This document shows, piece after piece, positions 1 through 64,000 of a DNA stretch of 64,000 nucleotides. The position numbers were made by a program, and so were the translations under genes. The notes below the pieces were generated by a model, which worked only from the letters and a program-made list of their open reading frames with translations, had not been told where the DNA came from and did not search any database. The DNA lies in assembly GCA_035360455.1 (NCBI GenBank), contig DAOSAR010000001.1, positions 3,328 through 67,327 on the forward strand, written 5' to 3'. Source of the DNA: Candidatus Pacearchaeota archaeon (lineage in GTDB: Bacteria > Patescibacteriota > Minisyncoccia > Minisyncoccales > GCA-002788555). Numbering within the stretch: position 1 is the first letter of the stretch; every line of letters begins with the position of its first letter.

Positions 1-1297
1 TTCCATAAGCAATGTTTTCTTTAACTGTGCCGGAAAAAAGCATTGCTTTTTGAGAAACGTACCCAATACGCGCTCGCAAGTCTTTTTGTTTCATATCACG
101 CACATCTACATCATCAACTAAAACCTGTCCTTCTGTAACATCATAAAAACGAGGAATTAAGTTCAAAATAGTAGACTTACCGCTTCCAGTGCTGCCAATA
201 AAAGCAGTGGTCTGACTAGGAAGAGCGACAAAAGAGATATTATGCAAAACTGGTTCAGCAGCTCCCGGATATGCAAAAGTAACATTTTTAAACTCAACCT
301 TGCCACCACGCCTAGGAGCCTTAACGGGTTTTATTGGGTCTTTTATTTGCACATCGGTCTCTAATACTTCTTCAATTCTATCAACTGAAACAGAAGCTCT
401 TGGAATAGCAATAAAGATTACAGATATCATTAAAAAAGCGGAAACTGCCTGAATTGAATATTGCATAAATGCTAACATATTTCCAACTTGAAGATTGCCT
501 AGCTCAATTTGGTGAGCGCCTAGCCAGACAATAGCTATCATCATAAAATTCATTATAAGCATCATAGCTGGCTGAAGGAGCATTAGTAAACGATTGACAA
601 AAAGATTAAGCCTCGTAAGATCTTCATTTACTTTGTTAAATTTTTCTTCTTCGTGTTTTTCTTTATTAAAAGCCTTTATTACGCGCAAACCGGTAAGAAT
701 TTCTCTTGTCACCAAGTTTAATTTATCTATTAATTTTTGAAGCCAGGCAAATTTTGGAATTACCATCTTAAAAAGCAAGGTAATTATAGCAATTAAGGCA
801 ACAACGGCAGCTCCCATAATCCAAGTCATTGATGGAGCTAATTGATAAGCTTTTAGTGTAGCAAGTACGCCTATTAAAGGAGCCATAATAGCCAATCGAA
901 AAAGCATTGTAAGCACCATTTGAATTTGCTGAACATCGTTTGTGGTACGAGTGATAAGAGAAGCAGTTGAGAATTTATTAAATTCAACAAGTGAAAAATT
1001 TTCTACCTTGGTAAATACTGCATCTCTTAAATTCTTCGCAAATCCCGCCCCAATCCTCGAAGACAAATAATTTACACCTACCGTAGCTAGTCCTCCGCCA
1101 ATAGCAATTAAGATCATAATCAAACCATTCTGTAAAATTACCTTAGTATTCTTGCCAAGTATTCCTTGGTTAATAATTTTTGCCATAAAATCCGGTAAGG
1201 CAAGTGTTGCTGAGGCTTGAAAATATATAAAAACGGCCATTAAAATAAGTGGCCAAATATACGGAGAAAGATATTTTAGAATTTTTGTTCCTTTCAT
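1..1297 (-). CDS. ABC exporter, fused permease/ATPase (MsbA/MdlB-like); C-terminus runs off the window
   Basis: Not in the ORF track (no stop in window). Own translation from ATG at 1297: MKGTKILKYLSPYIWPLILMAVF..., a TM-rich exporter core, then KVEFKNVTFAYPG...FIGSTGSGKSTILNLI (Walker A)...IGYVSQKAMLFSGTVKENIAYG. Confidence 0.85.
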   Translation of the reverse strand, partial: MKGTKILKYLSPYIWPLILMAVFIYFQASATLALPDFMAKIINQGILGKNTKVILQNGLIMILIAIGGGLATVGVNYLSSRIGAGFAKNLRDAVFTKVENFSLVEFNKFSTASLITRTTNDVQQIQMVLTMLFRLAIMAPLIGVLATLKAYQLAPSMTWIMGAAVVALIAIITLLFKMVIPKFAWLQKLIDKLNLVTREILTGLRVIKAFNKEKHEEEKFNKVNEDLTRLNLFVNRLLMLLQPAMMLIMNFMMIAIVWLGAHQIELGNLQVGNMLAFMQYSIQAVSAFLMISVIFIAIPRASVSVDRIEEVLETDVQIKDPIKPVKAPRRGGKVEFKNVTFAYPGAAEPVLHNISFVALPSQTTAFIGSTGSGKSTILNLIPRFYDVTEGQVLVDDVDVRDMKQKDLRARIGYVSQKAMLFSGTVKENIAYG

Positions 1298-1430
1298 TAT
1301 AATTAAAATAGCCAATAATTATAATGGAAAATCCTTTCTTGGTCAATATATTGGGGCAACAATACACACTTTTTTATGCTTTTTGGCTATCTTTTTTAGA
1401 AAACACGAATTCTTCCCTAGAAAGGGTTCC

Positions 1431-1466
1431 AAAATAAAAAACAGGAGTTTTAAAATTCCTGTTTTG
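1431..1466 (-). terminator. Rho-independent terminator-like hairpin downstream of aspS
   Basis: Minus strand reads AACAGGAattttaaaacTCCTGTT followed by TTTTTATTTT. A near-identical hairpin is at 9931..9960. Confidence 0.5.
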
Positions 1467-1651
1467 GTAGACTCTGCTCAACCAACGTTATTAAGAAGAT
1501 GTTTAACAGGAAAGAGGGGTTAAGAAATGAATTTGAGGCCATCACTATTCTCTAGATAAGCACTATATAAAAGAGATGATTTTCCTTTGTCAAATTTTTG
1601 AAATCTGAGAGAAACCACTTTAATGCTTGTTGGAAAAAATGTTAACATAAA

Positions 1652-3043
1652 TTATTTTTGAATATTTATTTTTAATTCTTTGAGCTGTTCCTTTCCAACT
1701 TCGGATGGAGCATTCATCATAAGATCTCTTCCCTCTCCTGTTTTTGGAAAAGTAATAACTTCACGAATATTGGGTTCGTTTTCAAGAAGCATCATTAAGC
1801 GATCAAATCCCCAAGCAATACCTCCATGAGGAGGAGCACCTGATTCCAATGCTTTAATCATATGTCCAAAATCTTTTTTGATTTTTTCTTTGGTATAACC
1901 CATTATTTCAAATACAGAAATAAGAGCTTCTGGTTTGTGATTTCTTATACTTCCTCCAGCTATCTCATAACCATTAAGCACTAAATCATATTGGGTTGTA
2001 ATAATATCTTCTATGTTTCTCTTGTCCATGAGTAAATTCATATACTCTTTTTTGGGAGCTGAAAAGGGATTATGCGTAAATGTCCACTTATCATTATCAT
2101 CTTTTTCAAAAAATGGAAAGTCAGTGACCCAACAAAAAGCAAGTAAATTCTCATCATTTTTATTTTTTCTTAAATCGGGCTTATCGCTCTTGTGCATTTC
2201 CATTGCCTCTTTAAAAGTAATGCGTGGAAATGGTATTTGCTGGATAACTTTTTGCGGATAGCACTTTTTTATTGTCTCAATAATTAATTCTTCATTTAAT
2301 CGCATCACCTCTTTCTCTTCTACAAAGCTCATTTCCATGTCTAATTGCGTAAATTCCGGCTGTCTGTCGCCTCTTGAATCTTCATCTCTAAAGCATCTAG
2401 CAAATTGAAAATACCTTTCAAACCCTGCGCACATTAAAAGCTGTTTGTATTGCTGAGGAGATTGTGGTAGGGCATAAAATTTCCCCGGCTCTAGTCTTGA
2501 AGGAACAATATAATCACGAGAACCCTCTGGTGTTGATTTTGTTAGACACGGAGTTTCTATTTCTACAAAACCCTTTTTGTTTAAAATTTCTCTCATACAT
2601 AATATCGTTTTGTGCCTATCACGAATATTTTTTTGCATCCTTTCGCGTCGCAAATCAATATAGCGATATTTAAGTCTTGCCTCTTCGTTAATATCTTTTC
2701 CATCGCCAGAAATATCAAAAGGTAGCGATGTAGATGTATTAAGAATAGACAACGATAAGGCCTCTACTTCAAGTTCACCATTTAATTCTGTTTTTTTAAC
2801 CATTTTTTCTGGTCTTAGATTTACTTTTCCTTCGATTTCTACAATCCACTCAGGCCTACATTTATTTGCAAACGAATGGACTTCTTTGTGCTTTGGTAAA
2901 ATTAATATTTGAGCTTTTCCAGTTGCATCTCTTAGAACTAAAAAAATCAATTTCCCATGATCACGCCGCGCATCTACCCAACCGTTTATTTTCACTTCTT
3001 TTCCTATGTGTTTTTTTAGATCTTTTATATATGTTCTTTGCAT
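1652..3043 (-). CDS. aspS: Aspartyl-tRNA synthetase, bacterial-type core but short (463 aa)
   Basis: FYALPQSPQQYKQLLMCAGFERYFQFARCFRDEDSRGDRQPEFTQLDMEMSF (class II motif 2 region), GGSIRNH, GGIAWGFDRLMMLL (motif 3). Confidence 0.92.
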   Translation of the reverse strand: MQRTYIKDLKKHIGKEVKINGWVDARRDHGKLIFLVLRDATGKAQILILPKHKEVHSFANKCRPEWIVEIEGKVNLRPEKMVKKTELNGELEVEALSLSILNTSTSLPFDISGDGKDINEEARLKYRYIDLRRERMQKNIRDRHKTILCMREILNKKGFVEIETPCLTKSTPEGSRDYIVPSRLEPGKFYALPQSPQQYKQLLMCAGFERYFQFARCFRDEDSRGDRQPEFTQLDMEMSFVEEKEVMRLNEELIIETIKKCYPQKVIQQIPFPRITFKEAMEMHKSDKPDLRKNKNDENLLAFCWVTDFPFFEKDDNDKWTFTHNPFSAPKKEYMNLLMDKRNIEDIITTQYDLVLNGYEIAGGSIRNHKPEALISVFEIMGYTKEKIKKDFGHMIKALESGAPPHGGIAWGFDRLMMLLENEPNIREVITFPKTGEGRDLMMNAPSEVGKEQLKELKINIQK

Positions 3044-3270
3044 AGATATAAAAATATTTAATAACGTTTAAAATAAGTCTGTTATCTTTTTATGTATTCT
3101 TATAAAGTTACAATGTCTTGTTTGGCTCTATCCTTCTAAGGTTCTAGGCAAATATTCAAAAATGTTTTAAATTAAGTAACATTGTGAACGGTGTCATAAA
3201 AATAACTCAACAGCAAACTGAGTATATTTATATCCCAGGTTTAAATTTATAACAATAATATTTTATCACA

Positions 3271-3378
3271 TTTTACCCTACCCCTCAACTCACTATATCT
3301 CAGATGGGGGGAATAAGCGAGGTTGGGATCTTTACAGATAGTTCTCCTGCACAAAATTTGAAAAATATAAGAACCTCG
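3271..3378. repeat. Conserved intergenic element, copy 1 (TTTACC-N16-TATATC core plus about 70 nt)
   Basis: TTTACCctacccctcaactcacTATATCtcagatgggg...gcacaaaatttgaaaaatataagaacc aligns with 10073..10183. It lies directly 3' of the stop of ORF 3392..3610. Confidence 0.6.
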
Positions 3379-3391
3379 CTTTTATGTACCT

Positions 3392-3610
3392 TTATAATTC
3401 TTTATAGCTCTTTTCAAAAATATCTTTTTTTTCAACAGGAAGTTCAATTTCAATAGTAGTGCCTCCTATATATTCATTATTTTTTATTTTTACTTTTCCT
3501 CCACACTCTTCTACTACCTTTATATCTTCTTTTAAATCTCGTTTCTTTTTTAAAATAGTAAGTTTGTTTTTAATAAAAACAAATGGTTTCATATAGAATT
3601 TCATATACAA
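3392..3610 (-). pseudogene. Small ORF, possible C-terminal remnant of a histidine-kinase ATPase domain
   Basis: GGKVKIKNNEYIGGTTIEIELPV resembles the G2-box/C-terminal strand of the adjacent kinase (NGKIWAESQGKGKGSTFYVELPV). The N-terminal half has no kinase similarity. Confidence 0.35.
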
Positions 3611-3635
3611 CTTTGTTTTATTAAACTTTTTTTAT

Positions 3636-5291
3636 TTATTTTACGGGTAGCTCAACATAGAAGGTGGAACCCTTACCTTTGCCTTGGGATTCTGCCCAGA
3701 TTTTGCCATTGTGGGCTTTAACAATTTCTGAGGCAAAGTAGAGGCCTATGCCAACTCCGGAAGGGTTGGTGGAAACTGCATCTTTGGATCTTTCGAATAC
3801 TTGAAAGAGTTTTTCTTTTTCTTTTGGGGTCATACCCATGCCTGTATCTTGAACAATAGTTAGAATAGTTCTTGAGTTGTTGTTGTGCTGTACACTTATT
3901 GTAACTCCACCTTCTTTTGTGTATTTTAGAGCATTGTCAACAAGATTTAAGATAACTTCTCTTAGTTTTTGGGAATCAGCTGTTATTTTGGGTAGGGGGT
4001 GTTTGGGTTTGTTGAATTTAAGGTAGAGATTGTATTTTTGGGCTTCGGGCTGGAATTCATTAACTACTTCTTGGATAATATCTTCTAACTGAACGTTGTC
4101 TTGAAAACTAAATTGAAGTTTGCCTGTTTGGAGTTTGTTGAGATCTAAAAGATCATTTACTAAGTTTATTTCTTTTTCGTTTGATCTTTTAACTTCTTCG
4201 ATGAACTCTCTTGCTTTGCCTTGTACTTTGCCGTAGTTACCAGATAGGGCTAGTTCTAAATATCCTTTCATACTGGAGAGAGGGGTTCTGAGTTGATGGG
4301 AAGCAAGGCTGAGGAACATTGTTTTAGTTTCATCTAACCTTTTGTACTCGTTAGCTACTTTTTCTGCTTTTTTTCTTAGGGCTCTTTCTCTGATAGCTAA
4401 CTTTTCAGCTTCTTCTCTTTTTTTCTCTTCTTCGTGAGAGTAGTTTATAAGCTGGTGACCAAGAAAACAGAAAAAAAGAAAGATAGCTAAGCTTGATATT
4501 CTCCAGGTAAGAGTAGGAGCTAAGAATACTTGGATTAGCAATAATATTCCCATTACTCCTACCAAAAGATCAGTTAAAATTACCCTAACTCCAAAAAGTT
4601 GTTTTGCTATTATTGCATAAGCAGTAAAACCTACAAAAAAGATAGAAGAATAGTTACCAAAACGATAATAGATGTCTGAACCAGTAAGAAGAGGAAAAAT
4701 AATGTTAAATACTATGCTAAATAAAGCAAAAATTCCTATCCCCACAAGAAAGTACTGAAGTTGCTTCTTTTCTTGCGCAGAAAGTTTTTTGTACCCTTTT
4801 AAAATTATAAATAAGCAAAAACCCAAAAGGAAAATAATATATGGAAAAAAACAAAAATAATATAATGGCCCGTAAATCAAGTCAAAACTTCCATCTAGGT
4901 GTATAAAAATATTTTTTATTCCAAAAGATGTAAACAAAAATAAAAGGAAAATAAAGAAAGAAATATAAAAAATAATTTTGAAAATATCTTTTTTGAGTAC
5001 AGGAAAAATTTCATAGAAATAAGTTAAAATAAAGAAAAAAATAAAAGTTGCTGAAAGTAAACTACTACTAACAGCTATTTTACTAAAAAGGAGAGAAAGA
5101 GATGGATTTGTCAATGGGAAAAATTCAGAAACATAGGCACTAATAATCCAAAGAATTATTGATAAAGAGAAATAGAAGAAAAATCGATATTTCTGTTTTT
5201 TTGAATTTTTCAAAAAAACCACCAATCCTAAGAAAAAATTTCCTAAAGAGATTATTATTACAAGAATTGTTTCCCAAGTTCCTAATATCAT
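3636..5291 (-). CDS. Sensor histidine kinase with a large polytopic membrane sensor region
   Basis: About 280 aa of TM helices, a coiled coil, H-box SHQLRTPLSSMKGY, N-box LVDNALKYT, G1 DTGMGM, G2 GVGIGL. Confidence 0.88.
   Translation of the reverse strand: MILGTWETILVIIISLGNFFLGLVVFLKNSKKQKYRFFFYFSLSIILWIISAYVSEFFPLTNPSLSLLFSKIAVSSSLLSATFIFFFILTYFYEIFPVLKKDIFKIIFYISFFIFLLFLFTSFGIKNIFIHLDGSFDLIYGPLYYFCFFPYIIFLLGFCLFIILKGYKKLSAQEKKQLQYFLVGIGIFALFSIVFNIIFPLLTGSDIYYRFGNYSSIFFVGFTAYAIIAKQLFGVRVILTDLLVGVMGILLLIQVFLAPTLTWRISSLAIFLFFCFLGHQLINYSHEEEKKREEAEKLAIRERALRKKAEKVANEYKRLDETKTMFLSLASHQLRTPLSSMKGYLELALSGNYGKVQGKAREFIEEVKRSNEKEINLVNDLLDLNKLQTGKLQFSFQDNVQLEDIIQEVVNEFQPEAQKYNLYLKFNKPKHPLPKITADSQKLREVILNLVDNALKYTKEGGVTISVQHNNNSRTILTIVQDTGMGMTPKEKEKLFQVFERSKDAVSTNPSGVGIGLYFASEIVKAHNGKIWAESQGKGKGSTFYVELPVK
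4287..4560. repeat. 274-bp direct repeat, copy A (last TM, linker and H-box start of the kinase)
   Basis: Aligns without indels to 7633..7906, with about 14 mismatches by hand count (roughly 95% identity). Flanking kinase sequence is much more diverged. Confidence 0.9.
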
Positions 5292-5294
5292 ATT

Positions 5295-6782
5295 TTAAAA
5301 TAAATTTTTAGGTTTCACTTTTTTATTTTCTTCTCCAAATGGTCCTTGTCTAAAAGTGAATATTTTAATTAAGGGATCAACAAATTGTGGAGATTTCTGA
5401 TAAGCATCTTTAAAATCAATATCATTTAACAATGTATTTAAAATTACATCGTGATATTTTTTTATAATTTTATTTTGATTTTTAAAAGATATACCTGGTA
5501 AAGTTTCCAAGTACACAACGAAATGAGGATTATTTTCTTTTTCTTCAATGCCTATTTTAAAATTGTTTATAAAATTTTCCCCTAAAGAATCTATTGCTAT
5601 TTTAACTTGTTCAGGATAAATATTGGCACCAAGGCAAATAACCGCTTGGTCTGTTCTCCCCTTTAAAAATACAAAAGGCCATTTTATTGGTTTTTTCGAA
5701 AATCTATTTTCTTTTAACTCTTCGATTTCGATGTTTTTTTCTATTTCATTAAATTTCTTTACTTCTCCTCTGTCTTTAATTCTATATCTTATAATTGGAA
5801 GTTGGCAAAATTCAAAATTTCTAGTAATTATCAATTCATTATTAATTTCTTCTATATATACTAAAAGAGGAATATATTGGAACACTGAAAAATGTTGTTT
5901 AAATTTAGACGAGTTGTTTAAAAATATTTTTTGAAATAGATTTGAAAATGGGGTAGAAATTGCCATTATACCAGTTTCGCTTGCGCTATACATATCAATT
6001 ATTTCAGATATTAAATTAATATGAAGTTTTTCAGATAAAAAATTTTTAAAATTCCAGGTGAGAGGTTCGCCTGCGCAAAGAGGAATTATTTTATAATCCT
6101 CCCAATTTAATTTTCTTTTATCTCCTTCTTGGATAATTAAACGGAAAAAAGAAGGATAAGTAGAAATTATAACAAAATCATAAAATTTTCCCGTTTCTTC
6201 AAGTAAACCTACTATAGTCTCAGGAGAAAGTCCACACAAGGCAACACTTAATTGATACTTTGAATTTTTTCCAATTTCGATAGAAAAAAGAGTGGCCACA
6301 ATACTAGCATACCAAGTTCCAAGAGCAAATGCATTAATATATAAAACCTTTTTTTCAGAAAAATCTAAAAGATATTCAAGATAAATTTTAATCGATGAAG
6401 GATCGAATTCTTTTTGAAAATGAGATTGGAGCAATGGTTTTCCCGTAGTTCCTCCAGAAGTAGAAAAGATAAAAGGGAATGAAGAAGATGGCTTCGATCT
6501 TTCTTGAAGAGAGTATTGATTTGTATAATTTTCTTTGGTAGTAAGGGGTACATACTTTTTAAAATCATCTATTGTTTTAATCTTGGTATGGTCTTGAATT
6601 TCGTGTTTTTTAAGAAAGTCCCTGTAGGCAGGAACTTTCTCAGCAGCTTCATGAAAGGTTTTTAGAGCAAGATTCTCTCCTTGCTTTTCCCAAAAATCTG
6701 GTTTCATTGAAGTCATAAACCAGATTGCTCTTTTTGGATTGGACATTATGAGGTTTTGCATTATATCAGTAAATTTTGCCAT
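5295..6782 (-). CDS. Adenylate-forming enzyme, phenylacetate-CoA ligase / coenzyme F390 synthetase family (ANL superfamily)
   Basis: FSTSGGTTGKP (P-loop-like AMP motif), YSASETG, IRYRIKDRG, LKGRTDQAVICLGANIYPEQV. Same motif order as PaaK. Confidence 0.72.
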   Translation of the reverse strand: MAKFTDIMQNLIMSNPKRAIWFMTSMKPDFWEKQGENLALKTFHEAAEKVPAYRDFLKKHEIQDHTKIKTIDDFKKYVPLTTKENYTNQYSLQERSKPSSSFPFIFSTSGGTTGKPLLQSHFQKEFDPSSIKIYLEYLLDFSEKKVLYINAFALGTWYASIVATLFSIEIGKNSKYQLSVALCGLSPETIVGLLEETGKFYDFVIISTYPSFFRLIIQEGDKRKLNWEDYKIIPLCAGEPLTWNFKNFLSEKLHINLISEIIDMYSASETGIMAISTPFSNLFQKIFLNNSSKFKQHFSVFQYIPLLVYIEEINNELIITRNFEFCQLPIIRYRIKDRGEVKKFNEIEKNIEIEELKENRFSKKPIKWPFVFLKGRTDQAVICLGANIYPEQVKIAIDSLGENFINNFKIGIEEKENNPHFVVYLETLPGISFKNQNKIIKKYHDVILNTLLNDIDFKDAYQKSPQFVDPLIKIFTFRQGPFGEENKKVKPKNLF

Positions 6783-6801
6783 AGATTTATTTATTATTAA
6801 A

Positions 6802-7584
6802 TTATACCTCTTCCCACAAATCTAAAAATATGGGTTGGGGAGCTTTTTTAAGTGGTTGACCTGAAAGCCACTTTACTATTCCATTAACAACTATTGAGGA
6901 AGTAAGATAAGTAGTAGCGCCAAGCTGAGGACCTGATAGTTCAGAAAGATTTTTTTGACCCATTTTTTTGTAAAACTGTAAAAGATCGGCTGGAAAGGTC
7001 GAGAAAGTATTTTGAAGAAGTTTTAAATAAAATCTATTGTCGCGATAAGTTTCTTCGCCTACAATTTCTCTTAATTTTGGAGAATCAGGGGTAAAAACTA
7101 AAACATAACCTCCCCAAGCAATATTTAAAGGGAAAAAAACTGGCTTTCCTGTATCTTGAGAGTAATCATTAACAAAATATAAAATTTCTTCTGGATCAGC
7201 CATATTTACTACTACATCTGATTTATCTATTAGTTCTTTGGCTAATTTTTTGCTTCTTAAAAAAATAGGATAATACTCAACATTAGCTTTTGGATTTATT
7301 TCTTTTATCATTGAAGCAAGGGCCTCAGCTTTGTTTTTTCCTATGTGTTTATATCTAAAAGCTTGACGGTTAAGATTACTAATATCTACCTTGTCTCCAT
7401 CAATTAAGACAAAGTTCATAAAACCGGTTCTGGCAGCTAAAACTCCAATTTGAGCTCCAAGGCCACAACCCAACAGCATAATTTTGCATTTTTTAATTTT
7501 CTCTTGAAGCTTTTTGGGGATAATGAATTTGTGTCTTAAAACTAAATCTTTATAATTTAAGTTTGGTTTAGAATTTTTTGCCAT
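6802..7584 (-). CDS. E1-like adenylyltransferase, ThiF/MoeB/HesA family (260 aa, no CxxC zinc motifs)
   Basis: KIMLLGCGLGAQIGVLAARTG (Rossmann GxGxxG-like), LIDGDKVDISNLNRQ, KNKAEALASMIKEINP. Confidence 0.75.
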   Translation of the reverse strand: MAKNSKPNLNYKDLVLRHKFIIPKKLQEKIKKCKIMLLGCGLGAQIGVLAARTGFMNFVLIDGDKVDISNLNRQAFRYKHIGKNKAEALASMIKEINPKANVEYYPIFLRSKKLAKELIDKSDVVVNMADPEEILYFVNDYSQDTGKPVFFPLNIAWGGYVLVFTPDSPKLREIVGEETYRDNRFYLKLLQNTFSTFPADLLQFYKKMGQKNLSELSGPQLGATTYLTSSIVVNGIVKWLSGQPLKKAPQPIFLDLWEEV

Positions 7585-7611
7585 ATTATTAATTATTATT
7601 TTACGCTCTTT

Positions 7612-8598
7612 TTAATAAGAATTGCAAGAAACTCTGAGTTGATGGGAGGCAAGGTTGAGGAACATTGTTTTAGTTTGGTCTAAACTCTTGTACTCGTTAG
7701 CTACTTTTTCTGCTTTTTTTCTTAGGGCTCTTTCTCTGATCGCTAACTTCTCAGCTTCCTCTCTTTTTTTCTCTTCTTCGTGAGAGTAGCTTATAAGCTG
7801 GTGACCAAGAAAACAGAAAAAAAGAAAGATAGCTAAGCTTGATATTCTCCAGGTAAGAGTGGGAGCTAAAAATACTTGGATTAGCAATAATATTCCCATA
7901 ATTCCTACTAACATTTCTGTCAGAATAACCTTGATGTTAAAGAGATGATATTTGAGAATGGCAAAGGCAATGATTAGAGGGTAAAGAAATATTACAAAGT
8001 TTCCATAAGGATATAGTTCAAATCCATACCATTGAGGAAGATTAAAAAGACCGCCTATAGCAGCTATTCCTAAGGCTAAAATAAAATAACCAATCTGTTT
8101 TTTCTTTTCTCCTGTTAGGTGGAAATAATTTTTAATTAATGTTCCAAAAGTGATAACAACCAAGGTTAATCCCCAAACAATATTTAAATTAGCTACTATT
8201 CCTGCCTGCGGCCAATAAGAATAAAAAGAATAAGTCTTAAGCTTTGAAATAAAGAAGGGTGTGAATATCAAAATTATTATTAAAAAACTTATTGAATACA
8301 ACAAAATTAAACTTTTTTTTCTTCTTCCTTCTAAATTTAAAAGAATTAAACCAAGATGATAAAGAAATACTGATGAAAAAATTGAACCGACCATTAATAA
8401 TCTAAGAAAAAATAGACTTTTTTCTTCATTTTGAACTGCTTGCCAAAATCCATAATTTAACTGCCAAAAAGATAATGCCAAGCTAAACAAAAAGAAAATT
8501 TGATTTTCTTTTTTACTTTTATTCCTGAAATAAACAAAAATACCTAAAATTAAAATTAAAAAACAATTTATAAATCCTGAAAAAGCGAGAATACTCAT
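7612..8598 (-). CDS. Truncated sensor kinase paralog: TM sensor, linker and H-box start only, no catalytic domain
   Basis: A diverged polytopic N-terminus, then about 90 aa near-identical to the 551-aa kinase, ending ...LASHQLRVSCNSY*. Its start overlaps the methyltransferase stop (ATGA). Confidence 0.7.
   Translation of the reverse strand: MSILAFSGFINCFLILILGIFVYFRNKSKKENQIFFLFSLALSFWQLNYGFWQAVQNEEKSLFFLRLLMVGSIFSSVFLYHLGLILLNLEGRRKKSLILLYSISFLIIILIFTPFFISKLKTYSFYSYWPQAGIVANLNIVWGLTLVVITFGTLIKNYFHLTGEKKKQIGYFILALGIAAIGGLFNLPQWYGFELYPYGNFVIFLYPLIIAFAILKYHLFNIKVILTEMLVGIMGILLLIQVFLAPTLTWRISSLAIFLFFCFLGHQLISYSHEEEKKREEAEKLAIRERALRKKAEKVANEYKSLDQTKTMFLNLASHQLRVSCNSY
7633..7906. repeat. 274-bp direct repeat, copy B
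   Basis: See 4287..4560. Homology begins 21 nt after the stop codon side of the truncated ORF (tctgagttgatggga...). Confidence 0.9.
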
Positions 8599-9392
8599 AA
8601 TGGTTTGTTAACTTTGTTTACTAAAACTTGTTTTCCAAAGCTGATTTTCCATTTTGAATTTTGAAAACCAATTTGAATTAATAAATTTTCGTATTCTTCT
8701 TCGCTAAGAAATGTATACTCTTCGACTGGTGTAAAAAATTTTATCATTTTAATTGCAAAATATGGTAAAAAACATTTTTGTTTTATCCATTGACATGGGT
8801 TTAATAGATAAATTGAAGCAAGCAAAGCTCCTGTTAAACGACTAACATCTTTTTTGGGGGTGCTCCATATTAATACTCCACCGGGTTTTAAAATTCTATA
8901 TATCTCTTGAAAGATTACTTTCAGTGCATTTTTGCCTTTTTGTCCTTGGGATTCTATAATATACGTTATAACTTTACTCGATACAATTCCATCAAAATAG
9001 TTATCAGGAAATGGTAGTTTTTGAGAAAGATCAATATGTTGTAGTTTTATAGAAGAGTTGCCTAGTTCTTGGAGTCTTTTTTTAGCAGGTTCTAAATAAA
9101 GATCTCCTGCTATAATTTCTACTTCTCCTTTTGATTTTTCCAAGATTAGTTCTGTAACAGGAAGAGATCCACAACCAAGATCTAACCATTTTTGACCTTT
9201 TTGAGGATTAATAAATTCATTAATTACTTTTAATTCATTTTGATAATGCGGAAGATTTAAGAAAGCATCTCTATATTTGCTTATCATTAATTCTGCATAT
9301 TCTTTCCAAAACTCCCTTTCTTCTTCTTGAATTTTGTTTAAATCCTCTTCTCTTGACACGTTTTTTTTGTTTTGATAAGATTCTTGTGCCAT
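8595..9392 (-). CDS. Class I SAM-dependent methyltransferase
   Basis: WLDLGCGSLPVT (motif I), IIAGDL (post-I), FDGIVSS, LKPGGVLIWSTP. Confidence 0.75.
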   Translation of the reverse strand: MAQESYQNKKNVSREEDLNKIQEEEREFWKEYAELMISKYRDAFLNLPHYQNELKVINEFINPQKGQKWLDLGCGSLPVTELILEKSKGEVEIIAGDLYLEPAKKRLQELGNSSIKLQHIDLSQKLPFPDNYFDGIVSSKVITYIIESQGQKGKNALKVIFQEIYRILKPGGVLIWSTPKKDVSRLTGALLASIYLLNPCQWIKQKCFLPYFAIKMIKFFTPVEEYTFLSEEEYENLLIQIGFQNSKWKISFGKQVLVNKVNKPL

Positions 9393-9403
9393 ATATAAGT
9401 GGT

Positions 9404-9570
9404 AAGACAGCTTTCTTCATTTAAGTCTTTATTGGTTTTTGAATTTATATATATTTATCTATATAAAACAGAACAGAAGTTCTGTTTTATATATTTATTC
9501 CTTACCTTATTTTTTATTAATATTAACTATTAAGCTCAAAAACCTCAACAAAATAAAAGAAAGCTGTCTT
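9404..9570. repeat. MITE-like nested inverted repeat in the operon upstream region
   Basis: Perfect 14-bp terminal inverted repeat AAGACAGCTTTCTT (9404..9417) / AAGAAAGCTGTCTT (9557..9570). It encloses a perfect 12-bp hairpin ATAAAACAGAAC-agaa-GTTCTGTTTTAT (9462..9490). Confidence 0.6.
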
Positions 9571-9835
9571 TTATTTTAATTAGGTTAACCTTTGTGTTTA
9601 TTTTATACTCTTTGAGTGAAGATTGCAAAAAAATATTTAAAACCGACACTTTAAGAATTAAGAAGTTATTAAGTTCAAGAATTTAACGCAACATTATGGT
9701 AGTATACCATAAAGTAATAAGAAGCGTTAAATTCTATAAAAACATATCATCGTCTAAGTTTTATTAAATTAATAAATTTAATAAAGTTCAAATCTCTTTA
9801 TTAAAATGCAGACCGAAAATCAACTTTTCATTAAT

Positions 9836-9906
9836 TTATTTTCTCACTTAGCTTTGAATTAAATTAACCCAATTATGCCAGGCGTCTGTATTTTGTGGTT
9901 TATCAT
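9836..9906 (-). pseudogene. Fragment of a paralog of the 12142..12867 gene (last ~17 codons only)
   Basis: 9836..9883 matches 12142..12189 with 3 mismatches in 48 nt. It translates YDKPQNTDAWHNWVNLIQS* versus ...STNAWHNWINLIQSQVRK*. Upstream homology is lost and stops appear. Confidence 0.6.
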
Positions 9907-9930
9907 AGTTTCTTTAAAAACTTCAAAATG

Positions 9931-9960
9931 AAAAAACAGGATTTTTGAATCCTGTTTTTT
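9931..9960. terminator. Symmetric (bidirectional-looking) terminator hairpin
   Basis: AAAAAACAGGAtttttgaATCCTGTTTTTT, with A-run and T-run on either side. Confidence 0.55.
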
Positions 9961-10072
9961 AGTAACTCCCGCAATGGGACAATTTCAGAATGCTTAAATG
10001 GTCAGATTCAATACAATGTCCTGAGATAATGATAAAACAAATACAAGAACTATTGCAGGTTGTTTAAAATGT

Positions 10073-10183
10073 ATTTACCCCACCTTTCAACTCACTATTT
10101 CTCAGGTGGGGGTGGGAGGTAAAGTTGAGGTTCTTTGAGAAAGTGTATATGGTACTCGTACGCAATTTTTGAAAAATAACAGG
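10073..10183. repeat. Conserved intergenic element, copy 2
   Basis: TTTACCccacctttcaactcacTATTTCtcaggtggggg...cgcaatttttgaaaaataacagg. Contains a perfect 8-bp hairpin CCCCACCT-N18-AGGTGGGG. Confidence 0.6.
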
Positions 10184-10187
10184 AGGG

Positions 10188-10224
10188 TTTACCCTACTCC
10201 TCTACTCACTATATTTTCTAAGGG
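10188..10224. repeat. Conserved intergenic element, copy 3 (core only)
   Basis: TTTACCctactcctctactcacTATATTttctaaggg. It ends 1 nt before the stop codon of ORF 10226..10765. Confidence 0.55.
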
Positions 10225-10225
10225 A

Positions 10226-10765
10226 TCAATATTTTACTTTTTCCCAATCTGTATTTAAAATACAACCCTCTATGCATTCTTCCCTAGTTGAATAACCCTT
10301 AGTTGAAAAATCTATAGTTATAGTTGGAAAATCCTTCCAATATTTCCAATATGACCAAACCCCTTCTCCTTGTTGTGTAATTTCATAAGTGCATCGTTTT
10401 TTACAATCATTAACTTTTGCAACGTGATTAGAAATTATTATACTCCCTGTTACAATAATGGCTATAATAATTAACCAAAACCACCATTTTTTCCAGACTG
10501 GACTTTTCTCAACTTTTTCTCTATGTTGAAACTCCCAAATCCATTTATGAAAGTAATTTATAACTAAAGCTACTATTGCTGAAAAAGAAATTAAAGTAAA
10601 AAACATTCCAAATATTTCCCCTACTGAAGCCTCATCTTCATTTAGGCTTATAATAGTTATAACCGTCATTAAAACACTAATAATAGCAAAAACAGCAAAT
10701 TTAATTAAAAATTCTCTTTTAAAATTAAACTTAATATTAGATTTTTGTATTGGTTCTTTTTCCAT
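10226..10765 (-). CDS. Hypothetical membrane protein with a C-terminal 4-Cys extracytoplasmic domain
   Basis: Three predicted TM helices, including KKWWFWLIIIAIIVTG (the same WWFWL anchor motif as ORF 19797..20339). The tail has C..C...C..C. Confidence 0.5.
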   Translation of the reverse strand: MEKEPIQKSNIKFNFKREFLIKFAVFAIISVLMTVITIISLNEDEASVGEIFGMFFTLISFSAIVALVINYFHKWIWEFQHREKVEKSPVWKKWWFWLIIIAIIVTGSIIISNHVAKVNDCKKRCTYEITQQGEGVWSYWKYWKDFPTITIDFSTKGYSTREECIEGCILNTDWEKVKY

Positions 10766-11000
10766 AATTTTTAATTTTTTATTATAAATAGTGGTATCTT
10801 TTTATATTCTCTTAATTTATTAATAATTTTTTAATTATTTAAATTCTTCATTTTTTGGGTTTATCAAGTTTTTTGATTCTTGTATTGTATTGTATTATTC
10901 TCTTCAAAATAATTTACTATCCATAAAAAGATTTTTTTTATTATATTCTTTGCTTTTTTGAATTTGATCTTGGCTCATTTTTTTTCTTAATTTCTATATT

Positions 11001-11957
11001 TTATTTTAAAAGATTTTTATATTGTTTATTTTTTTGCCTTTTGAGAATTAAACTTGCAATTAAAAAACAAATTCTAGTTGCTCCTAATGCCCAAGAAGAA
11101 ATAGGAATGTTATTTACCATTGCTAATAATGCCGAAGTTAAAGTTGGCTTGGCGGTTTCTTCCTCAGGAAAAAATTGAGATTCATTAGAAATCGTTGTAG
11201 GTTCTTCTGGATTCTCTAAAGTTGGCTCAGTAACCTTTTTTTCGGGCAGAGATTGAAATTCATTAGAAGCTGTTGTTGGCTTTTCTGGATTCTCGGTAGA
11301 ATTTTCTATCTTTTGTTCTGGTTCTGAAATTGATTCTATTTGTTGAGTCTGTGGTTTCGCTTCTGGTTGAGAAACAATTTCGGAAGTTCGTTCTTGGGTT
11401 ACTTCTGGAGTTTGTTTTGTCTGAGGAGTTGGTGAAACAGAGTTTAAAGACGAATTTATTTCTGGTAATGTTGATGGTGAAGGTGTGTTTATATCTGGCG
11501 TGTAAGTATAATTAGTTGGAGGAGTATATGGAATGGATGGATAATCATTTATCCTTTCAACACTAGAAACAAGACAATTTTCATTAGAATCAAAAAGGTA
11601 GATTTCATCACCCATGCTTAAGAATCCCCCATCATCTATATTAATATATTGATTTTTATATTGCCGCATACTGAAGCATCCGATGCCATATTTAACAAGA
11701 TATTTATTGGTTCCATATTCATTTTTGAGTATAACTTCTCTTTTATTATCAACTACTGAATCAACAAAATATTTTTGAAGATTAACTTTTTTAGGAACAT
11801 TACCAACCTTACAAGTGTTTGTTTGGCCAAAGCTATTAATAATAGTATCTCCAAACATTGGTGAGATAAGTGTATCAATATAAATATATTGCCCTTCGAA
11901 AAAATCACTGCTATAGCAGTCATAGTTATAATCAATAATAATATTGTGAAATTCCAT
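11001..11957 (-). CDS. Surface-protein-like ORF: globular N-domain, P/T/E/Q-rich low-complexity repeats, C-terminal TM plus basic tail
   Basis: Internal repeat ENPEKPTTASNEFQSLPEKK / ENPEEPTTISNESQFFPEEE. C-terminus ICFLIASLILKRQKNKQYK. No signal peptide in this frame (see 11932..12105). Confidence 0.55.
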   Translation of the reverse strand: MEFHNIIIDYNYDCYSSDFFEGQYIYIDTLISPMFGDTIINSFGQTNTCKVGNVPKKVNLQKYFVDSVVDNKREVILKNEYGTNKYLVKYGIGCFSMRQYKNQYINIDDGGFLSMGDEIYLFDSNENCLVSSVERINDYPSIPYTPPTNYTYTPDINTPSPSTLPEINSSLNSVSPTPQTKQTPEVTQERTSEIVSQPEAKPQTQQIESISEPEQKIENSTENPEKPTTASNEFQSLPEKKVTEPTLENPEEPTTISNESQFFPEEETAKPTLTSALLAMVNNIPISSWALGATRICFLIASLILKRQKNKQYKNLLK

Positions 11958-12105
11958 CAGTTATTAATAAACTTCGAAAACCGAACTTTTCCTCTACTAA
12001 AAAAGCTTTCAAATTTGAAGCCGAAACAAAATTAGCCATTAGAAATATGGATATTAAAAAAGATAAAATAAATATTCTTTTAAATTTTTGTTTAGTTTTG
12101 TCCAT
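11932..12105 (-). CDS. 57-codon ORF encoding only a signal peptide; probably the frameshifted 5' end of 11001..11957
   Basis: Own translation: MDKTKQKFKRIFILSFLISIFLMANFVSASNLKAFLVEEKFGFRSLLITDGISQYYY*. It overlaps the downstream ORF start by 26 nt in another frame. Confidence 0.45.
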   Translation of the reverse strand: MDKTKQKFKRIFILSFLISIFLMANFVSASNLKAFLVEEKFGFRSLLITDGISQYYY

Positions 12106-12141
12106 TGTGATCGAATTTTTTATTTCTTAAGATTACCGGCT

Positions 12142-12867
12142 TTATTTTCTCACTTGGCTTTGGATTAAATTAATCCAATTATGCCAGGCATTAGTTGATT
12201 CAAGATTATCCCAACCTTCTTGAGTGTTTAAATCTATATTATCTTTTTCGATTGTAGTTTGGAGGTCGTTGTAATATTTAGAGATGGTTTCAAAACTTTG
12301 AACAAAGGTTTGTTCTTCTGGGGTTAAGTTATCTTTATTTACTGGATAGTATCTTTGAACTAATGACCAGGACTGAGCAGTTGTGGCATAAGCAGTACTT
12401 TCAAGTTCTAAAATACTGTTTTGCCAGTGTTCTTTTGAAGTATCTTTATATTGAGTGTTTCTTTCCCATTTATGAGTAAGTTCATGATATAAGATAGGCA
12501 GCCAGATTTCACTTTTAATATTCAAATATGGGTTGATATATAAAATATCACTGACCATATCGTATTGGGCAGGATGATCTTCTGGGTAGGTTTTTGCTTC
12601 GGGAATAAGTTCTGTGATATCTCCTAGAGGAATTTCTCCTTTTTTAAGTTCTTCCAATACATAGTTATGAACTTCCAATAACCCTGATGGAATCTCTGGA
12701 GCATTATCTACCATATTTACCGCTTCATTTAATCTTTCAAGTACAATCTTTTGATTAGTTTTCTTTGAGCCTCCTAAAAGAAAACCTGCAAAGAAAAGGG
12801 CAACAATAATCAAAATGCCAATAATAAGGAAAAGTTTATTCTTTCCCCGTTTTTTGGGGTTTAACAT
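12142..12867 (-). CDS. Membrane-anchored HExxH protein (putative zinc metallopeptidase-like)
   Basis: N-terminal anchor KLFLIIGILIIVALFFAGFLLGG. The motif LPILYHELTHKW (HELTH) is the only catalytic-type signature. Confidence 0.45.
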   Translation of the reverse strand: MLNPKKRGKNKLFLIIGILIIVALFFAGFLLGGSKKTNQKIVLERLNEAVNMVDNAPEIPSGLLEVHNYVLEELKKGEIPLGDITELIPEAKTYPEDHPAQYDMVSDILYINPYLNIKSEIWLPILYHELTHKWERNTQYKDTSKEHWQNSILELESTAYATTAQSWSLVQRYYPVNKDNLTPEEQTFVQSFETISKYYNDLQTTIEKDNIDLNTQEGWDNLESTNAWHNWINLIQSQVRK

Positions 12868-13020
12868 ATTGTCGCAATGGATTTTATTTGAACGGCGTCC
12901 AATAGAAAAGGACTTCCGTTCTTATGACAATTCCTTTCGGAACTGTCTATCGTCTTTTGACGATAACCATTGCGACAAAAAAACAGAACGGAAGTCCGTC
13001 TCTATGTCGCAATGGATTTT
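12868..13020 (-). promoter_or_regulatory. Structured 5' leader with mutually exclusive helices
   Basis: TGTCGCAATGGATTTT at 12870..12885 and 13005..13020, with the inverted copy CCATTGCGACA at 12967..12977. Perfect 13-bp pair 12910..12922 / 12985..12997. Hairpins at 12948..12965 and about 12924..12946. Confidence 0.5.
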
Positions 13021-13110
13021 TATGCCATGTCCTTTTAGGATTTAGGCAATTAATGTTATAAATTTAAATTTTCAAAAAAAATAAAAAACAGAAGATCTCT
13101 TTTCTTTAAG

Positions 13111-13194
13111 TGCCCAGGGAGGGACTCGAACCCTCAAGGACGTATGTCCAACAGATTTTAAGTCTGTCGCGTATACCAGTTCCGCCACCTGGGC
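13111..13194 (-). tRNA. tRNA-Leu (anticodon UAA)
   Basis: GCCCAGG acceptor, anticodon loop CUUAAAA, long variable arm, T-arm GAGGGTTCGAGTCCCTC, discriminator A, no encoded CCA. Confidence 0.9.
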
Positions 13195-13212
13195 ATTTTA
13201 AAATATTCATTT

Positions 13213-13285
13213 AGGCCAGGGCGAGAATTGCACTCGCGCATAGCGATTTTGCAGACCGCCGTGTTAGCTACTTCACCACCTGGCC
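13213..13285 (-). tRNA. tRNA-Cys (anticodon GCA)
   Basis: GGCCAGG acceptor, anticodon loop CUGCAAA, discriminator U. The T-arm GCGAG-TGCAATT-CTCGC has an atypical T-loop. Confidence 0.8.
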
Positions 13286-13302
13286 TAATAAATTATTGTA
13301 GC

Positions 13303-14274
13303 TTATCTCTTTTCTTTTTTCAATTCTTTTTTTATCCTTTCTAAGACCTCAAAAAGATTCCCTTCAATCTTGCAACCAGCTGCATATTTATGACCACCTC
13401 CTCTAAATTTTTGGGCAATCCTAGAAACATCTACTCCATTATAAGAACGAAGAGAGACTTTAATTTTATGTTTTTGCTCTATTAAGGTGAGATAAATTTC
13501 TGCATCGCCAATACTTGCAAGGAAATCAGGAAAAATTGGTGGCTCAGATAAGTTCAATCCTTTTTCTCCTTTAAAATCTGACATCAAAAGATAAGAATAA
13601 ATTAAATTTAAATTTCCATCTTTTTCTGCTCTTTCAAGAAACTTTGCTAAAATTTTTGCTCGACTTAATTCTAAATGCTGATAGGCAGACATTATTTTGA
13701 ATAATTCACCACCAGCTAAAATTAACTCTCCTATGATTTTTTCAACTTTTTGATAGTTTTGGCTACTTCGACAAAAACCGACAGTATCAGTCAAAATTCC
13801 TGTTAAAAGAAGTGTGGCTAAGTTTTTGTTAATTTCTACTTTTTGGAATTTAAAAAATAAATAAATCATCTCAGCAGTTGAAGAAGCCTTGGGACCAATT
13901 AGCTTTATCTTTCCAATTCTATCACCGCTAAGATGGTGATCAAAAGTAATAACTTTTTGATGTAAAAGTTTAATATTTTGAGGAATTTCTAATCTTTCTT
14001 TATCAGCATAATCTAAGGCAAATATCAAATCGAAATTAGGATTCTCTGGCGGTTTTTGTTGAAGTTTTTCAAATCCAGGCAAAAATCTTAAAAATTTCGG
14101 AGGTTGAGGTATAAAGATAAAGGCTTGCTTTTTTTGTTTTTGAAAAAAGTAATTTAAAGCTAAAGCTGAACCAATAGCATCTCCATCGGGCGCTCGATGA
14201 GTCAGAATTAAAATCCTTTTATTTTTTTGAATTTCTTTTTTAACTTGATTAAATTTTGCAGTGCTAATTTCCAC
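13303..14274 (-). CDS. DHH/DHHA1 phosphoesterase (NrnA-like oligoribonuclease / pAp phosphatase)
   Basis: HRAPDGDAIGSALAL, FDHHLSGD, GGGHKYAAG. Confidence 0.8.
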   Translation of the reverse strand: MEISTAKFNQVKKEIQKNKRILILTHRAPDGDAIGSALALNYFFQKQKKQAFIFIPQPPKFLRFLPGFEKLQQKPPENPNFDLIFALDYADKERLEIPQNIKLLHQKVITFDHHLSGDRIGKIKLIGPKASSTAEMIYLFFKFQKVEINKNLATLLLTGILTDTVGFCRSSQNYQKVEKIIGELILAGGELFKIMSAYQHLELSRAKILAKFLERAEKDGNLNLIYSYLLMSDFKGEKGLNLSEPPIFPDFLASIGDAEIYLTLIEQKHKIKVSLRSYNGVDVSRIAQKFRGGGHKYAAGCKIEGNLFEVLERIKKELKKEKR

Positions 14275-14338
14275 AAATTTATTTTTTCCATTAGATATTT
14301 TATAGATATTCTAATGGAATTAGCAAATATTCGCGAAT

Positions 14339-14671
14339 TTATTTGCGTTTATTCGTAAATTGGTTCATTTTATAAAAATTCTTCATTCCTTTATCAATTT
14401 CAAAATGAATCTTGGGCACTGGTTTCATTCTTAATTTTCTATCAATTTGCTTTTGAATATCGTAAATATTTTTTTCCAAAATTGAAAGAACTTTTTGCTC
14501 TTTTTCTTCTGGCATCACACTAATAAAAACTGTTGCTTTAGAACAATCACCAGTGCTATCAACATCAGTAATACTTACGAATGCATTATCAAAATCAATT
14601 TCCTTAATTAAAATTTGGCTGATTTCTTTTTTTAAAAGGCTATTTAATTTTTGCAGACGAAAAGACGACAT
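14339..14671 (-). CDS. rbfA: Ribosome-binding factor A
   Basis: RLQKLNSLLKKEISQIL..., about 110 aa, located directly after infB. Confidence 0.8.
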   Translation of the reverse strand: MSSFRLQKLNSLLKKEISQILIKEIDFDNAFVSITDVDSTGDCSKATVFISVMPEEKEQKVLSILEKNIYDIQKQIDRKLRMKPVPKIHFEIDKGMKNFYKMNQFTNKRK

Positions 14672-14683
14672 AACTTCAGAATT

Positions 14684-16150
14684 TTAGAGAACTTCTACGT
14701 ATTGATAAGAAATTAATATATCTCCCTCTTTTATTTTTGTATTTCCTTCATAAGAAATACCAATTTCTTCTCCAAACTTTCCTTCCCCTATTTTTTTTCT
14801 ATCTTTTTGAATTTCTATAATCTTACCTTTGCCTATTATTTGATTATTTCTTTCTATTTCTACTTCTCCATTTTTAATTATACCGTCGATAACCTCACCC
14901 CCAACAATTTGTTGATATTTTTTACCTTTTTTACTTTGGGTTTTAAAGCAAGCTGAGATCTTCATTTTTCCAGATTGTTCTCTTACTTTTGCTCTTTTTG
15001 CTATTTTCTCTCGCATTAATTTACGAATATTATCAATAAGATCATATACAATTTCAAAACTTAAAATTTTAATATTCTTTTGTTGAGCAATAGTTTTCAC
15101 TTGAGGTGAAATCTTTGCTCTAAAACTTATTATTTGCGCTCCAAGGTCTTCTGCTAATTTTACATCAGAAAAATTTACCTCTCCTACCTCTCCCTTAATA
15201 ATATTTACTTTTTGCCCTTCTTCAGAAAGATTTTTAAGGATTTTTTCAATCACTTCTAACGTTCCTTTAACATCAGTTTTTAAAATTATATTTAAAGTAT
15301 CTTTCACCGGTGCTGATTGAATGGTGAAAAATGGCTTTTTTTCAAGATAAGCTTGAGCCTCTTCAAGAGAATTAAAAGTTTTGAAAGTTTCTCCTAAACT
15401 TGGTACTTCTTCAAGTCCGGTTACAATTACTGGTTCGCCAGGAAAAGCTTTATCTCTCGGCTTCCCCTGAAAACCTTCTAATGTTTTTATTTTGCCAAAA
15501 GTTGAGGAAGAACCAATAATATTTCCTTTTTTAAGTTCGCCAGTCTCTAAAATTAAAGTAGCAGTAGGTCCACGCAAAGAATCTAAATAACTTTCTATTA
15601 CAAATCCTTCGGTTCTAGCGTCTTCTCTTTCGTTTTTTTTCTCTGACATTTCCCATAAAAGATTAATCATTTCTAGAAGTTCATTGATCCCCTGGCCAGT
15701 TTTTGCCGAGGTTTCTACTACCGGTACATCTCCTCCGTATTCTTCAACTAAAACTCCTTCTTTTTGAAGCTGGTTTTTTACTTTTTGGGGATCAGCATTA
15801 GGTTTATCAATTTTATTTAAGCAAACAATTATTGGAATTTTTGCCTTTTTAATTTCTGAAATTGCTTCTCGCGTTTGCGGCTTTACTCCTTCGTCAGCTG
15901 CTACTACTAAAATTGCAATATCAGCTACTTTTGCTCCCCGTGTTCTCATTTCTGAAAAGGCTTCATGGCCTGGAGTATCAATAAAAGTAATTTTTTTGCC
16001 TTTTGTCTCAACTTCATAAGCACCAATATGCTGAGTAATACCACCAGCTTCTTTCTCAGTAATTCTAAATCCCTTCTTGATTGCTTCAAGAAGACTAGAC
16101 TTTCCATGGTCAATATGGCCTAAAACCACAACAACAGGTATTTTAAACAT
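14684..16150 (-). CDS. infB: Translation initiation factor IF-2, minimal form starting at the G domain (488 aa)
   Basis: PVVVVLGHIDHGKSSLL, DTPGHEAF, NKIDK. No N-terminal domains precede the GTPase. Confidence 0.9.
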   Translation of the reverse strand: MFKIPVVVVLGHIDHGKSSLLEAIKKGFRITEKEAGGITQHIGAYEVETKGKKITFIDTPGHEAFSEMRTRGAKVADIAILVVAADEGVKPQTREAISEIKKAKIPIIVCLNKIDKPNADPQKVKNQLQKEGVLVEEYGGDVPVVETSAKTGQGINELLEMINLLWEMSEKKNEREDARTEGFVIESYLDSLRGPTATLILETGELKKGNIIGSSSTFGKIKTLEGFQGKPRDKAFPGEPVIVTGLEEVPSLGETFKTFNSLEEAQAYLEKKPFFTIQSAPVKDTLNIILKTDVKGTLEVIEKILKNLSEEGQKVNIIKGEVGEVNFSDVKLAEDLGAQIISFRAKISPQVKTIAQQKNIKILSFEIVYDLIDNIRKLMREKIAKRAKVREQSGKMKISACFKTQSKKGKKYQQIVGGEVIDGIIKNGEVEIERNNQIIGKGKIIEIQKDRKKIGEGKFGEEIGISYEGNTKIKEGDILISYQYVEVL

Positions 16151-16295
16151 AAAAAATTCAATTTCTAATTTCTAATTTCTAAATAAATTCCAATGACCAA
16201 AATTTAAAATTAAAAATAGTTTTGAATTTTAAACATTAGAATTTAGAATTTGTTTAGAGTTTGGAATTTGGAATTTGGAATTTGGAATTTGGAAT
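16151..16295. repeat. Spacer built from heptamer tandem words arranged as an imperfect palindrome
   Basis: (ATTTCTA)x3 at about 16160..16182 and (TTTGGAA)x4 at about 16262..16290. The two halves are partly reverse-complementary. Confidence 0.8.
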
Positions 16296-16790
16296 TTACG
16301 AGCCTATGGCTCGTTTTATTGCTTCTTCTTCTTCCCTGGAAAGCGGGTATTCCGACTCACCGTTTTTTATTGGCTTTGCATAAACTCTTGTTGCGTCCTT
16401 GGAATGATAAGAAGAAATTATTACTCCGTCATCTTTTTGATCAAGTAGGGCTATTGAAAAACTCTGGTTGCTGCCAATTTCCTTAAATGGATTAAAACGA
16501 ATAAATCCTATTTTTTGAATCGAATGCAAAACAGAGTTGTCTAACTTTTTAAGTCTTTTTAAAATTTCTTGAATTTCTTCTTCTGTTTGACGTTCTTTTT
16601 TAAAAATTTCAGAAATTACTCCCTCTAAATCTTCTGTTCCTTTTCCCTTAAAGAAATAGCTAATCCGCTGTCTTTCTTTCCTCAATCTTAATTCTAAAAA
16701 AAGATCCCAAAGAAAAAAAATTGCTATTGTAGCAATTAAAATAATATCAATATTCTGAGAAATAAAAGCAAACATAAAAGGATTTTTCAA
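16296..16790 (-). CDS. Membrane-anchored protein, DUF4446-like
   Basis: N-terminal TM, coiled coil, IGFIRFNPFKEIGSNQSFSIALLDQKDDGVIISS...RVYAKPI. Confidence 0.5.
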   Translation of the reverse strand: MKNPFMFAFISQNIDIILIATIAIFFLWDLFLELRLRKERQRISYFFKGKGTEDLEGVISEIFKKERQTEEEIQEILKRLKKLDNSVLHSIQKIGFIRFNPFKEIGSNQSFSIALLDQKDDGVIISSYHSKDATRVYAKPIKNGESEYPLSREEEEAIKRAIGS

Positions 16791-16880
16791 TTTTTAATGA
16801 AAATAGAATTTTAAAGACATCTTTTCATTTTATTAAATTTTTTTTCCTTTTGCAAGTAAAAATATAATAAAAAATTTACC

Positions 16881-16918
16881 TTTTAAAAAGCCGCCAACTT
16901 TTTGAAAAGTTAGCGGCG
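16881..16918 (-). terminator. Rho-independent terminator after the RNHCP gene
   Basis: Minus strand: GCCGCTAACTTT-tcaa-AAAGTTGGCGGC followed by TTTTTAAAA. Confidence 0.75.
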
Positions 16919-16930
16919 CTATAAGATTTT

Positions 16931-17272
16931 TTAGAAAATTTTAAAATTCAGTTTTAAAATTTCTTCAAAATTATCATTCGGCGCAACTTTCACTCGAAAT
17001 TTATAGCCACATTTTTGGCAAGAATAATGAATAATATATTTATCTCCCTTTATTTCTAAAGCAATTGGTTTCATTAATCCTCTACATTTTTCTTTTCTAT
17101 CACCAGGATTTATATCTACATGTTTTGACCAAAGACAATTTGGGCAATGATCAGTATAGCCCGTCCCTTTGACAAAGATACCGCATTTTTCACAAGCAAA
17201 ATCTTCAACTTTTTTTTGAAATTTCTTTTCTGGAAATTTTTTATTTTTTATTTTTCCTTCTCTCCTTTCCAT
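16931..17272 (-). CDS. RNHCP-domain zinc-ribbon protein
   Basis: CEKCG...TDHCPNCLWSKHVD...CQKCG. Overlaps the upstream gene by 25 nt. Confidence 0.6.
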   Translation of the reverse strand: MERREGKIKNKKFPEKKFQKKVEDFACEKCGIFVKGTGYTDHCPNCLWSKHVDINPGDRKEKCRGLMKPIALEIKGDKYIIHYSCQKCGYKFRVKVAPNDNFEEILKLNFKIF

Positions 17273-18207
17273 TTTTCTATAAAAGGTTTAATAGTATCTA
17301 AAATCAATTGGTGAATATCCGGTCTTGAAATAACTAAAGGAATAGTATCATTTAAATTGTATTCTCGCCAAGATTTACCTTCTGCGTCAGTTACTTTTAA
17401 CCCACATCCTTCGGCAATAGGAATAACCCCAGCAACATCATAAATTTGAAGCATTGCTTCTTTCTCTTCTCCTTTTTCATCTTTAGTTGACCAATAATGT
17501 CGGAGATCAATATATGCATCAACAGAATTACGAATTAAATTAATAATATCCATGCCTGAGGCACGGCATCCATCATAAACTTTCAATTTTTTATCGTAAA
17601 GAGCTTGTTCTACCTCTCCTTTTTGTAAGCGGTGACTATTAGAATATCCAACTACTAAAATTCTTTTTCGACTGTCTCCTTGGGTCAATACAATAGAAGA
17701 TGGAGAAATGATTCTGTTATTATGAAAAGCTAAAAAATCATTGTCGGAAATATTAATAGCAGAAAATACCTCACCTTGATCAAGTGTGTAAATTGCGCTT
17801 AAAATTAAATCTTTCAAGTTTTCACTAAGACTAAGAGCTGTTGAAACAATAGCTAATGGTTGATATTCAAAAGCAGCGGCTAAACAACGTTTAGCATTTG
17901 TTGTCCCTTCAATTTCATCAATAATCAAAACAAGATTTTGATGTTCTTCTGTTTCAAGTAAAGTTTTAGTAAATGGCCTAAGCTCAAAACGAACTATTCC
18001 TTCTAATTCAGGCAGATAACTATCAATTGCTGCTTGCATTCTTTCGCGGGCAAAATTATCAATAACAGAAGATTCATGTCCTTTGTAATCAAGTGTATCG
18101 AAAATTTTTGCTCCCCGTTGGGTAAGAATATCCTCTCCAGTTTTACGAACAATCTTTTCCAAAGCAAATAAGATATCTCTCTTTTTGCTGAAGCTTAATT
18201 TCCCCAT
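17248..18207 (-). CDS. Inositol-monophosphatase/FBPase-superfamily phosphatase-like protein
   Basis: LIIDEIEGTTNA (compare DPIDGT), YDVAGVIPIAEG (compare WDxAAG). Strong SD AAGGAGGT upstream. Confidence 0.55.
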   Translation of the reverse strand: MGKLSFSKKRDILFALEKIVRKTGEDILTQRGAKIFDTLDYKGHESSVIDNFARERMQAAIDSYLPELEGIVRFELRPFTKTLLETEEHQNLVLIIDEIEGTTNAKRCLAAAFEYQPLAIVSTALSLSENLKDLILSAIYTLDQGEVFSAINISDNDFLAFHNNRIISPSSIVLTQGDSRKRILVVGYSNSHRLQKGEVEQALYDKKLKVYDGCRASGMDIINLIRNSVDAYIDLRHYWSTKDEKGEEKEAMLQIYDVAGVIPIAEGCGLKVTDAEGKSWREYNLNDTIPLVISRPDIHQLILDTIKPFIEKWKGEKEK

Positions 18208-18303
18208 TGTTTTTACCTCCTTTTTTTAATTATTAATGTGCTTTCTCATCCCAATTTTTAATATCAGGATGATTATAAATTATAAAACAATTTTTTTATT
18301 CTG

Positions 18304-18341
18304 TCAAAAAATGAAAAGCCCCTGAGGAAACTCTCAGGGGC
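18304..18341 (-). terminator. Rho-independent terminator after thyX
   Basis: Minus strand: GCCCCTGAG-agtttc-CTCAGGGGC followed by TTTTCATTTTTT. Confidence 0.85.
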
Positions 18342-18350
18342 GAACTAAAA

Positions 18351-18965
18351 TTATCTTTCTTGAATATCATCAAATATGACAGGAATGTGCCGTTTAAACT
18401 CTCTTAAAAGCGGTACAGCAATTTCTCTCATCTGGGGATGAGCTTTTATAGAACAACGAAGTTTTAGAAAATGTCTCCATTCTCGTAAGCTATAAGTAAC
18501 AACTATCTCGGTCTTGAGTGAATTTGGTAAAACTGTTCTTGCTTCTTCCGGCGTCGCTCCAGCTTCAATTAAAGCATTATAGGCATTTTCAGAAGCAATC
18601 ATTGCATCTAACCAGATTTTCAGCTTCTTTGCGTCTTTATTAAAGAAAAATGGTCTAATAACTTTCACTCCCCTTGATCTATAGTTGCAATAGCGAGTGG
18701 ACTCCTGACAATAAGAGCCAATTCTGTGACGTACAATTTCATGGCTTACTCCCCGATCACAAATAATGCGGACTGTGATTTTTTCGTGTTCTAGCACTGA
18801 TTCGTGGCCATTCTTGATAAGCATTGAAACAAATTTTCGAGCTGAATCAGATGTAATTTTGCTTTCAGATTTATAAGATGTTCGGCCGTATCTTTCTATA
18901 TTTTTTAAAATCTTTTCTCCATCAATTGCATCTTCGATAACAAAAGATGGCCTTATTATTTCCAT
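18351..18965 (-). CDS. thyX: FAD-dependent thymidylate synthase
   Basis: ThyX motif RHRIGSYCQESTRY. SD GAGGAGGTG 6 nt upstream of the ATG. Confidence 0.9.
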   Translation of the reverse strand: MEIIRPSFVIEDAIDGEKILKNIERYGRTSYKSESKITSDSARKFVSMLIKNGHESVLEHEKITVRIICDRGVSHEIVRHRIGSYCQESTRYCNYRSRGVKVIRPFFFNKDAKKLKIWLDAMIASENAYNALIEAGATPEEARTVLPNSLKTEIVVTYSLREWRHFLKLRCSIKAHPQMREIAVPLLREFKRHIPVIFDDIQER

Positions 18966-19010
18966 CTTTTACACCTCCTCTCTATTTAATTATTAAAGTA
19001 CAAAAAGCAG

Positions 19011-19094
19011 TGCCGCGGGTGGGAGTCGAACCCACATGACTCTTCAGTCATACGATTTTGAGTCGTACGCGTCTTCCAGTTCCGCCACCGCGGC
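19011..19094 (-). tRNA. tRNA-Leu (anticodon CAA)
   Basis: GCCGCGG acceptor, anticodon loop CUCAAAA, long variable arm, T-arm GTGGGTTCGACTCCCAC, discriminator A. Confidence 0.9.
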
Positions 19095-19097
19095 ATT

Positions 19098-19736
19098 CTA
19101 AAGTAAACTTGCCTCTAACCAACGAATTTTCCCAAATTGATCCTTTCTAAGTGAAAATTTATATTTTTCTTTTCTTAAAATCTTTTTTAATTCTTCTACC
19201 TGAAGAGGATCAAATTCTAAAAAAATTCTTCCTTGTGAATCTAAATACTCTTTTGCTTCTTTTAAGAAAACTTTTATGATTTTTAAGCCGTCTTTTCCCG
19301 CAAATAAAGCAAGATGAGGTTCTTTTTCTAAAACATTTTCGTCAACCTCTTTGATTCTATTTAAAGCTACGTATGGAGGATTGGCAAAAATAAAATTATA
19401 TTTATTTTTTTCAAGCTTTTCGAAAATGTTTGATTTTAAAATACGGTATCTATTTTTTTGAATTTTATTAACCTGAAGATTCGTTTTGATTTCCTCTAAT
19501 GCTTCTTTTGAAATATCAGCAAAGTCAACTATTGTATTTTCAATATTTTTAAGAATAGCTATACCTATGCATCCAGAGCCAGCAAAGATATCAAGAATAT
19601 GCAAATTTTCATTTCCCAATTTTTGATTCTTAATTTCTTTTATCGCTTTTCCTACCCAAAACTCAGTTTCAGGCCTTGGAAAAAATACTTTAGCCGAAAT
19701 ATCGATCTTGCAATTCAAAAAATTTATTTTTGGCAT
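19098..19736 (-). CDS. prmC: Release-factor glutamine N5-methyltransferase (HemK/PrmC-like), short form
   Basis: LDIFAGSGCIGIA (SAM motif I), FANPPY. Confidence 0.75.
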   Translation of the reverse strand: MPKINFLNCKIDISAKVFFPRPETEFWVGKAIKEIKNQKLGNENLHILDIFAGSGCIGIAILKNIENTIVDFADISKEALEEIKTNLQVNKIQKNRYRILKSNIFEKLEKNKYNFIFANPPYVALNRIKEVDENVLEKEPHLALFAGKDGLKIIKVFLKEAKEYLDSQGRIFLEFDPLQVEELKKILRKEKYKFSLRKDQFGKIRWLEASLL

Positions 19737-19796
19737 ACATGTACAATATTAATAGCGATAATATTATTTAAAAGAACAATATTTGAATCACCTAAA

Positions 19797-20339
19797 TTAT
19801 GGTTTTACAATAGTTAGTGTTTTTTCAACCCTTTTTAATGATTCTAATTCTACAGCAGAAGGATCTGGAATTTTTTCGCCTTTTTCACCGTATAAATCAA
19901 TAATTTCTTGAGGTTGTTTGTCAACATCTAACATTGTTTGGAAAGCAGTCCAGATTTTTATATTACCAGATGGCCATTCTTTAACATCAATTGAGAATTC
20001 ATATTTACCATTTTGAACTTCGGCCGTTCCTTCTTTAAAAAAATTGGCAGGCGACAACTCATGAGAAATTTCATAGCTTATCAAGGCTTTATTAGGTAAG
20101 TTAGCAGTTCCAAAAACTTCTAGAATATCATTGTCAATTTTAGCATCAAGGGTTAAATCAATATTCTTAAGTACCTCTTGTTGATTTGTCGAAGAAGTTG
20201 AGCTGTTTTCGTCTTGGTTTATTGAAGAAATAGGTTCGTTTCCACTTCCTAAAACAATAACAATTATTAAAATTATTGCAAAAATTAATATTAACCAAAA
20301 CCACCATCTCTTCCATATTTGTTTTTCTTGATTTTCCAT
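19797..20339 (-). CDS. Hypothetical membrane-anchored extracytoplasmic protein
   Basis: N-terminal anchor WKRWWFWLILIFAIILIIV, a Ser/Asn-rich linker, then about 110 aa of a beta-rich-looking domain. Confidence 0.45.
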   Translation of the reverse strand: MENQEKQIWKRWWFWLILIFAIILIIVIVLGSGNEPISSINQDENSSTSSTNQQEVLKNIDLTLDAKIDNDILEVFGTANLPNKALISYEISHELSPANFFKEGTAEVQNGKYEFSIDVKEWPSGNIKIWTAFQTMLDVDKQPQEIIDLYGEKGEKIPDPSAVELESLKRVEKTLTIVKP

Positions 20340-20350
20340 ATTTTTATATT

Positions 20351-20419
20351 TGCGGGGTCAGGATTCGGACCTGAATTAATGGCTCCAAAGGCCACTGTCC
20401 TACCATTAGACGACCCCGC
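20351..20419 (-). tRNA. tRNA-Gln (anticodon UUG)
   Basis: GCGGGGT acceptor, anticodon loop CUUUGGA, T-arm CAGGTCCGAATCCTG, discriminator A. Confidence 0.85.
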
Positions 20420-20499
20420 AATTTTTACAAAATTATAATATCATTATCGTTAATAAATTTCAAATAATTTTTTATCTTCAACTAATATTATTTTGAATT

Positions 20500-21831
20500 T
20501 TATCTTTTCTTTTTAAAAGAGAACTTAGCAGTCAAAACCTTATCAGTATTAAAAATTTTTAAAAGAAAGAAAACAATAATTCCTAACAATATTATAAGAT
20601 ATAAAACTCCCAAAAGAGCTGTTTGATATTCGCCAAAAAGCAATGTTCTTGAAGCTAAAATTGGATGCGAAAAAGGAATAATGCACAAAATTATTTTCAT
20701 TATTATTGGCATTTCTCCAAAATCCTGAAACATTAAAAGGAAAAAAGGAACCATTGCCAAAATAGCAATCGGTGCTATCATGCTTTGAGCGCTTTTTGTG
20801 TCTTCTGAAAAAACTCCAAGGAACATTGAAAGAGCAAGTGCTACTAAAATAGAGCAGAATATAGATATTCCTAAGATTAAATATTCCAATGGTCCCATTT
20901 TTAATCCTAAGTCAGTCAAGGTTAAAGTTGTAGTAGCTTCTTCCGAGGGAATCATTGAATTAAAATAATAATTAAAACCAAACATATAAACTGCTGCCAT
21001 TAAAAACCCGACTACTGCTGCTCCAGCCATCTTTCCCATAATAATTGTTTCTCTTTTTATCGGCATTGTAAGAAGCGTTTCAAGAGTTTTATTTTCTTTT
21101 TCAGTTGCCATTGAGGTAATCATTATCGTGCCACAATAAATAATTATTATCATTAAGATCATTGGCACAAAAGCAGCTTGAGAAGAAATTAAACCGATAA
21201 CCATTTCTGGACTGCCTTCTTGAATTTTGTCTTTGATAACTATCGAATTTTTAACTTCGATTGGATTTAAAATATTTTTGATGTTTACGTTAGGCAAGGT
21301 TTTTTGAAAATACGCCTCGCTTAAGGATTTATTTAGAGCTTGTATGATTGTTTCAATTTGACCAGCTGAAGTTGCCGCAACCAAGCTGAAATCTTTAAAA
21401 ATAGAAAAAACTTCTAATTTGGTTTTTTCGCCTTTTTGAAGATTCGTTTCAAATCCTTGAGGAATAAAAATTAAAGTTGATAAATTCTTTGCCTTAGCAA
21501 TTTCAATCGCTTTTTCTCTCTCTTGTGTCTCGGTAATTTCAGTTATCTTTATTTTTGAAGGTAGGTTTTTGTCTTCATTGATATTTTCAGTTGTGTTTGC
21601 TTGACTTGCGGGAAGCCCTGTTAAAATTGTTTTTATTTCGTTTGAAGTTGGGGTTTGATCAAGATCAAGCAAAGCTATTGACACTTCTTTTGTTGCTTCT
21701 TTGTCTATTTGACTGCCAATCATCTGGCCAAGAAAGATAAAAATTAAAATAGTAAAGGCCAATGAAAAAATTAACTGCTTATTAAGAGTTTCTCTTATTT
21801 CTTTTTTAAAAATCACAAAAAAATTAGACAT
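20500..21831 (-). CDS. ABC-2 type transporter permease
   Basis: Start moved to MSNFFVIFKKEIRETL (ATG 21831, ATGTCTAA overlap with the ATPase stop). N-terminal TM, large loop, and a C-terminal cluster of 5 TM helices. Confidence 0.75.
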   Translation of the reverse strand: MSNFFVIFKKEIRETLNKQLIFSLAFTILIFIFLGQMIGSQIDKEATKEVSIALLDLDQTPTSNEIKTILTGLPASQANTTENINEDKNLPSKIKITEITETQEREKAIEIAKAKNLSTLIFIPQGFETNLQKGEKTKLEVFSIFKDFSLVAATSAGQIETIIQALNKSLSEAYFQKTLPNVNIKNILNPIEVKNSIVIKDKIQEGSPEMVIGLISSQAAFVPMILMIIIIYCGTIMITSMATEKENKTLETLLTMPIKRETIIMGKMAGAAVVGFLMAAVYMFGFNYYFNSMIPSEEATTTLTLTDLGLKMGPLEYLILGISIFCSILVALALSMFLGVFSEDTKSAQSMIAPIAILAMVPFFLLMFQDFGEMPIIMKIILCIIPFSHPILASRTLLFGEYQTALLGVLYLIILLGIIVFFLLKIFNTDKVLTAKFSFKKKR

Positions 21832-22555
21832 AATGATTGGTTGCTTTTTCGAAGACTTCTTCCATATTTTGAACTTGATATTTTTCCTCAAGATCTTTTG
21901 CTTTACCGCTTTCCACAATTTTACCTTTATCAATTAAAGCAATCCTATCGCAGAGATATTCAACTTCAAGCATATTATGAGAAGAAATTAAAAAAGTAAT
22001 TCCTTTCTCTCTAAATTTTTTAATAATGTTTCGAATTTTAATTGAATTTAGAACATCCAAGCCAGAAGTAGGTTCATCTAAAATTGTTAGCTTTGCTTCG
22101 GGCATTAAAGCTCTTGCAAGTAAAAGTTTTCTTATCATACCTTTACTATAAGTAGAAGCTTTTTCTTTAATTTTTTCGCCAAGATCAGCAATCTCTTCAG
22201 CTTTTTTCACTAATAAATCTCGCTCTTCTTGGTTTTTACTATAAAAGGAGGCAATAAAATTTAAATAATCCTGACCTGATAAATTTTTATAAGCACCAGC
22301 TTCTTCCGGCAAATAACTAATTATCGACCTTATTTTTTGCCGATTTTTTAATAAGTCATTTCCAAAAACAGAAATATTGCCAGAATCAAAACTTAAAAGA
22401 GTTGCAATAATTTTTAATGTAGTGCTTTTGCCGGCAGCATTTGGACCAATTAAGCCAAAAATTTCTCCTTTTTCAACTTCAAAAGAGACACCATCTAAGG
22501 CTTTAAAATCACCATAATATTTCACTAAATTTTTAACTTCCAGAGCTAATAACAT
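21824..22555 (-). CDS. ABC transporter ATP-binding protein
   Basis: Start moved to MLLALEVKNLVKYYG (22555). GPNAAGKSTT (Walker A), YSKGMIRKL (signature), LTILDEPTSGLD (Walker B). Confidence 0.85.
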   Translation of the reverse strand: MLLALEVKNLVKYYGDFKALDGVSFEVEKGEIFGLIGPNAAGKSTTLKIIATLLSFDSGNISVFGNDLLKNRQKIRSIISYLPEEAGAYKNLSGQDYLNFIASFYSKNQEERDLLVKKAEEIADLGEKIKEKASTYSKGMIRKLLLARALMPEAKLTILDEPTSGLDVLNSIKIRNIIKKFREKGITFLISSHNMLEVEYLCDRIALIDKGKIVESGKAKDLEEKYQVQNMEEVFEKATNHYV

Positions 22556-22643
22556 AAATGCGGATTTGCGCGGATAATACGCGAATTTACACAGAATGAT
22601 CAGAAATAATAAGGATAGAATGATAAGGATACCTATTATTTTA

Positions 22644-23402
22644 TTACACCACAAAGATTTCTTCTTCTAAAACGCAAGAAAGATAATATTTTGAAAGGTC
22701 TTTAAGTTCTTTTTCCTGCTGGGAATTAATTTTTAATCTCTTTAAAATTGTTTTATCTTTTAAAATAATCAATCTTAAAATCTTAATTGCATCTTGAGAG
22801 ATTGGTAAAGAAATAATTTTGTTTTCTCTGTCTGAAAATTTTTCTTTTGTTTGGAAACATTTATTACATATTACCCCACCTTCTTTTGCAGAAAAATAAA
22901 ATTTCCCTTGTGAAATTCGCTCTTGACATAAAACGCAATGATAAAGCTCTGGTTCAAATCCAAGCAAAGAAAGCAAATTCCATTCAAAATAGCGAACTAT
23001 TAACCCTAGGTTGTAGGTTGTAAGTTGTAAATTGTAAGTTGTTTCCAAAAGTAATTGCCAAATTTTCTCATCTCTTTCCTCTTCTTTTACAAATTTATTA
23101 GTAAGATCACATAAATATAAAGCAAAACGATATCTTTTAATCTCTTTTTTTATTGTTTTAAATCTATTTTTTAAAATTGCATCAGTAGCAATAAAAAAAT
23201 TTTTCCCCTGAACAAATTCAAGCGAAATATAATTGAGATCTTGAAGAGCTCCCCGAAGTTTTGCTTTAATTTTTCTTATTCCCTTTCCTAATACTTCTAT
23301 CTTGCCAAAATTTTCGGTATAAAGAGTAAACAGCTGATCTGCTTCGCCAATATCTTTTTTTAAAAGAACGATTGCTTTTGTTTTAAGTGTTTGATATTCC
23401 AT
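22644..23402 (-). CDS. recO: DNA repair protein RecO
   Basis: N-terminal OB-fold-like KAIVLLKKDIGEADQLFTLYTENFGKI, zinc motif CVLCQ...CNKC. Confidence 0.8.
   Translation of the reverse strand: MEYQTLKTKAIVLLKKDIGEADQLFTLYTENFGKIEVLGKGIRKIKAKLRGALQDLNYISLEFVQGKNFFIATDAILKNRFKTIKKEIKRYRFALYLCDLTNKFVKEEERDEKIWQLLLETTYNLQLTTYNLGLIVRYFEWNLLSLLGFEPELYHCVLCQERISQGKFYFSAKEGGVICNKCFQTKEKFSDRENKIISLPISQDAIKILRLIILKDKTILKRLKINSQQEKELKDLSKYYLSCVLEEEIFVV
23008..23042. repeat. Heptamer tandem repeat inside recO
   Basis: aggttgt aggttgt aagttgt aaattgt aagttgt (5 x 7 bp), encoding TTYNLQLTTYNLG. The same heptamer appears as ACAACTT x3 in the spacer at 54103..54123. Confidence 0.85.
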
Positions 23403-23520
23403 TTGAAATTATATCAACGAATTACGAATCTAATACGAATTTACGAATGTAAGTTAAGGGTATTTAAGGACATTCACAGTTTGCAGCATTCGCATAAAAT
23501 TCGTAGATTCGCATCGTATA

Positions 23521-25983
23521 TTATTTTATTAACTTGACTTCAAAAGTAATTGGATCAACCTCTATTTCATTTCCCTCTTTTATTTCGCCTGCTAAAATTG
23601 CTTTAGCAATGTTGTTTTCTATTTTATTTTGAATTACTCTTCTCATTTCTCTTGCCCCAAATTGAGGATTAAATCCGAGCTCAACAATTTTTTGAATAAG
23701 GTCTTTACTTGGAAGAAATTTAATATTTTTTTCAAAAAGCCCTTTCTTCAAATCTTCAAGCATTACTTCAGCGACTTTTTCTAAGTTTTCTTTTGAAAGA
23801 GGCTTATAAATAATAACAGCATCGAATCGGTTTAAAAATTCTGGTTTAAATATTCCTTCTTTTAAAAGTTCATCTATAAATTCTTCTTTATATTCTTCTA
23901 AATTTTTCCCCTCTTTTACCGCTTCCCAAATTAATTCAGCTCCAGCATTAGAAGTAGCGATAATAATCGTATTTTTAAAATCAACACTTCTTCCTGCTCC
24001 ATCTGTTAAATTGCCTTCATCAAAAACTTGTAAAAATAAATTTAAAATATTTGGATGAGCTTTTTCAATTTCATCTAATAAAATAAGAGAAAAAGGATCC
24101 TCTCTTACTTTAGTAGTAAAATAACCAGGTTCGGTTGGCGTTCCAATTAAGCGATCTATAGAATCTAATGTTTGATATTCAGACATATCAAGTCTAATCA
24201 TCTTTTTTTCAGAACCAAAATAAACTTTTGCCAAGCATTTTGCTGTCTCAGTTTTGCCAACACCAGTTGGTCCTAAAAAAAGAAAATTGCCTATTGTCTT
24301 TTTGCGCTCTTGAATATCAGCTCTTGCCCGTCTTAAAGCATTAGCAACTTCTGAAACCGCTTCTTCTTGATCAATTAATCTTTGATGAATGAGGTCTTCA
24401 AGATTAAGTAATACTTCTTTTTCTTTTTGAGCTACTTTTTCTACTGGAATTTCAGTTTTTTCAGAAATTAAAGCTTCAACCACATCTGGAGTTATTTCTT
24501 GAGTTCCTTTTACTCTTAAAGCATAAATCACCACCTCCTCAAGAAGGTCAACTGCTTTTTTAGGAAAGGGAACAGTTTGAATATAACGATCTGAAAGATC
24601 AATAATTTCTTTAATTGACTGAAAAGGGAAAAAAACTTTCGCCTCCTCTTCAATTTTTAAAACTTCATCTTCAAGAATTAGCAAAGTTTCTTTTTTAGTC
24701 GGTGACTTTATTTCAATTTTCTCAAATTGACTTTGAATTTCAGGGACTTGTTGAACTATCTTATGAAAACCTTCATAAGTGGTAGTTCCAATTAATCTAA
24801 AGCTTGGAAAAGAAATATATTGACTTAAAACAAAAGAAATATCAACATTATCGGCAGACTCAACATTAACTTCGCGATTAATAAAATTATGAATATCTTT
24901 TATTACTAAAATCACATTTCCTGCCGCAACTGCCTCTTCAAATATTAATTTTAAAATACCATTAATATCTCCTCCTCTCTTACCTGTTGAAATTAAAAGA
25001 GGCATATCGATTTCAAGAACTCTTTGATAGTTTAAAGAAGGAAAACTCTCACCTTGATTAATTTTTCGAACAAAATTTTTTATTATTTCTGTTCTGCCAA
25101 CTCCTACATCTCCAACGAGAAGTGCGCAATTTCTTTCAGTTTTTATTAAAGCATTCTCTAATCTTTCAATTTCTTTTTTATGTAAAAAGGTTTCTGACAA
25201 AAGATTATTTCTCTCTCTCCTTGTCAAATCAGTTGAAAAATCATCTAAATTTATAGTATATCCTGCTGTCCAATCTTCGAAAAGAGCACCTTTCCTTAGT
25301 AAATTTTCTTTTTCCCAAAATCTTTTTTTTCGTTCTTCTTCAGACAAAATTCTTTTTTGCCATAAACATACTTCTTTTACATCATCCTTTGACAAGTGTC
25401 GACTTTCTAAAAATTCCCTCAAAAGTGGTTCTGTTTCTATTAAAGCAGGCAAAAGATCAAAAATAGTAATTTTTCTCCAAGTTTTTCTAAGAATTAGACT
25501 TAAGGTTTCCTCTACCTCTCTTAAATCCTTTCTTGTGCCTATAATTTTTTCTTTAAGCTCATTCTTAATTTTTTCTTGATCTAAAAGAAGACGCTTTGGA
25601 ATAAAACCAAGCTTGTCTGAAGACAAAAGATATAAAAGCAAAAGCAAAGTGAAATCACCTTCGTTTAAAAGAGCGAAATCAACAGCTTTTGCTGCTTCAA
25701 AATCTAAAAACTCAGCAAGATTTTCTGGGTTTTTAATTTCCGGATTTTTTAATTTCTGATTAAAAAAACAACGATAAAGAAAAAATATTCCCCAAAAGAA
25801 AAATGAAAAGTAGAGAAGATTTAATGGTAACTTAAAATTAAAAGGAATCGGAGAATAAATATTTATTAACGAGAAAAGAAATAAAAGAAAAAAAACTACC
25901 TCAAAAAACCTTACCAGCTTTAAGGAGAAAATCTTTGATAATTTTACTGCTTTAAAAATGGGAGCTGTTTGGGGATCGAACAT
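23521..25983 (-). CDS. Membrane-anchored Clp/Hsp100-family AAA+ protein with a degenerate first ATPase module
   Basis: Two N-terminal TM segments. NBD1 has GDVGVGRT (Lys to Arg) and VILVIKDIH instead of hhhhDE. NBD2 is intact: [23 protein letters not shown]. Confidence 0.8.
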   Translation of the reverse strand: MFDPQTAPIFKAVKLSKIFSLKLVRFFEVVFFLLFLFSLINIYSPIPFNFKLPLNLLYFSFFFWGIFFLYRCFFNQKLKNPEIKNPENLAEFLDFEAAKAVDFALLNEGDFTLLLLLYLLSSDKLGFIPKRLLLDQEKIKNELKEKIIGTRKDLREVEETLSLILRKTWRKITIFDLLPALIETEPLLREFLESRHLSKDDVKEVCLWQKRILSEEERKKRFWEKENLLRKGALFEDWTAGYTINLDDFSTDLTRRERNNLLSETFLHKKEIERLENALIKTERNCALLVGDVGVGRTEIIKNFVRKINQGESFPSLNYQRVLEIDMPLLISTGKRGGDINGILKLIFEEAVAAGNVILVIKDIHNFINREVNVESADNVDISFVLSQYISFPSFRLIGTTTYEGFHKIVQQVPEIQSQFEKIEIKSPTKKETLLILEDEVLKIEEEAKVFFPFQSIKEIIDLSDRYIQTVPFPKKAVDLLEEVVIYALRVKGTQEITPDVVEALISEKTEIPVEKVAQKEKEVLLNLEDLIHQRLIDQEEAVSEVANALRRARADIQERKKTIGNFLFLGPTGVGKTETAKCLAKVYFGSEKKMIRLDMSEYQTLDSIDRLIGTPTEPGYFTTKVREDPFSLILLDEIEKAHPNILNLFLQVFDEGNLTDGAGRSVDFKNTIIIATSNAGAELIWEAVKEGKNLEEYKEEFIDELLKEGIFKPEFLNRFDAVIIYKPLSKENLEKVAEVMLEDLKKGLFEKNIKFLPSKDLIQKIVELGFNPQFGAREMRRVIQNKIENNIAKAILAGEIKEGNEIEVDPITFEVKLIK

Positions 25984-25991
25984 ACTAAATT

Positions 25992-26363
25992 CTAAATTAC
26001 CATTATTCCTTTTATGAAGGAAAATATCAAAAGGAAAGGAAACGCAATCCAGAGAACAAAACTAACAATTCCTCCAATTCCCACAATAATTTCAATTAAA
26101 GTTCCAATTAAAAGAACAATTAACCTTAAAAACATTCCAATAAAACGAGAAAAAGTGTTGAAAATAAAATTTCCAAACCACTCTCCAAGATTAATTCCTT
26201 TGCTCGAAGAAACAAAATAAGATCTTTTCCAGGGCGCGAAAAATGTTCTCAAAAGCAAGGGCATTGAAAGGAATCTTTGAAAAAACCAAAGATAATTTGT
26301 CCAAATTCGATAAATCTTTTTGGGGATTTCAGTAAAATACCAAGAGAAAAAAGTTGTTTCCAT
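25992..26363 (-). CDS. Small polytopic membrane protein
   Basis: 123 aa with 3 hydrophobic helices. Its stop is 8 nt before the Clp-like gene start. Confidence 0.45.
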   Translation of the reverse strand: METTFFSWYFTEIPKKIYRIWTNYLWFFQRFLSMPLLLRTFFAPWKRSYFVSSSKGINLGEWFGNFIFNTFSRFIGMFLRLIVLLIGTLIEIIVGIGGIVSFVLWIAFPFLLIFSFIKGIMVI

Positions 26364-26419
26364 AAATCTTTTTATCTATTAATTATTTTAACAAATTTAT
26401 TATTTTGCCACAAACTTTC

Positions 26420-27433
26420 TTACTTTTCTTTTGTTGCTAATTGTCCACAAGCACTTTTAATATCCCGTCCAAAACGATAACGTTCGGTAACTGAAATTCC
26501 TTCTTTTTCTAAAATCTCTCTAAATTTCTTAATCCTTTTTGATGAAGATGACTGAAAGATACCCGTTGGATTATAGGAAATCAAATTTAAAAAATAAAGT
26601 GGCTTTTTTAGCAATTTTGCTAAATTTTTTGCACATTTATCTGAATCGTTAATTCCTTTGATCATTATATATTCAAACATTACTCTTCTTTTTGTCTTTA
26701 AAATATAATTATCCACTGCCTTTAAAACTTTTTGAATGGGATATCTTTTATTTATTGGCATCAGCTCTGAACGAAGTTTATTTTCTGGCGCATGTAAAGA
26801 TATGGCTAAATTTACCTGGAGATTTTCCTCAGCTAATTTTTCAATTCCTTCGGTAATTCCTACAGTCGAAATAGAAATCTTTCTTGCGCCTATATTTAAA
26901 CCTTCTTTATCATTTAAAATTCTAATTGCTTTAATTACATTTTTATAATTTAAGAAAGGCTCTCCCATGCCCATAAATACAACATTGGTAACTTTTCTTC
27001 CACTTTTTTTTAAATAACGAGCGAAAAATAAAACTTGTTCCACTATTTCATAACTTTCAAGATTTCTTTTAAACCCCATTTTGCCAGTGGCACAAAATAC
27101 GCAGCCCAACGGACAACCAACCTCCGAAGAAACACAAACAGTATTTCTTTTGTCTTTGTGACGCATCAAAACTGTTTCAATCTTCAAACCATCTTTTAAA
27201 GTAACTAACGCTTTTATTGTATTGCTATTCTTTGAAATAAAGGTTTGAGTCTTTATTGTTAAAGAATATCTTTCATTTAAAATTTTTCTTAAAGACAAGG
27301 GCAAATTTTTTGCTTCAGACCAATCTTCAATCAAATTGCAAAAAACTGCTTCTTTTATCTGTTTTAAGCGAAAAGAAGGTTCATTTTTTAAAATTTTTTT
27401 TATAAGTTGGCTATTCATAAAAATTTTATTCAA
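26420..27433 (-). CDS. rlmN: 23S rRNA/tRNA adenine-C2 methyltransferase, radical SAM
   Basis: CPLGCVFCATG (CxxxCxxC), GMGEPFLNY, final Cys in SACGQL. Confidence 0.85.
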   Translation of the reverse strand: MNKIFMNSQLIKKILKNEPSFRLKQIKEAVFCNLIEDWSEAKNLPLSLRKILNERYSLTIKTQTFISKNSNTIKALVTLKDGLKIETVLMRHKDKRNTVCVSSEVGCPLGCVFCATGKMGFKRNLESYEIVEQVLFFARYLKKSGRKVTNVVFMGMGEPFLNYKNVIKAIRILNDKEGLNIGARKISISTVGITEGIEKLAEENLQVNLAISLHAPENKLRSELMPINKRYPIQKVLKAVDNYILKTKRRVMFEYIMIKGINDSDKCAKNLAKLLKKPLYFLNLISYNPTGIFQSSSSKRIKKFREILEKEGISVTERYRFGRDIKSACGQLATKEK

Positions 27434-27493
27434 ACTTAAAGAAAAATGGCAACTTTAAAAAATTGCCATTAAATTCGTTAAATTAAATATTCT

Positions 27494-28942
27494 TTATTTA
27501 AGAAGAGAACTTAAAATTTCTCTTGCTTTTGCAGGATTAACACGCCCTTTTGTTTCTTTCATTACTTGTCCAATTAAAAACTGAAGAGCATTTTCTTTAC
27601 CTTTTTTATAGTCTTCAACTGGTTTTGGATTTTCTTGAATGATTTTTTTGGCAATTTCTTCTATTACTACTTCATCGCTCACCTGTTTTAATTTTTTATC
27701 TTCAATAACATAAGTAGGATCAGCACCGGTTTTAAACATTTCCAAAAGTACATCTTTGCCAACCCTTGAGGAAATCTCTTTGTTCCATAAAATTGTAATA
27801 AGTTCGGCAAAGTTTTCAGGAGTAATTTTTAAATTTTTTATTGAAACATTGTTTTCTTTCATTAATCCCAAAAGATCAGTTTCTAAATAATTTGTGGCAA
27901 TTTTTATTAAAGAAGGAATCTGATCTTGAGTAATTTTTTTAGTTTTGGCCCAATCTTTTAACTCTGATGCCACCTCTTCAAAATAATCAGCTAAATCTTT
28001 ATTCTGGATTAAAATTTCTATCTCCTTTAATCCAATTTTGTATTCTTCTTGAAATCTTTCTCTTTTTTGCTGAGGTAGTTCAGGAATTGATTCTTCAATA
28101 TTTGAAAGGTTTAACGGCGGTAAGTCTGGTTCTGGAAAATAGCGATAATCATTAGCTTCTTCTTTAATTCTCTGAGAAAAAGTTTTTCCCTTTATGCTAT
28201 CCCATCCTCGGGTTTCTTGAATAATTTTCTCACCTTTATCTAAAATTTCTGATTGCCTTTTTATTTCATACTCGCTTGCTTTTTCTACTGCCTGAAAAGA
28301 ATTTAAATTTTTTATCTCAACCTTGGTTCCCAATTTTCCTTCTTTACCTAAAGAAATATTAACTTCTACCCGCATCTGTCCTTTTTCCATATCAGCGTCG
28401 GAAATGCCTAAATATCTTAAAATTAATTGAAGCTCTTCGGCAAATTGACGAGCTTCCTTTGCTGATTGAATATCAGGTTCTGTCACCAATTCCATTAAAG
28501 GTACGCCTGCTCGATTAAAGTCAATTAAAGAATAATCTTCATTTTGGGAATGCAAAAGTCTTCCAGTATCTTCTTCTAGATGAATTCTTGTTATCCGAAT
28601 TTTTCGATTTGTATTTGGAATTTTTAAGTATCCTCCCGAACATAACGGAACAGCGTATTGCGATATTTGATATCCTTTTGGCAAATCTGGATAAAAATAA
28701 TTTTTCCGCTCAAAATAAGTTTCTGCGGCAATTTTAGAATTTAATGCTAAGCCGGCTTTTATAACCATTTCTAATGCTTTTTTATTTATCACTGGCAAAG
28801 TTCCTGGATGACCCATGCAAATTGGACAAATATTTAAATTTGGCTTAGTTTCATCAGGATCATTTTCACAAGAGCAAAACATTTTTGTCTTAGTTTTTAG
28901 CTCACAATGAATCTCAAGACCAATAATGGGTGAATAATTCAT
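27494..28942 (-). CDS. gatB: Asp/Glu-tRNA amidotransferase subunit B
   Basis: IGLEIHCEL, YFPEPDLPP, C-terminal YqeY-like tail. Confidence 0.9.
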   Translation of the reverse strand: MNYSPIIGLEIHCELKTKTKMFCSCENDPDETKPNLNICPICMGHPGTLPVINKKALEMVIKAGLALNSKIAAETYFERKNYFYPDLPKGYQISQYAVPLCSGGYLKIPNTNRKIRITRIHLEEDTGRLLHSQNEDYSLIDFNRAGVPLMELVTEPDIQSAKEARQFAEELQLILRYLGISDADMEKGQMRVEVNISLGKEGKLGTKVEIKNLNSFQAVEKASEYEIKRQSEILDKGEKIIQETRGWDSIKGKTFSQRIKEEANDYRYFPEPDLPPLNLSNIEESIPELPQQKRERFQEEYKIGLKEIEILIQNKDLADYFEEVASELKDWAKTKKITQDQIPSLIKIATNYLETDLLGLMKENNVSIKNLKITPENFAELITILWNKEISSRVGKDVLLEMFKTGADPTYVIEDKKLKQVSDEVVIEEIAKKIIQENPKPVEDYKKGKENALQFLIGQVMKETKGRVNPAKAREILSSLLK

Positions 28943-28945
28943 AAA

Positions 28946-29548
28946 TTATTTAGAAGTTAGAATTTTTTTAATTTCATTAGATATTTCATTAATGGGTTTT
29001 TCGCCATCAATGAGATAAATATTTTTGAATTGCTGAGCTAATTTTTGATAATTTTGCCAAACTTTTTTAAGTTTTGTTTCTTTTTCAAATAAAGTTCGTG
29101 AAGAACGTTCTTTTTTTATTCTTTTAATGCAAATTTCTGGAGAAACTTTTAGAAGAAAAGTAATATCAGGCAAAATAAAATTTTTATTAAGATTTAATAG
29201 CCAATCGAAATCTACGTCTAAAGCGCCGTAAGCAAGGGTTGAAAGAAAATAACGGTCACAAATAATGATTGTTCCTTTTTTAAGTAAAGGAATAATTTCT
29301 TTTTCTAGATGGTAAGCTCGATCAGCGGTAAATAAAAGTTGCAAACATTTATTGCTAATTTTTGAATGGCCGGAGACATAACTCTTTATTAATTTTCCTA
29401 TCGCAAAATTAGTAGGCTCGGCAGTAAGATGAACTTTTTGTTTTTCTTTTTTAAAATGCTTTGCTAATAAAGCTACTTGAGTAGTTTTTCCAGAACCGTC
29501 TAAACCTTCAAAAACAATGAACTTTCCGGAATAAGGATTTTTTAACAT
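28946..29548 (-). CDS. tmk: Thymidylate kinase
   Basis: FIVFEGLDGSGKTTQ, DRYFLSTLAYG. Confidence 0.88.
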   Translation of the reverse strand: MLKNPYSGKFIVFEGLDGSGKTTQVALLAKHFKKEKQKVHLTAEPTNFAIGKLIKSYVSGHSKISNKCLQLLFTADRAYHLEKEIIPLLKKGTIIICDRYFLSTLAYGALDVDFDWLLNLNKNFILPDITFLLKVSPEICIKRIKKERSSRTLFEKETKLKKVWQNYQKLAQQFKNIYLIDGEKPINEISNEIKKILTSK

Positions 29549-29557
29549 TAATTTAAA

Positions 29558-30109
29558 TTAAATTTTTGGAAGCGTAAGTTTTGTTTGCTTTTGATATTTG
29601 CCTTTTTTATCAGCATAAGAAACTTGGCAAACTTGACTTCCTTTTAAAAAGAGAACTTGACAAATTCCTTCTTTTGCATAAATTTTTGCCGGCAAAGGAG
29701 TAGTATTGGAAATTTCAACAGTAACGTAACCTTCCCATTCTGCTTCTAAAGGCGTTACATTAACTACAATTCCGCAACGAGCATAAGTTGATTTCCCAAG
29801 ACAAATCCCTATCAGATCTCGCGGAATGCGAAAATATTCTAAACTTCTAGCTAAAACAAAGGAGTTCGGGGGAATTACGCATTCTTTTCCTCGGTAATTG
29901 ACAAAAGATTTTGAATCAAAATTTTTGGGATCAACAATTGCATTATTAACATTGGTAAAAATCTTAAACTCATCGGTAATTCTAAAATCATATCCATAAG
30001 AAGATAATCCAAAAGATACTACTCCTTTTCTTACTTGAGAGGTCCTAAAAGGCTTAATCATTTGATATTTTTTTACGTATTCTTTAATCTCTTTATCAGA
30101 TAAAACCAT
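29558..30109 (-). CDS. dcd: dCTP deaminase
   Basis: 183 aa, SSYGYDFRI, beta-barrel dUTPase-like family signature region GICQVLF. Confidence 0.8.
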
Positions 30110-30115
30110 AAAAAT

Positions 30116-31714
30116 TTATTGATACTTAATTTCAATAAAAATCCTATCTTCTCTTTGAGGAATTTTATTAACCCAAAATGGCCAAAGTACTGCTTCTCCG
30201 TCCATTATTTTGCCTTTCATATTTTCTTTTATATATTTTTGAAAACCGTTTTCGTCTAATCCTGCTACTTCTTTTTTGATTTGATCAGCTGTTATTTTCC
30301 AAGCGATTTTTTCTTTCCCGCTAAAAGCGAGATCAATTACACCTTCGTTAATATTATTATTTAAAATTTCATAATTTATTTCTTGACTTGAAACTACTTC
30401 TTCAAACTCAACTCCATCTTTAACTTTAGAAGAGATAATATTAGCGACGATTTCTTGCACATCGTCTTCGTTAAAGCTCAAAACTTTTGCGGTTACTGTT
30501 GCTTTTCCTTTAAAAGTTTCTCCAATATCTCCTGCTTTTTTATCAAAAGTAATTTCTCCTTTTTCAACTACAATTAAATCCTTTAACACTTGCTGAAGGC
30601 TTGGTGAAACTTCTTTCAAAATTTCATTTTTTAATTCCTCTCCTGTATTATCTATTAATGTTTTCATTTCTGCTTTCGCCTTATCTAAATCTTCTTGACT
30701 AACTACTTTTGTTTGGCCAACAAAGCCACCATTCATAGGTTCAGTTGATTTTGCATAAATTAATTTATAAAGATCCGTTCCTTCTCCTAGGCCAGGTATT
30801 GTAAAATTAGTTGGTCCAATATTATATTCTTCTCCTGCTTCTTCAGCAATTACTTCTACTTCAACTTTCGAAGGATTATTTTTACTACCAGCGGGAATAT
30901 TTATCCAATCTTCACTTCTAAAAACTTTTCCATCCTCGGATTTAAAACGAGTATTTGGAACAAATCGATGAGGAGATGAATCTTCATTATAAATAATAAT
31001 TTTCCCTTTGGCTTTTGCGTTTTTATCCTCCGTCTTTGTTGCTAAAAAACTTTTTTCTATATCTTGTTTTTTTTCTATCAACTCTCCTGGGATAATTTTT
31101 TCTTTTAAATTAAATTGAGCATTATTTTTAATAGTAAACTCGCCGGAAAATTCTATTTCTTCGCTAGCTGGCACAAGAGTAATATTTGCCCGCGGAAGAT
31201 AATTTAATGAATAAAATATTCCTCCTCCTATTGCAAAAAAAAGTAAAGTATATAAAACAGGTTTAAGCCAACTTCTTTTTCTTGGAGAAGCTTTTTTTTC
31301 TGAAGTATTTTCCGCTTGAGGTACATTTAATGGAGTTCCAACTTCTATTTTTTTAATTGTCTTATTTTTTTCTTCTAGAGGGGGTTGGCTTTTTGGTAAA
31401 ATATCACTTACTTTTGGCCTAAATGATAATTCGCTTTCAGCAGAAAAACCGTCGCCAATTAACGATTCTTCAATCTCTATCCCACAATCTTCAGCTAATT
31501 TTTTATATTTTGGATCAGTAGAAAAAATAGCAAGTCTTTTATTTAAACTTTGAGCTTCTTTCTTTAAAATTGTCAGATTTTCAATATTTTTTAGGTTTTT
31601 ATTCTCTTCAGGCAAAACTAAAATAACTTTTTCTCTTTGAGCTTTTCTTATTTCCTCTCTAACCTTATTTAAATCATCTGGTGGATCAATATAAAGAATT
31701 TGAGAGTAGGGCAT
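30116..31714 (-). CDS. Hypothetical single-pass membrane protein with a large extracytoplasmic domain
   Basis: Cytoplasmic about 150 aa, TM WLKPVLYTLLFFAIGGGIFY, then about 360 aa outside. No motif I recognise. Confidence 0.4.
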   Translation of the reverse strand: MPYSQILYIDPPDDLNKVREEIRKAQREKVILVLPEENKNLKNIENLTILKKEAQSLNKRLAIFSTDPKYKKLAEDCGIEIEESLIGDGFSAESELSFRPKVSDILPKSQPPLEEKNKTIKKIEVGTPLNVPQAENTSEKKASPRKRSWLKPVLYTLLFFAIGGGIFYSLNYLPRANITLVPASEEIEFSGEFTIKNNAQFNLKEKIIPGELIEKKQDIEKSFLATKTEDKNAKAKGKIIIYNEDSSPHRFVPNTRFKSEDGKVFRSEDWINIPAGSKNNPSKVEVEVIAEEAGEEYNIGPTNFTIPGLGEGTDLYKLIYAKSTEPMNGGFVGQTKVVSQEDLDKAKAEMKTLIDNTGEELKNEILKEVSPSLQQVLKDLIVVEKGEITFDKKAGDIGETFKGKATVTAKVLSFNEDDVQEIVANIISSKVKDGVEFEEVVSSQEINYEILNNNINEGVIDLAFSGKEKIAWKITADQIKKEVAGLDENGFQKYIKENMKGKIMDGEAVLWPFWVNKIPQREDRIFIEIKYQ

Positions 31715-31747
31715 AAATAATATTATTATGATATTTTATCAAATTTT

Positions 31748-32305
31748 TTAATTAACTTCAAAGGAAACTTGCATTTTAAATTTAGCAAAAGTTTCATTAA
31801 TAATTTTGTAAAAACTTATTGGAAGATAAATATTTTCTATTGAAATAGAAACAATTTTACCCAAGAGACCAAAAGGATTTATTGCTTTTTTTTGATCAAT
31901 AAGAACTTCCTTAATTTTCGCGCTAACTAAAATAAAAGAATTTTGTGAATTATTAAATTTTTGATATTTAAAGAATGTCTCCTTTTGACATTCCTCTATC
32001 ATTTTTTTAAATTCTACTTCGCTAATTGGCTTAAAAGGATATTTCCGCAAAAATTCCATTTTGGTAATAATCTTTTTACCAATACCTTCTTTAACCCCAA
32101 CAATTGCAGAGTTAAAATTGATTCTTCTTCTTTTTTCCATTTCTAAAATTAAATCAGTTAATTTTATCTTTAAATCTTCTATTGAATTTTTATCATAAAG
32201 CATTTCTTTTGAATCTAAAATCTTAAAGTTATTTCCTTCTTCTTCTACTGAAAAAGCTTTTATTAAGCCAGGAGAAAAACTTACTGCAAGAAAAGGTGTT
32301 AGCAT
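31748..32305 (-). CDS. Hypothetical protein (weak FtsA/PilM-like N-terminus)
   Basis: FLAVSFSPGLIKAFSVEE loosely resembles the actin-fold phosphate-1 strand. Not diagnostic. Confidence 0.3.
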   Translation of the reverse strand: MLTPFLAVSFSPGLIKAFSVEEEGNNFKILDSKEMLYDKNSIEDLKIKLTDLILEMEKRRRINFNSAIVGVKEGIGKKIITKMEFLRKYPFKPISEVEFKKMIEECQKETFFKYQKFNNSQNSFILVSAKIKEVLIDQKKAINPFGLLGKIVSISIENIYLPISFYKIINETFAKFKMQVSFEVN

Positions 32306-32314
32306 ATTTAAAAT

Positions 32315-32920
32315 TTAATAATAAATTGTTTTTAATATTAATTTTGGTGTAATAAAAATTTCTATCATCGCTGCAAGAAAAAGAAACGGTAGTAAAATTT
32401 TTACAAAAAATTTTAATGAAGTTGATATTTCTTTTTTAATTTCTATCTTTTTTTTAAAAAAAATTTTTTCGATTGCAAGCTTTCCAATTTTTATTCCAGA
32501 TGCCCCTGCTAAAACTATTATTGGAATTTCGATCACTCCATGGGGTAAAATTCCAGAGAGAAAAGTTGAAAGCGATAAGTTGCCCTTTGAAAGAAAAGCG
32601 AGAATTCCCAATATTTCACCATTAGAAAAAAGAGAAAGTAAGGGGAAAATTCCAAACAATAATCCAGATAAAATTACTACAAGCGCTGCAAAAGCATTAT
32701 TTAAAAAAATATAAATAAATTGCCAGAAAGAATTCAACTTAGAAATAGGTTCAACAAATTTTTCTAATTCTTCTATAATTCCCTTGCTTGTATTTAAATC
32801 TACTGAAGAAATTATCCAACCCATGAATATTCCTAAAAGAAAAATTAAAAAACACAATAAACCCTCAAAACGCAAAGAATATAAGTAATCTTTAATTTCT
32901 TGATTTTTTAAAAATGCCAT
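32315..32920 (-). CDS. SpoIIM/DUF95-family membrane protein
   Basis: NNAFAALVVILSGLLFGIFPL, LPHGVIEIPIIVLAGASG. Confidence 0.6.
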   Translation of the reverse strand: MAFLKNQEIKDYLYSLRFEGLLCFLIFLLGIFMGWIISSVDLNTSKGIIEELEKFVEPISKLNSFWQFIYIFLNNAFAALVVILSGLLFGIFPLLSLFSNGEILGILAFLSKGNLSLSTFLSGILPHGVIEIPIIVLAGASGIKIGKLAIEKIFFKKKIEIKKEISTSLKFFVKILLPFLFLAAMIEIFITPKLILKTIYY

Positions 32921-32990
32921 ATTAAAAGATAGCTTATTTTTTAAAAAAAATAAAGGTCGAGGAATAAACCTCGACCTTAAAATTATAAAA

Positions 32991-33173
32991 TTATCTCCAA
33001 AATTTCTTTTCTAAAAAACAGCCATTTATTCCTTGAACACGATGATTACGTCGATTTACCATTAATAGAGCCTTTGCTCCGCAATTAGGACATTTTATTT
33101 CATATGGTCCCTTTCCTTCCACTTTTTTAGGAAGTTCTACTTCAGCTCCACAATTTGTGCATCGTTTCTTCAT
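32991..33173 (-). CDS. Small zinc-ribbon protein
   Basis: CTNCG...CPNCG. Strong SD AAGGAGG 8 nt upstream. Confidence 0.5.
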   Translation of the reverse strand: MKKRCTNCGAEVELPKKVEGKGPYEIKCPNCGAKALLMVNRRNHRVQGINGCFLEKKFWR

Positions 33174-33376
33174 GCTTTTTCCTCCTTTCGCTTTATTTTT
33201 TTTAAAGGACTGAGAGTAAAATCACCTCCTTTTAAAATTAAAAATTGGCGAAATTCTTAAATAAAAAATTAACCAATATTTATCTGGTTAATAATTTTTT
33301 CGGTAAAAATAAAACATTAAAATCTTTAATAAAGTAATTTTATCAAACTTATAAATTGTTGTCAAAATAATTAATT

Positions 33377-36061
33377 TTAAATTTCACTCTCTACCCTTTC
33401 TTCGGGTTTTTCTGTCATTGAGTTTGTTTTTAAGGGAGAAATGATAATTCTCCCGTCTTTTTCATCAATTTTCACTCTGTCTTCTGATTTAATCTTTCCC
33501 TCAATAATCATTTGAGCTAGAGGATTTAAAACTAAATTTTGAATAGTTCTTTTAAGAGGCCTTGCGCCGAAATTTGGATCAAAACCAACCTTTGCAAGAT
33601 ATCTTTTCGCTTTTGGAGTAACAGTAATTTTAATTCTTCTTTCAAGTAATCTTTGTTGAATTTTTTTCATTTGAAGGTCAACTATTTCTTCAATTTCTTT
33701 TTGAGACAAAAAGTCAAAAATAATAATTTCATCTATTCTGTTTAAAAATTCCGGCTTAAAATATTCTCTTAATTTTTCTTCTATTTTTGCCCTTAATTCT
33801 TCTTTAGATCTCTTTTGCTCTTTAGTTTTCTTTTTCTCTTGGCTATTTCCAAAGCCTAATTCTTTTGATTTTGCAATTTCTTCGCTTCCAATATTTGAAG
33901 TCATTATTAAAATGGTATTTTTGAAATTAACCAATCTTCCTTTGGCATCAGTAAGCCTTCCTTCGTCAAACACTTGAAGTAAAATATTAAATACATCCGG
34001 ATGAGCTTTTTCAATTTCATCAAACAAAACTACGCTGTAGGGACGATGACGAATTTTTTCTGTTAATTGTCCGCCTTCTTCATATCCAACATATCCAGGA
34101 GGAGAACCAATTAATTTTGAAACTGTATGGCGTTCCATATATTCTGACATATCTAATCTAATCAAGGCATTTTCATCATCAAACAAAAACTCAGCTAGGG
34201 CTCGAGCAAGCTCTGTCTTACCAACACCAGTAGGCCCAAGGAATAAAAATACTCCCATCGGGCGATTTTCTTCCGAAACTCCAGCTCGAGAACGACGAAT
34301 CGCGTTAGAAACTGCCTTAACTGCTTCTTCTTGGTCAATAATACGCTTATGAAGTTCTTCTTCCATTCTTGCTAATTTTTGGGCTTCACTCTCAAGCATT
34401 CGCGAAACTGGAATTCCTGTCCAACGAGAAACAATTTGAGCAATATCTTCTTCGGTTACTTCCTCTTTTAAAATTCTCTGCCCGCTCTCTTGAAATTTCT
34501 TTAATTCTTTTTCGGCCTTTTTTAGCTCTTTTTCGTCTTGAGGAATTCTGCCATAACGAATCTCAGCAACCTTTTGAAGATTACCTTCTCTCTCAGCATT
34601 TTCAGCTTCTCCTCTTAGTTGTTCTAGTTCTTTCTTTAAAAATTTTATTCGATCAATTAATTCTTTCTCTTTTTTCCATTGAATTTCAATTTTATCTTTT
34701 TGTTCCTGCAATTCAGCTAAGGATCTTTCTATCTCTTTTAACCTTTCTTTTGGCTGAGAATCTTTTTCTTTTTTAAGAGCTTCTTTCTCGATTTGTAATT
34801 TCATTATTTCTCTTTTTATTTTATCTAATTCTACTGGCTCTGATTCAACTTCAAGACGTAAGGCCGAAGCAGCTTCATCTATTAAATCAACAGCCTTGTC
34901 AGGTAAAAATCGATCGCCAATATAACGATGAGAAAGCTTGGCAGCGGCAACTAAGGCCGAATCTTTAATTTTTACTCCATGATGAAGCTCATATTTTTCT
35001 TTAATGCCTCGTAAAATAGCTATAGTATCTTCAACTGAAGGTTCAGCAACATAAACTGGCTGAAACCTCCGTGCAAGGGCTGGATCTTTCTCAATGTATT
35101 TTTGGTATTCTTTTAGAGTGGTTGCGCCAATTGCTCTCAGCTCTCCTCGGGCTAGAGCAGGTTTTAAAAGATTTGAAGCATCAATAGCTCCTTCTGCTGC
35201 ACCAGCGCCTACTAAGGTATGAAGTTCATCAATAAATAAAATATACTTGCCTTGGCTTCGATTAATTTCTTTAAGAAGCGCTTTTAATCGATCCTCAAAT
35301 TCTCCACGATATTTTGTACCTGCTACCATTGCTCCAAGGTCAAGAGCAATAATTTCTTTGTCTTTTAAACTTTCCGGTACATCTCCAGAAACAATTCTTT
35401 GAGCTAAACCTTCAACAATAGCTGTTTTTCCAACTCCTGCTTCTCCAATTAAAACTGGGTTATTTTTTGTTCGACGAGAAATTACTTGAATAACTCTTCT
35501 AATTTCTTCTTCTCTTCCAATTACAGGATCAAGTTTTTTCTGGCGTGCTTCTTCTGTTAAATTTCGAGTGTATTTTTTAATTACTTGATATTTTGATTCG
35601 GGAGTTTGGTCTGTAATTCTTTCACCTCCTCTAACCTCACTTAAAATCTTTAAAACTTGATTATAATCAATGTCTGAAACTACTTCTCTTGCCCTGTTTT
35701 GAGTAGCAATAATTGCTAAAAATAAATGCTCAACTGAAATAAATTCATCTCCCATATTTTGAGCTTCTCTTCTTGCTTGATCTAAAACCCGAGCAAAATC
35801 TTGTGTTAAATAAGCCTGACCAAAAGTAACCTGGCCGAAAACTCGAGACAGAGAAGCTAACATTTGATTAGTTTTCTCTTTTATGCTTGCAGGGTTTTTA
35901 CCTATCTTTCTTAAAAGTAAATTAACCACGCTCTCTTCGTCCTCTAGAAGAGCATAAAGCAAGTGCAAAGCATCGATTTGCTGATGTTGCCTTTCAGCGG
36001 CAATTTCTTGAGCTTTTTGCAAAGCTTCTTGAGCTTTAATTGTAAATTTATCACCATCCAT
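33377..36061 (-). CDS. clpB: Chaperone disaggregase ClpB
   Basis: [23 protein letters not shown], long M-domain coiled coil, [26 protein letters not shown]. Confidence 0.93.
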
Positions 36062-36148
36062 AAAATTATAATAATTTGAATACTAATATTCGGAACGAGC
36101 GCTTTTGGATATCCCGAGCCGTAAAGCAAAGATTGCGCTTTTCGAATA

Positions 36149-37312
36149 CTATTGTTCACCTAATTGTGCCTCCAACTCCATTTCTTTTCCATTTCTTAAT
36201 ATTTTTAATTTAATCTTATCACCAACATTGTGAGAAAGAATTATTTTAGATAAAGTGTTTTTGGTTGTAATTTTTTGACCATCTATTTCTAAAATAATGT
36301 CATTTTCTTTTAACCCAGCCTTGTCTGCTGCACTTCCTGGGGTTACTGCTACATCTCCTATTCCACTTCCTCTCACCACCCAAGCGCCATAATCTACTGG
36401 CAAGTTATATTGTTTTTGTATATTCTCGTCAATTAAAACATGTCTTACGCCAAGAAAAGGATAAGTAATTTTCCCTGTAGCTTTTACGCTTTCTATTGCT
36501 TTTTTCGCTTGATTAATAGGAATAGCAAAACCAATATTTTCAGCACCTGAAGCCACAGCTGTATTAATACCAATAATTTCACCGGATAAATTTAAAAGTG
36601 GTCCTCCAGAGTTTCCTGAGTTAATCGCTGCATCAGTTTGGATTAATTGGTCTAATGTTTCTGCAATTCCTCCACCACTAGCTGTAATGCTTCTTGAAAG
36701 CCCAGAAACAACCCCCACAGAAACACTGTTTTGAAATTCTCCTAAAGCATTGCCAATGGCAATTACTGTCTGGCCAATTTTAAGATTATCAGAATCACCT
36801 AATGGTAAGGGAGTAAAAGATTCGCCTGACTTTGGATCAATTTTCAAAACTGCTAAATCCTGCGAAGAAGCTCTTGCTAAAACTTTAGCTGGATATTGTT
36901 CATTATTAGATAAAATTACTGTATAGTTAATATTTTCGTATTGAACAACATGTTTATTTGTCAAAATTAAACCATCAGAAGAAATAATAAAGCCCGTACC
37001 GCCACTCTTAATTTGTTGAGAAAAGAAGGGAATTCCTGGTATTGCTATTTCTCCTTCAGCTATAATTGACACTACACTAGGTAAAGCATCATTAACTACC
37101 TTTATTACCTGTTCTTCTTGACTGCTTGTAACTTCTTTTTCAATAATCTTAGGCGATGTTTCATCTGTTGTTTGAGTGGGAGATGTAGTATTTATTGAAT
37201 TTCCAAAAACTTTCATTACTTGGGGATAATAATTTATCGCCAAAACACCTCCGGCAAAACCGACTATTAAAGAAATAATGACTGATATAACAATAATATA
37301 TTGAGGTTTCAT
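36149..37312 (-). CDS. HtrA/DegP-family serine protease with a PDZ domain
   Basis: Start moved to MKPQYIIVISVII (ATG 37312) because the track's first 51 codons translate the repeat element. TNKHVV (His), DLAVLKI (Asp), GNSGGPLLN (Ser). Confidence 0.85.
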   Translation of the reverse strand: MKPQYIIVISVIISLIVGFAGGVLAINYYPQVMKVFGNSINTTSPTQTTDETSPKIIEKEVTSSQEEQVIKVVNDALPSVVSIIAEGEIAIPGIPFFSQQIKSGGTGFIISSDGLILTNKHVVQYENINYTVILSNNEQYPAKVLARASSQDLAVLKIDPKSGESFTPLPLGDSDNLKIGQTVIAIGNALGEFQNSVSVGVVSGLSRSITASGGGIAETLDQLIQTDAAINSGNSGGPLLNLSGEIIGINTAVASGAENIGFAIPINQAKKAIESVKATGKITYPFLGVRHVLIDENIQKQYNLPVDYGAWVVRGSGIGDVAVTPGSAADKAGLKENDIILEIDGQKITTKNTLSKIILSHNVGDKIKLKILRNGKEMELEAQLGEQ

Positions 37313-37693
37313 AAATTTATAAGGTGTGTGCACCAAAATGTTTTGGGGTATGGGTTCCTCCCATGTTTTGGTTCCAGGAAATAATCCTCCAAATTTGCTT
37401 TGCAAATTTGGAGACCACGTGGTCTCCAAAAATTGTTTTACAATTTTTGGAGTATTACGACGCAAGAAACCAGAATTTTACGAAAGTAAAATTACTGGTG
37501 TCTTGAGGGATGCTCCAAGAATACTTCGTATTCTTTTCGCCGAATTTACTTCGTAAATTCGAGCTCGAAACCAAAACTGCTTTTCTCTTATGAGGCATTT
37601 ATGCCGAATGTTTTGGTTCCAGAAAGATAGGAGCGTAGCGACGTAAGAAAACAGCTTGGCTGTTGTCTTACAGGAGGTCTGGAACCAAAACTG
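37313..37693. repeat. Composite hairpin-module element, locus 1 (about 2.5 units)
   Basis: GTTTTGGTTCCAG at 37365..37377 and 37610..37622. The reverse complement is at 37679..37691 and 37567..37577 (the latter 11 bp with one mismatch). 37497..37692 aligns with 43105..43310. Confidence 0.85.
37387..37452. promoter_or_regulatory. Three interlocked palindromes (candidate operator or RNA switch)
   Basis: CTCCAAATTTGC-ttt-GCAAATTTGGAG; TTGGAGACCACGTGGTCTCCAA (perfect 22-bp palindrome, 37408..37429); CTCCAAAAATTGT-ttt-ACAATTTTTGGAG. Confidence 0.5.
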
Positions 37694-37783
37694 CGGTGGG
37701 TGTAGGATTTGAACCTACGAGGGACGGTTTAGGTCCCACGGGTTAGCAACCCGTTGCTTTAAGCCAACCTCAGCCAACCCACC
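37694..37783 (-). tRNA. tRNA-Ser (anticodon GCU)
   Basis: GGTGGGT acceptor, anticodon stem-loop ACGGG-TTGCTAA-CCCGT, long variable arm, T-arm GTAGGTTCAAATCCTAC, discriminator G. Confidence 0.9.
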
Positions 37784-37905
37784 AAACCACTGTAAAATAG
37801 TGGAATTTTTAAACCTTAATTTTAAATTTTCAAATTTTAATCTTACAAATTTAGAAATTAAAAATTTAAAATTAGAAATTCCAATTTTTGTTTTACAAAA
37901 ATTGG

Positions 37906-39000
37906 CTATATTCCTTCTTCTCTCAACTTTTCTATAAGCTCTTTTTGTTTTTTTGTTAATTTTGTCGGTGTTTTAACATTAATTTTCACGTACATATCTC
38001 CTTTTCCTCTGCTATTTAAATGAGGAATACCCATTCCTTTTAACTTTAATAATTTTCCAGCTTGTGTTCCCGCAGGAATTTTAAGTTCTATCTTACCACC
38101 TAATGTTGGAATGTCAACTTTATCTCCAAGAGCTGCTTGAGAAAAATTAACATCTAGATTGTAGTATATATCATCTCCTCTTCTTTGAAAATAAGGATGA
38201 TCTTTTACACGAATTTTCACTAAAAGATCGCCTGGTTTTTCTCCCCTAGTCCCTGCGTCTCCTTTCCCTTCGATTCTGATAACTTCATTATTTTGCACTC
38301 CTGCTGGAATAAAAAAAGAAATTCTTTCAAAATCTTTTATTCTACCTTCTCCACCGCACCTTCCGCACTTTATCTCTGGAATTTTTCCTGTACCGTTACA
38401 TTGAGGACAAATTCCAGTTCTTGTAAAACTGCCAAAAAAAGTTTGGTGAACTTGGTGAACCTGACCCTCCCCTCGACACGAAGGACATATTTCCATTTTT
38501 GCTCCTGGTTCAACACCTGTTCCTCCACACTTAGGACAGACCACAAGTTTATGAAGCGTGATTTCTTTTTGAACACCAGAAAAAACTTCTTCCAAGGTTA
38601 ATTCAAGCTCAATTGCAATATCTTTTCCCTTTGTTTCTCTCTGTCGCGAAAAGCCAAAAGGAGAACCACCAAAAAATTCCTCAAAAATATCTTCAAAGTC
38701 TCCGAAATCACCAAATCCTCCAAAGTCTCCAAAATCAAATCCTCTACCAAAAGGACTACCTTCAGCTCCAGCACCAAAAGGCGTTCCCTCAAAATCAAAA
38801 CCACTTTTCCTCGCTGCATCATATTTTGCTCTTTTTTCTTTGTTGCCTAAAATTTGATAAGCTTCGTTTATTTCTTTAAACTTTTCTGCTGAACCTCCTT
38901 TATCGGGATGATACTGATGAGCTAATCGATAAAAAGCCTTCTTAATTTCTTCCTCTGAAGCATTTTCAGAAACGCCTAAAATTTTATAATAGTCTTTCAT
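37906..39000 (-). CDS. dnaJ: Co-chaperone DnaJ
   Basis: J domain YHPDKGG, G/F-rich linker, four CxxCxGxG repeats (CPKCGGTG, CPSCRGEG, CPQCNGTG, CGRCGGEG). Confidence 0.93.
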   Translation of the reverse strand: MKDYYKILGVSENASEEEIKKAFYRLAHQYHPDKGGSAEKFKEINEAYQILGNKEKRAKYDAARKSGFDFEGTPFGAGAEGSPFGRGFDFGDFGGFGDFGDFEDIFEEFFGGSPFGFSRQRETKGKDIAIELELTLEEVFSGVQKEITLHKLVVCPKCGGTGVEPGAKMEICPSCRGEGQVHQVHQTFFGSFTRTGICPQCNGTGKIPEIKCGRCGGEGRIKDFERISFFIPAGVQNNEVIRIEGKGDAGTRGEKPGDLLVKIRVKDHPYFQRRGDDIYYNLDVNFSQAALGDKVDIPTLGGKIELKIPAGTQAGKLLKLKGMGIPHLNSRGKGDMYVKINVKTPTKLTKKQKELIEKLREEGI

Positions 39001-39084
39001 AGATATTACATTTTAAATAATAAATTTATTACAAAATTTGCGAAGGGTAACTAATGGCTTTGTGGTCCTTCTTGGCTTTGACTA

Positions 39085-40902
39085 TTATTTCTCGTTTCCT
39101 CCCTTACCATACATTTGAGCACCAACTTTCTGAATGGTTTGAGACAAATCCTGTGTTTTCTGTTTAATCTCTTCTAAATTATCTCCATTCATTACCTTGC
39201 GAAGTTCTTCGATTTTTGCTTCTGCTTCTTTTTTAAGATCTTCAGAAATTTTTGTTCCTGCCTCTTTTAAAGTTTTTTCACTTGTATAAATAAGATTTTC
39301 TGCAATGTTTTTTGCTTCGATTAATTCTTTCTTTCTTCTATCTTCTTCGGCATACATTTCTGCCTCCTTTCTTAATCTTTCTACTTCATCTTTTGAAAGA
39401 CCAGATTGGGCTTCGATTCGAATTGATTGACTCTTACCTGTAGCTTTATCTTTTGCTGAAACGCTCAAAATTCCATTGGCATCAATATCAAAAGTAACTT
39501 CAATCTGAGGCACGCCACGTGGAGCAGGAGGAATACCGTCCAAAATAAATCTCCCTAAACTTTTACAATCCTGTGCCATTGGCCTTTCTCCTTGCAAAAC
39601 ATGAATTTCTACTGAAGTTTGATTATCAGCAGCAGTTGAAAAAATTTGGGTTTTGGAAGTAGGAATAGTTGTATTTTTGGGAATTAAAATTGTATTCACT
39701 CCTCCTAATGTTTCAATACCTAGTGATAATGGAGTCACATCCAAAAGCAAAACTTCTTTCATTTCTCCTTGTAAGATTCCTCCTTGAACCGCCGCTCCAA
39801 TTGCTACTACCTCGTCTGGATTAATTTCTTTGTTTGGTTCTTTGCCAAATAATTTTTTAACTTCTTCTTGAATTTTTGGCATTCTTGTTTGTCCCCCAAC
39901 TAAAACTACCTCATCAATGTCACTAATTTCAAAGCCTGCTTCTTTTACTGTTTGTTTCACAAGCTCAAGGGATTTCTCAATATAATCAGAAACCAATTCT
40001 TCTAATTTTGAACGAGTAATTGTATAAGAAAGATGTTTTGGACCAGAGGCATCAGAAGTAATAAAAGGTAAATTAATCTCTGCTTGCATTGTTGTTGAAA
40101 GTTCTCTTTTTGCTTTTTCAGCTGCTTCTTTTATTCGCTGGAGAGCTAAAGGGTCTTTTGAAAGATCGATTCCTTCATCTCTTTTGAAGTTTTCAACAAT
40201 ATAATCCATAATTCGCTGATCAAAATCATCTCCGCCAAGATGAGTGTCACCTCCTGTTGCTTTTACTTCAATAGTGTCAGAAGTAACATTTAATACTGAA
40301 ACATCAAAAGTACCTCCTCCAAAATCATAAACCACAATTTGCTGATCTTTTTTCTTTTGAAGACCATAGGCTAAGGCTGCGGCCGTTGGTTCATTTATGA
40401 CTCTTCGTACATTAAACCCGGCAATCTCTCCAGCATCTTTTGTAGCTTTCCTTTGGCTATCATCAAAATAAGCTGGACAGGTAATAATAGCATCAGTAAT
40501 TTTCTCACCCAATTTTGCTTCGGCATCTGCTTTCAATTTTTGCAGAAACATTGCTGAAATTTCTTGGGGCTTATACCATTTATCACCCATTTTAACTTCT
40601 ACTCCTCCGTCTGAAGATTCTCGAATTTCATAAGATAAAAGTTTTTTATCTCGTTGAACTTCGGGATCAGAAAATCGGCGACCAATAAGTCGTTTAACAG
40701 AATAAATAGTATTTTTAGGGTTGGTAATGGCTTGCCTGCGAGCTAAAGTTCCAATTAACCTTTCACCGTTTTTTGAAATAGCAATAACGGAGGGAGTTGT
40801 TCTCTCTCCTTCTGCGTTTTCAATAATCTTTGGCTCACCAGCCTCTACAACAGCCATTGCCGAAAAAGTTGTACCTAAATCAATACCTAGAATTTTTGCC
40901 AT
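39085..40902 (-). CDS. dnaK: Chaperone DnaK (Hsp70)
   Basis: Start moved to [18 protein letters not shown] (40902). [20 protein letters not shown]. Confidence 0.95.
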
Positions 40903-41098
40903 ATGTGTTAAAAATATCAGCAAGGCACTAAATTTTGTTCTACTTTATGTAATATGTAAAATAATTTTGATTGTAGAAAAACAAGAATTATAGTGTCTCG
41001 CTTACATAAATTAAATCTTGTAAATTTTTAAAGATAATAATGCTTTAATGCTCCCTTGCTTCTTTAGGTCAAAAAGCAAGGAAGCAGACAAAGCACTA

Positions 41099-41515
41099 TT
41101 ATTTTACCTTGACCTGGACTTTTTTAGCTTTCTTCACTTCGCTCTTTGGTAAAGTAATCTTTAACATTCCATTCTTTGATTCAGCTGTTGCTTTCTCTGC
41201 TTTTACCTCGGTTGGTAAAGTAACTGCTCTTTCAAATGCTCCTTTCCTAATTTCTTTCATCCAATAATTTTTCTTTTTCTCTTCTTTTTCCTCTTCAATT
41301 TTTCCCTTAACGTTCAAAATATTGTCTTCAACTGAAATTTCTACATCAGTTGGCTTAACACCAGCTAACGGCATTTCTACATAAACACTATTTTCATCTT
41401 CTGAAACATCTACTGCTGGAAACCCTCCTCGACGGAGAGGAATCACTGGAAAAAAATCTTCATCTTCAAAAAACTTTTCCAGGTCTTGGAATGGTTCCCA
41501 TGGAATAATTGCCAT
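41099..41515 (-). CDS. Small heat-shock protein (Hsp20/alpha-crystallin)
   Basis: Start taken at the ATG (MAIIPWEPF); the track start is TTG. Alpha-crystallin core AVDVSEDENSVYVEMPLAGV...GMLKITLPK. Confidence 0.85.
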   Translation of the reverse strand: MAIIPWEPFQDLEKFFEDEDFFPVIPLRRGGFPAVDVSEDENSVYVEMPLAGVKPTDVEISVEDNILNVKGKIEEEKEEKKKNYWMKEIRKGAFERAVTLPTEVKAEKATAESKNGMLKITLPKSEVKKAKKVQVKVK

Positions 41516-41639
41516 AGTTTTTTCTATCAACGAATATACGAATTTATTACGAATTTACAAACAAATATTCTATTTTATTATAGAACTAAATTAATTTGTA
41601 AATCCGAGAATGATTCGTAATTCGTTGATATTTTAATAA

Positions 41640-42200
41640 TTAGCTTTCTCGACCTTTGCCCACTTTTACCTTAGCAGGCCTTAAAACTTTCTTATTTAAT
41701 AAATAACCTTTTTGTGAAACTTCTATAACCTTTCCTTCCTCTCCTTCTATCACTTCTACTGCTTCGCAAAGTTCTGGGTTAAAATCTTCATCTATTTCAA
41801 TTTCTTCTACTCCTTCTTTTCTTAAAATACCTTCAATTTGTTTTTTTATTCCCAAAACTCCTTTTGCCCATGAATTTTCTTTCATTTCCTCTGGTAAGTT
41901 CTTTTCTGCTCTTTCTATACTATCTAGAACTGAAAGAAACTCAAGTAAAATTTTCTTTTTAAAAAATTCTATTTTTTCTTCCAATTTTTTTTCTTCATCT
42001 CTTTTATAGTTAAGGAAATCTGCTCTTTCTCTTTGCCAGCCTGCTAAATATTCTTCTTTTTCCTTCTGACAAATTTTTAATTTTTCCTTCAATTTTTCAA
42101 TTTTTTTTTCAAGATCTAAGTTTTTTTCTTCACCTTCCTCAATATATTCAACTTCGTCAGTAGTTTTCTTTTCTTTTTTATTTTTGTTTTCTTCTTCCAT
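41640..42200 (-). CDS. grpE: Nucleotide exchange factor GrpE
   Basis: Acidic/coiled-coil N-terminus, LAGWQRERADFLNYKRD, C-terminal beta domain. Confidence 0.88.
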   Translation of the reverse strand: MEEENKNKKEKKTTDEVEYIEEGEEKNLDLEKKIEKLKEKLKICQKEKEEYLAGWQRERADFLNYKRDEEKKLEEKIEFFKKKILLEFLSVLDSIERAEKNLPEEMKENSWAKGVLGIKKQIEGILRKEGVEEIEIDEDFNPELCEAVEVIEGEEGKVIEVSQKGYLLNKKVLRPAKVKVGKGRES

Positions 42201-42263
42201 AAATCACTACGACTTTACGAATTGCCATAAATATTTGCAATCCGCATCATCAAAATTATTATT

Positions 42264-42941
42264 CTAAATTTCTTCTAAAATTTCTTTAACTTTTCTTACC
42301 AAAGCAATATTCTTTTGATAGTCCATTCTTATTGGTCCTAAAATTCCTACTACTCCATCCTCTAGTCCTCCCAAAATCAAACTTAAGCTTTCTTCTCTGC
42401 TAAATGGATTTTCTCTGCCAATATAAATTTTTATATCATTACCAATATCTTCTTTTTCGATTTTATCATATAATTCCTCAAATGCTTCTACTATTTCTAA
42501 AATTTCTTCTGGTTGATAAAATTCTGGCTGAGATAAAAGATAAGAAAGTCCTTGCCAGAAAAAATTTCTTTCCCAAAATACTATACTTAAATTTTTCGAA
42601 ACTAGCGCCATCAATTTTCCTAATTCCCTTATAATTCCTTCTCTGTCACGTTGATTTGTAAAAACTTCTTCAATTCTCTTTTCTACTTCGGAAGACAACC
42701 GTGGTTGGCAAAACTTTTTAATGAAAAATCGATAAGCCTTTTCGGTTGGAATTCTACCAGCTGAACAGTACGGTTGCCATAAATATCCTTTTTCTGTTAA
42801 CTCTACCATATCCCATCTAATCGTTGCTGGGCTTACATTTAAATTATAATTTTCCGCCAGCATCTGAGAGCTCACCGGTTCAGCAGTTTTTATATATTCT
42901 TTAACCACGCATTTTAAAATTTTTTCTTGTCTTTTTTCCAT
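42264..42941 (-). CDS. hrcA: Heat-inducible repressor HrcA, short form (225 aa)
   Basis: N-terminal winged helix RQEKILKCVVKEYIKTAEPVSSQMLAE...VSPATIRWDMVELTEKGYL. A CIRCE-like operator lies 50 nt upstream. Confidence 0.8.
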   Translation of the reverse strand: MEKRQEKILKCVVKEYIKTAEPVSSQMLAENYNLNVSPATIRWDMVELTEKGYLWQPYCSAGRIPTEKAYRFFIKKFCQPRLSSEVEKRIEEVFTNQRDREGIIRELGKLMALVSKNLSIVFWERNFFWQGLSYLLSQPEFYQPEEILEIVEAFEELYDKIEKEDIGNDIKIYIGRENPFSREESLSLILGGLEDGVVGILGPIRMDYQKNIALVRKVKEILEEI

Positions 42942-42973
42942 ATTACAAATCTCTCCATTAAATTTCTTTCTAT

Positions 42974-43001
42974 ATTATAATCAAAAAAAATTAGCAGTCA
43001 A
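42974..43001 (-). promoter_or_regulatory. Sigma-70-type promoter of the hrcA operon
   Basis: Minus strand: TTGACT (43001..42996), 16-nt spacer, TATAAT (42979..42974). The -35 hexamer lies inside the CIRCE right arm. Confidence 0.7.
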
Positions 43002-43017
43002 GAGGTCTAACTGCTAA
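42991..43017 (-). promoter_or_regulatory. CIRCE-like HrcA operator (variant)
   Basis: Minus strand: TTAGCAGTT-agacctctt-GACTGCTAA, versus consensus TTAGCACTC-N9-GAGTGCTAA. Same 9-N9-9 geometry. Confidence 0.8.
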
Positions 43018-43104
43018 ATAATTTTATAATTAAAATAAATAAAACTGCGAAAAAAACTTCTCGTAGTTTCTGCGCTTTTTTTAAAAAACCGAAACGGCTT
43101 GCCC

Positions 43105-43310
43105 GTGTCTTTAAGGGATGCTCAAAGAAAGCAAAGCTTTCTTTTCGCCGAATTCACAAAGTGAATTCGAGCTCGAAACCAAAACTGATTGAAGGTATGG
43201 AATTCTTTCCATGTTTTGGTTCCAGGAAGATAGGAACGTAGTGACGTAAGAAACCAAAATTTTATGAAATAAAATTGTTGGTGTCTTAAGGGAGGTCTGG
43301 AACCAAAACT
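43105..43310. repeat. Composite hairpin-module element, locus 2
   Basis: CTGGAACCAAAAC at 43297..43309 overlaps the secY stop. Its partner GTTTTGGTTCCAG is at 43213..43225, with a third arm at 43175..43185. Collinear with 37497..37692. Confidence 0.85.
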
Positions 43311-44583
43311 ATTCGTACTCTCTCATTTCAAGCTGACTTTGAATCTGTTTTGAAGTCTCAAGAACAACCGAAACAATAATTAAAAGAGATGTTCCTCCAA
43401 TAGCAAAACTGAAAGAAGTAATGCCAGTAATGCCTTGAATTATTGATGGCATTACTGCAATTAATCCTAAAAAAACAGCTCCAACTAATAAAACTCTGTT
43501 TAAAATAGTGCGTAAAAAATCAGCGGTTTGTTTTCCAGGTCGAAGACCAGGGACAAATCCTCCCATTTTTTGAAGATTTTCAGCAATATTTTCAGGGTCA
43601 AAAGTAACAGCTGTATAGAAATAAGTAAAAAGGACAACTAAAATAAAATAGCAAATGCCATAAATCCAAGAATTTTTAAAAATATTATTAAGAAAATTAG
43701 CAAGAGTAGAAAGCCAATTAACGGAAGAGTCAGCAAAAACAGAACCAAACATACCAGGAAGCATCATAATTGAAAGAGCAAATATAATTGGAATTACTCC
43801 AGCGGGATTAATCATCATTGGAAGATAGGTCTGAACACCTCCATACATTTTATTTCCGCGAACGCGCTTAGCATAAGAAACAGGAACATTGCGACGAGCC
43901 TGGGTAACTATTACCACGCCAATAGTAATTAAGATTGCGGCGATAAAAAACAAAACATAAGAAGGGAGCTGAGAAGGATCCCAGGTTAAAATAATTTGCC
44001 TTATTGAGGAAGGAACACCAGAAATTATACCAGCAAAAATTAAAAGAGAAATTCCATTACCAATGCCTTTCTCAGTAATTAATTCCCCAATCCACATCAA
44101 AAAAACAGAACCAGCCGTTACAGTAATAATGGAAACAATAAGGTTAAGTCCGGTCACTTCTCCAAAAACACCTTGCTTTTGAAGAAGGCGAAGCATAGCA
44201 AATGATTGAATAGCAGCTAAAGGAACGGTTAAAATTCTTGCATATTGATTAAATTTTCTTCTACCCTGTTCTCCTGATTCTTGATACATTTCTTTTAAAT
44301 TTGGAAAAATCAAAGTTAGAAGCTGCATAATAATTGTACCTGTAATATAAGGACCTAATCCAAGCATTACAATTGAAAGATTCTCTAAAGCACCACCAGT
44401 AAAAACATTCATTAAACCAAAAAATTGATTAGTCTGAAAAAATTCTATTAGCTTCGATCTATCAATTCCAGGAATAGGAATATTAGCAGCTATTCGAAAA
44501 ACTACCATCATTGCTACAACAAAAAGAATTTTATTCCGAAGATCCCGGCTTTTAAAAATAGCAGTAAATTTACTAAAATCCAT
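43309..44583 (-). CDS. secY: Preprotein translocase subunit SecY
   Basis: 424 aa, 10 TM, GLGPYITGTIIMQLL, GISLLIFAGI. Confidence 0.93.
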   Translation of the reverse strand: MDFSKFTAIFKSRDLRNKILFVVAMMVVFRIAANIPIPGIDRSKLIEFFQTNQFFGLMNVFTGGALENLSIVMLGLGPYITGTIIMQLLTLIFPNLKEMYQESGEQGRRKFNQYARILTVPLAAIQSFAMLRLLQKQGVFGEVTGLNLIVSIITVTAGSVFLMWIGELITEKGIGNGISLLIFAGIISGVPSSIRQIILTWDPSQLPSYVLFFIAAILITIGVVIVTQARRNVPVSYAKRVRGNKMYGGVQTYLPMMINPAGVIPIIFALSIMMLPGMFGSVFADSSVNWLSTLANFLNNIFKNSWIYGICYFILVVLFTYFYTAVTFDPENIAENLQKMGGFVPGLRPGKQTADFLRTILNRVLLVGAVFLGLIAVMPSIIQGITGITSFSFAIGGTSLLIIVSVVLETSKQIQSQLEMREYE

Positions 44584-44592
44584 ATTTACAAT

Positions 44593-44772
44593 TTATCCCC
44601 TCTTTTTGGGAATTTTTTTAATAAAATCTCGAATCTCTGGTCTAATTTTAGCACCAGCTCTCGAAGTTTGTCCTTTTATTCCTTTGCCACTATAAGTTCC
44701 TCTTTTCCCTCCCCGACCAATGCGTTTTTTATCCTTGGGCTTATGAGTAGGTTGAATTTGATGAAGTTGCAT
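44593..44772 (-). CDS. rplO: Ribosomal protein L15, N-terminal extension only (59 aa)
   Basis: Below the track cutoff. Own translation: MQLHQIQPTHKPKDKKRIGRGGKRGTYSGKGIKGQTSRAGAKIRPEIRDFIKKIPKKRG*. Matches L15 up to the RRLPKRGF region and then stops 9 nt before secY. Confidence 0.75.
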   Translation of the reverse strand: MQLHQIQPTHKPKDKKRIGRGGKRGTYSGKGIKGQTSRAGAKIRPEIRDFIKKIPKKRG

Positions 44773-44781
44773 ATTTTAAAT

Positions 44782-45222
44782 TTAAACTTGTAAGCTTTGA
44801 AGAGCTTTTATAGTTGCTCTTGCAATATTAATTTTATTATTAGTTTTTGAAAGTAATTTACCGGTAATATTAGGTATCCCTGCTAATTCGCAAATTGATC
44901 TCATTGCTCCTCCGGCAATGATTCCTCTGCCTTTTTTTTGAGGACGAAGTAAAACTTTTGCTGATTTATATTTTTTTTCAACTTCAAAAGGAATAGTTTC
45001 ATTTTTAATTGGAACCTCAATTAAATTTTTCTTTGCTTGGCGAGTTGCCTTTTCAATAGCTTCACTTACATCTTTACCCTTTGCTACTCCAACTCCTATT
45101 TTTCCATTTCGATTTCCAACTATTATTGTTGCTCTAAAACGAAGCCTTTTTCCTCCGGCTGTAACTCGAGTAACTCTTGCAAGATCTAAAAGTTGTGATT
45201 CAAATTCATCTTTTTTTTGCAT
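44782..45222 (-). CDS. rpsE: Ribosomal protein S5
   Basis: RVTRVTAGGKRLRFRATIIVGNRNGKIGVGVAKGKDV. Operon position. Confidence 0.92.
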   Translation of the reverse strand: MQKKDEFESQLLDLARVTRVTAGGKRLRFRATIIVGNRNGKIGVGVAKGKDVSEAIEKATRQAKKNLIEVPIKNETIPFEVEKKYKSAKVLLRPQKKGRGIIAGGAMRSICELAGIPNITGKLLSKTNNKINIARATIKALQSLQV

Positions 45223-45258
45223 AAATTTATATCAAATTAGTTGTAAGTTATTATAAAA

Positions 45259-45615
45259 TTAGAACTCTAATCCTCCTTCTCGTGCTCCATCAGCAAGCGC
45301 TTTAACTTTTCCATGATATTGATATCCTCCTCTATCAAAAACTACTTTTTTAATACCTTTTTCTTTTGCTTTCTCTGCGATCAATTTTCCTACTTCAAAA
45401 GCTACTTTAGTCTTAGTAGTTTTTCTCTCGTTTTTTGTTTTTAATCCTAAGTCATTTGCTGCTGCTAAGGTTTCTCCTTTCTCATCATCAATTATTTGAC
45501 AATAAATATGAGAATTTGAATGAAAAACTGAAAGGCGAGGACAAGAACTAGTTCCCTTAACCTTGCTTCTAATACGCTTATGACGTCTAATTTTTTTTTC
45601 TTTTTTTGGCAACAT
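45259..45615 (-). CDS. rplR: Ribosomal protein L18
   Basis: [35 protein letters not shown]...[26 protein letters not shown]. Confidence 0.93.
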
Positions 45616-45626
45616 ATTTTTATATT

Positions 45627-46175
45627 TTATTTTTCAACAGCAGCTGCTTTTTTACCTGCTTTTTTCCTTATCACTTCGTTAATATAACGAATACCTTTGC
45701 CCTTGTATGGTTCTGGAGGTTTAACTCCTCTAATTTTTGCAGCAATATTTCCTACTTTTTCTTTATCAATGCCACTAATTTTTATTATATTTTTTTCAAT
45801 AGAAAGTTTTATTCCTTCAGGAGGAGAAATTTCAACTAAATGAGAAAATCCCACCTTTAAAACTAACTTTTCACCTTTTATCTCGCCCCTCCATCCTACT
45901 CCCTCAATCTTTAATTCTTCTTCAAACCCTTTATTTACTCCTTCTATAGCATTTTTTATACATCTTTGCCATGTGCCCCACAAAGCTTTCTTTTTTTTAT
46001 CTCTACTCCCTTTAAACTTAACTGAGATTTGATTTCCTTCTTTTTCAATAGAAATTTCTGGGGGAAAAGTTTTTATTAGTTTCCCTTTCGGTCCCTCAAT
46101 TGAAATTTCATTTCCTTTTATTTCAATATTCACTCCTTCTGGAATTTGAATTGGTTGTTTGCCGATTTTAGACAT
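45627..46175 (-). CDS. rplF: Ribosomal protein L6
   Basis: Start moved to [15 protein letters not shown] (46175). The 22 codons upstream in the track are spacer read-through. Confidence 0.9.
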
Positions 46176-46286
46176 AAATATAATCTCAAATCTTAAAAAA
46201 ATTCCAAGCACCAAAATCAAATAGTTTAGAATTTTGGTCATTAGAATTTAGGATTTCATTGGAATTTGGATGTTGAAAATTGGTCA

Positions 46287-46859
46287 TTAAAATTCTTCCT
46301 TTTCCCACAACATCATTATTGCTCCATTATATTCGAAAATTTCACAATTTTCAAAAATTTCATCTAATATTTTTTTGATTTCTTCTTTGCGAAAAGGCTT
46401 ACCTAATTCAAGAATGTTTGAAATATTTAATTTTGAATTATCTCCTTCTTTTTTTAATGGTTCTCTTAAAAAGAAATATTGAAAATTATTTTTAATTCTT
46501 TTTAAAACTTCTTTTGGATTTTTTAAATGGTGTAGAACTCCCCACATTACTGCAAGTTCTCCATTTGGCATTTCTTCTTCTAAATTCATAACTTTTGCAT
46601 TAATACCCCTCTTTCTTGCTTTTTTTATTAAACTTTCTTCTATATCGCAAGCAAAAACCTTTTTTGGTTGAAAAATTTCTGTAAGCAAAATTGTCACCTT
46701 TCCATCTCCACACCCCAAATCATACATTTCTCGTTTTCTAAAATCTTCTGGCAAAATTTTTTTTAAAAAGGTTAATTGATCTTTGATATGAGAACCAATA
46801 ATAATATTATTACCAAAAGGGGTATAAAGAAATTTTTCAAGATTGTTCATAAATTTCAA
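46287..46859 (-). CDS. Class I SAM-dependent methyltransferase inserted between rpsH and rplF
   Basis: MYDLGCGDGKVT (motif I), FACDIEE (post-I), AVMWGVLHHL (motif II). Confidence 0.7.
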   Translation of the reverse strand: MKFMNNLEKFLYTPFGNNIIIGSHIKDQLTFLKKILPEDFRKREMYDLGCGDGKVTILLTEIFQPKKVFACDIEESLIKKARKRGINAKVMNLEEEMPNGELAVMWGVLHHLKNPKEVLKRIKNNFQYFFLREPLKKEGDNSKLNISNILELGKPFRKEEIKKILDEIFENCEIFEYNGAIMMLWEKEEF

Positions 46860-46991
46860 TCTACGATGTAGCTTACGTCACCTTTTTCAAATCTACGAAT
46901 TTATCCAAATACCACGAATATATTCGAATGTGCGTTTTTGGATAAAGTAAGGCCTGAGTTTATCGAAGAACGAGCTCAGGCTTTTCAAATA
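46860..46991. repeat. Spacer with ACGAAT words and a GC-richer hairpin module
   Basis: ctacgatgtagCTTACGTCACc (shares CTTACGTCAC with 43237..43246), tacgaattt, cgaatatattcgaat, hairpin GCCTGAG-N16-CTCAGGC. Confidence 0.6.
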
Positions 46992-47387
46992 CTACCATAT
47001 CTCACACAATGCTTCTCCTCCTACATTTAATTTTTTGGCTTCCTTCGATGTTAAAAGTCCTTTTGGAGTAGAAACAATTAATATTCCGTAACTATTTTTG
47101 GGGAAATAAAGTTCTTTACTTTTAAAGTAAAGCCTTCTTCCTGGCTTTGAAATTTTTTTTACATCATGAACTTTTGATTCGCCATTCTCATATTTCAGCC
47201 TAATCACAATTCTTTTTTGAGGACTGTCAAGGGAAGCTGTTCTTTTTTTTACTGTTTCAATAAAACCTTCTTTTGCTAAAATTTTTGCTAATTGATAATT
47301 AATTTCTGAATAAGGAAAACTAACTGTTTTTTTATGAGCAGCTCCAGCATTTTTGATTTTTATTAACATTTCTGAAATTGGATCCAT
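46992..47387 (-). CDS. rpsH: Ribosomal protein S8
   Basis: DPISEMLIKIKNAGAAHKKTV...GGEALCEIW. Confidence 0.93.
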   Translation of the reverse strand: MDPISEMLIKIKNAGAAHKKTVSFPYSEINYQLAKILAKEGFIETVKKRTASLDSPQKRIVIRLKYENGESKVHDVKKISKPGRRLYFKSKELYFPKNSYGILIVSTPKGLLTSKEAKKLNVGGEALCEIW

Positions 47388-47579
47388 AGTGATAATACAA
47401 AGTTAGTCGCTCACCCTCTTCCAGAACTTTGTTCTGGCGCTCGGCTTTACCTCGCTTCGGGCTCGCTCTTAAGAAACCCTCGGTTTCTTACGTCGCTTCG
47501 CTCCTATTTTCCTATGTGGGGAAACCGGAGGGTTTCCCCAGTCCCTTTCCGATAGGGGACGCTTTTCTTACTTTCTTCT
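47388..47579. repeat. GC-richer hairpin-module spacer between S14 and S8 (related to the composite element, opposite orientation)
   Basis: CCAGAAC-ttt-GTTCTGG; AAGAAACC-ctc-GGTTTCTT followed by ACGTCGCTTCGCTCCTATTTTCCT (compare TTTCTTACGTCGCTACGCTCCTATCTTTCT on the other strand at 37630..37650); GGGGAAACC-ggag-GGTTTCCCC. Confidence 0.75.
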
Positions 47580-47765
47580 TTACCAAGATGATTTTTTTAC
47601 TCCTGGCAACAACCCTTTGTTAGCTAACTCACGAAAACAAATTCGGCAAAGACCAAAATCTCGCATATAACCTCTTCTTCTACCACAACGCCAACATCGT
47701 CTTACTTTCCGTGTTGAAAATTTTGGTTTTTTTTGACTTTTAATAACTTGACATTTTTTGGCCAT
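47580..47765 (-). CDS. rpsN: Ribosomal protein S14, zinc-binding type Z (61 aa)
   Basis: [23 protein letters not shown]. Confidence 0.93.
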
Positions 47766-47831
47766 AATATTTTTTGAAAAAGAAACTCTAAACTCAAAAC
47801 CTTAAACCCTAAAAATTTTTCAACTTTAAAC

Positions 47832-48419
47832 TTATTTAGAATTTAGAGTTTTAAATTTAGGATTTTCCACTTTTAGTGGAAACCCTAAGAGTTTATACAA
47901 TTCTATTGCTTCTTCTCTGCTTTTTGCATCTGTAACTATTGTTATTTCTAAGCCAAAAATTATTTTAGCTTTTTCTGGTTTTATCTCTGGAAAAACTATA
48001 TGCTCTTTTATTCCTATTGTCAAATTACCTCCCTTGTCAATGCAATCTTGAGAAATTCCTTGAAAATCACGTGAGCGAGGAAGAGCAAAATTTAATAATC
48101 TTTCTAAAAAATCATACATTCGCTTCCTTCTTAGGGTTACTTTTAGTCCCACTGACGAACCTTTTCTAATTTTAAATCCAGAAATTGCTTTTTTTGCTTT
48201 GGTAATAATTGGCTTTTGACCACAAATTAAGGCAAGGTCAGAAGATATGCTTTCCAAAAGATTTTCTCTTTTTGAAGGGTCAACGCTTTCCAAAACTTTC
48301 CCAACACCAACATTCACTACCACTTTTGTAATTTTTGGCACAGCCATAACGCTTTTATAACCAAATTTTTCTTTCATTTCGGGAATAACTTCTTTTTTAT
48401 ATTTTTCTTGTAATTGCAT
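47832..48419 (-). CDS. rplE: Ribosomal protein L5
   Basis: Start taken at MQLQEKYKKEVIPEMKEKFGY. The C-terminal 12 aa (VENPKFKTLNSK) are encoded by spacer-type TTTAGA(A/G)TT words. Confidence 0.9.
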   Translation of the reverse strand: MQLQEKYKKEVIPEMKEKFGYKSVMAVPKITKVVVNVGVGKVLESVDPSKRENLLESISSDLALICGQKPIITKAKKAISGFKIRKGSSVGLKVTLRRKRMYDFLERLLNFALPRSRDFQGISQDCIDKGGNLTIGIKEHIVFPEIKPEKAKIIFGLEITIVTDAKSREEAIELYKLLGFPLKVENPKFKTLNSK

Positions 48420-48485
48420 AACCATCAACGAATTACTAATCTCTTACTAATGTACGAACATACGAATTCGTAATTCGTAAATTAT

Positions 48486-48791
48486 TTAAATTTCTTGTCC
48501 GCATTTTTTGCAAATTCTATATTTTTTTTCTCTTGTGATTTTATATCCTACCCTTGTTGCTTTTCCACATTTTGGACAAATCAATTTAACGTTGGAAATA
48601 TTAATGGGAGCAGGAATTTCAACAACCTGACCTTTTTCTCCTTCTTTTTTGGGCCGAACATGTTTTTTATGAAGGTTAATTCCTTCAATAATAACCTTGC
48701 CTTCTTTGGGAAGAGCTTTTGCAATTTTCCCTTTTCTTCCTCGGTCTTTTCCAGTGGTTACTAATACTTGATCACCTTTTTTAATTTTCAT
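48486..48791 (-). CDS. rplX: Ribosomal protein L24 with a C-terminal 4-Cys zinc ribbon
   Basis: MKIKKGDQVLVTTGKDRGRKGKI (KOW)...CPKCGKATRVGYKITREKKYRICKKCG. Confidence 0.92.
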   Translation of the reverse strand: MKIKKGDQVLVTTGKDRGRKGKIAKALPKEGKVIIEGINLHKKHVRPKKEGEKGQVVEIPAPINISNVKLICPKCGKATRVGYKITREKKYRICKKCGQEI

Positions 48792-48849
48792 GTATTTTAT
48801 AAACGTAGATTTATGCGGATAAATCCGCGCTAATCAATGCTTATAATGG

Positions 48850-49221
48850 TTATACTATATTTTTTGACATTGTCACGATTCTACTAAATCCTTTATCTTT
48901 TAAACAACGAGGAATAGGACCTAAGATTCTTGTTCCTTTTGGATTTTTAGTTTTCCCATCAAGAATAACTGCTGCATTGTCGTCAAATCGTAAATAAATT
49001 CCACTTTTTAATCTAAAAGGTTTTTTTTGACGAACAACAACTGCTCTTACAATATCTTTCTTTTTTACTGTTCGTCGTGGTTCAGCTTCTTGTACTGAAG
49101 CAACAATAATATCACCAATCTGAGCATACCGTCTTTTTGAACCTCCTAAAACTTTAAAACAACGGATTGTTTTTGCTCCAGTATTATCAGCAACTTTTAA
49201 AATGGTACGAGGTTGAATCAT
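48850..49221 (-). CDS. rplN: Ribosomal protein L14
   Basis: Start moved to MIQPRTILKVADNTGAK (49221). The 31 upstream codons in the track are spacer. Confidence 0.93.
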   Translation of the reverse strand: MIQPRTILKVADNTGAKTIRCFKVLGGSKRRYAQIGDIIVASVQEAEPRRTVKKKDIVRAVVVRQKKPFRLKSGIYLRFDDNAAVILDGKTKNPKGTRILGPIPRCLKDKGFSRIVTMSKNIV

Positions 49222-49321
49222 ATTCGCTTCGTTTAAAATCGAATTGCAAATATCAAAAAGAAAAATTAAAAAATTCTTTTTGCATTTTACATTTTCATTT
49301 GCTGAGTTTTTCACTTTAGGT

Positions 49322-49536
49322 GAAAGAACGAAGCGTGAAATGAAACTATTGTTTCATTGAACTGCTTTTTGATGGGCGAAGAGAACTTTGTTCTCTTCTT
49401 GACCTTCGCTTTCGCGTTGCAAAAGTTCGGTAGGCGAAGAGAGCTTTGTTCTCTTCTTCCATCGAGGCTTTAGCTAAGATGTGAAAAGAATGAAATTCTT
49501 TGACCGCTTCGTCTCGCTTCGCTCGACTCAGCTTTT
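49322..49536. repeat. GC-richer hairpin-module spacer between S17 and L14
   Basis: GAAGAGAAC-ttt-GTTCTCTTC (49378..49398), GAAGAGAGC-ttt-GTTCTCTTC (49436..49456). The 30-mer at 49507..49536 is the reverse complement of 58900..58929. Confidence 0.85.
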
Positions 49537-49779
49537 TATTTTTGAATTAACTTTTTCTACTACTTTCCATTTTTTCTCTTTTGAAATTGGTCTTGTCTCT
49601 TCAATAGTAACTTTATCACCTATTTTCAAATTATTATTTTCATTATGGGCTTTATATCTTTTATGGGTTTTATATCGCTTTTTATATTTTTTTTGATATG
49701 CCCACTGCTCAACCTCTACTACAACTGTCTTTTGCATTTTATTTGAAACTACAATTCCTTGTAATTGTTTTTTTGACAT
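49528..49779 (-). CDS. rpsQ: Ribosomal protein S17
   Basis: [21 protein letters not shown]...[19 protein letters not shown]. Confidence 0.92.
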
Positions 49780-49818
49780 ATAAGTTTAAATATTAAATCA
49801 CAAATTCCAAATTCCAGA

Positions 49819-50022
49819 TTATTTGTTATTTGGTGCTTGGTGCTTGGGATTTAATACTGTAAGTATCCTTGCAATATCTTTCTTAATTTCTCTTATTTCT
49901 CTAATATTTTTAACTTTCTTTTGAGAAAGATCAAATCTAAGTTGAATCATTTTTTTTCTTTTTTCTTCAAGAAGTTTTTCTAATTCTGCCTTTGATAAAT
50001 TTTTCAATTCTGACATTTTCAT
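49819..50022 (-). CDS. rpmC: Ribosomal protein L29
   Basis: LKNLSKAELEKLLEEKRKKMIQLRF. The C-terminal tail NPKHQAPNNK is encoded by (TTGGTGC)x2. Confidence 0.9.
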   Translation of the reverse strand: MKMSELKNLSKAELEKLLEEKRKKMIQLRFDLSQKKVKNIREIREIKKDIARILTVLNPKHQAPNNK

Positions 50023-50056
50023 ATTTTATTTATATTTATTTAGAAATTAGAAATTT

Positions 50057-50464
50057 TTATTCTGTTTCTACTATTTTGGTTTTGATCGGTAATTTTCGGC
50101 CAGCTTCTTTAAGAGCTTCCACTGCTACTTCTTTTGGGACTCCATCTATTTCAAAAATTATTCTACCAGGTTTTATTGGAAAAACATAGTGATCAACCGC
50201 TCCTTTGCCACCACCCATTCCAACTTCGTTACCTTTAAAGGTTACTGGCTTTTGTGGAAAAATTCTTATCCAAATTTTTCCTTTCCCTTTAAATTCACGT
50301 AAAAGAACTCTTCTTGCGGCTTCAATCTGATTAGCTTTAATCCAACGACTCTCCATTGCTTTTAAACCAAATGTTCCAAAAGCAATTTCAGTTGCTCTTC
50401 TTTCGACTCCTTTAGTACGACCCTTCATCATTTTTCTATATTTTACGCGTTTTGGTTGAAGCAT
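50057..50464 (-). CDS. rplP: Ribosomal protein L16
   Basis: MLQPKRVKYRKMMKGR... Confidence 0.95.
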   Translation of the reverse strand: MLQPKRVKYRKMMKGRTKGVERRATEIAFGTFGLKAMESRWIKANQIEAARRVLLREFKGKGKIWIRIFPQKPVTFKGNEVGMGGGKGAVDHYVFPIKPGRIIFEIDGVPKEVAVEALKEAGRKLPIKTKIVETE

Positions 50465-50532
50465 ATTAGAAATTAAGCGTTAATTGTTCAGCGTTCAAAT
50501 TTAATAAATTTTAACGCTTCACAGACAAAACA

Positions 50533-51162
50533 CTATATTTTTTCTCCTTTATATAACCAAACTTTTATTCCCACAACTCCATAAGTACAATAAGCTCTTG
50601 TTTCTGCATAATCTACATTTGCCCTTATGGTTTGAAGAGGTAATTTACCTTTTTTGAAAGTTTCAGATCGCGCAATCTCTACTCCATCCAATCTTCCTTT
50701 TATTTTTATTTTTATTCCTTCTATTTCTTTTTTTTGCAAAACTCTTTCCATGGATCTTTTGATAGCTCGACGGAAAGGAACTCTTCTTTCGATATCAGCA
50801 GCAATCTGATCAGCAACAATAGTTGCGCTCATTAATGGTTCTTTTACTTCTTCAATATCAATTTTTATTTCTTTTCCTTTTATTATTTCAGCAATTTTCT
50901 TTGAAAGATTTTCAGCGCCTTGACCTCCTTTTCCAATCAAAAAACCTGGCTTTGCTGTTCTTATAGTAATATTTATTTTATTTGCCAATCTTGATATTTT
51001 GACTTTTTCTATTACTCCTCTCTCAAATTCTTTTGCCAAAAAATTTCTAATTTTAATATCTTCTTTTAGATTTTTTTGATATTTTTCATCAGAAAGCCAA
51101 GAAGCATCCCAATCTTCGGTTGAGCCAATTCTAAAAATTTTTGGATGAACTTTATGAGCCAT
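50533..51162 (-). CDS. rpsC: Ribosomal protein S3
   Basis: MAHKVHPKIFRIG..., KH domain GFLIGKGGQGAENL. Confidence 0.95.
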   Translation of the reverse strand: MAHKVHPKIFRIGSTEDWDASWLSDEKYQKNLKEDIKIRNFLAKEFERGVIEKVKISRLANKINITIRTAKPGFLIGKGGQGAENLSKKIAEIIKGKEIKIDIEEVKEPLMSATIVADQIAADIERRVPFRRAIKRSMERVLQKKEIEGIKIKIKGRLDGVEIARSETFKKGKLPLQTIRANVDYAETRAYCTYGVVGIKVWLYKGEKI

Positions 51163-51195
51163 AAAACTTTTTTTTCTTAAAAGAAACTCTAATTT

Positions 51196-51615
51196 CTAAA
51201 CCTTTAAATTTTCAACTTTTTGAGATTTTTTAATTTGTTGTTTAGAGTTTAGATTTTTGGATTTAGAATTTTCTTCTTTTATGTCCAAAACAAGATTTAT
51301 GTGGCTTGTCTTTTTTTGAATCTCATGAGCCGTGCCTCTTGAAACAGGTATCCATCTTTTTAATTTTGGGCCCTCATCAACATTTATTTCTTTAATATAA
51401 AGTTTTTGAATTTGTTCTTCTGTTAAGTTAAAATTTTTTTTAGCATTCGCCACTCCTGAATTTAAAAGCTTTAAAAGCGGTTCAGCTGCTCTTTTTTCTG
51501 TAAATTTAAGAATTGACTGAGCTTTGTTTACTTCCATTCCTCGAATTAAATCAGCTACTAATCTTACTTTTCGAGGAGCTATTCTTAAATAATTTAATGA
51601 TGCTTTTATTTCCAT
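51196..51615 (-). CDS. rplV: Ribosomal protein L22 with a ~27-aa Lys-rich C-terminal extension
   Basis: LRIAPRKVRLVADLIRGM. The tail ...EENSKSKNLNSKQQIKKSQKVENLKV is encoded by TTTAGAGTTTAGATTT-type words. Confidence 0.9.
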   Translation of the reverse strand: MEIKASLNYLRIAPRKVRLVADLIRGMEVNKAQSILKFTEKRAAEPLLKLLNSGVANAKKNFNLTEEQIQKLYIKEINVDEGPKLKRWIPVSRGTAHEIQKKTSHINLVLDIKEENSKSKNLNSKQQIKKSQKVENLKV

Positions 51616-51707
51616 AATTTCTATACAAATTATAAATCCTTTGCTAGGTATACAAAAACATATATAAACATAGTTCGTAAATTCGACATCGATTCGTAAT
51701 TCATTGA

Positions 51708-51992
51708 TTATTTTGTTTCTTCTTTTCTCTCAAGCTCTCTTTCCATTTTACCACCATGTCTTTGAAATTTTGTGGTTGGTGAAAATTCACCAAGCCGATG
51801 ACCAACCATTTCTTCTCTAATTTTAACAGAAATAAATTCTTTGCCATTATGGACAAGAAATTCCATTCCAATCATTTCTGGAGTAATCATTGCTGACCTT
51901 GCCCATGTTTTAATGGGTTGACCTTTTGATTCTTTCATTTTCTTTTCTAACTTTGGATCTCTATAAATACCTTTTTTTAAACTTCTTGCCAT
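51708..51992 (-). CDS. rpsS: Ribosomal protein S19
   Basis: MARSLKKGIYRDPKL...VHNGKEFISVKIREEMVGHRLGEFSPT. Confidence 0.95.
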   Translation of the reverse strand: MARSLKKGIYRDPKLEKKMKESKGQPIKTWARSAMITPEMIGMEFLVHNGKEFISVKIREEMVGHRLGEFSPTTKFQRHGGKMERELERKEETK

Positions 51993-52063
51993 ATCATTAT
52001 TTACGAATTACGAATCTTTATGAATATACGAATTCGCATAGATTCGTAAAGTAAATTCGTTGA

Positions 52064-52885
52064 TTACTTTCTACGTTTTACTATATATCTATTTGAAAAT
52101 TTATGCTTTTTTCTTGTTTTTTTACCAAGAGCTGGCTTGCCCCATGGAGTTTTTGGATGTTTTAAACCAATAGTTGTTCGTCCTTCTCCTCCACCGTGTG
52201 GATGATCTGGAGGATTCATTGCTGTTCCTCTCACGGTAGGTCTTATACCTCTATGCCTTGTCTTTCCAGCTTTTCCCAAAACCTCAGTTCTTTTATTAAT
52301 ATTAGAAACCTGTCCTATGGTAGCAAAACATTCTTCAGAAATCAAGCGAACTTCTTTTGAAGGCAAAGAAATGCTTACATATCCTCCTTCTCGAGATAAA
52401 ATTTGGGCTTTACTTCCAGCACTTCTTACTATCTTTCCACCTTGGCCTGGTATTAATTCTATATTAAATATTGATGATCCAGGAATAATATTTTTCAATT
52501 TTAAACGATTACCTGTTTTTAAAGGAGCGTTTTCTTGACATACCACCTTATCTCCAACTTTTATGCCTTCTGGAGCTATCTGATATCTTTTTTCTCCGTC
52601 TTGATATAAAAGAAGCATTAAAAAGGCTGAACGGTTTGGATCATATTCAATCGCTTTAACTGTAGCAGGAATATTAATCTTATCTTCGCCAAAATCTACT
52701 ATTCGATATTTTTGTTTTTCTCCACCTCCTTTATGACGAATAGTAATTCTACCACTACTAGTTCTACCCGCATGCTTTTTCAAAGGTAAAATTAAACCTT
52801 TTTCAGGCTCTTTTTTGGTTAAAACTGAATAATCTTCGACAATCATTCCTCTTTGTCCCGGTGTTGTTGGTTTCTTTTGTTTCAT
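52064..52885 (-). CDS. rplB: Ribosomal protein L2
   Basis: Start moved to [14 protein letters not shown] (52885). [30 protein letters not shown]. Confidence 0.95.
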
Positions 52886-52928
52886 AATCCTAATTTTACA
52901 ACAAGTTATTAAGCTATTAGTTATTAAA

Positions 52929-53369
52929 TTACCGTGGTGTTGTTTCAATCTTTTCTCCTTCTTCTAAAGAAATAATCGCTTTTTTGTAGCCAGGCTTCCA
53001 TCCTTCTTGTCTTCCTACTCTTTTTCTTTTTTTACGAACATTTACAATATTTACTTTTTTAACTTTGACCTTATAAATATCTTCAATAGCTTTCTGAATT
53101 TCAACTTTATTTGCTTCTGGAAAAACTTTAAAAATATATTTATTTTGATTAGCTAAGTTTGTTCCTTTCTCGGAAATAATTGGTTCTTTCAAAATTCGAT
53201 AAGCAATTTTACTCTTGCCAATACTTTTTTTAAGTTGAACTCCTTTTTGAGGTTTAATTTTTGGCTCATTTTTCTTTTTCTTTTCTTTAACTACTTCTTT
53301 TTCAAGCTCCTTTTTTTGAGGAGTTGGTTTTGTTTTTTCTTTTTTCCTTTGAAATGGTAGAGTTATCAT
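52929..53369 (-). CDS. rplW: Ribosomal protein L23 with a ~50-aa K/E-rich N-terminal extension
   Basis: The core [48 protein letters not shown] is preceded by [41 protein letters not shown]. Confidence 0.85.
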
Positions 53370-53407
53370 AAGTTACTAATTTGTGCGAAAAAATTAGCGA
53401 ATGTTCG

Positions 53408-54088
53408 CTAACGATTCGTGCATATTTGCGAGACTGCTTCGTGCTCCATTATTATATATTTATTCTGAAGTAAAAGATAAGGATTTAATGAATTTACTGA
53501 AATTACTTTAACATTTTCAAGGTTTCGAAAAGATTTTTTTATTTGCTCATTTGCTTTTGATAAAACTATTAATGTCTTTTTTTTATTAATTTCTGGTGCA
53601 ATTTTTTCAAGGTTTTTTATAATTTCTGCTGCTAAACTTGTTTTAAGTTTTTCCATTTCTATTTTATCTAAAAAAATAATTTCATTATCTTTTATCTTTT
53701 GAGAAAGAACCATGTATAAAGCTTTTTTCTTGGCTTCTTTTGAAAGTTTTGTTTGATAATTTTTTTCTGGCTTAGGACCAAAAGTTACTCCTCCTCCTCT
53801 CCATAATGGTGAACGAATTGATCCATGCCTTGCTCTACCCGTTCCCTTTTGTCTCCATGGCTTTCTTCCGCCCCCACTTACTTCGCTTCTATCCTTTGTT
53901 TTTGCAATTGGTTTACGCCTTAAATTTTGATAATACAAAACTGTCTGATAAATGTGGTCAGAATTTAATGCTCGCTGAGGCTTAGCCTCATCTCGCGCCG
54001 CTTTGCTCGGCTTTCGATTAAATACATCTTCCGAAAGATCAATCTCTCCTACTTTTTCTCCTTTTTGATTATATAAAGCAGATTGCAT
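53408..54088 (-). CDS. rplD: Ribosomal protein L4 with a ~20-aa insertion
   Basis: GGGRKPWRQKGTGRARHGSIRSPLWRGGGVTFGPKP. The insertion KPSKAARDEAKPQRALNS is encoded by a GC-richer island at 53970..54016. Confidence 0.92.
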   Translation of the reverse strand: MQSALYNQKGEKVGEIDLSEDVFNRKPSKAARDEAKPQRALNSDHIYQTVLYYQNLRRKPIAKTKDRSEVSGGGRKPWRQKGTGRARHGSIRSPLWRGGGVTFGPKPEKNYQTKLSKEAKKKALYMVLSQKIKDNEIIFLDKIEMEKLKTSLAAEIIKNLEKIAPEINKKKTLIVLSKANEQIKKSFRNLENVKVISVNSLNPYLLLQNKYIIMEHEAVSQICTNR

Positions 54089-54141
54089 AATTTCTTAACT
54101 TTACAACTTACAACTTACAACTTTATAATTAAAACTTTTTG

Positions 54142-54804
54142 TTATTTATTATTAGCTATTAGTTGAACTATTGTTCCTTTCTTTCCTGGTATTGCTCCCT
54201 TTATTCCTAATAAATTTTTTTCTTTATCAACTTTCACAATCTCTAAATTTTGAATCGTAACTCTTTTTCCTCCCATTCTTCCGGCCATTTTTTTCCCTTT
54301 AAATACTCTTTCTGGGTCAGTTGCGCCAATTGACCCTGGCTTCCGAAGCATATGCTTTGTACCATGAGTTTTTGGCGCTCCAGCAAATCCCCACCTTTTT
54401 ACCGGTCCTTGAAAACCTTTTGCCTTTGAAATTCCTGAAACTTTCACTTTATCTCCTTCTTCAAAAATATCTACATTAATTTTATCGCCAATCTTTATTG
54501 AAAATTGGAAATTGGAGTTCAAGGAGGCTTCATCTTTTTTCACGCCGTGTCCTGCTTCGCCGGACTCGGTAATTGGAAACTCTTTTATATATTTATATTC
54601 TTTACCCTTTTCAGATTTCTTTATTTTTTTTGTCTTTTTTTCAAAACCAATTTGAACTGCTTCATAACCATCTTTCTCTTTATTTTTTACTTGTAAAACA
54701 ACACATGGTCCGGCTTCAATCCAGGTTAATGGTATTACTTTTCCTTTCTCATCAAATATTTGCGACATTCCTATTTTTTTTCCAAGAATAAATTTCTGTG
54801 CCAT
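54142..54804 (-). CDS. rplC: Ribosomal protein L3
   Basis: ILGKKIGMSQIFDEKGKVIPLTWIEAGPC...GFQGPVKRWGF. Confidence 0.95.
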   Translation of the reverse strand: MAQKFILGKKIGMSQIFDEKGKVIPLTWIEAGPCVVLQVKNKEKDGYEAVQIGFEKKTKKIKKSEKGKEYKYIKEFPITESGEAGHGVKKDEASLNSNFQFSIKIGDKINVDIFEEGDKVKVSGISKAKGFQGPVKRWGFAGAPKTHGTKHMLRKPGSIGATDPERVFKGKKMAGRMGGKRVTIQNLEIVKVDKEKNLLGIKGAIPGKKGTIVQLIANNK

Positions 54805-54810
54805 AATAAC

Positions 54811-54844
54811 TACAAAATAAAAATGTCGGGATAACCCGACATTT
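54811..54844 (-). terminator. Terminator/attenuator-like hairpin between rpsJ and rplC
   Basis: Minus strand: AAATGTCGGG-ttat-CCCGACATTT followed by TTATTTTGT. It ends 7 nt before the rplC ATG. Confidence 0.5.
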
Positions 54845-54957
54845 CCAGGTTATTTCCCCATCTTTTCTATTAAATAAAAAAAATTGATTTAAAAAGAAAA
54901 TTCATGATAAATAAGAAATTCGTAAATTCGTAATGAATTTGTAATTCGTTGATCATT

Positions 54958-55320
54958 CTACATTTTAATTTCTACATCTACTCCTGCTGGCAAATTAAGA
55001 TTTTGAAGAGTATCAATAATTCGACGATTAGGATTTAAAATATCAATAATTCTTTTATGAATTCTTATTTCAAACTGTTCTCGAGCATCCTTATGGACAA
55101 ACGTTGAACGATTTACTGTATATTTTTTAATTTCTGTTGGTAAAGGAATTGGTCCAACCACTTCTGCTCCTTGCCTTAAAACACTTTCTACAATTTGTCT
55201 TGCAGAGCTATCAACTAATCGATGATCATAAGCTTTTATTTTAATTCTAAGGGCAGGAAGAGATGATTTGTTTTCTTTCTCATTTTTTGTTGTCGATGTA
55301 CTCTCAATTTTAGCAGACAT
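54958..55320 (-). CDS. rpsJ: Ribosomal protein S10 (about 20-aa N-terminal extension if the ATG at 55320 is used)
   Basis: [23 protein letters not shown]... Confidence 0.92.
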
Positions 55321-55364
55321 TGCATTTGCGGTTTTGTAACCGCTTAATAAATTTTTATTTAAAT

Positions 55365-56564
55365 CTATTTGATAATCTTTGTAATCGTTCCAGCTCCTAC
55401 TGTCTTACCACCTTCCCTAATAGCAAATCTTTGTTTTTCTTCCATTGCAACAGGGGTAATCAATTTTACAGTTAAGCTCACCGTATCTCCGGGCATAACC
55501 ATTTCAGTCCCCTGGGGTAAGGTTACTTCACCAGTGACATCAGCTGTTCGAATGTAAAATTGAGGTTTATAACCAGTAAAGAATGGTGTATGACGTCCTC
55601 CTTCTTCCTTTGATAAGATATAAACTTGACATTCAAAATCGGTATGAGGAGTTACAGTACCCGGTTTTGCTAATACCTGACCTCGCAAAACATCTTCTTT
55701 TTTAAGACCCCTCAAAAGAACTCCTATATTATCGCCTGCTTGAGCTTGATCAAGAGTTTTATTAAACATTTCAATACCAGTAACAATAGTTTTTTTAGTG
55801 GGTTTAATACCGATTAATTCTACTTCGTCATTGAGATGAAGAATTCCTCTTTCTACTCTGCCGGTAGCAACTGTTCCACGACCTTCAATAGTAAAAACAT
55901 CTTCGACTGCCATTAAAAATGGCTGATCTAAAGGACGAACCGGTTCAGGAATATATTCATCAAGGGCTTTTATTAACTCAAAAATTGGTTTACAAGCTTC
56001 GTCATCTTTTGATGTAGCTTGTAATGCCTTAAGAGCAGAACCACGAATAACAGGAACATTTTTCCCATCGAATTCATACTTTGTTAAAAGTTCTCGAACT
56101 TCTTCCTCTACAAGATCAACTAATTCAGGATCATCTACTTGATCAATTTTATTCAAAAATACAACAATAGCCGGAACTCCTACCTGACGCGCAAGTAAAA
56201 TATGCTCTCTTGTCTGAGGCATTGGACCATCCGGAGCAGAAACTACCAAGATTGCACCATCCATTTGAGCAGCACCTGTAATCATATTTTTAATATAGTC
56301 AGCGTGTCCTGGGCAGTCAATATGGGCATAATGCCTTTTTTCGCTCTCATATTCAAGATGAGAAATATTAATAGTTAATCCTCTCTGTTTTTCTTCTGGA
56401 GCAGCATCGATTTGATCAACGCTCTTTTCACTGACTTTGTAACCAGCTAAATGCAATACATGTAAGATAGCTGCTGTTAAGGTAGTTTTACCATGATCAA
56501 CATGACCTATAGTTCCCACATTTAAGTGAGGTTTTGTACGTTCAAATTTTTGTTTTTCAGCCAT
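55365..56564 (-). CDS. tuf: Elongation factor Tu
   Basis: [27 protein letters not shown]. Confidence 0.97.
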
Positions 56565-56755
56565 AAAAATATAATCCGAATCTACGAATTATATTCGAAT
56601 GCTCCGAATATTCGGATTTGCCCATTCTTTTATTTAAGGCTATCTGGTACTATTTTATGTGCCATTCGAATGTTATTCGTAGATTAGAATGTTATATTAC
56701 TATAATTATTTATTTTACTAATCTTTTAAAAGAAGTCAAGAGTTTTTATAAAATT

Positions 56756-58885
56756 TTATTTTCTTTTTCCTTCAATAATCTCCTCTGCAATGTTTTGAGG
56801 AACTTTATCGTAGTGATCAAATTCCATTGTGAATGTTCCACGTCCTTGAGTTAAAGAACGTAAAGTAGTAGCATAGCCAAACATCTCAGACAAAGGAACT
56901 TTTGCCTCAATTGCCTTAATTTGACCAACAGTTTTTTGTTCTTCAATCCTTGCTCGACGAGCAGAAAGATCGCCAATAACATCGCCCAAAAATTCATCAG
57001 GGCAACGAACTTCAACCTTCATAATAGGTTCAAGTAAAACTGGCTTGGCTTTTTTTACTGCTTCTGATAAGGCAATTGATCCTGCAATTTTAAAAGCAAA
57101 ATCAGAGGAATCAACTTCATGGAAAGTTCCATCATAAAGTGTTACTTTTAGATCAGTTAATGGATATCCAGCAATAACTCCTTTATCACGAGCCTCAACA
57201 ACTCCTTTTTGAACAGCAGGAATAAACTCCCGAGGAATAGCTCCACCTTTAATAGCATCAACAAATTCATAACCTTCTCCTCTTTCTTTCGGCTCAACTC
57301 TTAAGAATACATGGCCATATTGACCACGACCACCGGATTGACGAATATATTTCCCTTCAGCTTCGGCAGGAACAGTAATAGTTTCTTTGTAAGCAACTTG
57401 AGGACGTCCAGAGGTAATATTTACTCCAAATTCTCTTTGCAATCTATCAAGAATTATTTCAAGGTGAAGTTCCCCCATGCCAGAAATAATAGTTTGTTGA
57501 GTTTCTTCATCGGTTTTTACTTTAAAGGTTGGATCTTCGCGAGTAAGTTTTTGAAGAGCAATGGAAAGTTTTTCTTGATCTTCTTTTGTTTTTGCCTCAA
57601 CGGCAATAGAAATGACTGGTTCTGGAAAGGTAATTTTTTCAAGCAAAATTGGGAAATTTTCATCACACAGGGTATCGCCAGTTTTGGTTGATTTGAGACC
57701 TAATGTAGCCGCAATACCACCAGCAAAAACCTCTTCGATTTCAATTCTTTCATTAGCGTGCATTTTTAAAAGTCGACCGATGCGCTCTTTTTGATTAGCA
57801 ACAGAATTTAAAACATAAGTACCTTTTTTAAGAGTGCCAGAATAAACCCTAAAATAAGAAAGCTCTCCGACATAAGGATCAGTAGCTACTTTAAAAACAA
57901 GAGCTGAAAAAGGAGCATCATCTTTTGGTTCTCTGTTTTCTTTTTTGCCAGTCTTTGAATTTTCTCCTTCGACCGGAGGAAGATCAACAGGGCTTGGAAG
58001 ATAATCAACAATAGCATCAAGAAGAAGTTGAACACCTTTGTTTTTTAGAGCAGAACCGCAAAGAACTGGAATAAGCTTAAAAGAAATAACTGATTTTCGC
58101 AATACTCTTTTAAGATCTTCAAGAGAAGGAATTGTGCCTTGGAGATATTGTTCCGTTAATTTATCATCCTGCTCAACTATTTTTTCAATCGCTTTTTCAC
58201 GAGCTTCTTCCGCTTCTTTTAACATTTCTGAGGGTATCTCGGTCTCTTTTACGGTTTGACCATGATCTCCTTCGAAAAAATAGGCCTTAAAAGTTAAAAG
58301 GTCAATCACTCCTTGAAAATTTTCCTCTCTTCCAATAGGTAATTGAAGAACAACAACATTTGGAGTGAGTTTTTGTCTGATACTCTCAACATCTTTTTGA
58401 AAATCAGCTCCAGTACGATCTAATTTATTCACAAAGCAAATGCGAGGAACATGAAATCTATCAGCTTGATGCCAAACAGTTTCAGATTGAGGTTCAACGC
58501 CAGCAACGCCATCAAAAATAACAACTGCACCATCAAGTACCCGAAGGGATCGTTGAACTTCGGCAGTAAAATCAATGTGGCCGGGAGTGTCAATAATATT
58601 AATTTGATACTCTTTTTGTTTACGTTCTTCTTTCTCCATTTCTCCCTCGGCTTTTTTAAAATAAGTTGGCAACCAATAGCAAGTAGTGGCAGCAGCAGTA
58701 ATAGTAATACCCCTTTCACGTTCTTGAACCATCCAATCCATTATTGCCTGACCTTCGTGAATCTCACCAATTTTATGAGAAATTCCTGTATAAAAAAGTA
58801 CCCGCTCTGAAACGGTAGTTTTTCCGGCATCGATATGAGCGATAAAACCAATATTACGATATCTTTCAATAGGATACTGACGCAT
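56756..58885 (-). CDS. fusA: Elongation factor G
   Basis: [28 protein letters not shown], 709 aa. Confidence 0.97.
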
Positions 58886-59055
58886 ATAAATTAAAAATCA
58901 AAAGCTGAGTCGAGCGAAGCGAGACGAAGTGGAAGAAGAGAATGAAATTCTCTTCGCCCACCGAGTTTTCGCAACAGCGAAACGAGGCGAGAGACGAGAA
59001 CGAAGTTCTCGGCGATCATAAAAACTCAAAAAATTTTTGAGCTTAGAAGTTAAAT
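58886..59055. repeat. GC-richer hairpin-module spacer between S7 and EF-G
   Basis: The 30-mer AAAAGCTGAGTCGAGCGAAGCGAGACGAAG (58900..58929) is the inverse of 49507..49536. Hairpins GAAGAGAAT-gaa-ATTCTCTTC (58935..58955) and GAGAAC-gaa-GTTCTC (58996..59010). Confidence 0.85.
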
Positions 59056-59499
59056 TTATCTTGCAAGATGAGCAAAAGCTTTGTTTGCCTCAGCCATTCT
59101 TTCAACATTTATCTTTTTTCTAATTGCCGCTCCTTCATTTTTTGAAGCTAAAATTAATTCTTCGGCTAATTTTTCTTCCATTGACTTTCCTTTCTTTGAT
59201 CTTGCTGTTTCTAAAATCCATCTCATTGCTAATGTTTCTTGTCTTTCCCCTTTTACTTCCGTTGGTACTTGATAAGTTGCTCCCCCTACTCTTTTTGGTT
59301 TTGTTTCCATCCGAGGAGAAGCATTCTTTAAAGCCTTGCTAAAAACTTCTAATGGATTCTTTTTGGTTTGTTCTTGAATAATAGAAAAAGCATTATAAAC
59401 AATTTTTTGAGCTAATGTTTTCTTTCCTCGACGCATTGTCTGGTTAATAAATTTTTGAACCACTAAATTATTGTATTTTGGATCAGGATTAATTGACAT
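59056..59499 (-). CDS. rpsG: Ribosomal protein S7
   Basis: PDPKYNNLVVQKFINQTMRRGKKTLAQKIVY... Confidence 0.93.
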   Translation of the reverse strand: MSINPDPKYNNLVVQKFINQTMRRGKKTLAQKIVYNAFSIIQEQTKKNPLEVFSKALKNASPRMETKPKRVGGATYQVPTEVKGERQETLAMRWILETARSKKGKSMEEKLAEELILASKNEGAAIRKKINVERMAEANKAFAHLAR

Positions 59500-59549
59500 A
59501 ACTTAAAAACTTATAACTCATAATTTATAATAATGTTTAAAATTATTAG

Positions 59550-59960
59550 TTATTTTCCTTTTTTCGTACCATATTTTGATCTTTGCTTTTTTCTATTTTT
59601 TACTCCTTCAGTGTCTAAAGTACCTCTTACAATATGATAACGAACGCCTGGCAAATCTTTTACTCTTCCTCCACGAATTAAAACAATAGAGTGCTCTTGA
59701 AGATTATGTCCTTCTCCAGGAATATAAGCAGTTACTTCCATTCCGTTTTGCAACCGAACACGAGCTACTTTTCTTAAGGCAGAATTTGGTTTTTTAGGAG
59801 TGGTTGTAAAAACTTTTACGCAAACACCTCTTTTAAAAGGAGATGGATAAAAAACTGGTTTATTTTTAATTGGATTAAAGCCAAATGAAAGAGCTGGGAC
59901 TTTAGTTTTGGTCTTTTTTTCTTTTCTTGGTTTTTTTAATAATTGATGAAAAGTAGGCAT
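59550..59960 (-). CDS. rpsL: Ribosomal protein S12
   Basis: [12 protein letters not shown]...[16 protein letters not shown]...[17 protein letters not shown]. Confidence 0.96.
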
Positions 59961-59984
59961 AAAATTAATTCAAAAATAAAAAAA

Positions 59985-60055
59985 AGCGGGTAACGGGAAT
60001 TGAACCCGTGACCTATCCTTGGGAAGGATATGTTTTACCTCTAAACTATACCCGC
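59985..60055 (-). tRNA. tRNA-Gly (anticodon CCC)
   Basis: GCGGGTA acceptor, anticodon stem-loop TATCC-TTCCCAA-GGATA, T-arm ACGGGTTCAATTCCCGT, discriminator U. Confidence 0.88.
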
Positions 60056-60071
60056 AAAAAATAAACGGGTA

Positions 60072-60473
60072 TTATTTTTTATTTTCTTCTTTTTTGGTAA
60101 ATATACTTTGAAATTTTTCCCACAAGGTTTTTTCATCTACCTTGTTTTCTTCTGAGGATTTTTCTCCTTCTGGCAAGATATAAATTACTTTTTCTCCTGG
60201 TTCAACTAAATTTAATCTTTCTTTAATTATTCTTTTAAGATATTCTTCATTCTGAGTTTCTTCTTTCTCTTTTTCTAATTTTTCTTTTTTGCTCTCTTCT
60301 GCTTGTATTTTTTTTTCAACATCGCTTAAGGCAGTTTTTGCCTGGCTCCAAATAAGATATTTTTCAAAAGTTGCTTTACCTACCCAGGCTAATATTATTA
60401 CTAATAAAAACAAAAAAAAATTAGAAGAAAAAACTCTTAAAAAACTTTTTTTTTGTTTTTTCCTTTTTGGCAT
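60072..60473 (-). CDS. Septum-formation-initiator-like protein (FtsB/DivIC family)
   Basis: N-terminal TM, coiled coil, YLKRIIKERLNLVEPGEKVIYI. Confidence 0.55.
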   Translation of the reverse strand: MPKRKKQKKSFLRVFSSNFFLFLLVIILAWVGKATFEKYLIWSQAKTALSDVEKKIQAEESKKEKLEKEKEETQNEEYLKRIIKERLNLVEPGEKVIYILPEGEKSSEENKVDEKTLWEKFQSIFTKKEENKK

Positions 60474-60633
60474 TGCTTTTAATTATACAAATTTTTTTCT
60501 TTTCTGCAAGTAGTTATCTGTTTTAGGTAGAAATAAAAAAGGCGTTTTTGGCCTTTTTAAAAATGAGATTCGAATCCCGATTTTTCACGCCTTTATAGAA
60601 TAATGTCTTATTCACTCATAATTCTTTCTCTTT

Positions 60634-60702
60634 TGCGGGGCCTGGATTCGAACCAAGATTAAATGCTCCAGAGGCATCTGTCCTACCATTAGACGACCCC
60701 GC
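60634..60702 (-). tRNA. tRNA-Gln (anticodon CUG)
   Basis: GCGGGGT acceptor, identical to the UUG isoacceptor through the D-arm. Anticodon loop CUCUGGA, T-arm TTGGTTCGAATCCAG. Confidence 0.85.
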
Positions 60703-60727
60703 AAGTTGCGTTTTTGGGGGTATTATT

Positions 60728-61750
60728 TTAAATTTGCTGTCCTATATAATCCGCCATTTGAGCTAAACGGCAAGAATAAGCCCATTCATTATCGTACCAA
60801 GCTACTATTTTTACTAAATTATCTTTTGCCATCGTTAAATTAGCATCTACAACAGCTGAAAAAGAATTTCCTTTGTAGTCCATTGAAACTAATTCAGCAT
60901 CTTCTATTCCCAAAATTCCATCTAATTTTTTTTCTTTTGAAGCTTTTTTAAAAATGTAATTAATTTCTTCAACGGTAGTATTTTTTTCAACTTCGCAAAT
61001 TAAATCAAGAGTGGAAACTGTAGGAGTAGGAACTCTTAAAGCGATGCCGTCTAATTTTCCTTCAAGCTCGGGCATTACTTTTCCAATGGCTTTAGCAGCA
61101 CCAGTTGTAGTAGGAATAATCGAAAGAGCTGCAGCTCGTGCTCGGCGAAGATCTTTATGAGGAAGATCCAAAAGTCGTTGATCATTAGTATAAGAATGGA
61201 CTGTAGTCATAAACCCTTTTTTTATCTTAAAATTTTGATCTAAAACTTTTGCTATTGGCGCTAAACAATTAGTTGTGCAAGAGCCCATGTCAATAATTTT
61301 GTCTCTTTTTGGATTAAATTTTTCTTCATTTACCCCTAAAACATAACTTGAAATTTTATCTGGATCTTTGGAAGGAGCAGAAATTATTACCATTTTTGCT
61401 CCAGCGTCAAGATGCTTTTTTGCCCCTTCAAAATCAGTAAAATAGCCAGTGCATTCCAAAACAATATCAACTCCTAATTCTTTCCAGGGAAGCAAAGAAG
61501 GATCTTTTTCGGCAAAAACTTTTATTTTTTTCCCTTCTAACGTTCCATCTATTAAAAGAGAATCTTCGGTGTGTTTAACAACTTTATTATAAATTCCATA
61601 AGAAGAATCATACTTTAAAAGATAAGCTAAGGTCTTTGTATCGGCCAAATCATTAATCGCTACCATGTCTAAATTAGGATGCTTTTCTAAAATCCTTTTA
61701 AAAGTAGGACGTCCAATTCGACCAAAACCGTTAATAGCAACTTTAACCAT
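60728..61750 (-). CDS. gap: Type I glyceraldehyde-3-phosphate dehydrogenase
   Basis: VKVAINGFGRIGR, SCTTNCLAP, WYDNEWAYS. Confidence 0.95.
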   Translation of the reverse strand: MVKVAINGFGRIGRPTFKRILEKHPNLDMVAINDLADTKTLAYLLKYDSSYGIYNKVVKHTEDSLLIDGTLEGKKIKVFAEKDPSLLPWKELGVDIVLECTGYFTDFEGAKKHLDAGAKMVIISAPSKDPDKISSYVLGVNEEKFNPKRDKIIDMGSCTTNCLAPIAKVLDQNFKIKKGFMTTVHSYTNDQRLLDLPHKDLRRARAAALSIIPTTTGAAKAIGKVMPELEGKLDGIALRVPTPTVSTLDLICEVEKNTTVEEINYIFKKASKEKKLDGILGIEDAELVSMDYKGNSFSAVVDANLTMAKDNLVKIVAWYDNEWAYSCRLAQMADYIGQQI

Positions 61751-61797
61751 ATATTACGAATAGATACAAATTTATTTGCGAATTATATTCGTGTAAA

Positions 61798-62034
61798 TTA
61801 GCGAATATTGAGCAATTTTGAAATTTTCTCTTTATCAAAACCTATTATAATTTCTCCATCAATTTCAACTACCGGCACATTGAACTGGTTAGTTTTTTGG
61901 ATTAATTCTTCTCTCGTCTTTTCATCCACAGAAACATCAATTTCTTCAAATTTAATATTATGTTCTTTTAAGAAATTTTTCAAGGCAATACAATAAGGAC
62001 ATGTAGGAGTCGTGTAAAGATAGACTTTTGGCAT
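61798..62034 (-). CDS. Glutaredoxin/NrdH-like redoxin
   Basis: 78 aa, YTTPTCPYCIALKNFL, VPVVEIDGEIIIGF. Confidence 0.8.
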   Translation of the reverse strand: MPKVYLYTTPTCPYCIALKNFLKEHNIKFEEIDVSVDEKTREELIQKTNQFNVPVVEIDGEIIIGFDKEKISKLLNIR

Positions 62035-62052
62035 AAAAATAAAACGTAGAAT

Positions 62053-62547
62053 TTATTTAAAAATATTGCATTGGCTTAACTTGTCCAATGTTTGTAAATC
62101 CATAAAGCCAGTTACATAAAATTCTGTTCCATTTTTTGATTCTTCAAAGCAATAATCTTTGCAATAAATATCTTTTGATTTTTTAGCGCACTCTTCGCAG
62201 GATAAAAGCTGATTTTCAATTCCTATTTCTTTTGGGAAAACCCAAGTAGGTGTTGTATTAATTCCTTTTTCTTTACAGGCTATAAATGAATTTGTTTCAT
62301 TATTACATTCTGTATAATTAATTTTTGAAAAAAATTCACCAAAAAGTTCTTTCTCTTTCGTAGTATAAGGACAATTTAATGATCCGTATAGTTTAATATT
62401 TTTCAATAAAAGGCAATCAGCTAAATTTTCTTTCTTTTGCGCTTGTTGAATATTTAAGGTAGCTTTCCCTCCAAAATAAAAAATAGTTCCTCCCGCTGTC
62501 ACAACTAAAAATACTACAATTAAATAATGAATTTCTTTTTTTGTCAT
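62053..62547 (-). CDS. Membrane-anchored thioredoxin-fold protein resembling the VKOR-associated Trx-like domain, active site CPYT
   Basis: IKLYGSLNCPYTTKEKELFGEFFSKINYTECN...CKEKGINTTPTWVF parallels YGAxWCPHCxxQKxLFG...YxEC...C...GIxxYPTW. Confidence 0.5.
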   Translation of the reverse strand: MTKKEIHYLIVVFLVVTAGGTIFYFGGKATLNIQQAQKKENLADCLLLKNIKLYGSLNCPYTTKEKELFGEFFSKINYTECNNETNSFIACKEKGINTTPTWVFPKEIGIENQLLSCEECAKKSKDIYCKDYCFEESKNGTEFYVTGFMDLQTLDKLSQCNIFK

Positions 62548-62550
62548 AGA

Positions 62551-63438
62551 TTATAATTTTATAATTTCTCCAATAGAATCGATAACATCGCTCGCCAAAA
62601 TCCCTGACCCAAATTTTTCTTTGGCTTTCTCTCCCGCTTTACCATTTAAATAAGCCGCAGCGCTTGCTGCTAATAATGGGTCTATCTCTTGGGATAAAAA
62701 ACAACCACAAATTCCAGCTAAAGTATCGCCAGTGCCTCCAACAGTCATCTCGGGACAACCGGTTTTATTGAAAAAAACTTCTTTGCCATTAGAAATAACA
62801 TCAACATTACCCTTTAAGAGAACTGTGACATTTTCTTTTTGAGCAAAATTTTTTACTGCTTCACCTTTTTCTTCCAAAGTTAAATTTGACACATCAATTC
62901 CAGAAAGAATTAAAAACTCATAAGAATGAGGGGTTAAAATAAATTTTTTATTTTGAAAAATATTTTCTGGCGGAATTGGATTATAGCGGCGAGACACGGC
63001 ATAAAGAGCATCGGCGTCAATAACAGCCGGAACATCAATTTTAGTCAAATACTCATTTACCATTTTCTGTGTGTCTTCATCACGGCCCAATCCCCCTCCA
63101 ATTATTACCGCTGATTTTCCATTGCTGACTCTTTTTGCACTCTCAGTAAGGGAAAAAAGAGTTGGAAGGTGCTCTCTTCTTAAATCGTGGGTTTTTAATG
63201 GATAACTTATAAAATTTGGTGAAAAAGAAGCAATAATATTAGCGGCTCTTTCTGGAGCAACAATTAAAGTCAAATCTACTCCAGCTCGCATTGCTGCCAT
63301 TGCTGCTAGAGCTGGCGATCCAGTATAAAGTTGAGAACCCCCAATAATTAAAAGATAGCCATAATCATATTTTTTAGCATTTTGAGGTCGCGGTTGGTAA
63401 ACTTTTTTTAAAATAGAATTATAAATATATGAGGGCAT
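62551..63438 (-). CDS. nnrD: ADP-dependent NAD(P)H-hydrate dehydratase (YjeF C-terminal family)
   Basis: YGYLLIIGGSQLYTGSPALAAMAAMRAG, GGTGDTLAGI. Confidence 0.8.
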   Translation of the reverse strand: MPSYIYNSILKKVYQPRPQNAKKYDYGYLLIIGGSQLYTGSPALAAMAAMRAGVDLTLIVAPERAANIIASFSPNFISYPLKTHDLRREHLPTLFSLTESAKRVSNGKSAVIIGGGLGRDEDTQKMVNEYLTKIDVPAVIDADALYAVSRRYNPIPPENIFQNKKFILTPHSYEFLILSGIDVSNLTLEEKGEAVKNFAQKENVTVLLKGNVDVISNGKEVFFNKTGCPEMTVGGTGDTLAGICGCFLSQEIDPLLAASAAAYLNGKAGEKAKEKFGSGILASDVIDSIGEIIKL

Positions 63439-63514
63439 AAAGATATTTATTAATTATAAAAATCAATACAATTCGCAATTTTAGGAAATATAGCAACGTT
63501 AGTAAATGTTCTTC

Positions 63515-64000
63515 TTAAATTTTTAGAGTTGCATCATTTTTTTCTATTTTATCACAAACTTCTTTAAAATCGCAATATTCGCATTCCCAAGGAAAACCAC
63601 CTTCGCCTTTCTCTGCTGCTTCTCTTTTTTCTTTAAGTTCTGAAGGGATTGGAGGAACAATATCGTTATCAATTTGATATTTTAAATTTTCAAAATCGCT
63701 AATAATTTTTTTGCAAAGAACGGGATCATATGTTAATTCAAACTCTTTCAAGGCTTGGGTGTTTTTATTTTCGTAAAGAAGAATTCCTTGGGGAATTTTA
63801 AAGTAATGCATATAAAGCTGAACTTGATATTGATGGGGCAGTTCTGGCTCCTCTAATTTTTGAAATTTAAAATCGCTGGAGCTTTTAATATCAACTACGT
63901 ATAACTTGCCGTCAACAGAAATAATAGCATCAGCACGACCATGAAAAAGTTCTTTTGAAGGAATATCAATTTCTGAAGCAACAACTCTAATCTCTGGAAT
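63515..64000 (-). CDS. PD-(D/E)XK nuclease, Cas4/RecB-like with a C-terminal Cys cluster; N-terminus outside the window
   Basis: The frame stays open to the window edge: ...HGRADAIISVDGKLYVVDIKSS...QYQVQLYMHY...PWECEYCDFKEVC. Confidence 0.6.
   Translation of the reverse strand: MPEIRVVASEIDIPSKELFHGRADAIISVDGKLYVVDIKSSSDFKFQKLEEPELPHQYQVQLYMHYFKIPQGILLYENKNTQALKEFELTYDPVLCKKIISDFENLKYQIDNDIVPPIPSELKEKREAAEKGEGGFPWECEYCDFKEVCDKIEKNDATLKI

Follow-up and report, generated by a model that had tools for sequence, protein, structure and literature searches.

Two Arrays of a Structured Repeat Lie Beside the hrcA and htrA Operons

In the window, the whole stretch of 64,000 nucleotides (nt) that was analyzed, a non-coding element lies between the stop codon of secY and the heat-shock gene hrcA, and a related one lies between tRNA-Ser(GCT) and the htrA-clpB genes (Table 1). 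A sequence-only reading of the window had described both as an about 200-nt composite hairpin, collinear and in the same orientation. The two loci do share such an element, which was aligned over ~205 nt on the minus strand and had 81% identity in an ungapped core of 80 nt. It is not a single composite hairpin, as each locus contains two tandem units. The 13-bp closing helix (GTTTTGGTTCCAG...CTGGAACCAAAAC) was exact at both loci and enclosed 71 nt in the secY-hrcA copy and of 56 nt in the tRNA-Ser/htrA copy. The three compensatory stem changes proposed earlier were also present in the two-locus alignment (CGAATTCAC/GTGAATTCG versus CGAATTTAC/GTAAATTCG, AAGAAAGC/GCTTTCTT versus AAGAATAC/GTATTCTT, and TAAGA/TCTTA versus CAAGA/TCTTG). 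Past the spacer hairpin, each locus carries a second GTTTTGGTTTC arm followed by two perfect triloop hairpins. This second arm had been taken for an alternative pairing partner and is actually the 5' arm of unit 2.

In the secY-hrcA array, the first G of unit 1 doubles as the last base of the secY stop codon (TAG), and the predicted fold of this unit has a free energy of -30.1 kcal/mol (z = -7.4 compared with shuffled sequence). Unit 2 lacks its 3' arm. The segment from 43091 to 43188 is identical in 98 of 98 nt to an intact unit on another contig of the same genome (L009, 9275-9372), beyond which the similarity stops; the intact version of the truncated unit spans 9278-9395 of that contig.

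Unit 1 of the tRNA-Ser/htrA array begins 1-2 nt past the tRNA gene and is predicted to fold with about -30 kcal/mol (z = -7.4 compared with shuffled sequence). The spacer that follows it was also found after a related unit in L009/L013. Unit 2 has extra hairpin modules in both junction strands, including an optional CTCCAAAT...ATTTGGAGACCAC module, and a predicted fold of -85.9 kcal/mol (z = -10.7 compared with shuffled sequence). Since its 3' arm was found at 37365-37377, this copy extends to 37365, ~130 nt past the end first reported. The trailing piece stops 10 nt before the likely ATG start codon of htrA at 37312. The mechanically called HtrA ORF (36149-37465, minus strand, 438 aa) begins instead at a TTG within the element, and arrays in other contigs likewise give rise to spurious ORFs, 75-125 aa long (e.g., L016, 2118-2489).

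A degenerate third copy was detected with E = 8e-5 over the whole set of loci (1.9e-7 locally). It lies antisense to the ribosomal-protein operon, between rpsN (~47577-47763) and rpsH (46992-47387).

TABLE 1. Repeat units, spacers and neighboring features in the window.
Feature	Position	Strand	Description
Unit 1, secY-hrcA array	43213..43309	-	Complete, 97 nt; covariance-model match 101 bits
Inter-unit spacer, secY-hrcA array	43186..43212	-	Small hairpin ATGGAAAGAATTCCAT, counterpart of the family's ATGGGAnnnnTCCCAT hairpin
Unit 2, secY-hrcA array	43091..43185	-	5' arm GTTTTGGTTTCGAG and two extra triloop hairpins; truncated, no 3' arm
CIRCE inverted repeat and overlapping hrcA promoter-like site (context)	42974..43017	-	Inverted repeat TTAGCAGTTAGACCTCTTGACTGCTAA
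tRNA-Ser(GCT) (context)	37693..37783	-	Abutted by the second array
Unit 1, tRNA-Ser/htrA array	37610..37691	-	Complete, 82 nt; covariance-model match 97 bits
Inter-unit spacer, tRNA-Ser/htrA array	37578..37609	-	Hairpin GGCATAAATGCC
Unit 2, tRNA-Ser/htrA array	37365..37577	-	Complete, 213 nt; from unit scan
Trailing piece, tRNA-Ser/htrA array	37323..37364	-	Hairpin ATGGGAGGAACCCAT, then degenerate 17-nt unit start ATTTTGGTGCACACACC
Degenerate third copy	47451..47537	+	Core kept, closing helix lost; covariance-model match 28 bits
Motif TTCGTAA(A)TTCGT	23416-23447, 41614-41626, 48467-48479, 51674-51686, 52002-52014, 54919-54931; 37550-37562		Last site inside unit 2 of the tRNA-Ser/htrA array

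The Repeat Unit Is Modeled as a Three-Way Junction With Covarying Stems

A covariance model was built from 15 copies and gave 35 strong matches (77-120 bits). The array unit folds into a three-way junction of 80-215 nt, which combines near-invariant unpaired strands with variable hairpins. The closing helix P1 has 12-13 bp. Its GTTTTG/CAAAAC pairs are invariant, the next three pairs switch jointly between GTT/AAC (type A) and TCC/GGA (type B), and CC/GG follows. The 5' junction strand after P1 is C-rich (ACCTCCC-like). P2 reads TAAGA/TCTTA or CAAGA/TCTTG and contains a conserved C-U mismatch and a variable apical hairpin. It is followed by CGTC and then by either a variable P3 hairpin or the optional longer CTCCAAAT-hairpin-ATTTGGAGACCAC module, and a near-invariant TCCTATCTT strand precedes the 3' strand of P1. 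About 25 of the unpaired junction bases are near-invariant. The unit is usually trailed by the small hairpin ATGGGAnnnnTCCCAT and ACCCTCTA, so that most copies carry a non-palindromic tail of 24-27 nt beyond the 13-bp perfect inverted repeat that bounds the core.

The proposed selection on structure remained strongly indicated when more copies were aligned. In a MAFFT alignment of 15 copies, 96% of the cells were paired and 14 of the 30 pairs showed changes on both sides, and sliding the pair partners lowered the pairing to 30-54%. In the alignment of 31 distinct copies to the model, 98% of the cells were paired and 105 cells had changed on both sides, compared with five that had changed on one side (G-U). 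The observed covariation values were reached by none of 500 shuffles. In the window genome, the variable hairpins have drifted to AT-rich sequence with pairing kept. The units have a GC content of 0.49-0.54, compared with 0.30-0.34 for the genomes, and their unpaired junction strands are near-identical between genomes whose one shared ORF has 55% protein identity.

Both strands of the unit fold equally well, and G-U pairs account for 1% and 3% of the predicted pairs on the two strands (11 versus 36 among ~1050 pairs per strand), a difference too weak to name a functional strand. Near-absent G-U pairs and equal folding of the strands are the pattern expected of DNA palindromes or of single-stranded DNA substrates. 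This covariation pattern also fits a small number of events at the subfamily level and is unusual for functional RNAs that diverged long ago.

The Repeat Is Dispersed Among Unrelated Genes

A metagenome scan with the two helix arms identified 25 contigs; ~15 of them, low in GC content, share the internal core. About ten of the 25 hits were rejected as unrelated palindromes or chance matches with nothing but the arms in common (L007, L008, L010, L014, L018, L019, L024, L025, and L027-L029). Two arm hits in genome contigs (Tannerellaceae and Acidobacteria) are likewise chance matches, because the internal core is absent from both. Matching accession triplets in three metagenome-assembled genomes (MAGs), obtained for the HrcA protein of the window and for the sugar transferase of L009/L013/L143, assign the window and these contigs to the same genome. 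The contigs L009/L013/L143 hold two more arrays that are 95-100% identical to units of the window. One, antisense to its neighbors, is located between rplS and tRNA-Leu, and the other follows the sugar transferase gene and faces a tRNA cluster. At least five sites are thus present in ~80 kb of the window genome, two of them beside proteostasis genes.

The other carriers have their copies next to genes for iPGM, ndk, RNase Y, mnmA, a release factor, a beta-CASP RNase, a flavodoxin, and a transglycosylase. With the local G-rich strand as reference, nine copies were oriented one way and seven the other, with GC skew being a poor proxy on short contigs. Phage and plasmid collections gave no BLAST match to a pair of A and B units, and no match to the 19-mer of the 5' end or to the 3' arm with its hairpin was found in viral contigs. 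The core pattern TTTCTTRCGTC-N-TCCTATCTT produced 96 viral hits, nearly all of them in one conserved coding stretch (...FLRHALEHSPYPIF...) that probably belongs to a methyltransferase gene. The few remaining hits (e.g., L046 and L065) have their own unrelated flanks and were dismissed as a false lead.

In the Ga0078972-type organism (L015, L016 at ~1990-2180, L021, L026, and L017), a conserved module of ~190 nt, rich in AT, comes after the arrays. This module is a long imperfect palindrome and is repeated at at least five loci, so the repeat belongs to a larger composite element in this organism.

Arrays Abut tRNA Genes and Stop Codons and Differ Between Close Relatives

The arrays are arranged head to tail and consist of one to five unlike units followed by a truncated last unit, of which 5, 17, ~30, or 95 nt are left. 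Units are joined by CTCTA, CTCTATA, or CTCTAGTA, and the stretches between them (24-32 nt) are themselves conserved (ATGGGAnnnnTCCCATACCCTCTA). Almost every copy has YA (TA or CA) before its left (GTTTTG) end. The left flank is known for 14 arrays, six of which lie 1-7 nt from a tRNA gene, at either its 3' or its 5' end. The GTTTTG end faces the tRNA in all six, whichever strand the tRNA is on. The end of P1 lies 1-3 nt from the mature tRNA end in five of the seven tRNA-flanked loci listed and 6-7 nt from it in the other two. Three arrays (after secY, after ndk, and in L023) overlap a stop codon by its last base, the first G of the unit completing TAG. In relatives without the array, the stop codon of ndk is TAA or TAG, TAA being the usual one here.

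Copy number and unit make-up vary at the same site. At tRNA-Asp, three units were found in L020 and one in L022. After ndk, L016 has five units and L012 at least three, and L134, whose NDK is 98% identical, has two different ones. No unit follows ndk in L030, L136, L137, and L140, with NDK identities of 83-91%. One antisense unit was detected two genes upstream in L030, and no copy within 20 kb in L136-L140. The array after the sugar transferase gene has no counterpart in a relative with 69% identity. Unlike unit variants (A, B, and long-P3 types) are mixed within arrays and recur at other loci, a pattern more easily explained by repeated insertion than by local duplication. No matching target-site duplication was found immediately past the right arm, nor was a clean empty site in a near-identical strain. 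Contig breaks often fall inside the elements. In the relatives without the array, ndk is followed by a structured-looking conserved stretch (ggtcctgggattagaaaattccggactaatcgaaa...cccgggaccat; L030 ~8880-9030, L136 ~10795-10945), which may be a small RNA gene.

The secY-hrcA Array Is Separate From the hrcA Promoter and CIRCE

The sole strong promoter match of the hrcA region (TTGACT-16-TATAAT, 43001-42974, 11 of 12 matches) overlaps the CIRCE at 42991-43017. Since promoter and CIRCE are both downstream of the element, the element is not in the hrcA leader. The CIRCE-promoter arrangement is kept in relatives with 57-70% identical HrcA; their upstream neighbor is not secY, and no match to the model was found upstream of hrcA in any of them. 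Between tRNA-Ser and htrA no strong promoter was found, so that the array there is probably part of a tRNA-htrA-clpB transcript, as the 5' leader of htrA. The Shine-Dalgarno sequences of hrcA and htrA lie outside the structure and both start codons are unpaired. The gap to the start codon amounts to 47 nt at htrA (10 nt when the trailing degenerate unit is included) and to ~150 nt at hrcA. No copy accompanies the window's other Clp ATPase gene (23521-25983).

The sequence-only reading had proposed a stress-related leader, thermosensor, or insulator tied to the proteostasis operons and, as an alternative, a structured mobile repeat that had landed twice near heat-shock genes. The former is largely refuted, as copies lie beside unrelated housekeeping genes in both orientations. 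No preference for stress genes was seen, the neighbors including rplS/tRNA-Leu, the sugar transferase gene, rpsN/rpsH, ndk, iPGM, RNase Y, and mnmA. The latter is favored by the distribution of the repeat and by its absence from relatives. Gene context and orientation thus spoke against a stress-related role, whereas the covariation, which that reading had expected to fade with more copies if the role were absent, went the other way. An RNA thermometer of the ROSE or fourU type was rejected because the hrcA promoter lies downstream of the element and the start codons are unpaired, and a conserved cis-regulator of hrcA/htrA because the relatives have no element at the orthologous hrcA position.

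Comparison With Known Structured Elements

Screening the window against Rfam 15 yielded no match to the repeat at the gathering thresholds (models including hammerhead, twister, pistol, hatchet, HDV-like, T-box, and the known thermometers). At E ≤ 10 on both strands only noise was obtained, the best non-tRNA hit reaching 23.9 bits (E = 2.2) where the cut-off is 49. No description of the family turned up in the literature, which was searched with sequences and keywords. We filed it among the structured interspersed repeats of bacteria.

Like Correia elements, ERIC, and the pneumococcal RUP and BOX, the repeat is short (~100-200 nt) and non-coding, and its copies are scattered between genes in both orientations. 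With the Correia elements of Neisseria and similar structured MITEs it shares inverted repeats, which here bound the core, length variants that arise from internal modules inserted at set points, the formation of stable hairpins in its RNA, a position that is often flush with genes, and an A-ending (YA) left flank. In contrast to Correia-type MITEs, its inverted repeat bounds only the core and leaves a non-palindromic tail (hairpin and ACCCTCTA), it has no clear TA duplication, no partner transposase was found, variants that are unlike each other stand head to tail in arrays, and the core, instead of being a simple long hairpin, is a three-way junction whose unpaired strands are conserved.

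The REP/BIME (REPIN) elements mobilized by RAYT (IS200/IS605-type Y1) are similar in being structure-dependent, in their perfect Watson-Crick stems, and in forming mosaic arrays after genes. They are known to stabilize upstream mRNA 3' ends, and a single-stranded DNA substrate is presumed for both. However, REPs are 20-40 nt long, have a 5' GTAG, and occur as inverted pairs, whereas the units described here are 80-215 nt long, have one orientation per array, and carry no GTAG. This assignment was therefore rejected, since GTAG is lacking, the units are head to tail, no RAYT/Y1 gene was found in the scanned neighbors, and no strand bias was evident. IS200/IS605-derived palindrome-associated elements have similar subterminal hairpins at both ends, insert 3' of a fixed target of 4-5 nt, and show a strong replication-strand bias. 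In the present units, the two end-proximal hairpins are unlike each other and the left flank is conserved only as YA.

Integron attC sites (e.g., the 120-nt repeats of Vibrio cholerae) are likewise imperfect palindromes (~60-140 nt) that conserve structure, form arrays, and are recognized as folded single strands, the longer ones having branched tips. Their core order is RYYYAAC...GTTRRRY, which is reversed here (GTTTTGG...CCAAAAC). The repeat is not an integron array, as no cassettes or ORFs lie between the units, no integrase or attI was found nearby, and each genome has many small arrays.

TIGR-Tas arrays, which are also found in parasitic bacteria (PMC12045711), resemble the repeat as tandem non-coding arrays of small-genome bacteria in which a truncated end repeat is followed by a terminator. 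TIGR units are 36 nt long and consist of an edge repeat, a 9-nt spacer A, a loop repeat, and a 9-nt spacer B, with two repeats of 8-12 nt, box C/D motifs, and an adjacent tas gene encoding a Nop-domain protein (PMC12045711). They were excluded here by units of 80-215 nt without variable spacers, by the lack of box C (UGAUGA), and by housekeeping neighbors. CRISPR arrays (23-50-nt repeats with unique spacers of similar length) do not fit either, as the stretches between the units are themselves conserved in the family. Type III antitoxin arrays and known ribozymes were rejected on their defining features. ROSE and fourU thermometers and the CIRCE/HrcA operator are similar to the repeat as hairpins near heat-shock genes. 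Thermometers, however, sit in the 5' UTR and mask the ribosome-binding site, whereas the element lies upstream of the hrcA promoter and is separate from CIRCE. Two further ideas, a CsrA sponge, suggested by the GGA-rich purine strand, and an anti-Shine-Dalgarno mimic (ACCUCCCUUA), were dropped: B-type units read ACACCCCCGCC instead, and no CsrA was found among the small ORFs scanned.

Origin and Possible Roles of the Repeat

On balance, we consider the repeat to be a new family of non-autonomous, structure-dependent repeats that insert or amplify beside one another at gene and tRNA boundaries and whose effects on RNA are incidental. Copy-number polymorphism, absence from relatives, and dispersal in both orientations together point to MITE-like dispersal. 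The units would be non-autonomous mobile or amplifying DNA, spread by some enzyme that recognizes the folded single strand, as suggested by the perfect Watson-Crick stems and the conserved junction bases, and arrays would grow by insertion beside an existing unit. The two arrays of the window may then have landed beside the heat-shock operons by chance and would be outside HrcA/CIRCE control. Their effects as transcripts would probably be incidental, with the very stable stems forming a 3'-end barrier or insulator behind secY and, in front of htrA, a structured spacer that separates it from tRNA-Ser. Neither the window genes scanned nor the array neighbors included a transposase, reverse transcriptase, or recombinase able to mobilize the units, and no transposase was found in ~80 kb of the window genome and ~170 kb of the other carriers. 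Since the inverted repeat bounds the core and not the trailing hairpin, the family is not a textbook inverted-repeat MITE.

The long-term conservation of the unpaired strands would also fit a function for the host. A structured RNA that benefits the host, such as a processing or punctuation site, a 3'-end stabilizer, an insulator, or arrays of small RNA genes freed by tRNA-processing enzymes, is a possible although rather less probable explanation. It is in line with a three-way junction whose near-invariant unpaired strands and covarying stems persist in 31 distinct copies, with conservation across genomes that are as diverged as their one shared ORF indicates, with helical modules that are optional and always inserted at the same points, a trait of many RNA families, and with units far richer in GC than their genomes. 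Arrays located between co-directional genes must be transcribed, and where P1 is near a mature tRNA end, cuts by RNase P or RNase Z would free the helix. Against it, either strand can be the sense strand relative to the neighbors, as in the third copy of the window, G-U pairs are almost absent and both strands fold equally, neither strand has an Rfam match even at E = 10, and copy number and unit make-up vary between near-identical strains, with the element absent at the same sites in relatives. A generic role in processing or termination that is not linked to stress is possible. Control of the hrcA-dnaK and htrA-clpB operons by a leader specific to heat shock, an RNA thermometer, or a stress insulator is, by comparison, highly improbable. 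Two of the five known copies in the genome do flank proteostasis operons that are only 5.6 kb apart, and the tRNA-Ser/htrA array is probably in the 5' leader of htrA. The hrcA promoter and CIRCE, however, lie downstream of the element, CIRCE is kept without it in relatives, the other three copies of the genome and all copies elsewhere adjoin unrelated genes, the second Clp ATPase gene of the window has none, and the Shine-Dalgarno sequences of hrcA and htrA are outside the structure.

The polarity of the arrays raises a further explanation, namely copy-and-paste in which a genomic 3'-OH at the edge of a gene or tRNA primes reverse transcription or synthesis of the rolling-circle type. Every round of copying would begin at GTTTTG and end at a variable point, and the template could be a multimeric or circular self-processing RNA. 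Consistent with this are the complete GTTTTG end of every array and the varying truncation of its last unit, the fixed end that faces the tRNA in every case regardless of the tRNA strand, and the joining of unlike units. We regard it as quite unlikely, since no reverse transcriptase or HUH/Rep gene was found in ~250 kb of context, no known self-cleaving ribozyme model matched, and a simpler account is at hand: a deletion reaching past the gene-proximal end would be lethal, which leaves only distal truncations to survive. An unconventional reading, for which we see a limited chance, is that the repeat is either a new class of small structured RNA in Patescibacteria, with arrays freed by tRNA-processing enzymes, or a new structure-guided, polar-copied mobile element. 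In the latter case, a GTTTTG start primed at gene and tRNA boundaries could rebuild the TAG stop codon with its own G.

Inferring a thermosensor from a hairpin common to two heat-shock operons was tempting and proved wrong here, where the hairpin belongs to a dispersed repeat. More generally, covariation-based RNA discovery can be misled, because perfect Watson-Crick compensation is also shown by DNA palindromes. Repeats are thought to be scarce in the genomes of Patescibacteria. The present family, which has no Rfam match, documents one in such ultra-small genomes and has the unusual features of invariant unpaired strands in a three-way junction, arrays of unlike units, and a position flush with tRNA ends and stop codons. 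Elements of this kind break genome assemblies and create spurious ORFs. If the units proved to be a processed RNA or to spread by a new mobility mechanism, they would open a way into the biology of gene boundaries in organisms for which growth in pure culture is not yet possible.

Host Organism and Other Features of the Window

The MAGs of the window genome (e.g., GCA_035359945.1) are labeled 'Candidatus Pacearchaeota archaeon' in NCBI (HrcA at 42264-42941; L143). The bacterial genes of the window (HrcA/CIRCE, SecY, DnaK, and the ribosomal operon) and their Patescibacteria-like homologs make this look like a taxonomic mislabel. Judged from the names of HrcA and NDK homologs, a GC content of 30-34%, and the location of all 71 ORFs on one strand, the host looks like a Patescibacteria-like bacterium with a tiny genome. 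All 71 ORFs of at least 60 aa that were kept after overlap filtering (window positions 1-64000) and all seven tRNAs are on the minus strand, and the GC skew of the plus strand is -0.14.

A LOOT RNA (RF03000) was detected at 12926-13048 on the minus strand (63.8 bits, threshold 46.4), where it adjoins tRNA-Leu(TAA) and tRNA-Cys. The motif TTCGTAA(A)TTCGT is strongly over-represented in the window, with nine matches compared with 0.17 expected, nearly all of them intergenic. Strings resembling it (cgtaaattcgta) come after the arrays of L016 and L026, and the extra hairpins of long units contain TTCGTAA(A)TTCGT. The motif may be a promoter-associated or regulator-binding repeat of the lineage. 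Another short repeat family, TTTACCC(T/C)ACC..TCAACTCACTAT.TCTCAG.TGGGGG, has three copies (3272-3342, 10074-10144, and 10188-10231) near genes without known function. In L017, a large serine recombinase gene (8390-9883, minus strand) lies beside tRNA-Ala on the side opposite the repeat array; it probably belongs to an integrated element that uses the tRNA as attachment site and looks unrelated to the repeat. Finally, the FtsH gene of the window genome (L141, 2514-5678) contains an intein with a LAGLIDADG homing-endonuclease domain.

What the first reader, a model, noticed from the sequence alone, without database searches (positions are those of the whole stretch)
49322..49536. GC-richer triloop-hairpin modules occupy spacers of the ribosomal operons in both orientations
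Spacers that are normally a few nt long are 130-300 nt here: S17/L14 is 306 nt, S14/S8 192 nt, S7/EF-G 170 nt and S8/MTase 132 nt. They are visibly GC-richer than their surroundings. They share modules. The 30-mer AAAAGCTGAGTCGAGCGAAGCGAGACGAAG occurs at 58900..58929 and inverted at 49507..49536, where it overlaps the last codons of rpsQ. Stems of 9 bp with 3-nt loops recur, including GAAGAGAAC-ttt-GTTCTCTTC twice, GAAGAGAAT-gaa-ATTCTCTTC and CCAGAAC-ttt-GTTCTGG. The TTTCTTACGTC.CT.CG.TCCTAT module links them to the composite element at 37.5 and 43.2 kb. Because copies occur in both orientations relative to transcription, a DNA-level (REP/MITE-like) proliferating element is more likely than a single cis-regulatory RNA. 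Stems nevertheless show compensatory differences.
Basis: partly seen in the sequence, partly recalled or inferred. Interest (0 to 1): 0.55.

Follow-up and report, generated by a model that had tools for sequence, protein, structure and literature searches.

The report
Mobile two-hairpin repeats in CPR operons
The long GC-richer spacers in this candidate-phyla-radiation bacterium's ribosomal operons are nests of a roughly 60-base two-hairpin selfish DNA repeat that is multi-copy in many such genomes and also sits in frame inside essential genes, much like the palindromic elements of Rickettsia.

Summary
All quoted coordinates, spacer lengths and hairpins are present, and the spacers are 36-50% GC against 32% for the window.

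The S17/L14 and S7/EF-G spacers are clusters of one unit: TCA-NNN-ACCGAG-[variable hairpin A]-CGAAGGTGAA-[GAAGAGAAC-NNN-GTTCTCTTC]-GCC. S17/L14 holds about four copies in both orientations. S7/EF-G holds two copies, antisense to the operon.

The unit is not confined to the window:
- 7 kb past the window end, one copy is a 57-nt in-frame insertion in tsaD. A 73%-identical relative has the precise empty site.
- A covariance model found 329 copies in 710 kb of those loci.
- All three helices covary.
- Copies lie in frame in enolase, UvrA, FtsZ, tRNA synthetases and Mur ligases, and within a 23S rRNA gene span.
- Related lineages have compact operons without it.

No Rfam family, paper or transposase was found. 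The mobilising enzyme is unknown. The S14/S8 spacer is a separate, conserved structured element.

The parts
49372..49432 (-). Canonical two-hairpin unit (U3): UACCGAA-CUUUUGC-AAC-GCGAAAG-CGAAGGUCAA-GAAGAGAAC-AAA-GUUCUCUUC-GCC. It is in sense orientation to the operon.
   Evidence: The covariance model R1 scores it 74.1 bits, E=1.5e-20, over the full model length.
49507..49545 (-). 5' half of unit U1: TCAAAAATAAAAA-GCTGAG-TC GAGCGAAGCGA GA-CGAAG. It contains a GCGAAGC mini-hairpin cap, and it overlaps the last codons and the TGA stop of rpsQ.
49462..49506 (+). A 45-nt unit-like segment in the opposite orientation: TCGAG-GCTTTAGC-TAAGATGTGAA-AAGAAT GAA ATTCTT-TGACCG. It splits U1, either as a nested insertion or as a propagated composite.
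   Evidence: One search shows a 45-nt insertion relative to the S7/EF-G and tsaD units. One search gives a weak model hit at 49460-49507(+), 15.8 bits, E=0.008. The same composite lies after pgk in L241.
49433..49461 (-). 3' half of unit U1: TGGAA-GAAGAGAAC-AAA-GCUCUCUUC-GCC.
   Evidence: One search finds a hairpin-B-only hit at 49436-49459(-), 23.2 bits.
49301..49362 (+). Diverged unit (U4) on the opposite strand: GCTGAG-TTTTTCAC TTTA GGTGAAAGAA-CGAAGCGTGAA-ATGAAAC TATT GTTTCAT-TGAAC. Together with U1 it creates the apparent terminal inverted repeat.
   Evidence: Searches show the GCTGAGT...ACTCAGC closing helix. One search gives coordinates and one search finds it in the half-unit scan. The covariance model does not score it as significant, so the assignment rests on architecture only.
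58898..58958 (+). S7/EF-G unit 1: TCAAAA-GCTGAG-TC GAGCGAAGCGA GA-CGAAGTGGAA-GAAGAGAAT GAA ATTCTCTTC-GCC. It is antisense to the operon.
   Evidence: The covariance model scores it 55.1 bits, E=9.5e-15.
58959..59016 (+). S7/EF-G unit 2, diverged: CACCGAG-TTTTCGC AACA GCGAAA-CGAGGCGAGA-GACGAGAAC GAA GTTCTCGGC-GAT.
   Evidence: The covariance model scores it 24.9 bits, E=1.5e-5.
46953..46980 (+). Fragment in the S8/methyltransferase spacer: CCTGAG-TTTATC-GAAGAACGAG-CTCAGG. It resembles the 5' part of U4.
   Evidence: The sequence is and the coordinates. The link is by similarity only, and there is no significant model hit.
47388..47579 (-). S14/S8 spacer, a four- to five-hairpin structured element directly upstream of rpsH. 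It contains a half-unit (CCGAG-CG CCAGAAC AAA GTTCTGG-AAGAGGGTGA) and module C. It is conserved in position and orientation in relative L008.
   Evidence: Fold z-score is -3.9. nhmmer against L008 gives E=3e-29. Five compensatory pairs and a 53-nt identical block are seen although S8 is only 65% identical. The half-unit scan is.
37314..37692 (+). Hairpin-rich composite between tRNA-Ser and htrA (true htrA start is the ATG at 37313). It contains module C (37627-37650) and, on the - strand, a diverged unit-like segment TCGAG-hairpin-CGAAAAGAA-hairpin (37534-37568).
43096..43310 (+). Second copy of the composite, directly after the secY stop codon. It has the same orientation as the first copy, and its hairpins carry compensatory differences.
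   Evidence: family D10.. nhmmer gives E=4e-26. One search finds a half-unit at 43142-43176(-).
49528..49779 (-). rpsQ (S17), the host gene whose 3' end and stop codon are supplied by the element.
   Evidence: Pfam Ribosomal_S17, E=8.5e-30. C-termini of relatives are compared.
48850..49221 (-). rplN (L14), the downstream host gene. The 154-aa GTG-start open reading frame is an over-extension into the spacer.
   Evidence: The Pfam match begins at residue 32 of the long ORF. Homologues are 123 aa.

Best explanation
The S17/L14 and S7/EF-G spacers are clusters of a small, non-coding repeat unit that spreads at the DNA level. Fragments of it, or of its relatives, appear in the S8/MTase, S14/S8, tRNA-Ser/htrA and secY/hrcA spacers.

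The unit is about 57-66 nt: TCA-NNN-ACCGAG-[hairpin A]-CGAAGGTGAA-[hairpin B]-GCC.
- ACC pairs with GGT across a purine-rich GA/GAA internal loop.
- Hairpin A is free in sequence but always paired.
- Hairpin B is GAAGAGAAC-NNN-GTTCTCTTC or a compensated variant.

Shown:
- The unit is multi-copy in many Patescibacteria genomes.
- It lies on either strand, singly, in tandem or head to head.
- Orthologous sites exist with and without it.
- It persists in frame inside essential protein genes and within a 23S rRNA gene span.
- In this window it supplies the stop codon and last residues of S17, lengthens spacers that are 4-8 nt in related lineages, and is fixed in the population.

Inferred:
- Copies are made by a trans-acting enzyme that recognises the conserved single-stranded linkers plus a folded hairpin. 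The most likely candidate is an HUH/Y1-type single-strand DNA transposase of the RAYT or IS200/IS605 kind.
- New copies survive where they are tolerated, namely A/T-rich heptamer-repeat tracts, operon spacers, gene ends and surface loops.
- Effects on the operon's mRNA (stable hairpins, possible processing or stability sites) are secondary.
For: Family and structure
They are concentrated in Nealsonbacteria, Paceibacter, Minisyncoccales, 'Parcubacteria' and unnamed CPR MAGs.
- The consensus unit was derived.
- Covariance model R1 finds 329 hits at E<=1e-3 in 710 kb of these loci.
- Covariation on the hand-picked alignment: 112 double-change cells against 40 in shuffles (0 of 500 shuffles as high), 94% of cells paired against 43-51% when partners are slid.
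- On 150 model-aligned copies: 511 against 156, with double changes in 3 of 3, 7 of 7 and 6 of 9 pairs of the three helices.

Window copies: 74, 55 and 25 bits.

Insertion polymorphism
- The tsaD copy is at L138:2420-2479.
- PDB TsaD alignments break exactly there.
- The nearest homologue lacks 19 residues, and its DNA lacks exactly 57 nt within an (AAAAAGC)n tract.
- At least 15 further junction-spanning empty sites were found. One pair is 92% identical.
- Related operons L135 and L136 have 4-8 nt spacers. L008, L009 and L012 carry other fillers and give no model hit.

Coding and RNA-gene copies
- 12 of 75 canonical units lie inside ORFs (9 sense, 3 antisense). The genes are enolase, UvrA, FtsZ, ThrRS, ArgRS, another class II aaRS, Mur ligases and a CDP-alcohol phosphatidyltransferase.
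- Enolase carries a 23-residue insert at the unit.
- Two units lie within a 23S rRNA gene span.

Other
- Orientation among the 150 best hits is 75 plus and 75 minus, relative to the stored strand of each locus.
- G.T and A.C mismatches are equally frequent, 13 against 18, so no single strand is favoured.
- Flanking direct repeats are in excess: 21 cases of 6 nt or more, against 8.4 in shuffled pairings (maximum 16).
- A composite form, U1 split by an inverted unit, recurs after pgk in another MAG.
- The hairpin-A cap GCGAAGC is the known ultra-stable single-strand DNA mini-hairpin (PMC13037366).
- The 18-mer cap also sits next to an IS605-type tnpB and at the 3' end of an IS200-type tnpA in unrelated metagenome contigs.
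Against: - No transposase was found: not in the window (tblastn), not in about 0.7 Mb of unit-rich loci, and not between inverted unit pairs. The mobilising enzyme is pure inference.
- The unit has no terminal inverted repeats. Clean target-site duplications are seen in only a minority of copies, and many of those lie in tandem heptamer tracts, where a duplication cannot be told from the repeat itself.
- Both orientations occur on what looks like one replichore (monotonic GC skew). That is not what IS200/IS605 elements typically show (my knowledge).
- Copy number in this genome is known only for about 82 kb. It is 3 significant model hits in the two spacers plus one in tsaD, besides partial and diverged copies, and all window copies sit in highly expressed operons. 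The 1-36 kb part of the window has none.
- 24 contigs of the same population show no presence/absence polymorphism.
- Strong stem covariation and conserved linkers would also fit a functional RNA.
Confidence: 0.8

Rival explanations
1. The spacers are functional RNA structures of the operon transcripts. They would act as intercistronic processing or stability hairpins or as ribosomal-protein autoregulatory leaders, for example an S8-responsive element upstream of rpsH. On this view the repeats are similar because they bind the same factor.
For: - Folds are far more stable than shuffles.
- The S14/S8 spacer lies directly upstream of rpsH. It is conserved in position and orientation in L008, with 5 compensatory pairs and a 53-nt identical block, although S8 itself is only 65% identical.
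- All window copies lie in highly expressed operons.
- Strong covariation and conserved unpaired linkers are seen across the family.
Against: - The S7/EF-G units are antisense to the operon while the S17/L14 units are mixed.
- The same unit lies in frame in coding sequences, in sense and antisense orientation, and within an rRNA gene span.
- Orthologous spacers in close lineages are 4-8 nt long.
- There is no excess of G.U over A.C mismatches.
- No Rfam leader matches.
- No sense-strand terminator-like site lies in the two spacers.
- I saw no resemblance to the S8 site of 16S helix 21. That comparison was by eye from memory.
Confidence: 0.12
2. The units spread without any transposase. Hairpin-promoted replication slippage, template switching or gene conversion between short tandem heptamer tracts would copy them, so they are a by-product of repeat instability rather than a transposable element.
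For: - The tsaD empty site is an (AAAAAGC)4 tract.
- The enolase, 23S and other copies are flanked by heptamer repeats such as GTTCAAA and ATTAGAA.
- Most other spacers of this clade hold tandem 7-8-mer hairpins whose copy number differs between strains.
- No transposase was found.
- Tandem arrays of partial units exist (L173, L206).
Against: - Near-identical linker and hairpin-B sequences occur at dozens of unlinked sites and in different classes of Patescibacteria. That needs long-range copying and probably horizontal spread.
- A conserved 5' TCA-NNN and conserved single-stranded linkers look like a recognition site.
- Insertions are discrete units of 57-66 nt.
Confidence: 0.07
3. The hairpin clusters are guide-RNA-type arrays, such as TIGR stem-loop arrays or another RNA-guided system of CPR bacteria.
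For: TIGR-Tas systems occur in parasitic bacteria and include arrays of stem-loop units (PMC12045711). The units here form local clusters of hairpins.
Against: - The stems are perfect and short with 3-4 nt loops. They lack the internal loops with dual spacers flanked by box C/D-like motifs described for TIGR stem arrays.
- The clusters lie inside r-protein operons and inside coding sequences.
- Units are dispersed over whole genomes rather than arrayed next to one gene.
- The window's proteins were not all screened for a Nop-domain gene, so absence of a Tas gene was not shown.
Confidence: 0.01

Closest known systems
Rickettsia palindromic elements (RPE). Source: my knowledge (Ogata et al. 2000, Science); not re-read here.
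   Same: - Short, non-coding, hairpin-forming repeats.
- Found in a reduced-genome, host-dependent bacterial lineage.
- Many copies, in intergenic DNA, in frame inside essential protein genes (adding a peptide segment), and in RNA genes.
- No transposase of their own.
   Different: - Unrelated sequence.
- About 57-66 nt against roughly 100-150 nt.
- Defined two-hairpin architecture with conserved single-stranded linkers.
- Forms tandem and head-to-head clusters.
- Found in several classes of Patescibacteria rather than one genus.
REP / BIME elements mobilised by RAYT (TnpA-REP) transposases. Source: my knowledge (Nunvar et al. 2010; Ton-Hoang et al. 2012).
   Same: - Small imperfect palindromes with a conserved short motif 5' of the hairpin.
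- Stems that covary.
- Clusters of copies in alternating orientation separated by conserved linkers, located inside operons between genes.
- Can affect mRNA stability.
   Different: - REPs are extragenic, whereas these units also sit in coding sequences and within an rRNA gene span.
- The unit has two hairpins plus a 3-bp closing helix.
- The 5' motif is TCA, not GTAG.
- No RAYT gene flanked by units was found in the sampled DNA.
IS200/IS605 family and its non-autonomous derivatives (PATEs). Source: my knowledge (He et al. 2015).
   Same: - Depend on sub-terminal single-strand DNA hairpins.
- No terminal inverted repeats, and little or no target duplication.
- Insert next to a short specific sequence.
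- The cap 18-mer of the window's hairpin A occurs beside an IS605-type tnpB and an IS200-type tnpA in other organisms.
   Different: - Much shorter than known PATEs.
- No distinct left and right ends.
- Both orientations occur on one replichore.
- No parent IS with the same ends was found.
MITEs (for example Correia elements, Nezha, RUP). Source: my knowledge.
   Same: - Small, non-autonomous, multi-copy and structured.
- Show presence/absence polymorphism.
- Can be co-transcribed and can alter gene ends.
   Different: - The unit lacks terminal inverted repeats.
- A fixed-length target-site duplication is not evident.
- No related autonomous IS is known.

Membership tests
REP/BIME (RAYT-associated) | Short imperfect palindrome with a conserved oligonucleotide 5' of the hairpin | tested here: met
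   Hairpins covary. A conserved TCA (58 copies), or TTA (29 copies), lies 3 nt upstream of ACCGAG among the 150 best hits. The motif is not the GTAG of known REPs.
REP/BIME (RAYT-associated) | Clusters of copies in alternating orientation with conserved linkers | tested here: met
   S17/L14 has units on both strands. Head-to-head and tandem clusters occur in CPR loci.
REP/BIME (RAYT-associated) | Strictly extragenic location | tested here: not met
   The unit is in frame in tsaD, enolase, UvrA, FtsZ, aaRS and Mur ligase genes, and lies within a 23S rRNA gene span.
REP/BIME (RAYT-associated) | A RAYT (Y1 HUH) gene in the genome, typically flanked by inverted REPs | tested here: inconclusive
   None was found by tblastn with an IS200-type TnpA in the window or in 0.7 Mb of loci. 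ORFs lying between inverted units resemble, by eye, tgt and efp rather than a transposase; this was not tested with Pfam. Whole genomes could not be read, and tblastn would miss distant RAYTs.
MITE | Terminal inverted repeats | tested here: not met
   The unit ends TCAnnnACCGAG and CTCTTCGCC are not inverted copies of each other. The GCTGAGT/ACTCAGC 'TIR' of the S17/L14 cluster comes from two opposed units.
MITE | Target-site duplication of fixed length | tested here: inconclusive
   Flanking direct repeats of 6 nt or more are in excess, 21 against 8.4. They have no fixed length. The two nucleotide-level filled/empty pairs show at most 3 nt of ambiguity, or an adjacent 8-nt duplication.
MITE | Derived from an autonomous IS with the same ends | not testable with these tools
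   Complete genomes could not be searched. No IS was seen in the sampled loci.
Rickettsia palindromic elements (RPE) | Sequence homology to RPE families; restriction to Rickettsia | not tested
   No RPE sequences were available for comparison. The host here is Patescibacteria, so membership is excluded on taxonomy. The resemblance is behavioural.
Rickettsia palindromic elements (RPE) | In-frame insertion in protein genes that stay intact, plus intergenic and RNA-gene copies | tested here: met
IS200/IS605-derived PATE | Distinct left and right ends with sub-terminal hairpins matching a full-length IS; strand bias with replication | tested here: not met
   There is a single repeated unit and no left/right end pair. 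Both orientations occur within one window of monotonic GC skew. No parent IS was found.
Known ribosomal-protein leader / Rfam RNA family | Match to a curated covariance model | tested here: not met
   There is no Rfam 15 hit in the spacers at gathering score or at E<=5, and none on canonical units in L158, L190 and L222 at E<=1.
TIGR stem-loop array | Array of stem-loops with dual spacers flanked by box C/D-like motifs, next to a Nop-domain Tas gene | tested here: not met
   Unit stems are perfect and have no internal spacer loops. Units are dispersed and lie inside genes. The defining features are taken from PMC12045711. Presence of a Tas gene was not exhaustively screened.

The most novel reading that the evidence does not exclude
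The unit may be more than selfish DNA. Patescibacteria might tolerate it in essential genes, rRNA and r-protein operons because it is handled at the RNA level, either excised or cleaved at its conserved GA/GAA junction, or used as intercistronic punctuation. It might also be copied by a mobilisation system still unknown and specific to this phylum. Either would be a new kind of element-host relationship in the smallest bacterial genomes.
Probability: 0.1. Interest if true: 0.9.

Novelty: new variant of a known kind. Interest (0 to 1): 0.68.

Why it matters
Patescibacteria have some of the smallest and most streamlined bacterial genomes. A repeat that proliferates there, and survives inside tsaD, enolase, uvrA, ftsZ, tRNA synthetase genes, 23S rDNA and the core ribosomal operons, is unexpected. 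It parallels the only well-known case, Rickettsia RPEs, which is also in a reduced host-dependent lineage.

Practical consequences:
- The units corrupt gene calls in MAGs. In this window they explain the over-extended rplN and htrA starts, the altered S17 C-terminus, and spurious GC-rich ORFs on the opposite strand.
- They add about 19-23 residue inserts that will confuse structure prediction and phylogenomic alignments.
- They offer lineage markers and insertion polymorphisms for strain tracking.

Scientific consequences:
- The sharply defined consensus (conserved single-stranded linkers, a free but always paired hairpin A, a near-fixed hairpin B) is a ready substrate for finding the enzyme that moves it.
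- It also allows a test of whether such hairpins act as mRNA punctuation in operons of organisms with reduced RNA-processing machinery.

I found no description of this family in the searchable literature or in Rfam.

Tried and rejected
- Rfam at gathering and permissive thresholds on the window, on 20 metagenome loci and on 3 unit-rich loci. Nothing covers the spacers or units.
- BLAST of the S7/EF-G element against plasmids and phages. No match.
- A methyltransferase-based scan of species-representative genomes to fetch the source genome. No relative was found, so the r-protein contig's lineage is not in that collection.
- A metagenome scan with the 18-mer hairpin-A cap. It saturated at 119 contigs of 27-72% GC from unrelated organisms, so it gave no copy count for this genome. 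It showed the cap is a widespread motif.
- Hammerhead ribozyme. The cap region reads UGA-GUC...GAC-GAA like positions 7-14 of a hammerhead, but the CUGA core is missing or out of register and Rfam finds none. Rejected by inspection.
- K-turn. The GA/GAA junction lacks the 3-nt bulge. Rejected by inspection.
- S8-binding mimic in the S14/S8 spacer. I saw no asymmetric loop like 16S helix 21. This was from memory and is not decisive.
- TIGR arrays. The architecture does not fit.
- Transposase searches: tblastn with an IS200-type TnpA and an IS605-type TnpB from loci L130 and L100 against the window and the unit-rich loci, plus inspection of ORFs between inverted units. Nothing was found.
- Target-site duplication at fixed offsets. 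No consistent length. Only a general excess of flanking repeats.
- Strand asymmetry of wobble pairs, to decide RNA against DNA. None was found.
- Strain polymorphism in 24 contigs of the same population. None; all are at least 99.8% identical.
- Viral contig scans. Hairpin B gave 0 hits and the cap 23-mer gave 2.
- Literature searches by sequence strings and by topic. Nothing relevant beyond the GCGAAGC mini-hairpin review.
Full report
**Setting.** The window is 32% GC with nearly all genes on the minus strand.
- It is identical to part of ENA contig ERZ27257413:k141_447421 (172 kb). The same population, at least 99.8% identical, occurs in 24 contigs from JGI, ENA and Logan samples.
- L14 and S8 homologues place it in Patescibacteria. 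The nearest named L14 hits are Minisyncoccales (71%) and Pacebacteria (73%). One NCBI MAG carrying the identical S8 is mislabelled 'Pacearchaeota'.
- Pfam confirms rpsG-fusA-tuf-S10-spc gene order, with a methyltransferase between rpsH and rplF.

**Observation.** Every item in the finding is present.
- Spacer lengths are 306, 192, 170 and 132 nt.
- GC is 0.37-0.50 against 0.317 for the window and 0.16-0.30 for most other spacers.
- The 30-mer is exact at 58900-58929(+) and 49507-49536(-).
- The two spacers are homologous over about 150 nt in inverted orientation (E=2e-13).
- The named hairpins exist. The only correction is that the second GAAGAGAAC hairpin (49436) carries a G.T pair.
- GARCGWAGYGA occurs 6 times against 0.03 expected.
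- Fold z-scores are -3.4 to -6.1.
- rpsQ's TGA and last codons lie in the element.

- A minority are single hits in unrelated phyla; those I read are coding sequence (for example EENLDLFA in high-GC genomes).
- The rest cluster in Patescibacteria:
  - E14_metabat.bin.93, more than 30 stretches
  - Ca. Nealsonbacteria ER9H13parc1, complete genome, 7 stretches
  - Nealsonbacteria LacPavin MAG_36_17, more than 10 stretches
  - Ca. Paceibacter normanii
  - a Minisyncoccales MAG
  - several TPA MAGs labelled Saccharibacteria
- Their contexts give a sharp consensus: TCA-NNN-ACCGAG-[hairpin A, 4-11 bp, 34 distinct stems among 56]-CGAAGGTGAA-[GAAGAGAAC-NNN-GTTCTCTTC]-GCC.
- ACC pairs with GGT, and this helix covaries as ATC/GAT and ACT/AGT.
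- All seven hairpin-A pairs show double changes. There are 112 double-change cells against 40 in shuffles (0 of 500 as high), and 94% of cells are paired against 43-51% when partners are slid.
- A covariance model built from this alignment finds 329 hits (E<=1e-3) in 710 kb of those loci.
- On the 150 best hits, hairpin B also covaries in 6 of 9 pairs. Caveat: that alignment is fitted to the model.

**Copies in the window.**

| Position | Strand | Score | Note |
|---|---|---|---|
| 49372-49432 | - | 74 bits | canonical unit |
| 58903-58961 | + | 55 bits | S7/EF-G unit 1 |
| 58966-59019 | + | 25 bits | S7/EF-G unit 2 |
| 49436-49459 | - | 23 bits | hairpin B only |
| 49460-49507 | + | 15.8 bits | weak |

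- Aligning the S17/L14 U1 with the S7/EF-G U1 and the tsaD unit shows that U1 in S17/L14 is split by 45 nt. That segment is itself unit-like on the other strand.
- The same split composite follows pgk in MAG DAOPTN01.
- A fourth, diverged unit lies on the plus strand at 49301-49362. With U1 it produces the long closing helix seen in the fold.
- So S17/L14 is a mosaic of about four units in both orientations, and S7/EF-G holds two tandem units antisense to the operon.

**Mobility.** Extending the contig by 9.4 kb past the window end revealed another copy inside tsaD, in frame.
- PDB TsaD sequences align to residues 2-18 and 53-399 only.
- The nearest homologue, 73% identical, lacks 19 residues. 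Its DNA (L139) lacks exactly 57 nt within an (AAAAAGC)4 tract.
- Related lineages that share the clade-specific methyltransferase have compact operons. S17/L14 and S14/S8 spacers are 4-8 nt in L135 and L136. L008, L009 and L012 carry unrelated fillers and give no model hit.
- Joining the flanks of 140 units and searching the other loci gave 24 junction-spanning matches. At least 15 units have an orthologue without the unit, including a 92%-identical pair at the 3' end of a Mur ligase gene. There the filled allele reads through the unit and gains 27 residues.
- 12 of 75 canonical units lie at least 30 codons inside real genes: enolase, UvrA, FtsZ, ThrRS, ArgRS, another class II aaRS, three Mur ligases and a CDP-alcohol phosphatidyltransferase. 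Nine are sense and three antisense.
- The enolase insert of 23 residues falls between positions 314 and 315 of a solved enolase.
- Two units lie within the span of a 23S rRNA gene that is about 600 nt longer than the model.

**Mechanism.**
- Shown: a structured, multi-copy, orientation-independent, insertion-polymorphic DNA unit.
- Not shown: how it moves.
  - The unit has no terminal inverted repeats.
  - Fixed-offset target duplications are absent.
  - Flanking direct repeats are nonetheless in excess and often belong to tandem heptamers.
  - G.T and A.C mismatches are equally common, which argues against selection on one RNA strand.
- Hints towards a single-strand DNA route:
  - The cap of hairpin A in the window copies, GUC-GA-GC-GAA-GC-GA-GAC, contains GCGAAGC, the extraordinarily stable DNA mini-hairpin (PMC13037366, seen).
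  - The 18-mer cap occurs in at least 119 unrelated metagenome contigs. In L100 and L111 it sits at the tip of a long hairpin upstream of an IS605-type tnpB. In L130 it sits at the 3' end of an IS200-type tnpA.
  - Together with the conserved 5' TCA and single-stranded linkers, this makes an HUH/Y1 single-strand DNA enzyme my best guess, at about 25%.
- Against that guess: no such gene was found in any sampled DNA, and both orientations occur on one replichore.
- Slippage or template switching at heptamer tracts is the main alternative route.

**Other spacers.**
- The S14/S8 spacer is homologous and collinear in L008 (nhmmer E=3e-29). It has a 53-nt identical block and five compensatory pairs although S8 is only 65% identical. 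It is absent from L132, L135 and L136, and only partly similar in L133. It is therefore an older, maintained element that may have a host role upstream of rpsH.
- The S14/S8 spacer, the S8/MTase fragment and the two composites (37314-37692, 43096-43310) contain half-units or diverged units of the same architecture, YCGAG-hairpin-CGAA..-hairpin.
- Their module C (GACGTAAGAAA...) is confined to this lineage and L008.
- A different element ('family X') occupies S17/L14 in L009-L011, L29/S17 in L008-L011 and L14/L24 in L135. This shows that r-protein spacers of this clade are a general landing zone.

**Comparison and novelty.**
- In behaviour the family is closest to Rickettsia palindromic elements: in-frame survival in essential genes, RNA-gene copies, no transposase, and a reduced genome.
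- In organisation it is closest to REP/BIME clusters.
- It fails the REP criterion of being extragenic, and it fails the MITE criterion of terminal inverted repeats.
- No Rfam family and no paper in the searchable library describes it.
- I rate it a new variant of a known kind.

**Limits.**
- The loci were chosen by pattern.
- Per-genome copy numbers, and the count for this organism beyond about 82 kb, are unknown.
- Knowledge of RPE, REP and IS200 is from memory.

Noticed in passing
window 49780-49850, 23411-23448, 41527-41631, 48412-48458, 51674-51728, 54918-54973; L008 1935-2122 and 4900-5085; L009 2250-2412 and 5190-5296; L012 7569-7645: Most other spacers of the r-protein and chaperone operons hold hairpins built from short tandem repeats. 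Examples are AAATTCC.../...TTGGTGC, TTCGTAAATTCG.../...CGAATTACGAA and, in relatives, (AGCTTCTT)n-loop-(ACAAGCT)n. Repeat number differs between L008 and L009 although their L14 proteins are identical. The two-hairpin units often sit in or beside such heptamer tracts.
   Followed up: partly
loci L013-L131 (metagenome contigs); window 49512-49529 and 58907-58924: The 18-mer GAGTCGAGCGAAGCGAGA, a hairpin with tandem G.A pairs and a GCGAAGC cap, occurs in at least 119 unrelated metagenome contigs of 27-72% GC. Contexts include just upstream of rpsS in a 53-58% GC organism (L023, L055, L090), next to tRNA genes (L074, L127), inside long perfect palindromes in high-GC genomes (L040, L048, L101), upstream of an IS605-type tnpB (L100, L111), and at the end of an IS200-type tnpA (L130). 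No Rfam family covers it.
   Followed up: partly
L009 6220-6378, L010 582-738, L011 629-785, L008 5684-5788, L135 1327-1433: A second, unrelated small element (GTTTTGTCCACGAAGAC...CCTTTACCC-hairpin-...TTCTAACATG) occupies different r-protein spacers in different relatives: S17/L14, L29/S17 and L14/L24. In L009 it extends the S17 reading frame.
   Followed up: partly
window 12926-13048 (-): A LOOT RNA (Rfam RF03000, 63.8 bits) lies next to tRNA-Leu and tRNA-Cys.
   Followed up: no
window 46287-46859 (-): A SAM-dependent methyltransferase gene sits between rpsH and rplF in the spc operon. It is conserved at that position in relatives L008 (81% identical), L135 and L136. No relative was found in the species-representative genome collection.
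   Followed up: partly
window 48850-49314, 36149-37465, 47429-47623 (+), 49481-49696 (+): The repeats cause gene-call artefacts. The longest ORFs for rplN (GTG at 49314) and htrA (TTG at 37465) run into the repeat-filled spacers; the true starts are the ATGs at 49221 and 37313. The GC-rich spacers also create spurious 64- and 71-aa ORFs on the opposite strand.
   Followed up: yes
L222 2618-6149 (units at 3588-3647 and 4440-4499): In a Minisyncoccales MAG, two identical units with identical 70-nt flanks lie within the span of a 23S rRNA gene that is about 600 nt longer than the Rfam model. A weak group I intron match lies downstream, between the 23S and 5S genes (7042-7316).
   Followed up: partly
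L138 1347-2549 (-) (tsaD, about 7 kb past the window end): Besides the 57-nt unit, TsaD carries a roughly 20-residue low-complexity insert (SKSKIRNSKQIPNSKFKIQN) that many CPR homologues share. It appears to be encoded by AAATTCC-type heptamer repeats, so tandem-repeat DNA also seems to persist inside coding sequence.
   Followed up: partly
window 4287-4586 and 7633-7932: A 300-nt direct repeat (92% identical) lies inside two neighbouring genes annotated with HisKA_7TM domains. These are probably recent paralogues or a product of gene conversion.
   Followed up: no
window 3272-3342, 10074-10144, 10188-10231: A 44-71 nt repeat (TTTACCCTACCCCTCAACTCACTATATCTCAGATGGGGGG...) occurs three times in intergenic DNA in the first part of the window. 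Its nature is unknown.
   Followed up: no
L241 6490-6680 and L192 14-70 (MAG DAOPTN01, labelled Candidatus Pacearchaeota): This 30-32% GC MAG carries the same split composite unit as the S17/L14 spacer, located after pgk, plus another unit next to 'ctaatttctaattt' repeats. An NCBI record of the window's own S8 protein carries the same 'Pacearchaeota' label, so the MAG may be the same or a sister species. That would add copies elsewhere in the genome.
   Followed up: partly
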